Below, one piece after another: positions 1 through 26,394 of a stretch of DNA of 26,394 bases. This DNA is from a virus (taxonomy: Duplodnaviria; Caudoviricetes), in IMG/VR virus record IMGVR_UViG_3300027697_000060, positions 1 through 26,394 of that record; one strand, written 5' to 3'. A model generated the notes under the pieces. The model saw only the letters and a list, made by a program, of their open reading frames with translations, did not search any database and had not been told where the DNA came from. Position 1 is the stretch's first letter. Each line of letters begins with the position of its first letter. Made by a program: the position numbers and the translations under genes.

Positions 1-38
1 TCTTTATTCTGCATTATAAAACAAAATGCATACTAATT

Positions 39-149
39 ATGGAAAACGCATTACAATTCTTATTCCCAATTCAATTAATCATTTTTGGGATATTCTTATT
101 TCATGTAGCAAAATACATTTACATAACTATTAAAACAAAATTATCATGA
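39..149 (+). CDS. small single-TM membrane peptide (36 aa, MENALQFLFPIQLIIFGIFLFHVAKYIYITIKTKLS)
   Basis: Manual translation; hydrophobic core with basic C-terminus; stop overlaps next start (ATGA 146-149). Below ORF-track length cutoff. Confidence 0.6.
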   Translation: MENALQFLFPIQLIIFGIFLFHVAKYIYITIKTKLS

Positions 150-250
150 ATCAATTTATTTCATTAGGTGAATTCATTATGATTGTTCTTATATGTTATC
201 CCGTTGTAATATTCGGGAAAACATTAATAGAGCATATTAAGGATAAATAA
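146..250 (+). CDS. small single-TM membrane peptide (34 aa, MNQFISLGEFIMIVLICYPVVIFGKTLIEHIKDK)
   Basis: Manual translation; ATGA coupling to the previous ORF; hydrophobic stretch then charged tail. Confidence 0.6.
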   Translation: MNQFISLGEFIMIVLICYPVVIFGKTLIEHIKDK

Positions 251-271
251 AACTATTAAACACAACACAGC

Positions 272-1546
<1,275 letters not shown>

Positions 1547-1549
1547 ATT

Positions 1550-2284
1550 ATGTGCATTATAGCTATTCAGCCATTAGGCGTAAAAATAAAGGAATCAACA
1601 TTGAAAAATTGTTGGGATGCTAACAAGGACGGCGCGGGTATTATGTATGTTGAAAACGGGAAAATCATTGTAAACAAGGAAATGCATTCATTTAATGAAT
1701 TTATGAAACTAAAAAAACATGCGGACAAAGTGAATTCAAATATTGTTATGCATTTTCGAATTGCGACGTCGGGCGGGATTAATGACAGGAATTGTCATCC
1801 ATTTAAGGTTAATAATGACCTATATTTTTGTCATAATGGAATTTTGGATATTGATGTTCCTTTACATTCGAATATTAATGATACGCAAATTTTCAATAAT
1901 TCGTTTATGAAAGGATTGCCCGATAATTTTGTTCAAAATGATACGATCATGGCATTGATTGAATATACAATAGGCAATCGAAATAAATTCGTTTTCATGG
2001 ATGCAACAGGACAATTTTACATCCTGAATGAAAATGCGGGAAAATGGGACAATGGTGCATGGTATTCGAATGAAACATACAAAAGACATTCATATACATA
2101 TTACCCGAAAAAATGGGATTTTCATGCAAAGGATAAAAAGAATGATAAATATTCCATTGAGGATAAATTCGAATATTGCGAATCATGCAATGAAGTCCAT
2201 TCATTAGATGATATGGTGCATGACAATTATTTCGATATGCTATTGTGTACAAAATGTAGTGAATGGGTAATTGAGGAAAAATAA
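1550..2284 (+). CDS. class II (Ntn) glutamine amidotransferase with C-terminal CxxC..CxxC zinc finger
   Basis: N-terminal M-C catalytic Cys, NKDGAG, HFRIATSG, NCHPF, HNG, NDT motifs; C-terminal CESC...CTKC. Confidence 0.88.
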   Translation: MCIIAIQPLGVKIKESTLKNCWDANKDGAGIMYVENGKIIVNKEMHSFNEFMKLKKHADKVNSNIVMHFRIATSGGINDRNCHPFKVNNDLYFCHNGILDIDVPLHSNINDTQIFNNSFMKGLPDNFVQNDTIMALIEYTIGNRNKFVFMDATGQFYILNENAGKWDNGAWYSNETYKRHSYTYYPKKWDFHAKDKKNDKYSIEDKFEYCESCNEVHSLDDMVHDNYFDMLLCTKCSEWVIEEK

Positions 2285-2306
2285 TATTGTTGGTTTTCTA
2301 TTGTGT

Positions 2307-2342
2307 AAGTGAATATCCTGAAATATGGGTATTCACTTTTTT
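2307..2342 (+). terminator. Rho-independent terminator
   Basis: Stem AAGTGAATATCC / GGGTATTCACTT followed by a T run, just after the GATase stop. Confidence 0.8.
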
Positions 2343-2518
2343 AGGTATAAGGATGTACCAATTATAAAAAATAGCCAAAATAAGGCAATTTAAGACACTA
2401 AAAATATAAAACAATGTAATACCATTACTAACATATCAAAATGGCTGAATCGGGCTAAAAATGGGCAAAGAATTGATTTTGTGCATTAGGTCATGATATT
2501 GCAAACATTATGTGTAAT

Positions 2519-2569
2519 ATTGATGTTTTAACATTGATGTTATGCCATTGATGTTGCAACATTGTTGAC
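2519..2569. repeat. 14-bp-period direct repeats ATTGATGTT with an overlapping palindrome
   Basis: ATTGATGTT at 2519, 2533, 2547; degenerate ATTGTTG at 2561; perfect palindrome ATGTTGCAACAT at 2551-2562. Confidence 0.85.
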
Positions 2570-2594
2570 TATGCAACTAATAATCAGTTGCAGG

Positions 2595-2770
2595 CAAAAA
2601 CCTGCCAAAAACCCTATGCAAAAACTCCCCAAAAAACCCACAAAAATCTGGGGCAAAAATCTTTTGCATGGACAAAAACTTTTGCAAAGCTTTAACAAAA
2701 TTTTAACAAAAAACTTTTAAATATTTACAAAAACTTCCTAATTTTACACTCGACACAACCAAAACAAAAA
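2595..2770. repeat. phased CAAAAA A-tract array
   Basis: CAAAA(A) at 2595, 2606, 2619, 2630, 2641, 2654, 2673, 2696, 2707, 2728, 2760, 2765; spacings mostly 11-13 bp or about twice that. Confidence 0.85.
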
Positions 2771-2774
2771 TCCC

Positions 2775-2972
2775 ATGCACGAATTAATCACACTCAACCA
2801 TCAGATGAAGTGCGGTATTACAGGCACAATCATCGACAAAGGCGAACAAGCCTATTACAATCATCAGACAAAAACCTGTATTCATCCATTAGAATATGAG
2901 AAGAATATGAGCCAAGCCAAGATAGGTGATCCAAAAACCTATTTTACTAGACACCAAAAACTTAACAAATAA
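2775..2972 (+). CDS. hypothetical protein
   Basis: ORF with an AC-rich leader; first gene after the repeat block. Confidence 0.7.
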   Translation: MHELITLNHQMKCGITGTIIDKGEQAYYNHQTKTCIHPLEYEKNMSQAKIGDPKTYFTRHQKLNK

Positions 2973-2984
2973 AACATACAACAC

Positions 2985-3194
2985 ATGAAATTCGAATTTA
3001 TAGCTGAAACCGACCAACTACTTAACGACACAATCTACTTTACCAAGCAAGATGGTGTATTTATCAGTGGAACTATCAGCACTAAAAAAGAGGTAGCTTA
3101 TGCCATCTTTGAGAAGCTTAGTCAAGGTCTACCACTCAGAACATCAGAAGTACTAGAAACAAAAATCTTACAAAAACCCTCACAAGAGGAATAA
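2985..3194 (+). CDS. hypothetical protein
   Basis: Tightly packed ORF with AC-rich leader. Confidence 0.7.
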   Translation: MKFEFIAETDQLLNDTIYFTKQDGVFISGTISTKKEVAYAIFEKLSQGLPLRTSEVLETKILQKPSQEE

Positions 3195-3208
3195 AAAACC
3201 CAAAACCA

Positions 3209-3439
3209 ATGTTGAAACTAACCCTAGAGCAAAAGAAAAAAGGTATCAAAGAAGAGTTTACCTATGTAAACAGTAACGGTAGAATGTCAAAACAATACAC
3301 CTACAAAGGGATGTATATTACTTGGGATAACCAAATCCTACATGGCAAATGGTATTACTGGAGAGCAAGTTATTACGCTTCTTTAGATGCAGCAGTTCAA
3401 GGAATAGAAAGACATATCAATCACTTTAAAACTAAATAA
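3209..3439 (+). CDS. hypothetical protein
   Basis: Tightly packed ORF with AC-rich leader. Confidence 0.7.
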   Translation: MLKLTLEQKKKGIKEEFTYVNSNGRMSKQYTYKGMYITWDNQILHGKWYYWRASYYASLDAAVQGIERHINHFKTK

Positions 3440-3443
3440 ACAA

Positions 3444-3644
3444 ATGCAAGAGATCACAGACTACAAAAGCCTATTTAAGTATGGCGACATGAAGAAGATT
3501 ATGGAGATAACAGGCTATAGTCGTTACGTTATTGAAACAAGACTTAAGAACAATGATTATGAGATGACCGAGTTAATCAAAACATTCTATAACAAAAAAC
3601 TCGAACTATTAAAAACACAAATCAATGATTACAGCGAAATATAG
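3444..3644 (+). CDS. small putative HTH DNA-binding protein
   Basis: GDMKKIMEITGYSRYVIETRL resembles a helix-turn-helix. Confidence 0.5.
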   Translation: MQEITDYKSLFKYGDMKKIMEITGYSRYVIETRLKNNDYEMTELIKTFYNKKLELLKTQINDYSEI

Positions 3645-3999
3645 GACTCCAAGACAAAATCTATTTAAAAGAAAGATACACAATGTGGACCAGGATATAG
3701 TCAATAACATAGTAAAGCAAATATCTATTGTCACTAATTTACCTGAAAAAGTGATCACTAAAAAAGGTAGATATAGACCTCAGGTACTTGCTCGTAATAT
3801 GTGCTTTTATATCCTTCATGTTCACTATAAACAAAAAGCTGCTCAGATAGCTCCTTATTTTAACAAGGATAGGACTACAGTTTTACATGGCATTAACACA
3901 TTTGTAAATGACGTTGAGGTAGTTCCTTACTATATGGAGCAATATCAGAAAGTAAGAAGCAAAATAAAGATTCCTAAATTATATTCAGATAACTATTAA
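3625..3999 (+). CDS. stand-alone DnaA C-terminal (domain IV-like) HTH protein
   Basis: R..QVLARNMCFYIL...IAPYFNKDRTTVLHGI matches the DnaA domain IV signature (R..aMYl...IG..FgrDHtTVlha). Confidence 0.8.
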   Translation: MITAKYRTPRQNLFKRKIHNVDQDIVNNIVKQISIVTNLPEKVITKKGRYRPQVLARNMCFYILHVHYKQKAAQIAPYFNKDRTTVLHGINTFVNDVEVVPYYMEQYQKVRSKIKIPKLYSDNY

Positions 4000-4009
4000 A
4001 ACAAACAAA

Positions 4010-4207
4010 ATGATATCAACATTCGCACACATGAACGAAGTAGACAAAAAAATCTTTGTCGCTAAGATTATCCACAACATGAACTACAGCCAATCAAGTT
4101 TCGAAACTATGGAAGCTATAGTTAAAATGTGGGAACAATATCCAATCAAACAAGCAACTTTTTTTACACAATCAAATCAATTAACAAATGGAATTGCAAA
4201 CAACTAA
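4010..4207 (+). CDS. hypothetical protein
   Basis: ORF in the operon; overlaps the next gene. Confidence 0.65.
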   Translation: MISTFAHMNEVDKKIFVAKIIHNMNYSQSSFETMEAIVKMWEQYPIKQATFFTQSNQLTNGIANN

Positions 4208-4865
4208 CAATCAAATTCAAGCTCCTAGTTACCAAATGGTCAACAAGGACTCTATGCTATCCTTATCTAACGAGCTTAAACGCTTTGTAAAGGATGCACA
4301 CCTAGTATCTAACATCAAGGGTAAGGACTATTGTAACGTAGAAGCCTGGCAGATGGCTGGTGCTTCATTAGGCTTATTCCCTATCATTACAAGCGTACAA
4401 GACTTATCAAGTGAAAAAGAGATTAAATACATGGCTACTTGCGAAGTTAGATCATACCAAGACAATAAGTTAGTGTCTGTAGGTATTGCAATATGCTCTA
4501 ACAAAGAGGGTAGCAAAAAATTCTTTGATGAGTATGCTATCTTATCTATGGCACAGACTAGAGCAGTAGGTAAAGCATTCCGTAATCAGTTAGCATGGTT
4601 GATGAAAGCTGCTGGATTTGAAGCGACACCTGCTGAAGAGATGGATTTCGTACATGAAGAGCCGAAAAAAACCTCTAAGCCAGTACAAACAGTTGTAGCT
4701 GAAATATTAGAAGAAGAGCCTACAAGAGAAGAAATCATGATGGAAGTAGCTAAGTGTACTAAGGTTAAGCAATTAACTGACATATACTTTACTTACAAGC
4801 AATCATTTGACTCAGATGAAACATTGATGAAGGTATTAAAAATGAAAAAAGAAAACCTAAAATAA
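4188..4865 (+). CDS. putative single-strand annealing / recombination protein
   Basis: Conserved-looking N-terminal domain (SMAQTRAVGKAFR..., TPAEEM), a charged linker and a small helical C-terminal domain; position upstream of the replication genes. Family not certain. Confidence 0.45.
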   Translation: MELQTTNNQIQAPSYQMVNKDSMLSLSNELKRFVKDAHLVSNIKGKDYCNVEAWQMAGASLGLFPIITSVQDLSSEKEIKYMATCEVRSYQDNKLVSVGIAICSNKEGSKKFFDEYAILSMAQTRAVGKAFRNQLAWLMKAAGFEATPAEEMDFVHEEPKKTSKPVQTVVAEILEEEPTREEIMMEVAKCTKVKQLTDIYFTYKQSFDSDETLMKVLKMKKENLK

Positions 4866-4866
4866 A

Positions 4867-5331
4867 ATGAATTTAACATTATTACCCAAAGTAGAACTTG
4901 CTTCTATTGAGCCTAACAAATTTGCTATTGAGTTAATCAAGTCGCAGATAGTAGATCACTTTACACAGACTGGTGAGTCGCCATTAGAGTTGCTCGTTAA
5001 GTCTGAGGCTGTAGTACAGCTCTTAGAAGGCATTAGAGCCGATTTAAAAGAGTTAGTATTAGATGAGCTTAGTAAGTATCCTGGAGGCAAGGCTGAGGTC
5101 TTAGGAAGCGAAATGGCTAAGTTTGAATCAGGTGTTAAGTATATCTATGACCAAGACTATACTTGGAGCAAAATGAATGAAGAAATAGAGTCATTAAAGT
5201 TTGCTTTAAAGGAAAGAGAGAAGATGCTTAGAACTTTACCGACTGCTATGGTTGATCCTGAATCAGGCGAAATGGTACACCCAGCACCTAGAATTAGCAC
5301 TACAACCTTTAAGATTAACTTAAAGAAATAA
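4867..5331 (+). CDS. conserved phage protein (coiled-coil)
   Basis: 154-aa ORF coupled to the putative SSAP. Confidence 0.7.
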   Translation: MNLTLLPKVELASIEPNKFAIELIKSQIVDHFTQTGESPLELLVKSEAVVQLLEGIRADLKELVLDELSKYPGGKAEVLGSEMAKFESGVKYIYDQDYTWSKMNEEIESLKFALKEREKMLRTLPTAMVDPESGEMVHPAPRISTTTFKINLKK

Positions 5332-5414
5332 AAATCTTAACCACCTCATGATAAAATATTAATAACCTGATAGTAATTAGTGAAACTTGGGGTGGTTATT
5401 TTAAACTATTATTT

Positions 5415-5747
5415 ATGTCAATAAATTTTAACAGTACAAGATGTAACTATTGTGAAAGAAAATTTACTGAAAGTAATTATAGAACAAAAGAACACATTGT
5501 ACCATTATCTAAAGGAGGTAATAATTATTTTGAAAATTTGATATGGATATGTAATGAGTGTAATAATTACAGAGGCAATAAAGATTTGCCATATTTTTTT
5601 AATCAGATAAATAATGTTCTTAACAATAATAGAACTATTAAGATTAAAATTTATACATACAATAGACAAGATTTGCAAAATATGGTTAAAAACTTATCAT
5701 ATTATAAAAACAAAAGTTATGAAACAAGCAATAATATTTTTATATGA
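5415..5747 (+). CDS. HNH endonuclease (McrA-like, Zn-binding)
   Basis: CNYC...TKEHIVPLSKGG...NLIWICNECNNYRG. Confidence 0.85.
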   Translation: MSINFNSTRCNYCERKFTESNYRTKEHIVPLSKGGNNYFENLIWICNECNNYRGNKDLPYFFNQINNVLNNNRTIKIKIYTYNRQDLQNMVKNLSYYKNKSYETSNNIFI

Positions 5748-5835
5748 ATTAGCAAAGTTTATAGTAATATCAATACCACTAGCAATATTGCTATTTGTAA
5801 CATTAACAATAATTAGTAAATTCAAGAATATATGA
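5719..5835 (+). CDS. small membrane protein (38 aa)
   Basis: MKQAIIFLYELAKFIVISIPLAILLFVTLTIISKFKNI; ATG 5719 preferred over 5614, which lies deep inside the HNH gene. Confidence 0.55.
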   Translation: MKQAIIFLYELAKFIVISIPLAILLFVTLTIISKFKNI

Positions 5836-6044
5836 TGGAGATTGCAGGATTAGAGAACTCAGTACCAGTGAGGATGATTTATGTTGACGACAAAAGTGAA
5901 GTATTGTTTAAATCTTTAGCTCATGCAGCAAGGAATACAAGAATAACACAAGACTCAATAAAGAAATCACTTAATCCATTACTAAAGAAGAAATTTAAGC
6001 ACAATAATAGAGATGTTATTTTTAGGATAGTTAAGAATATTTAG
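5832..6044 (+). CDS. NUMOD1-like small DNA-binding protein
   Basis: FKSLAHAARNTRITQDSIKKSL resembles the NUMOD1/IENR1 HTH. Confidence 0.55.
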   Translation: MMEIAGLENSVPVRMIYVDDKSEVLFKSLAHAARNTRITQDSIKKSLNPLLKKKFKHNNRDVIFRIVKNI

Positions 6045-6052
6045 TATCTTTG
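6045..6052 (+). promoter_or_regulatory. Bacteroidota-type -7 promoter element TATCTTTG
   Basis: Matches TAnnTTTG; lies immediately upstream of a structured leader. Confidence 0.6.
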
Positions 6053-6145
6053 TTCTGCTATGTACGAGATAGCATTAAGAACTTTTTTTGCCCAAAGAGG
6101 CGTTGGAACTCGTACTTCCAGCAAATCTGCGGGCGTTTTTATTTT
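6052..6145 (+). ncRNA. putative structured leader RNA with kissing loops / attenuator
   Basis: Hairpin TGCTAT-GTACGAG-ATAGCA (6056-6074) and hairpin GTTGGAA-CTCGTAC-TTCCAGC (6102-6122) have exactly complementary loops; outer stem GCCC/GGGC then a T-rich tract. Confidence 0.6.
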
Positions 6146-6664
6146 ATGAACAATTTACAAGACCCATTTATCTTATCTATTGATGAAGAAGGGCACATTT
6201 ATGATTGCAAATCATACTACAGATTATTAAGTATTAATGAATTAATAGCACTTAAAATGGCTATTGATAAAACTTACAATCATTATTTAAATGATAATCT
6301 AACTGATGAAGAAATTTATGACAGGAATGTAGATAGTTCCGAAATTTATCAGCAAAGATTTTATGAATATGCTAAAAGTATACCTAAAAGGCAAAAAGAT
6401 GATAGAGGGTATATATACTTAATGAAGGATAATAGAAATGGTCTTATTAAAATAGGCTATTCAAAATACCCTGAATTTAGAGAAAAAACCCTTCAATCAG
6501 AAGTACCTGATATTGAAATGATATATTATAATTTTGGTAGAATGAAATTAGAAAAGGAATTACATAAATCATTTAATCATAAGAGAATAAGAGGCGAATG
6601 GTTTGATTTAAACAATAATGATATTGAACAAATTAAAGTGCATATAGATGGAACATCATTTTAA
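6146..6664 (+). CDS. T5orf172/MUG113-like GIY-YIG domain protein
   Basis: GYIYLM...LIKIGYS..P..REKTLQ...E..LH..F...RIRGEWF; start reassigned to ATG 6146, downstream of the leader. Confidence 0.8.
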   Translation: MNNLQDPFILSIDEEGHIYDCKSYYRLLSINELIALKMAIDKTYNHYLNDNLTDEEIYDRNVDSSEIYQQRFYEYAKSIPKRQKDDRGYIYLMKDNRNGLIKIGYSKYPEFREKTLQSEVPDIEMIYYNFGRMKLEKELHKSFNHKRIRGEWFDLNNNDIEQIKVHIDGTSF

Positions 6665-7334
6665 TACTGATCACGCAGTAAAATACGGAATAGAAGAGGC
6701 TATTGTTATTAATAACTTATTCTTTTGGATAACTAAAAATAAGGCTAATAGAAAGCATTACTTAAACGATAGAACATGGACTTACAATACTTACAAGGCT
6801 TTTAGTGAGATTTTCCCATACTGGAATGAACACAAGATTAAAAGAATATTAGATTCATTGGTTAATCAAAGTGTAATACTAAGAGAAAACTATAACAAAA
6901 GTGGTTATGATAGGACTTGTTGGTATGCTTTCAGAGATGAAATGTCGTTCTTAAACAATTGCAATATCCATATTGCAGAAATGCAAAATGGAAGTAACGA
7001 AAGTGCAACACCTATACCATATAGTAATACAATTACTAATACATCTATAAATAAATCTATAAATATATCGTTTGATACATGGTGGGATTTATATGATAAG
7101 AAGGTTGGTAGTAAAACTAAACTAGAAAATAAGTGGAATAAGCTAACTGACGATCAAAGAACACAAGCTATTAAACACACTAAGGAATACAAGATTGCAC
7201 AACCTGATAAACAATATAGAAAGAATCCTGATACATACTTAAATAACGAGTCATTTTATGATGAGATAATTAAGCCAAAGGATTTTAATCAAGTACCTAC
7301 AAATAAAATAACTACACAAATAAAACTAAAATAA
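6648..7334 (+). CDS. phage replication initiator / replisome organizer
   Basis: N-terminal wHTH-like region (AVKYGIEEAIVINNLFFW..., TWTYNT), low-complexity linker, C-terminal FDTWWDLYDKK...PDTYLN domain; upstream of DnaB. Confidence 0.7.
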   Translation: MEHHFNTDHAVKYGIEEAIVINNLFFWITKNKANRKHYLNDRTWTYNTYKAFSEIFPYWNEHKIKRILDSLVNQSVILRENYNKSGYDRTCWYAFRDEMSFLNNCNIHIAEMQNGSNESATPIPYSNTITNTSINKSINISFDTWWDLYDKKVGSKTKLENKWNKLTDDQRTQAIKHTKEYKIAQPDKQYRKNPDTYLNNESFYDEIIKPKDFNQVPTNKITTQIKLK

Positions 7335-7335
7335 C

Positions 7336-7596
7336 ATGACACCAAAACAAAAAGCTAAAGAAATAGTTTATAAAATGTTTGCAGATTGGCTACAAATACC
7401 TTATGAAGCAGTAGAATATCATCTAGAAATACCTGGATTTACAATAGTTCAAGAATGGTATAGCACTAAACATTGTGCATTAATAGCTGTAGATGAAGTA
7501 TTAGAAGCAACTAAGAAGTATGATTATACTTTAGGTCCTAAACCAAGCTATAATGATTATTGGTTAAAGGTAAAATACGAAATAGAAAAACTATGA
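7336..7596 (+). CDS. hypothetical protein
   Basis: ORF between the initiator and helicase; ATGA coupling to the helicase. Confidence 0.7.
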   Translation: MTPKQKAKEIVYKMFADWLQIPYEAVEYHLEIPGFTIVQEWYSTKHCALIAVDEVLEATKKYDYTLGPKPSYNDYWLKVKYEIEKL

Positions 7597-8930
7597 TAGC
7601 TATAAACCTACCAAAAGCTTTAGATATTGAATCTAACATACTTGGGGCATTGCTTTTAGACAAAAGGACTATCCCATTGGTTATAGGTCATCTAAAAACT
7701 GACATATTCTACGATCTAAAGCACCAAAAAATCTTTAACGCTATTAAGGAAATGTATGATAGTAACATATCTATAGACCTTACTACTGTAGCTCAAAAAC
7801 TTTCCCAAGATAAGGACATTCAAGATGTTGGTGGAGCTTTTTACCTATCAAAGTTAACTGATAATGTAATCTCAACAGCTCATTTAAACACCCATATTGA
7901 GATTGTTATTGAGATGTATAAGAAGCGTGAAGCTTATAAAGTGCTTAGAATAGCTGAAAGTCAATGCTTAGATAACGATAGTCAGTCATTAGACCTTCTA
8001 TCTGACCTTAATAGTCAACTATTATCTATCCAAGAATATGGCAATATCTATGAAAAAAGCATAACTGATGTAGTTATGGCTATCAACTTTGCTAGGGATT
8101 TAGCAAGTAATGGTGAACTTTTAGGATTTAATACAGGATTCCAAGAACTAAACCAAACTATAGCAGGTTGGTGTAAACCTGACCTATGTATTATAGCTGC
8201 TAGACCTGGTGCAGGTAAGACTGCAATGATGCTTTCTAGTGTTTATCACTTAGCTATCCTAAATAACGTTCCTACGGCTATTTTTAGCCTCGAAATGAGC
8301 TCCGAACAGCTTGTTGAAAGGTTAGAGTCAATAACAAGTCAAGTGCCCTTAAAACGCCTTAGGACGAATAATTTGAATGACTATGAACGTAAGCTACTTT
8401 TAAAGACAGATGACAAGATAATCACAGCACCCATCTACATAGAGGATACTGGAGGAATCAGTATCTCACAACTCAGAGCTAAGGCTACTATTCTAAAGCA
8501 GAAGTATGGTATTAAGGTTATATTCCTAGACTATCTACAACTTATGAGTGGACAAGGCAAACAAAACCAAAACCGAGAGCAGGAAGTAAGTTTTATAAGC
8601 AGAAGCCTTAAAGCCTTAGCCAAAGAGTTGGAAGTACCAATCATTGCTTTATCTCAGTTATCTAGAAAGGTTGAAGAACGAGCTGATAAACTACCAATGT
8701 TGTCTGATCTTAGAGAGTCAGGTAGTATCGAACAAGATAGCGACATAGTAATAATGTTAATGCGTCCTGCATATTATGAGATGACTGAACCAGTAGAAAT
8801 TGATGGCAAAGAGTATGATCCTAAAAATCTTGTTATAGTCAAAGTTGAAAAAAATAGACATGGACCGACAAAAAATATGGCAGTAAGATTTATAGGTGAA
8901 ACAATAACATTCGAAGATTATAAATTATAA
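7593..8930 (+). CDS. dnaB: replicative DNA helicase DnaB
   Basis: Walker A AARPGAGKT, FSLEMS, IFLDYLQLM, LSQLSR, SDLRESGSIEQDSD, KNRHG; start at ATG 7593 overlapping the upstream stop. Confidence 0.95.
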   Translation: MIAINLPKALDIESNILGALLLDKRTIPLVIGHLKTDIFYDLKHQKIFNAIKEMYDSNISIDLTTVAQKLSQDKDIQDVGGAFYLSKLTDNVISTAHLNTHIEIVIEMYKKREAYKVLRIAESQCLDNDSQSLDLLSDLNSQLLSIQEYGNIYEKSITDVVMAINFARDLASNGELLGFNTGFQELNQTIAGWCKPDLCIIAARPGAGKTAMMLSSVYHLAILNNVPTAIFSLEMSSEQLVERLESITSQVPLKRLRTNNLNDYERKLLLKTDDKIITAPIYIEDTGGISISQLRAKATILKQKYGIKVIFLDYLQLMSGQGKQNQNREQEVSFISRSLKALAKELEVPIIALSQLSRKVEERADKLPMLSDLRESGSIEQDSDIVIMLMRPAYYEMTEPVEIDGKEYDPKNLVIVKVEKNRHGPTKNMAVRFIGETITFEDYKL

Positions 8931-8932
8931 AA

Positions 8933-9406
8933 ATGAAAGACATAAAAAATTACGAAAATTACCAAATTGGTAAAGATGGAAGAGTGTTTAACAAAGTAAA
9001 AAGTATTTATATGAAACCAAACTTGAGTAAACTTGGTTATTATAGAATTGGACTAACTAATGCAGATGGTAAAAAGCTGTTTAGTATACATAGATTAGTT
9101 GCTTTAACTTACTTACCTAACAATGATAATAAGCCTCAGGTAAATCACATAAACGGTATAAAAACAGATAATAGATTAGAAAATTTAGAATGGGCTACTA
9201 GGGAAGAAAATATGCAACACGCTTATACAAATGGATTAATGAAGGGATTTTATGATGCATCTAACAAAATTGTAATTAATATAAATAATGGAGTTTTTTA
9301 TGATTGTGTTAATGATGCTGCTAAATCAATTAATATGAACTATTCTACACTTAGAAGTATGCTTCAAGGTCATAGAAAAAATAAAACACCACTTAAATAC
9401 GCTTAA
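8933..9406 (+). CDS. NUMOD4-like HNH homing endonuclease
   Basis: IKNYENYQI...G.V, IHRLVA, VNHINGIKTDNRLENLEW; C-terminal HTH-like domain. Confidence 0.88.
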   Translation: MKDIKNYENYQIGKDGRVFNKVKSIYMKPNLSKLGYYRIGLTNADGKKLFSIHRLVALTYLPNNDNKPQVNHINGIKTDNRLENLEWATREENMQHAYTNGLMKGFYDASNKIVININNGVFYDCVNDAAKSINMNYSTLRSMLQGHRKNKTPLKYA

Positions 9407-9409
9407 ACC

Positions 9410-9619
9410 ATGAAGCAAAAATTTATCGAGGTAGAAGTAATAGAAGGCGAAGACCTTAACATTGAGAACATGAAGCAACGTATCATAACTAGAGCATGGT
9501 ATGATACTGCTAGGTTTCATGACTTAAATGATATAGCAGTTGGTATTGGTGTAGGCACAAAAACTCTTTACTACTATGCTAAAAAACTAAAACTACCAAA
9601 GAGAAGTGGACTTAAATAG
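9410..9619 (+). CDS. small HTH (Fis-like) protein
   Basis: LNDIAVGIGVGTKTLYYYAKKL. Confidence 0.55.
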   Translation: MKQKFIEVEVIEGEDLNIENMKQRIITRAWYDTARFHDLNDIAVGIGVGTKTLYYYAKKLKLPKRSGLK

Positions 9620-9977
9620 GAACTATAAGAATACTCGTAAGTTCGACATAGAACAAGCTAAGGCTAAAGATGGCACTTACCAGGCATTGTTATTGTTTGC
9701 TAGGAACACAAAAATCCTCGTTATACAACAACCAAAAGCCCTAAAGCAGAAATATATGTGGCTTGAATATGAGAATAATGGTAAACCTAGTGGCATAGCA
9801 GACACAAGAGTAGAGTTCTTTGCTATCAACTTTGACCTTAAAGATAGAATCTACTTTATACGAGCTGAGATGCTTAGAATAAAGGCAAGAAGACACTTTA
9901 AATGGGGTAAAACTAAGATAGTCGAGGGCATAAGATATGTAAAAGTTCCAACTGTGGAGATGATACGTTTCGATTAA
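9606..9977 (+). CDS. hypothetical phage protein
   Basis: GTG-start ORF with LEYE..GKPSGI motif, possibly a degenerate PD-(D/E)XK fold. Confidence 0.6.
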   Translation: MDLNRNYKNTRKFDIEQAKAKDGTYQALLLFARNTKILVIQQPKALKQKYMWLEYENNGKPSGIADTRVEFFAINFDLKDRIYFIRAEMLRIKARRHFKWGKTKIVEGIRYVKVPTVEMIRFD

Positions 9978-9983
9978 TTGATG

Positions 9984-9991
9984 TAATTTCG
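9984..9991 (+). promoter_or_regulatory. possible -7 promoter variant TAATTTCG (near-leaderless transcript)
   Basis: One mismatch to TAnnTTTG, ending 5 nt before ATG 9997. Confidence 0.35.
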
Positions 9992-9996
9992 TTTAT

Positions 9997-10368
9997 ATGA
10001 CATACAAAACAGCAAGTGACTTAACCAAGATGATGCTAGAATATTTAGATAGTTTAGGTTATGAAGTATGGAGGAATAATAACCTAGCAGTTAAAGGAAG
10101 GTCTTTCATTGGTAAGAAAGGTTTACCTGACATCATAGGTTACCATAAGAACTATGGTCAGTTCATTGCTTGTGAAATTAAAGCTATAGGTGATAGGTTA
10201 AGTGTATCACAGATAGAGTTCTTAACTCACTTAGGTATGTGCGGTGGCACATCTATTGTATGTCAACAAGTATCAGACGGAACAATTAATTTAAACATAT
10301 TTTTAGACAATGGCGAAAGCAAAATCAGCATCTGGGACGAGTATAAAGGTGAGTTTCGGGAAGCGTAA
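9997..10368 (+). CDS. VRR-NUC-like PD-(D/E)XK nuclease (possible Holliday junction resolvase)
   Basis: GLPDIIG...FIACEIKA.GDRLS..QIEFL. Confidence 0.8.
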   Translation: MTYKTASDLTKMMLEYLDSLGYEVWRNNNLAVKGRSFIGKKGLPDIIGYHKNYGQFIACEIKAIGDRLSVSQIEFLTHLGMCGGTSIVCQQVSDGTINLNIFLDNGESKISIWDEYKGEFREA

Positions 10369-10441
10369 AGAAGGTAAGGCAAAGAAATCTTATAACAAAC
10401 ATAGTCCAAGACCTAAAGCATATCGTGGTCAAGGACGCTAA
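10310..10441 (+). CDS. small very basic peptide ending YRGQGR (43 aa)
   Basis: Manual translation MAKAKSASGTSIKVSFGKRKEGKAKKSYNKHSPRPKAYRGQGR; fills the gap before 10451; absent from the ORF track. Confidence 0.65.
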   Translation: MAKAKSASGTSIKVSFGKRKEGKAKKSYNKHSPRPKAYRGQGR

Positions 10442-10450
10442 ACAACAATT

Positions 10451-10663
10451 ATGGAAAATCAAGAATTAGAAAACAAATCAGAAAAAGTAACTAAGACAAC
10501 TAAACAAGAAGTTAAGGTTACTGTAGTTCCTAAGGAAAGCAAGTTTGTAACTGCTGAAACTATTAAGTTAGTTGAAGACATCTTAAATGATGGCACAGTA
10601 GACATCAAATGGAGAGCACAACTTAAAGAACAAGTAAGAAAATATAAAGGACATGGAGAATAA
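10451..10663 (+). CDS. hypothetical protein
   Basis: ORF in the operon. Confidence 0.7.
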   Translation: MENQELENKSEKVTKTTKQEVKVTVVPKESKFVTAETIKLVEDILNDGTVDIKWRAQLKEQVRKYKGHGE

Positions 10664-10856
10664 TTATGACAGCATAGTAGAGTCTGTAATTACTAAGTAT
10701 AAAGATAGAGCTAACTTAGGCTTTACTAAATACGGAACTAATTTAGACAGAACTGACTTAAACACCAAAGAATGGGCTGAGCATTTACAGCAAGAACTTA
10801 TGGATGCTGTATTATACTTAGAGAAATTTAAAGAAGGAATTAAAAATAGTTTATAA
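10653..10856 (+). CDS. MazG-like / all-alpha NTP pyrophosphatase-like protein
   Basis: G..KYGTNLDR...WAEHLQQELMDAVLYLEK (ExxD motif). Confidence 0.55.
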   Translation: MENNYDSIVESVITKYKDRANLGFTKYGTNLDRTDLNTKEWAEHLQQELMDAVLYLEKFKEGIKNSL

Positions 10857-10871
10857 ACCAAAACAAATATC

Positions 10872-11126
10872 ATGGCAACACAAAAAGAGAACTTCTTAGG
10901 AAGATGTTTCACACTTAGATCAGCTTACGGATCATTCAGAAAAGTATCATTCGGTCCAGAGGACTTAAAGAAACTTAATGAGTTCGCAGCATCTAACAAA
11001 GGATGGTGTTCTATCCTTATCAAAGACAAAAAGAACGCAGGACCTGAACAAAGTGATTTCTATTGCGAAATGGACACATTTAAAGCAGGTGATTATAAAC
11101 CAACAAACAAATCTTTACCATTTTAA
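10872..11126 (+). CDS. putative single-stranded DNA-binding protein
   Basis: Small beta-rich ORF ending in an SSB-like C-terminal LPF. Confidence 0.45.
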   Translation: MATQKENFLGRCFTLRSAYGSFRKVSFGPEDLKKLNEFAASNKGWCSILIKDKKNAGPEQSDFYCEMDTFKAGDYKPTNKSLPF

Positions 11127-11128
11127 TT

Positions 11129-11317
11129 ATGAATCCAAGAATTTACAAAGAAATAATCATCAACCTATTACTTTTATTAGTAGGTTTGTATCTACCATTT
11201 GCATTTATTATTAATAAGTACAACCCATTAGTTTGGGAATGGTATGAAAGATGTTTATACGTTATAGCAGTTGTAGCAACTATAGGATATGGTGCTAATG
11301 TTTATAACAAAAAGTAG
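11129..11317 (+). CDS. two-TM membrane protein
   Basis: Two hydrophobic segments; last gene of the + arm. Confidence 0.65.
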   Translation: MNPRIYKEIIINLLLLLVGLYLPFAFIINKYNPLVWEWYERCLYVIAVVATIGYGANVYNKK

Positions 11318-11343
11318 TATGTTTTGTTTGTAGTTTAATAGTT

Positions 11344-11373
11344 AGACCCTGCTATTCATAGTGGGGTCTTTTT
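11344..11373 (+). terminator. Rho-independent terminator (+ arm)
   Basis: AGACCCTGCTAT-TC-ATAGTGGGGTCT followed by TTTT. Confidence 0.8.
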
Positions 11374-11421
11374 GACTTATATAAACTAAACATATATCAA
11401 AAAGTGCGTTTTTTGACACAT

Positions 11422-11450
11422 AAAAAACCCCCAGATTTTACCTGAGGGTT
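11422..11450 (-). terminator. Rho-independent terminator (- arm)
   Basis: AACCC-C-CAG / CTG-A-GGGTT stem with an A run on + (U tail on -). Confidence 0.7.
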
Positions 11451-11493
11451 AACCAAAACTACACACAATCACACACCACACATGAGAGCTATT

Positions 11494-11766
11494 TTAATTA
11501 TGACTATTTCTAGTGTCATAAAACTTTGTCAATACTGATCCGTATAGGATTGCCTGATACCTTGTAATAAAGCTATCTACAGATTCATTCACATAGAAGT
11601 AATCTTCATTAGCCATATATACAAAACACCTATCATTGTCTTCTTCATCAGCCGTTACACTCGCCACCTGATAGATGTTGATATAAGCATCTGATTCCTC
11701 AGAGTTATCCTGGAAATCATAGCTTTCATCTTCCTCTTCGGTCAGTTGTATGATGTGCATTAACAT
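11494..11766 (-). CDS. acidic hypothetical protein
   Basis: MLMHIIQLTEEEDESYDF...; likely start 11766 or 11760 rather than 11811. Confidence 0.65.
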   Translation of the reverse strand: MLMHIIQLTEEEDESYDFQDNSEESDAYINIYQVASVTADEEDNDRCFVYMANEDYFYVNESVDSFITRYQAILYGSVLTKFYDTRNSHN

Positions 11767-11887
11767 TTGTGATACTATTTTTAAGTACAGTAAGTCGTAA
11801 TTCCCTAACAATCAACTCAAGCCTAGCTTCTAAGTGAGTCTTTTCTTTCATTAATTGGTTAATCTTAACGTCTACCTCTCTGTTCAT
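11726..11887 (-). CDS. small coiled-coil protein (53 aa)
   Basis: Manual translation MNREVDVKINQLMKEKTHLEARLELIVRELRLTVLKNSITNVNAHHTTDRRGR; absent from the ORF track. Confidence 0.55.
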   Translation of the reverse strand: MNREVDVKINQLMKEKTHLEARLELIVRELRLTVLKNSITNVNAHHTTDRRGR

Positions 11888-11888
11888 A

Positions 11889-11896
11889 CAAATTTA
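11889..11896 (-). promoter_or_regulatory. Bacteroidota-type -7 element TAAATTTG
   Basis: Exact TAnnTTTG in intergenic DNA upstream of the last two - strand genes. Confidence 0.45.
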
Positions 11897-11981
11897 CGAT
11901 TTAATTGATACTGAAATAAAAAGTGCATACTGCATTGAAAACCAATGTAATACACACTTTCTTATATTTACTAGACTATAG

Positions 11982-12689
11982 TTACTTTCTAGGTAACCTA
12001 ATAATCTTACTGCCTAGAGGCATCGGAACAAATATAGCAACTCTTCCGCCATCTAGAACAACTCCACAGCCTAATGTGGGTCTTTTGGGGAAAGGTCGTG
12101 AATACTCCATAGCGTAGGCATCAATATCGATACCACAGCCTACATTCATGCCGAATATCATATCCTTATCAGATGCACTATAAAGAACACCTCCAAAGCT
12201 ATGTATATGACCTATTACTGTTGATTGTCGAGCATCTCTTGCTCTATTGATTGCCCCTGCTTGTCCTGATGATCCTGTACCATGAGTATATAGAACACCG
12301 TCTATTTCCCATTCTAAAGCCCATTTCCAGCCTTTAGGAGCATCCCAAGCTTGTTCATAGGACTTGATAAAACGTTCTGGTAAACCGCTTGTTTGAGCCT
12401 TTCTTTTATGAAGGGCTGAGTGGTTACCAATACATACTTTTACGTTAGGGAATTGTTTGTACCATTTGTACATAGCAGCTTGTGCTAAGTCTGCTTCTCT
12501 ACCTGCTCCATGTCCGTCAGGTTTAGATTCGTGATAACTAATAGCATGATTGTCAACTTCATCTCCAATATGTACAACCTCAGAGCATTGAAACTTATTC
12601 GCTACTTCATAGCAAAAAGCTTTATAGCCTGGATGACAGAATGGTTCGTGAGTGTCCCCCACAATTAAAACGTTTTTAGATCTGCTCAT
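11982..12689 (-). CDS. calcineurin-like metallophosphoesterase
   Basis: GDTH, GDEVD, GNH, HG, GHIH motifs. Confidence 0.9.
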   Translation of the reverse strand: MSRSKNVLIVGDTHEPFCHPGYKAFCYEVANKFQCSEVVHIGDEVDNHAISYHESKPDGHGAGREADLAQAAMYKWYKQFPNVKVCIGNHSALHKRKAQTSGLPERFIKSYEQAWDAPKGWKWALEWEIDGVLYTHGTGSSGQAGAINRARDARQSTVIGHIHSFGGVLYSASDKDMIFGMNVGCGIDIDAYAMEYSRPFPKRPTLGCGVVLDGGRVAIFVPMPLGSKIIRLPRK

Positions 12690-12712
12690 GATTTATGGTT
12701 TTGGTGTGTTAG

Positions 12713-13279
12713 TTAAGCGTAAATAAGTAACGTATTATTATATGACTTATTATTTAACTTGCTTGAAAGTGTTTGCTGTTTTAAGTTATATAGTTTAGCC
12801 GCTTCTGAAACAGAACTATAAAATACACCATTTTGCACATTAACTACAATCTTTCCTTTATTAGAATATGTATTTCTTTTAGTTTCGTTTGCCTTAAAAA
12901 TACTTTCTTTTGTTAATTTATTTCCTTTGTGAGATTTAGATAGATTATCTATATGATTTTGACTTAGCTTTTTACCTTTATTCCAAACTTTAATACCTAT
13001 TGTACCATCACCTCCATCTGTCATATTAGATAATATCCCACTTTTATTATCAATTCTACCGTATAATGCTATTAATTCTTTTTCTTTTTCACAAGCTTCT
13101 TCCCAAGATAATTCATCGAAAATTACTTCAACATTGTAGCCTGATTTATTAGCTATTGTTTTCCATAATTTATTTCTACTTTTTTTACTGTATGCTCTTA
13201 AATAGTTTTTAGTTACACCAATGCCAATATAGAACGGTTCGTTCTTATCTAATCTTATGTGTCTATAAACGTATGCCAT
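12713..13279 (-). CDS. GIY-YIG-like homing endonuclease with NUMOD3 motif and C-terminal HTH
   Basis: YVYRH...FYIGIG, E..LI, N.TDGG.G, WNKGKKLSQNHIDNLSKSHKG. Confidence 0.8.
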   Translation of the reverse strand: MAYVYRHIRLDKNEPFYIGIGVTKNYLRAYSKKSRNKLWKTIANKSGYNVEVIFDELSWEEACEKEKELIALYGRIDNKSGILSNMTDGGDGTIGIKVWNKGKKLSQNHIDNLSKSHKGNKLTKESIFKANETKRNTYSNKGKIVVNVQNGVFYSSVSEAAKLYNLKQQTLSSKLNNKSYNNTLLIYA

Positions 13280-13728
13280 TAGATTTTGTGGTTAGAATAT
13301 ACAGTCTTATTGTTTACTTTTAAAGCATCTAATATCTGCCTTCTGTTCTTACCTACATTGTAACTTACATGAACCCATCCATAATTAAACTCGTTAATTA
13401 GCTGATCAAACTCAAGCTCATTCTTTATGTATTCAAAAATCTGTTTGTTAGTCACACCTGGCATATTATCCATATCTATATCTGCTGCTTTACCTTCGCA
13501 ATGCTGTGACCTTAAACTTCCACCTATGTAATGATTGAGAACCTTACTTCTATAGCCACTAGAAATGATGATAGGACCAAACTTCATTCTGATTGGTTCT
13601 AATACTCTTTCACAAAGAATCTTGATGTTCTTTATGTGTTCAGGAGTTGGTTCGTTAGATACTCCATGTCTTTTAGCTGATTCGCTACGAGTAAACTCTG
13701 CTAGATTAAAGTGTGCTGATAGTTGCAT
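13279..13728 (-). CDS. endolysin, peptidase M15A family
   Basis: LSAHFNLAEF, SGYRS, SQHCEGKAAD, WVHVSY. Confidence 0.9.
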   Translation of the reverse strand: MQLSAHFNLAEFTRSESAKRHGVSNEPTPEHIKNIKILCERVLEPIRMKFGPIIISSGYRSKVLNHYIGGSLRSQHCEGKAADIDMDNMPGVTNKQIFEYIKNELEFDQLINEFNYGWVHVSYNVGKNRRQILDALKVNNKTVYSNHKI

Positions 13729-13739
13729 GATGTACTAAA

Positions 13740-13934
13740 TTAGAACTTTTTCTTGTAGTGCTTTTTAATGAAAGCAAACATCTGCATTCCTAACCATACT
13801 ATAGTCATCAAATAAACGATTGTCTGTAAGAATGGATTGATATTTACAAACCCAAAAATATTAAGCCATGAGATAGCTGTGAATGTGATTCCTATTGGAG
13901 TTAAATCTGAGTTCAAATCGTTGAATTGTGACAT
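13740..13934 (-). CDS. putative holin / lysis membrane protein
   Basis: Two hydrophobic segments and a basic C-terminus; adjacent to the endolysin. Confidence 0.55.
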   Translation of the reverse strand: MSQFNDLNSDLTPIGITFTAISWLNIFGFVNINPFLQTIVYLMTIVWLGMQMFAFIKKHYKKKF

Positions 13935-13935
13935 T

Positions 13936-14133
13936 TTACTTCTTATTAAAAATTGTTGTTACTATACTTGCTGATAACAAAGTCGCAGAATACATCAATA
14001 GTGAATCAAAAGCAGTTTGTGATAATAACGCACAAAAGATGCCAATTATTGCACTTAATAATGCTAATAAACCAGCTACTCTTTTAGAGCTTACTTCACT
14101 ACCTCCTGAAACCATATCCTTGAAAAACTTCAT
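13936..14133 (-). CDS. putative holin
   Basis: SSKR followed by two TM segments; in the lysis cassette. Confidence 0.6.
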   Translation of the reverse strand: MKFFKDMVSGGSEVSSKRVAGLLALLSAIIGIFCALLSQTAFDSLLMYSATLLSASIVTTIFNKK

Positions 14134-14726
14134 TATTTACCTATTTTGAAATATAAGCTACCTGAGTATCCTATATTATTATTTTTATTAATATTTACAT
14201 TAAGACCCATTAGAGCCTTATTTTTGGCATTTAACATCAAACCAGGACTTAGTACTTCCAAGCCATTAGAAGGGCTAAAATCGCCTCTAAAGCCCCAATA
14301 AAGGGTATTCTTAGCTTTTTCAGTATAAAACTCCTTTACGAGTATGGTTTTTTCCTTGATTTGAGCTGTAAAAGACCTTGATTTGATGCTATTTTGTGAA
14401 ATAGTATCTTCTATGACAAAGGTATTAGAATCTTGTCTAATAGTGTCAGAATAGGCTTTTATGGTGTTATAATCCCTTAAAACAAAGACAGTATCATGTA
14501 CGTAATTCTGTACGGAATCTAGTATAACATAAGGAATCGAGTCTCCTTTCATCCACCTGGTGGTCACGTTGGTTTTGTAAATCGTGTCATGAATCTCTTT
14601 AATCTTATTATAGTTCCTTAAATCACTAAAGTCATACTTAACGTCTGACTTATGCGTATATTCATATAGGTACACGCATCCAAAGAAGCTAACAATAATG
14701 ATTAAATAGTCCTTAACAGTCCTCAT
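14133..14726 (-). CDS. membrane-anchored lysis-cassette protein (spanin-like?)
   Basis: N-terminal TM, repeated HDT/DT motifs, C-terminal amphipathic beta strands ending YFKIGK. Confidence 0.45.
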   Translation of the reverse strand: MRTVKDYLIIIVSFFGCVYLYEYTHKSDVKYDFSDLRNYNKIKEIHDTIYKTNVTTRWMKGDSIPYVILDSVQNYVHDTVFVLRDYNTIKAYSDTIRQDSNTFVIEDTISQNSIKSRSFTAQIKEKTILVKEFYTEKAKNTLYWGFRGDFSPSNGLEVLSPGLMLNAKNKALMGLNVNINKNNNIGYSGSLYFKIGK

Positions 14727-14731
14727 TATAC

Positions 14732-15061
14732 CTATGGATTAGAAAATGGGAGCGGAAGTGTAATCACAGGTGGGTTAACTTGATTCTCTATTTGAGCATC
14801 TAAATTAAGGTCTAAAGCCTCTGTGTCTATTGAATTGTCAAGCCAAGAACAAACTATGTCATAGGTTAATTCCTCGTAAGGGATAAAGTTAACAACATCA
14901 TCCTTTGAGAATGATTGACTGCCGTAAACACTTGCAAAGTATTCTACTCCGTTAATTGTTTCTTTAGCGTTACGATTCCAATGAACATTTATAACAAAAT
15001 CTTGATATTGCCCGTCTGTTGGCATACAATCAAGTTGATTTATCACCCAAAATTTACTCAT
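14732..15061 (-). CDS. tail-fibre-associated protein (possible chaperone)
   Basis: VHW...FIPYEELT..V.SW...LP; follows the fibre gene. Confidence 0.55.
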   Translation of the reverse strand: MSKFWVINQLDCMPTDGQYQDFVINVHWNRNAKETINGVEYFASVYGSQSFSKDDVVNFIPYEELTYDIVCSWLDNSIDTEALDLNLDAQIENQVNPPVITLPLPFSNP

Positions 15062-15072
15062 AATATTTATTT

Positions 15073-15528
15073 TTAAGCGTATTTATATCTATTTATTTTA
15101 TGTCTTGTTCCATTTAACCTACCAATAAGAGTTACTTTATTCATTCCTAATAAGTTTGCTAATTCAGTAGCCGAATCGTAAAATACTCCAGTTTCTATAT
15201 CTAAAACAACTTTCTTATGAACACTTACATTTAATCCGTATTTATAAGCGTGTAATTGATTCTCGCTATTGTTACACCATTCTAAATTAGATACATCATT
15301 ATTTAGCTTATTGCAGTCTTTATGGTTTACTTGTGTTTTGCCTTCTATTTTTTCAATAAAGCATTCAGCTATTAACCTATGTAACTTGTAAGTTTTAGAT
15401 TTACCATTAAATGATAAGCCAACTCTATAATAACCATTTTCAATAATAGGCTTTAAGAACTTTTTACTTTTATTAGAGTAAACTTGTCCGTTAGAATGAA
15501 TTGTGTAAATGCCTAATTCTTTTGTCAT
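15073..15528 (-). CDS. HNH homing endonuclease
   Basis: LHRLIA, VNHKDCNKLNNDVSNLEW; paralog of 8933-9406. Confidence 0.88.
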   Translation of the reverse strand: MTKELGIYTIHSNGQVYSNKSKKFLKPIIENGYYRVGLSFNGKSKTYKLHRLIAECFIEKIEGKTQVNHKDCNKLNNDVSNLEWCNNSENQLHAYKYGLNVSVHKKVVLDIETGVFYDSATELANLLGMNKVTLIGRLNGTRHKINRYKYA

Positions 15529-15529
15529 A

Positions 15530-18127
15530 TTAGTTTAATTTAGACTCTAAAGTTACGATTCTTGCTTCTAAATCTTTTATTATTTGATGACTTTCTTGGA
15601 TTGCTTTTACTGCTAATGCTAAAATACCATCATAATCAAGTCCATAAGTACCATTTTCTTTTTCTCCATCTCCCAATACTAAGTCTGGTATTACCTCTAA
15701 TACATCTTGTGCAATAAATCCTCTCCTTTGTTTATTAGGAGCATTTTTAAATTTAAACTTAGTTGGTTGTAATTTCAAAATAGATTCAATACCATTATCA
15801 AATTTATAATCTATTTCATCTTTTGTTCTTAAATCAGAAGTTCCACCACCTGTTGTACTCCATACTCCTGCAGTTGTTAAAGTAGCTTTATTAGAACCTG
15901 CCGTATAAAATCCAAATGTATCACCAATTGAAGCAGTACCTTGTCCTATAGTCCATCTATTATCAATAGTTTGGTCTGTTCTTCCTATGTTTATACTGGC
16001 TTCTCCTGTATTGTTTGATGTACTTGTAATTCTTAATTGTCCATAAGATTGAGAAGCTGTTTCTATATGTAATTTTGTTGCTGGTGAACTCGTTCCGATT
16101 CCAACGTTACCGCCATTAGTTAAAACCATTTTTTGAGTACCTGAACCTGAGCTTCCTGTATTAAAAGTAATACCATCTCCAATTATTCTTAAATTTTCAG
16201 GGTTACTTGCACTATTTGCACTTTTAATTGTTACAACAGAATCATCAAAATTCATTAATAATCTTCTCTCGCCACTTGATAAAACAGTAACATCTAATTT
16301 AGATAATGGATTACTCGTTCCGATTCCAATATTGCCATTGCTTAAAATGCGCATACGTTCGCTTCCGCCAGTTACTAATGCCATAGGGGTATGTGAGCCG
16401 CCAGTACTAAATTCAGTTTCAATTATACCAACACTTCCAGTATGGTTTAATGCAATAAAATTATTGTTACCATTAGCAATAACATTAAGTCCAAAATAAG
16501 ATGTTGCACTATTTGACTTTATAGCAACATTACCATAGAGAATAGGTGTTGAGCCAACTATTAAACTTGAACTAAACGTAGCACTTGTTCCGTTTAAAGC
16601 ACCAGTAAGTGTACCACCTGTTAAAGGTAGGTAAGCAGATAGGTTGCTTGTCAAAGCTAAAGTACCTGTTGCACTTGGTAAAGTATAAGTATAAGTTCCG
16701 TTGCCTAATGTACTACCAAAATTTACATTACTATTAAAATAGAAATTACTTGCATAAAAAGATAAAGGAGTATTTGCTGAAGCTGCGCTATTTTGTGCGG
16801 TTATCCTTGCACCTATTGATGGACTGAAATAAGGAACAAAAAATAAATCTCCTGTTGAACCTTTTAATTTCAATGCGTATCCTTGGTCATAAGTTGAAAA
16901 AGTAGCTACGTTATCTGTACTTGCGCTACCTGCTATTAATTGATTAGCCGTTAAACTATAAACACCTAAATTAACATTAGTTGTAGCACCTGTGTAAGGA
17001 ACATAACTTGACAAATTAGATGTCAATGCTATTGTACCACTTGCAGCAGGGAATGTGTAATTATAAGCTGTTGAAGAATTAAATCTTAGTTCATTTATTA
17101 ATGGACTTCCACCATTTGGCAACCCAACACTAAATCCATATCCAGTTGCAATACCTCCTAAATTAACATAACCAGCAAGATAAGAAGTAACATTATTTTT
17201 TAATAAAACACTACCATCTGCAATAATATTACTACTAAATATTTTTGCTCCTGTAATAGTTTGATTAGTATCTAAAGTAACATAATTACCAGCAGGTTGC
17301 TTACCATTAAACGTACTCCAATCAGTTGAACTCAATTTACCAGTATTTGTAGCCGAAGCAACAGGTAGGTTAAAAGTATGTGTATCACCACTTGAAACGA
17401 TAGCAAAGTTTGTTCCGCTTGTTCCTGTGGTTAAAAATTGTGATTGATCTGTTAAGTTATTTAAAGAAACCATCCCTTTAGACAAGGTAGTTACAACTTG
17501 ACATAAATGTCCATTCTCTGTATGTAAAGTAATTGTTCTACCACTTACGTTTACATAGATTCTAATTGCTAATCTATCCGTCAAAGCTAAAGTAGCAGTA
17601 GCCACAGGAATAGCAAAATAGTATGGTGCTATCGTAGTGCCTTGAGTAATATACTCTGGAACACCAACGCTTGAACCTAATAACGTAAAAGTTGTACCAT
17701 CGTACTTATAAAGTTCAGCATAGAAAAAAGGATTGCCTGAATTGTTATTTACACTAAAATAAAACTCACAATTAAAGTTACCGCCAGGAATCAATACAAC
17801 ATCAGGGTCATTAACATCAGTAATGTAATTCGCCACATATCCATTAGCCGATATAGCAATGTCAGTTCCAGCACCTATGATTGGTTCTTTACTTAATTCT
17901 CTATAAGCAACCCCACCTATTGTACCTTGTGAAACACTTGAATTAAGATAGTAAGAAACCGAACTACCTCCACCTGTTGATGTAGGGAAATCCGCTAAAG
18001 TACCATCTCCTCGTACATATTGAGAAGCAGCACCATCTAAAGCGGTTATTACCCCACTATTAGCCACTACTGGACCTTGTATATCCCTAATCTTTGCTTC
18101 GCCTGATACCTGTAATTGTGAACTCAT
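15530..18127 (-). CDS. tail fibre with C-terminal intramolecular chaperone (peptidase S74-like)
   Basis: G/T/S-rich; GNIGIGT / GNVGIGT repeats; SDLRTK...GFIAQDV...coiled-coil C-terminus. Confidence 0.88.
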   Translation of the reverse strand: MSSQLQVSGEAKIRDIQGPVVANSGVITALDGAASQYVRGDGTLADFPTSTGGGSSVSYYLNSSVSQGTIGGVAYRELSKEPIIGAGTDIAISANGYVANYITDVNDPDVVLIPGGNFNCEFYFSVNNNSGNPFFYAELYKYDGTTFTLLGSSVGVPEYITQGTTIAPYYFAIPVATATLALTDRLAIRIYVNVSGRTITLHTENGHLCQVVTTLSKGMVSLNNLTDQSQFLTTGTSGTNFAIVSSGDTHTFNLPVASATNTGKLSSTDWSTFNGKQPAGNYVTLDTNQTITGAKIFSSNIIADGSVLLKNNVTSYLAGYVNLGGIATGYGFSVGLPNGGSPLINELRFNSSTAYNYTFPAASGTIALTSNLSSYVPYTGATTNVNLGVYSLTANQLIAGSASTDNVATFSTYDQGYALKLKGSTGDLFFVPYFSPSIGARITAQNSAASANTPLSFYASNFYFNSNVNFGSTLGNGTYTYTLPSATGTLALTSNLSAYLPLTGGTLTGALNGTSATFSSSLIVGSTPILYGNVAIKSNSATSYFGLNVIANGNNNFIALNHTGSVGIIETEFSTGGSHTPMALVTGGSERMRILSNGNIGIGTSNPLSKLDVTVLSSGERRLLMNFDDSVVTIKSANSASNPENLRIIGDGITFNTGSSGSGTQKMVLTNGGNVGIGTSSPATKLHIETASQSYGQLRITSTSNNTGEASINIGRTDQTIDNRWTIGQGTASIGDTFGFYTAGSNKATLTTAGVWSTTGGGTSDLRTKDEIDYKFDNGIESILKLQPTKFKFKNAPNKQRRGFIAQDVLEVIPDLVLGDGEKENGTYGLDYDGILALAVKAIQESHQIIKDLEARIVTLESKLN

Positions 18128-18142
18128 TTATATCTATTTTAT

Positions 18143-19318
18143 CTATTTGAAAATTGCTCTAACAAACTCATCCGCCTCTAATGCTCTTGCAAAGGTAAGA
18201 ACTCCTGTAGATGAGTTAAAGGTCACATTCTCACCTGTAGGAGCACCTGATGTTAATATAGTTCTAACCTCTATTCCACCTCTTGTAACTGATAAACAAG
18301 TAGAACCAATTTGAGTTGAGAAAGTGATTGTAGTTTCACCACCAAATGCAGTATATTGTTGCATAGTTACGTTTGAGCTTTCTATTACTACTCCTGTAGG
18401 TGTAACTTGTGTACCTGTAACTGTGTAAGGACCTGTACCTTGTAAAGACACACTATAAGTAGATGCACCTTCAACTGGACCACTCATATCTAAATTAACA
18501 ATATTAGCAAGACCTGTAAAGACGCTATAACCTAAAGTACCTGAACCAGTACCATTATCATTATCTATTTGAAACTTAACTATGATTTGTTCCTTAGTTT
18601 GTAGCTTATTAAGTAAGAATAAGTAAGAATAGTCGCTAAGGGCTATAAAACCATCAGCAGATATATTCCAGCTAATCTGAGAGCCTAAGAATTCTTTATA
18701 TGATTCACTATTTGTAGTTGTTACCTCTACCTGATCTACACTTGTACTAAAAGTACAGTTAGTTGATGCACCAAAAGGCACACCTAAAGAAATATTAGTT
18801 GTAGTTATACCAGGATTAGTTGACTGAGTATATAAGGTTATTTCATTGGTTGTAGTTCCTAAGTAGTTTACCTCTATAACGATTCTATCTGTAATAGCTA
18901 AGACAGTATTAGTTACTGTCATATTAGTATTATATACAATCTTACTTATAGATGTTAGTGTAGTTTCATCTGAGGTTGCTAATAATGTAGCTGTTCCACC
19001 AGCATATTTGTATAGCTTATATTGAACTTTAGCACCTGCAAAGGCAGTAGCAATAGAATAATAAGCTGAGATACTCCAAGTACCAGCAGCAATTTCCGTA
19101 ATACTAGGATCACTAGCATCTGTTATAAAAGAAGCTATTACTCCTGCTCCTGTTTTGTTAAAGTTAGTAGAAGTACCAATAATGTCTTCAGTACTTAACT
19201 CTTTACAAGCAAAACCATTTACGGTTATTCCTTGATTAACAGAACCATTAAAATAATATTGTTTGTTTGAATCGTATTTGTATAATACTATATTAGTTCC
19301 ATTTATTACTGATGCCAT
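18143..19318 (-). CDS. tail-tube-like structural protein with inserted beta domain and C-terminal extension
   Basis: NGTNIVL and STNCTFS...SWNISADG...YSVSLQGTG align with the tail tube protein at 24165-24599. Confidence 0.7.
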   Translation of the reverse strand: MASVINGTNIVLYKYDSNKQYYFNGSVNQGITVNGFACKELSTEDIIGTSTNFNKTGAGVIASFITDASDPSITEIAAGTWSISAYYSIATAFAGAKVQYKLYKYAGGTATLLATSDETTLTSISKIVYNTNMTVTNTVLAITDRIVIEVNYLGTTTNEITLYTQSTNPGITTTNISLGVPFGASTNCTFSTSVDQVEVTTTNSESYKEFLGSQISWNISADGFIALSDYSYLFLLNKLQTKEQIIVKFQIDNDNGTGSGTLGYSVFTGLANIVNLDMSGPVEGASTYSVSLQGTGPYTVTGTQVTPTGVVIESSNVTMQQYTAFGGETTITFSTQIGSTCLSVTRGGIEVRTILTSGAPTGENVTFNSSTGVLTFARALEADEFVRAIFK

Positions 19319-21264
19319 TATTTCCTAGTATTTAAATTTTTGAATATATCTATTTCTATAGTTGTGCCATTGTAGTTAATCTTCTTTAGTACTGAATCTT
19401 GTACTCCTTGTTTTAAATCCCATTTAAAGGACTTTAATAAGTATGTATAAGTATTAGCACCATCAAAGGAATATGTAAACTTGCTATCTAACCAATATCC
19501 TAAGCTTTTAAACTGACCTTCTATTACTGTTTGAGTCTTTACTTGGTCAATACCAATATCTTCAGCAACTAATGTAAACAACTCTTTTACACCTGATGTA
19601 TTTCTTCCAAATTGATTAGCAAACCCACTATTATTTGCAATAGTATACATACCAACATAAGAAGAAGCAGCTACATCTTTGGGCTCATTTGCAACTCTAG
19701 CAACAGAATCAGTATTCTTAAATATATCATTATACATAAACCCTAGAGAGAAGTTTTCTCCCTCTTCAGGCTTAAATTGAGCATCTATGCTACCAATCTC
19801 TCTGTAAGAGTCATAATTATAAATTTGAGATACAGGACCTACATTTTGAACTAAAAAATAGTAAAGTTCTAAAAATGGACCTGCACCTGTTTCTAATGGT
19901 CTATAAATTATGAAGTCAATAGAACCATCAATAGGAACTAATACTTGCTTAGGGAATCCTACAGGATAATCATTAAGATATACTGTAGTAGTTGTAAACT
20001 CACCACTATTATTAAGGTATTGTGCAGCAGAGTTATCAGAAGGTATAATCCTAACCCAATATCTAGCAGTACAGTTAAACTTATAATCTAACCATCTTAC
20101 ATTTAAATAATCACCAGCTTTTACATCATTGCCAAAAGACCTTATTGCCCTATTGGTTTCACCAGAATTTGTGGTAGTATCTGTTGTAAATAACCCACCA
20201 TTTGTAGGGTCAAGTTTTGAAACTACCATACCAGTTTCTATCCAAGCATCCACATTGTTAGTACCTGACCAAGATAAAAACCAACCATTGGCTGCAAGTT
20301 GCTTAACATTATAAATTGGACTAAATTGAGTATAAGACTTTTGAGCTCTATTAAAGCTTACCATTAGTGATTGTCCTATTTGCTTAAAGTTATCAGTTGC
20401 ATCTATAGAAACTGAAATAGTATTATCTACAGTTTGAGTAGATTGATAAGTTCCTGCACTATTGTAAACATAGTAAGCTATGCTAGTTTCCCTAGTCAAA
20501 GCACCATAGCAAGTTAAATACCATTTATCTTCCTTATAAAAGCATTCCCAACCAAATCTATTACATATATATTCCAATATGTCATAGTAGTTTAAATACT
20601 CTCCATATTGTTCCATTAAGTAATTCTTCTTTAGGTACATATTTTCTATGTTCCTTGAAGGTATGTTTGCTGTTTTATAGTATTCATTAATCCAAACGTC
20701 AAAAGTAAATTCTGTCTTAGAAAAACAATCAATAATCAAGTCTTTTAAACTTACTTGATCTTCTGAATTAAAACCTATTCCAAATGTTACATTCGAATAA
20801 TATTTTTTATTCTTAGTCCTAGCTAAACCATCAACAAAGGACAATGATAAATTATTAAGGTTTACAGGAGAATATTGTACGCTGTCTACAGGTATAAAAA
20901 ACCCTCTCCATATTACAGTACCCCATGTGTAAGAACCATTATAAGTTCCTTTTGTAACAACTATCATGAAGTCATTATCATCAGCAGTAAAGAAATCTTG
21001 TAATAACTCGGCATAATTAGTGCTTTGAAATTCGTTCTTTACAATATTTAAAGTTGCCCTTGTGGCAAGTAATGGCGTATAGGCATTTCCATCTGTATCT
21101 ATAGTTTCTATAATAAAAGGACTATTAGATGCGGTTAATGGATATACAGTTGCACTAGAATAGCCGTCTTTGTAAATCTGAGCCCTATAGGTGACGTTTG
21201 TATCACCAGGCTTGGCATATACATCATCAAATATAATCTCGTATTTTGGGTTTATAAATGCCAT
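19318..21264 (-). CDS. tail tip / baseplate structural protein
   Basis: 648 aa, directly downstream of the tape measure gene; WRGF..P motif. Confidence 0.6.
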   Translation of the reverse strand: MAFINPKYEIIFDDVYAKPGDTNVTYRAQIYKDGYSSATVYPLTASNSPFIIETIDTDGNAYTPLLATRATLNIVKNEFQSTNYAELLQDFFTADDNDFMIVVTKGTYNGSYTWGTVIWRGFFIPVDSVQYSPVNLNNLSLSFVDGLARTKNKKYYSNVTFGIGFNSEDQVSLKDLIIDCFSKTEFTFDVWINEYYKTANIPSRNIENMYLKKNYLMEQYGEYLNYYDILEYICNRFGWECFYKEDKWYLTCYGALTRETSIAYYVYNSAGTYQSTQTVDNTISVSIDATDNFKQIGQSLMVSFNRAQKSYTQFSPIYNVKQLAANGWFLSWSGTNNVDAWIETGMVVSKLDPTNGGLFTTDTTTNSGETNRAIRSFGNDVKAGDYLNVRWLDYKFNCTARYWVRIIPSDNSAAQYLNNSGEFTTTTVYLNDYPVGFPKQVLVPIDGSIDFIIYRPLETGAGPFLELYYFLVQNVGPVSQIYNYDSYREIGSIDAQFKPEEGENFSLGFMYNDIFKNTDSVARVANEPKDVAASSYVGMYTIANNSGFANQFGRNTSGVKELFTLVAEDIGIDQVKTQTVIEGQFKSLGYWLDSKFTYSFDGANTYTYLLKSFKWDLKQGVQDSVLKKINYNGTTIEIDIFKNLNTRK

Positions 21265-23459
21265 TAGAAAGTATTATTATTTGTTCTACCTGCTTTGTTC
21301 ATTAATATTAATAAGTCGTTACCGCTTATTCTAGCTTCTAAAGTTCCACCGCCTTCGCCCATAAGTGATTTAAGCTTATCTAAAGGAGCTACAACCTCAG
21401 GGTTTCGACTAGCACCAGGATATTCACCCATTAAACCTAAAGTCGGTCCTGATATGATACCTCCATCAGCAAATTCCTTAGGACCTGTACTTCTTTTCTT
21501 GTTTATTTGACCTTTTAGAGCAAATCCTGCCGCAACTGCTGCGATACCTAAAATTAATCCACCTTTTACATTTCCACTTTCTATAGCCTTTTTAGCAGCT
21601 TGAACAAGAGATGAATATAATATCAATGCTTTACCTATTGAAATTAAAGCATCAGCTAAGATAGTGCCTAATGTTCCAAGATTAAATTTACCAGTAGTAA
21701 CTAATTCACCTAAGCTTTCGCCAATTCCCTCAAAAGTTGATTGAAGAGTATTTCTTAATATATCATCTATTGTGGTAGATAAATCACCAAGACCTGTTAA
21801 AGAACCTTGAAGTTTTAATATTGCAGCATTTATTGCTTCTAAAGCCTTTACATTACCTGCAGCAAATACTTGTGCAAATTGTAATTGCTTAATCTTATTT
21901 TTAGTATCCTCTTGTTGAAAAGCAACATTACTTTTATGCAATCTTAATTCAGCCCTTAATTGTGAATCAAGAGTTTTAATATAATTAGTTGTAAAATCGT
22001 ATTGTTCTTTTAATTTTTGGTCATCATAATATTTTGTTAATTGCTTTTGGCTTTCTTCACTTTGTTGTCTAATCGCAAACTTTTTATCTTCAATAGATTT
22101 TTTAAAGTTTATTTCCTTTTGCTCGTATGTTTTTTGTATAGTAAATAATTCATCAAGAGAAGCACCTCTTATAGTAGCTTCCATTAATGCATTAATTTTT
22201 TGTATATCATTTAATTTAATAAAATATTCTTCTGCTCTAAATATACTATCCTTATAAAAATTAAATTCTTCTTGAGCTAAATCTTCATAATATTTACTTA
22301 CAGTAGGTTTAGGAGCGGCTTTATCTTGTTTAGGTTTATTAGTTTCTACACCTATTGAAGTCCCTGTTCTAAAATCAACTGAATTTTGTAATAAAGACAT
22401 TGAGTTCTGTAAAGCTTCATTTGATGTTATTAAACTTTTATTAGCTTTTTCTAATTTTTGTATTTCAATTAAAGCTTGAGTATATGGTGAAGCTAATTTT
22501 TTTGCATCTGCTCCAAATCCACCACTTACATATTGAGATTCCTTACTCAATATTGTTAATGAATTTTTTAAATTAGTTATAGCTGCTTCATTTTTTTCAA
22601 TAGCCTTAGTGTTTTCATATCTTTTTGCAGCAATTTTTTCTATTTCAGATGTCATTGCAGTTGCTTCAGCACGAGCAATCATGGCTTTAGTAAGCTCTCC
22701 AACAGATAATGATAAACTATCAACAGATGTTTTCTCAAGCGACATATTCTTGAAGTATCCAGGATATTCGTCTTGCAGTTTTTTAAGAGCTAATCTTCTT
22801 TTATCTATTGAAATAGTTTGGTTATTTACTACAGATACAAGAGATTTTACTTGAGATATTTCGCCATAGGCAGAAGATATAGAACTATTGATAGCTTTAG
22901 TATAATCATCTTGATCCTCCTTAGCTTTTTTTGTAGTTTGACCTAGTTTGAATAAGCCCATATCCCAAGCGGTTATCGCTGCAATAATTGCAGATATAGC
23001 TAAATAAATAGGTCCTGTTGCTGCAGCAAATCCCCCTACTAAAGCGGGAAGGTTATTTTGAATACCCCTAAATCCAAATGGTAAATCTTGTATAACTAAA
23101 GCAAGATTAGACCATTGTATATTATTTTTTCGTAATGAACTTGTAGTAGTATCTAAACCAGAAGCCGTTGGCATTGATGCAGTCATTTTCTTAAAACTAG
23201 CACTTGCTGGGTCTATACCATTTGCAACTAAAGACTGAAAGTCTTTTTGAAGTTTATTAGCAGCAGCTCCTGCTTGTTGTGATGCAGGACCAAATAATTT
23301 AATAGCAGCCTCTAGATTTTTAGCGTTCTTTTGAATGTTATTAGCAATTTTCTGGAACTCTTTGTCAGTACCATTAAACTGACCAATCATTTGATGTAAC
23401 GCATCATTAACCCCTTGAAAATCGAGGTTTAGTTTTAAGTCTACTTGATTATCTGCCAT
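21264..23459 (-). CDS. tape measure protein
   Basis: 731 aa, helical Ala/Lys/Gln-rich with hydrophobic segments; QDLPFG.RGIQNNLP and C-terminal FADGGIISGPT..GE..E.V.PL; follows the chaperones. Confidence 0.88.
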   Translation of the reverse strand: MADNQVDLKLNLDFQGVNDALHQMIGQFNGTDKEFQKIANNIQKNAKNLEAAIKLFGPASQQAGAAANKLQKDFQSLVANGIDPASASFKKMTASMPTASGLDTTTSSLRKNNIQWSNLALVIQDLPFGFRGIQNNLPALVGGFAAATGPIYLAISAIIAAITAWDMGLFKLGQTTKKAKEDQDDYTKAINSSISSAYGEISQVKSLVSVVNNQTISIDKRRLALKKLQDEYPGYFKNMSLEKTSVDSLSLSVGELTKAMIARAEATAMTSEIEKIAAKRYENTKAIEKNEAAITNLKNSLTILSKESQYVSGGFGADAKKLASPYTQALIEIQKLEKANKSLITSNEALQNSMSLLQNSVDFRTGTSIGVETNKPKQDKAAPKPTVSKYYEDLAQEEFNFYKDSIFRAEEYFIKLNDIQKINALMEATIRGASLDELFTIQKTYEQKEINFKKSIEDKKFAIRQQSEESQKQLTKYYDDQKLKEQYDFTTNYIKTLDSQLRAELRLHKSNVAFQQEDTKNKIKQLQFAQVFAAGNVKALEAINAAILKLQGSLTGLGDLSTTIDDILRNTLQSTFEGIGESLGELVTTGKFNLGTLGTILADALISIGKALILYSSLVQAAKKAIESGNVKGGLILGIAAVAAGFALKGQINKKRSTGPKEFADGGIISGPTLGLMGEYPGASRNPEVVAPLDKLKSLMGEGGGTLEARISGNDLLILMNKAGRTNNNTF

Positions 23460-23463
23460 TATC

Positions 23464-23745
23464 CTATTTCTTTATATTATCGTATTTTTTTAAGACCTCT
23501 TTAAGTTCCTCAGGTGTCATTACCCTTTGTTTTACAAAGTTACGATTATCGCAGTCAAGTGGTAAAAGCTCATGTGGCTTTATCTTTTTGCCTTTTGGAA
23601 GTTGTATGTTTAGCAAAATAGAAGTTTGCCATCTTGCTCTTAACCATTCTTGTTCTTCTTTATGACGGTAACCATACCAAACAAAATCTAACTCAGCCAT
23701 CGTCATATCCCAAAACAAATGGGGAAGCACTTGGCACTCCCCCAT
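23464..23745 (-). CDS. tail assembly chaperone, frameshift extension (lambda gpT-like part)
   Basis: FWDMTMAE motif; frame is open back to the slippery A9 at 23776-23785. Confidence 0.7.
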   Translation of the reverse strand: MGECQVLPHLFWDMTMAELDFVWYGYRHKEEQEWLRARWQTSILLNIQLPKGKKIKPHELLPLDCDNRNFVKQRVMTPEELKEVLKKYDNIKK

Positions 23746-23771
23746 TGTATATCTTTCAATATCAATCCACT

Positions 23772-24143
23772 CTAATTTTTTTTTACAGCGTCTTTATTAG
23801 CTTTCTTATTAGTAGGTTGTTCAATACCACTATTCATACTTTCTGCTAAAGAAGCCATAACATCTTGAAACTTCTTACTACCTAATCCGCCCATATCATC
23901 AATCCAATCACATACTTCAATATCTGTAAAGCTTGGAGTCACTCCTTGACTATACAATGGATATTCTGCAGCAGCTTTTAGCAAATTAGTAATCGCATCT
24001 AATGATTGATTACCTGATAATGCTTCTGATATGTCCGATGGTCCAATGCCTTGAAGCTGACAGAATCTTTTTAAAGACCATGTACAAAACCTCATAGGTA
24101 TCTTAGTCCCATCGCTTAGGGATAGTTCGTAATGTCCTCTCAT
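23772..24143 (-). CDS. tail assembly chaperone (lambda gpG-like)
   Basis: Lies between tail tube and TMP; ends GTA AAA AAA AAT TAG. Confidence 0.75.
   Translation of the reverse strand: MRGHYELSLSDGTKIPMRFCTWSLKRFCQLQGIGPSDISEALSGNQSLDAITNLLKAAAEYPLYSQGVTPSFTDIEVCDWIDDMGGLGSKKFQDVMASLAESMNSGIEQPTNKKANKDAVKKN
23776..23784 (-). other. programmed -1 ribosomal frameshift slippery site (A9)
   Basis: -1 frame reads KKLEWIDIERYTMGECQ..., joining ORF 23464-23745. Confidence 0.75.
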
Positions 24144-24164
24144 ATTTTGGTGTTTTTGGTGTTA

Positions 24165-24599
24165 TTATGCGTTGGTAGCCTGAGTTAATTGGCCTTGTCC
24201 TGTAAAAGAAGCAGAGTAAGTAACTGGAGATTCCATATCAGCAGTAATATCTAAGCTTTCTACAAATGCAGAACCAGACCAAATTAAGTCACCTACGATT
24301 GGAGTGCTACCGTTAACTGTTGTAAACTTAACTGTAACTACACCTCTACCGTTTAAAGCAGAGAAAATATCTCCTACTACATAGTTTGTACCTGTTGGTT
24401 CAACTGTAGTAAGACCATCTGTAGTTAAAGACCAAGAACGCAAACCTGCGATTTGATCAGCCCATCCACCACTTGATTTAGTTGTTGCATCTGGTAAGTC
24501 AGCACTTACTGATAAAGAACAAGATGTAGAGTGAGCTACAACTTCAGTTCCTACTAGAACTACTAGGTTTGTACCGTTAAAAATTCCTGTTGTTGGCAT
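24165..24599 (-). CDS. major tail tube protein
   Basis: NGTNLVV..., DATTKSSGGW..I.GLRSWS....GL, G.AFVESL, YSASFTGQG; TP901-1/lambda-type tube fold. Confidence 0.85.
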   Translation of the reverse strand: MPTTGIFNGTNLVVLVGTEVVAHSTSCSLSVSADLPDATTKSSGGWADQIAGLRSWSLTTDGLTTVEPTGTNYVVGDIFSALNGRGVVTVKFTTVNGSTPIVGDLIWSGSAFVESLDITADMESPVTYSASFTGQGQLTQATNA

Positions 24600-24618
24600 T
24601 TTATTTTATTTTAATTTT

Positions 24619-25047
24619 TTATAATATTTGTGTTACAAAGTGATCCATTGTTATTACTCTTCTGAAAACATAAGATTCATCTACATAATCAAATGTAGCG
24701 ATATTGCTTGTCATCTTACGAGTAACTATTTTAAAGTCAGGAGAAGCACTTGGGTAATCTGGCACATTAACGCCTATGATCACTAACAATTCATTAGCCC
24801 ACTGGTCTACCGATTTCTGCCCTACTTCACCTGACTTAAGAGTTCTATACACAACGTCAAATTGAATAGTAACATCAAAGTTATAACTCTGTTTGTCGCT
24901 ATTTTCTAAAGACGTTTGACTGCTAATAAGTAAAAACGGAGGCTCTACATCATCTGGCGCAATAGTATCATAAACACCCAAAGAAAAACTTTGTGATGCT
25001 AACTTATCTACATAAGCCTTTCGTATAGCTAATCCGCAATCTTTCAT
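24619..25047 (-). CDS. tail terminator / completion protein (DUF3168-like)
   Basis: VYD.AP....PF motif; immediately upstream of the tail tube gene. Confidence 0.7.
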   Translation of the reverse strand: MKDCGLAIRKAYVDKLASQSFSLGVYDTIAPDDVEPPFLLISSQTSLENSDKQSYNFDVTIQFDVVYRTLKSGEVGQKSVDQWANELLVIIGVNVPDYPSASPDFKIVTRKMTSNIATFDYVDESYVFRRVITMDHFVTQIL

Positions 25048-25199
25048 TAAGCTTCTGTTTCCTCTTTTACTTCCTCAGGATTTTGTTCTTGAGCAAGTTT
25101 TGATAAGAACTGAGTTAAAGGTAAACCATATCTAGTTGGCATATCTTGGATAAACGCATCTAATTGTTTTACCTGCTCTTCGTTAAGTGTAATTGTCAT
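25047..25199 (-). CDS. small acidic protein (50 aa)
   Basis: Manual translation MTITLNEEQVKQLDAFIQDMPTRYGLPLTQFLSKLAQEQNPEEVKEETEA; TAATG overlap with the next gene; absent from the ORF track. Confidence 0.65.
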   Translation of the reverse strand: MTITLNEEQVKQLDAFIQDMPTRYGLPLTQFLSKLAQEQNPEEVKEETEA

Positions 25200-25214
25200 G
25201 GTATTGATTTTGTA

Positions 25215-25222
25215 CAAATTTA
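25215..25222 (-). promoter_or_regulatory. Bacteroidota-type -7 element TAAATTTG
   Basis: Exact TAnnTTTG in the intergenic gap, 15 nt upstream of ATG 25199. Confidence 0.5.
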
Positions 25223-25243
25223 GTGAAATATATTTATATAAGA

Positions 25244-25732
25244 TTACCTTACTTTATAGCTTTTTAAGGTTTTTAACAATGTTGCATATTTCTCATCAAA
25301 AGTCTTAAAGAAGAATGGTCTATTCGGCATATTGTAATTCCTTAGACCAGAACCTCTAAATTGAGAAGCAAAATTGCCTAAAGGTTTTTTAGTACTAAAT
25401 TTATAAGCTGGTATTCCAAAGCCTTTACCTGTTCCAAATTCTACATAAGGTGCATATTTGACTGTTTCATTACCCATTGAGAATGAAGCATATCCATTTT
25501 GATAAGGTTTAGATGATACGCTTTTAGATAAATTACCAGTTCTTTTATATGGTTTTTTTGCTTTGGTAGGTATTCTAGGCAAATTACCTGCTTTTGAAGC
25601 AGCTTCCATTTCCATAGCTTTTACAGATTTATCAATCTCTTGAATAGCATAAGCTTTATATAATTCTGCTGTTTGCTTAAACTTTTCTTGTATCTTATGT
25701 AAAGCCTTAGTGTCTACTGTGAATGTAGCCAT
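25244..25732 (-). CDS. HK97 gp10-like tail completion protein
   Basis: RTGNLSKS, YAPYVEFGT, RPFF motifs. Confidence 0.85.
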   Translation of the reverse strand: MATFTVDTKALHKIQEKFKQTAELYKAYAIQEIDKSVKAMEMEAASKAGNLPRIPTKAKKPYKRTGNLSKSVSSKPYQNGYASFSMGNETVKYAPYVEFGTGKGFGIPAYKFSTKKPLGNFASQFRGSGLRNYNMPNRPFFFKTFDEKYATLLKTLKSYKVR

Positions 25733-26052
25733 TATTTAAGTGTTGAGCAATCTATTAAAAAATACTTATTACGATCTTGTTCGTTTATAATAGAATTTAT
25801 CATATATAACTTATTTTGGAACGTAATGGTCAACTTCTTATCAAATACTTTAGATGTTGTATATCTTATTCTAAATGTAATATCAGCAGCAAAACCATCT
25901 GTACCAGCTATATTTGTTCTTGTGTTAGTATCTGTAACAATCTCAGCCCAACAAGTATAATAAGCTGCAAGGGTATTTACAAATCCACCAGCACCATCAG
26001 AAGCTCCAGTCTTACTATTAAAAGTAATCCTATTCATTAATCTTCCTATCAT
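25732..26052 (-). CDS. head closure / head-tail adaptor (SPP1 gp16-like)
   Basis: GRLMNRITF, DGAGG, WAEI, FRIRY, Y.I.SI motifs. Confidence 0.85.
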   Translation of the reverse strand: MIGRLMNRITFNSKTGASDGAGGFVNTLAAYYTCWAEIVTDTNTRTNIAGTDGFAADITFRIRYTTSKVFDKKLTITFQNKLYMINSIINEQDRNKYFLIDCSTLK

Positions 26053-26394
26053 TAGATAATTACGTTTATGCGTTTAAATGGCTTCATAAGCTCGTATGCG
26101 GTCATCAAATTAGCTGAAGGCTTGGTTGCCTCAACTGAAGACTCTCTGTACTCATATAGGTCTGAAACCATCTTTAAAAGGGCAGTCTTCATTGTCTGAG
26201 GAGTTGTGCTATAACCGCAAGTATAAGTAAATCTAAACTCGTTATCGAAAATGCTAGTCATGTAGACCTTTTTGGTGGTCTCACCAAGCACCTGATAATC
26301 CCCAACAGACATTGCTACCCAAGCTGTGCTATCCCAGTATTCTACTGCTGATATTGTGTTTGTAGGAACATAAGGTAGCTCTATAAAGCTATCT
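26052..26394 (-). CDS. head-tail connector (HK97 gp6 / SPP1 gp15-like), 5' end outside the window
   Basis: YTCGY...P..MKTALLKMVSDLYEYRE...LMKPFK; frame continues to the window edge. Confidence 0.8.
   Translation of the reverse strand, partial: DSFIELPYVPTNTISAVEYWDSTAWVAMSVGDYQVLGETTKKVYMTSIFDNEFRFTYTCGYSTTPQTMKTALLKMVSDLYEYRESSVEATKPSANLMTAYELMKPFKRINVII

Follow-up and report, generated by a model that had tools for sequence, protein, structure and literature searches.

The leader hairpins of T-even homing-endonuclease genes, which are tied to the nuclease gene, mask its ribosome site, and the P4 CI RNA is a short RNA from the head of an operon with phage-specific recognition letters in its loop. 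A comparable operon-head short RNA, whose loop recognition letters vary between phages, is described for P1/P7 c4 (PMC12197685). In the corrinoid riboswitches an intramolecular kiss between L5 and L13 in the 5' leader is coupled to the choice between terminator and antiterminator (PMC10327014), and in 'tug-of-war' antitermination a non-overlapping structure of the nascent RNA, described as a ligand-bound aptamer or a separate upstream structure, suppresses the adjacent intrinsic terminator (bioRxiv 10.64898/2026.06.17.733018). The RNA I and RNA II of ColE1 interact through 7-nt loops that are fully paired. In pT181/pIP501 and the IncI rep leaders, attenuation or a leader pseudoknot is described as controlling a replication initiator (PMC8383071). 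HK022 put consists of two promoter-proximal stem-loops in the early transcript that act on RNA polymerase without a protein; its described features include long-range antitermination and binding to the zinc-binding domain of beta' (PMC9378689, in which neither 'kissing' nor 'pseudoknot' occurs).

The locus analysed here lies in the window, by which we mean the whole stretch of DNA under study, a 26-kb phage record of 26,394 nucleotides that was all of the genome covered. Its parts are the following:

5832..6044, plus strand: 70-aa gene with no family match, as a rule the gene next upstream of the leader in this phage group
6045..6052, plus strand: TAnnTTTG promoter-like box of the Bacteroidota -7 type (TATCTTTG)
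6053..6141, plus strand: swappable segment, exchanged as a block in near-identical phages
6056..6074, plus strand: hairpin 1, with a 6-bp stem (6056-6061/6069-6074) and the 7-nt loop GTACGAG (6062-6068)
6075..6089, plus strand: linker of 15 nt, A/U-rich, unpaired in the consensus structure used
6090..6134, plus strand: hairpin 2, terminator-like, with basal GCCC 6090-6093/GGGC 6131-6134 and middle AGA/TCT
6102..6122, plus strand: upper part of hairpin 2, a 7-bp stem (6102-6108/6116-6122) with the loop CTCGTAC (6109-6115)
6135..6145, plus strand: U-tract (GTTTTTATTTT) between hairpin 2 and ATG 6146, adjoining both
6146..6664, plus strand: T5orf172/MUG113 (GIY-YIG-like) gene, 172 aa
6648..7334, plus strand: phage replication initiator, 228 aa (phrog_11233, that is PHROG 11233, E 1.8e-33)
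7560..8930, plus strand: DnaB-like replicative helicase (DnaB_C, E 1e-88), for which a start near 7593 is more probable than TTG 7560

Like the corrinoid riboswitch, this leader has an apparent intramolecular kiss that may be coupled to termination, but it holds no aptamer (at about 90 nt there is no room for one, and there is no Rfam match), the kissed hairpin is itself the terminator-like hairpin, and the kiss is a perfect 7-bp one whose letters change freely. In contrast to 'tug-of-war' antitermination as described, docking in the proposed leader would be on the terminator's own loop, with no ligand apparent. The fully paired 7-nt loops recall ColE1, and the place before an initiator recalls pT181/pIP501 and IncI, but here both loops are on one strand, the carrier is a phage and not a plasmid, and there is no SD pairing; the IncI/IncB type of rep pseudoknot is also set apart by the SD of SD-type members, which is outside hairpin 2, and by the lack of a conserved leader ORF. 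As in c4 and P4 CI the leader stands at the head of an operon and its loop letters vary, but it has no Rfam match, no repeated downstream targets and no conserved leader ORF. The phages carrying it also differ from P1 and P4 in that no integrase or repressor family was found among the 68 proteins of related phages in a Pfam scan, of which 67 come from two complete genomes (67 of the 100 ORFs called, those omitted being mostly in the structural blocks). In the case of put, specific bases are described as necessary, whereas the stems and loops of the leader are freely replaced. Finally, it is not a classical attenuator, since there is no conserved paired antiterminator or leader peptide (the leader frame is open in 9 of 55 members).

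The window contains the two-hairpin pattern with complementary 7-nt loops a single time, none of 60 dinucleotide shuffles contains it, and a model built from relatives likewise finds one copy of the leader in the window. The first-pass annotation had described the two loops as a perfect 7-nt reverse complement and had placed hairpin 2 inside the GCCC/GGGC stem, with a further stretch directly before ATG 6146; the coordinates of all these elements are correct, and the hairpins fold. Hairpin 1 has a folding energy of -5.0 kcal/mol and hairpin 2 alone one of -19.2 kcal/mol (z -3.22), both being present in the minimum-energy fold of the leader (z -2.16), and the linker partly pairs with the U-tract in the single-sequence fold. 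The labels given to the genes (T5orf172, initiator and helicase) agree with the matches to T5orf172/MUG113, PHROG 11233 and DnaB_C. That the leader belongs to no known Rfam family was also borne out, as a search of Rfam 15 at the gathering threshold gave no match in the window or in 20 member loci, and positions 5900-6300 gave noise only (E 6.4 and 8.5).

The promoter box proposed at the same time, which corresponds to a Bacteroidota -7 motif (PMC10620806), stands by its place and fixed spacing in relatives but not by the motif alone, for which the window has 36 matches where chance would give 43. In 93 of 96 relatives the end of a permissive form of the box lies 9 nt ahead of loop 1; in a subfamily with a longer hairpin 1 it lies 17 nt ahead (32/32 members), so that the distance tracks the length of hairpin 1. 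Several SD-type members have sigma-70-like boxes just upstream of hairpin 1 (by eye). Because the box spacing follows hairpin 1 and the sigma-70-like boxes adjoin it, the RNA is likely to start at the base of hairpin 1, a few nt past the box. The evidence as to the host appears limited to the Bacteroidota-type box. No cultured phage covering the locus was found; among 120 pattern matches in GTDB, both loops were in hairpins in one (a Treponema MAG, L498, before a 45-aa ORF), and the model R1, run without a positive control on 96-150 of thousands of candidates, matched 0/5 and 0/41 genomes. As for the 70-aa gene upstream of the box, it resembles by eye a 65-aa protein of another genome (G003, L833:1847-2041) that has a weak NUMOD1 match (E 5e-4); it may be a free-standing DNA-binding domain derived from a homing endonuclease and, as such, a candidate regulator of the promoter.

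The first-pass annotation had proposed covariation of the loops in relatives as a check, and this was carried out without bias toward the loops, relatives being searched by the stem scaffold with the loops left unspecified. An upstream hairpin whose loop is the exact reverse complement of that of hairpin 2 was present in 96 of 96 viral records, in 69/69 records of a metagenome set and in 32/33 of a second-subfamily set, the single miss having no hairpin 1 and looking unrelated; these sets are redundant and overlapping, and hold 35, 41 and 12 unique sequences. Complementarity is hence conserved, and pairing is kept by compensatory change. A search with the two loop words only returned 120 viral loci, with both words on separate hairpin loops in 13, in all of which the CTCGTAC hairpin is followed by a U-rich run and a start codon; adding a T-run to the loop words gave 69 of 120 loci, and members made up 2 of the 63 loci of an initial search with a hairpin-2 pattern. 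Of 58 loci anchored on the initiator protein, 46 have the leader (six loop pairs among them), and the other 12 are cut off upstream (5) or distant matches (7). The scaffold of the SD phages yielded 11 of 120 loci with 8 loop pairs, although detection here itself required complementarity, and 19 further strong hairpins from this search looked unrelated by eye. All sets together comprise 16 seven-nt loop pairs and one 6-8-letter variant, and in 16/16 pairs loop 1 starts with a purine followed by G or T and has A at its sixth position (R-K-N-N-N-A-N). The allele GTACGAG recurs over many lineages, also in the loop-blind sets. The known YUNR loop motif was considered for the leader loops and rejected, only its U being conserved.

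In an alignment of 33 sequences, some unpaired cells of which reflect alignment register, double changes are seen at 6 of the 7 kiss pairs, and the kiss scores 0.544 for covariation, against 0.184 when shuffled and at most 0.142 when slid. Extension of the kiss beyond 7 bp would be possible in 0/14, 0/28, 0/9 and 5/18 cases (the last belonging to one allele). The closing pairs are almost always pyrimidine-purine on hairpin 1 and purine-pyrimidine on hairpin 2, and it is because of these types that the match halts at 7 bp. At the level of sequence, then, the loops have the full 7-nt complementarity with exclusion of the stems that characterizes the ColE1-type 7-bp kissing complex. With the orientation taken from the downstream ORF, G-U pairs outnumber A-C pairs by 21:8, 39:1 and 20:0, an excess that indicates the plus strand as the folded one; the loci L070 and L556 were excluded by hand as non-members from this strand analysis and from that of the U-tract. 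We regard it as very probable that the two loops pair in the RNA, folding of single-stranded DNA being a much less likely alternative. Covariation by itself appears to fit pairing in cis and between molecules alike. Of 24 distant loci, model R1 recovers 8 (E up to 1), and of the SD-type ones it recovers none; its reach being so limited, we take the distant and SD-type loci to share the design and perhaps also the descent.

Members with a short hairpin 1 have a linker of about 15 nt, whereas those with a long hairpin 1 have a short linker, and the long form often carries a 3-nt bulge 5 bp below the loop (many SD-type members). We infer that this trade-off between hairpin length and linker fits intramolecular pairing. 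The hairpins of the SD-type look-alikes are near-perfect, with 17-18 bp; hairpin 2 of the Bacteroidota type has two internal loops and an interrupted U-tract.

As had been suggested, the leader heads a phage replication operon, and does so across the initiator-anchored loci, where it lies directly on Rep in 36 of 46, an HNH or T5orf172 gene standing between in the other 10. The tie to T5orf172 suggested with it turned out to be incidental: that gene is an optional insert, which relatives may lack or may have exchanged for an HNH gene. The broader set of 38 loci has a nuclease as first gene in 21 and Rep in 11, with replication operons recognized by family match or position in 24; in 7 of its loci a nuclease is ahead of terminase, methylase, AAA_24 or RNA ligase. 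The design is thus found mainly before Rep, with homing-type nucleases as further companions. Four near-complete genomes have a single copy of the leader each. A partial genome (L604) has two copies with different loops, the second about 1.2 kb upstream of a GTACGAG copy before Rep:

L604:204-309: second leader copy, loop GTAGGAT, preceding a 382-aa ABC-ATPase/GNAT protein

Among the replication initiators of L766-L816, the C-terminal part is common and the N-terminal domains are unrelated and exchanged. In the window, an 86-aa gene between initiator and DnaB (7330-7593) is missing from the contigs of runs X1 and X3. The same contigs lack 5401-5719, which makes the HNH gene at 5415-5747 an optional insert as well; upstream of it is a plain long hairpin (about 5338-5397) with no kissing leader.

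The leader is also exchanged between close relatives. The locus L767 is 94% identical to the window upstream and 97% over T5orf172 and Rep, against 49% across 6053-6136, which is no better than shuffled sequence (48%), and its leader has a different loop pair and an inverted basal helix. A contig of run X1 has 91 other letters in place of 6054-6141; the matches in RNA runs are contigs only, all with shares of at most 0.16. The same T5orf172 gene was found behind different loop alleles, and since loop alleles combine with several first genes, the loop code is not tied to the type of Rep or nuclease. Adopting a conservative view, the swaps by themselves are no proof of selection, because the genes around the leader are mosaic too.

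Several observations concern the U-tract. At least 6 T occur within the 9 nt after hairpin 2 in 31/31, 20/20 and 11/14 unique members (the queries containing no T), compared with 2.4-3.3 T per 9 nt after hairpin 1, and most other early gene starts in the window are A-rich and not T-rich. Hairpin 2 is closed by G-C pairs and directly followed by the U-tract, as in an intrinsic terminator; a simple sigma-70 terminator scan, which needs an unbroken stem, did not call it. The U-tract following hairpin 2, with the SD of SD-type members lying beyond it, therefore points to a terminator rather than to masking of a ribosome site, and we consider termination at the U-tract likely. For the Bacteroidota-type members, in which hairpin 2 ends 10-13 nt before the AUG, read-through is needed, because essential genes begin within this distance and leave no room for a second promoter. 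In the members no conserved paired antiterminator, leader peptide, third pairing site or antisense box was found, and we take the kiss as the read-through element because it is the sole conserved extra feature.

The explanation that we prefer, and to which we give somewhat less than an even chance, is that the leader is a ligand-free transcription attenuator of the replication operon in which the kiss promotes read-through, this direction being the part that we infer. The first-pass annotation had offered an attenuator or a translational switch; loop-loop pairing, through covariation, and the terminator-like hairpin 2 speak for the former, while a translational switch is not supported as a conserved function, because the ribosome site of the SD-bearing look-alikes comes after the U-tract, outside the hairpin. 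Hairpin 2 and the U-tract would form the predicted intrinsic terminator. With a transcript starting at the base of hairpin 1, loop 1 would be ready before loop 2 leaves the polymerase, and folding of the upper stem of hairpin 2 would then allow the 7-bp kiss to form in cis. The bent and bulky kiss, together with a nearly taut linker, might then compete with closure of the basal GCCC/GGGC in the exit channel, which is the weakest step; with base closure so hindered, the polymerase would continue into initiator and helicase, and transcripts that do not kiss would end at the U-tract as an RNA of about 85-90 nt. Suppression of intrinsic terminators by upstream RNA structure has been described (bioRxiv 10.64898/2026.06.17.733018). 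In a toy model, the angles and stiffness of which are assumptions and whose bend is near that of the ColE1 7-bp kiss (about 120 degrees; PMC8457670), a kiss combined with complete closure of hairpin 2 is 1.6-4.3 kcal/mol costlier than one combined with the upper stem only. As this penalty is far below the roughly 13 kcal/mol of the lower helices, any effect of the kiss must be kinetic. A competing 3-bp helix in the nascent folds is confined to one allele group, the ATGCGAC and ATTGCAG alleles having no small competing helix (by inspection). The effect could also extend to translation in Bacteroidota-type members, given the distance of 10-13 nt between hairpin and AUG.

An extension of this scheme, which we think unlikely on present indications, is that the free loop 2 of the terminated short RNA forces termination by capping loop 1 on nascent transcripts that share its code. 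In such a short RNA the closed hairpin 2 would strain its own kiss and so leave loop 2 free to act in trans.

The opposite sign for the kiss is unlikely to the same degree. Here the kiss would stabilise hairpin 2 and strengthen termination or protect a short RNA, with read-through coming from a protein or from loss of the kiss. In the corrinoid riboswitches the kiss is described as stabilising the kissed hairpin, P13 (PMC10327014), and a like effect on hairpin 2 would therefore favour termination, against the sign of our model; the two internal loops and interrupted U-tract of the Bacteroidota-type hairpin 2 speak for this sign too. The SD-type look-alikes, however, keep the kiss on near-perfect hairpins of 17-18 bp, which would seem to need no stabilising and which we count for the read-through model, and no antiterminator-type family appeared among the 68 Pfam-scanned proteins, many of which have no family.

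We consider a post-transcriptional role unlikely as well. In it the compact kissed structure would restrict the access of ribosomes to the first gene or guard the 5' end against RNases, and the U-tract would belong to the region where translation starts. The closeness of hairpin 2 to the AUG in Bacteroidota-type members fits this role, but in the SD-type the SD follows the U-tract and the AUG is mostly 14-21 nt from the stem, neither loop matches the SD or the start region, and the A-richness of most other starts in the window argues against a U-tract as a start signal.

It is improbable that the leader is the companion of a homing nuclease, damping nuclease output, with its place before Rep a relic of insertion and loss and its swaps effected by homing. 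Nucleases do come first in more than half of the broader set, and 7 of these are followed by a non-Rep gene. In contrast to this reading, and to the T-even nuclease hairpins, 36 of the 46 initiator-anchored leaders have no nuclease gene after them, and the leader is absent from all 6 further nuclease genes of the window and of two complete relatives; the single copy per near-complete genome and the same T5orf172 gene behind different alleles speak against it as well.

Similarly improbable, in our view, is that the loops pair between molecules, as dimers, rings or a short RNA on a nascent one, or that a protein reads the kissed shape irrespective of sequence. The block swaps between near-identical phages and the two copies with different loops in L604 would suit either form, and a kinked one-strand tile with the ColE1 7-bp kiss is described as dimerising (PMC8457670). 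Against this, the hairpin/linker trade-off fits a geometry in cis, as does the bulge of 3 nt located 5 bp below loop 1, the recurrence of GTACGAG in many lineages disfavours a strict specificity code, and the mosaic neighbourhood weakens the argument from swaps.

The antisense or C4-type layout that had been suggested found no support, with no minus-strand TAnnTTTG box within 150 nt downstream in any of 55 unique members (TAnnTTTG being the only box covered, and power being low since the background is 2 of 57 bins), and no third site, as 83 of 92 members have no extra 6-nt loop copy (with about a third of the rows strand mis-set, and L445 and L556 excluded by hand as non-members) and 7 of the 9 extra-copy matches are one coding hexamer in one allele. 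A leader ORF from TTG 6050 was rejected as not conserved, and so was a DNA operator or iteron, the leader having no repeat family and its stems covarying as hairpins with strand bias.

The leader is a real, uncatalogued kissing-loop leader, and in its proposed working it is like a kissing-loop-coupled attenuator. We found no title or abstract describing it, subscription journals being outside the scope of the search, and 'kissing' has no match in the supplements of PMC2864571. The anonymous candidates DNAVirus_187, _4859, _1375 and _8377 of Fremin et al. 2023 (PMC10690425), of 49-106 nt, come mostly from freshwater viruses, with the exception of _1375, which is from rhizosphere samples, and are placed upstream of DUF1376/DUF4373, HTH_36/Phage_rep_O, T5orf172 or HNH, families that are also found behind the leader. 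Compared through the supplement descriptions only, in which DNAVirus_187 has about the length of hairpin 2 alone, these candidates may include hairpin 2 or the whole leader; 'kissing' does not occur in the main text of that paper.

These results describe a putative regulatory RNA design that is common in freshwater-type phage records and stands at the rate-limiting step of phage DNA replication, with no aptamer, detected antisense gene or fixed sequence, and with 7-bp tip-to-tip pairing on a terminator-like hairpin in their place. At about 90 nt, with at least 16 natural loop pairs and block swaps, it makes the sign of a tertiary contact on a terminator loop directly testable, and orthogonal parts could be drawn from its loop alleles. 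Should the short RNA act in trans, phages would have in it a new means of counting or excluding each other; capping of loop 1 in trans would then amount to a protein-free dosage feedback on phage replication and to a sequence-coded interference between co-infecting, apparently non-integrating phages, from which the block swaps would be an escape.

Two other regions of the window deserve mention. The stretch 272-2284 encodes a pair of amidoligase and class-II glutamine amidotransferase, with an Asp-rich GAT repeat near 755-790. The non-coding stretch that follows (2284-2775) has a strong hairpin with a T-run (2307-2343), three repeats spaced by 14 nt (2519-2567) and CAAAAAC-rich repeats (2594-2741), and is a candidate origin or control region.
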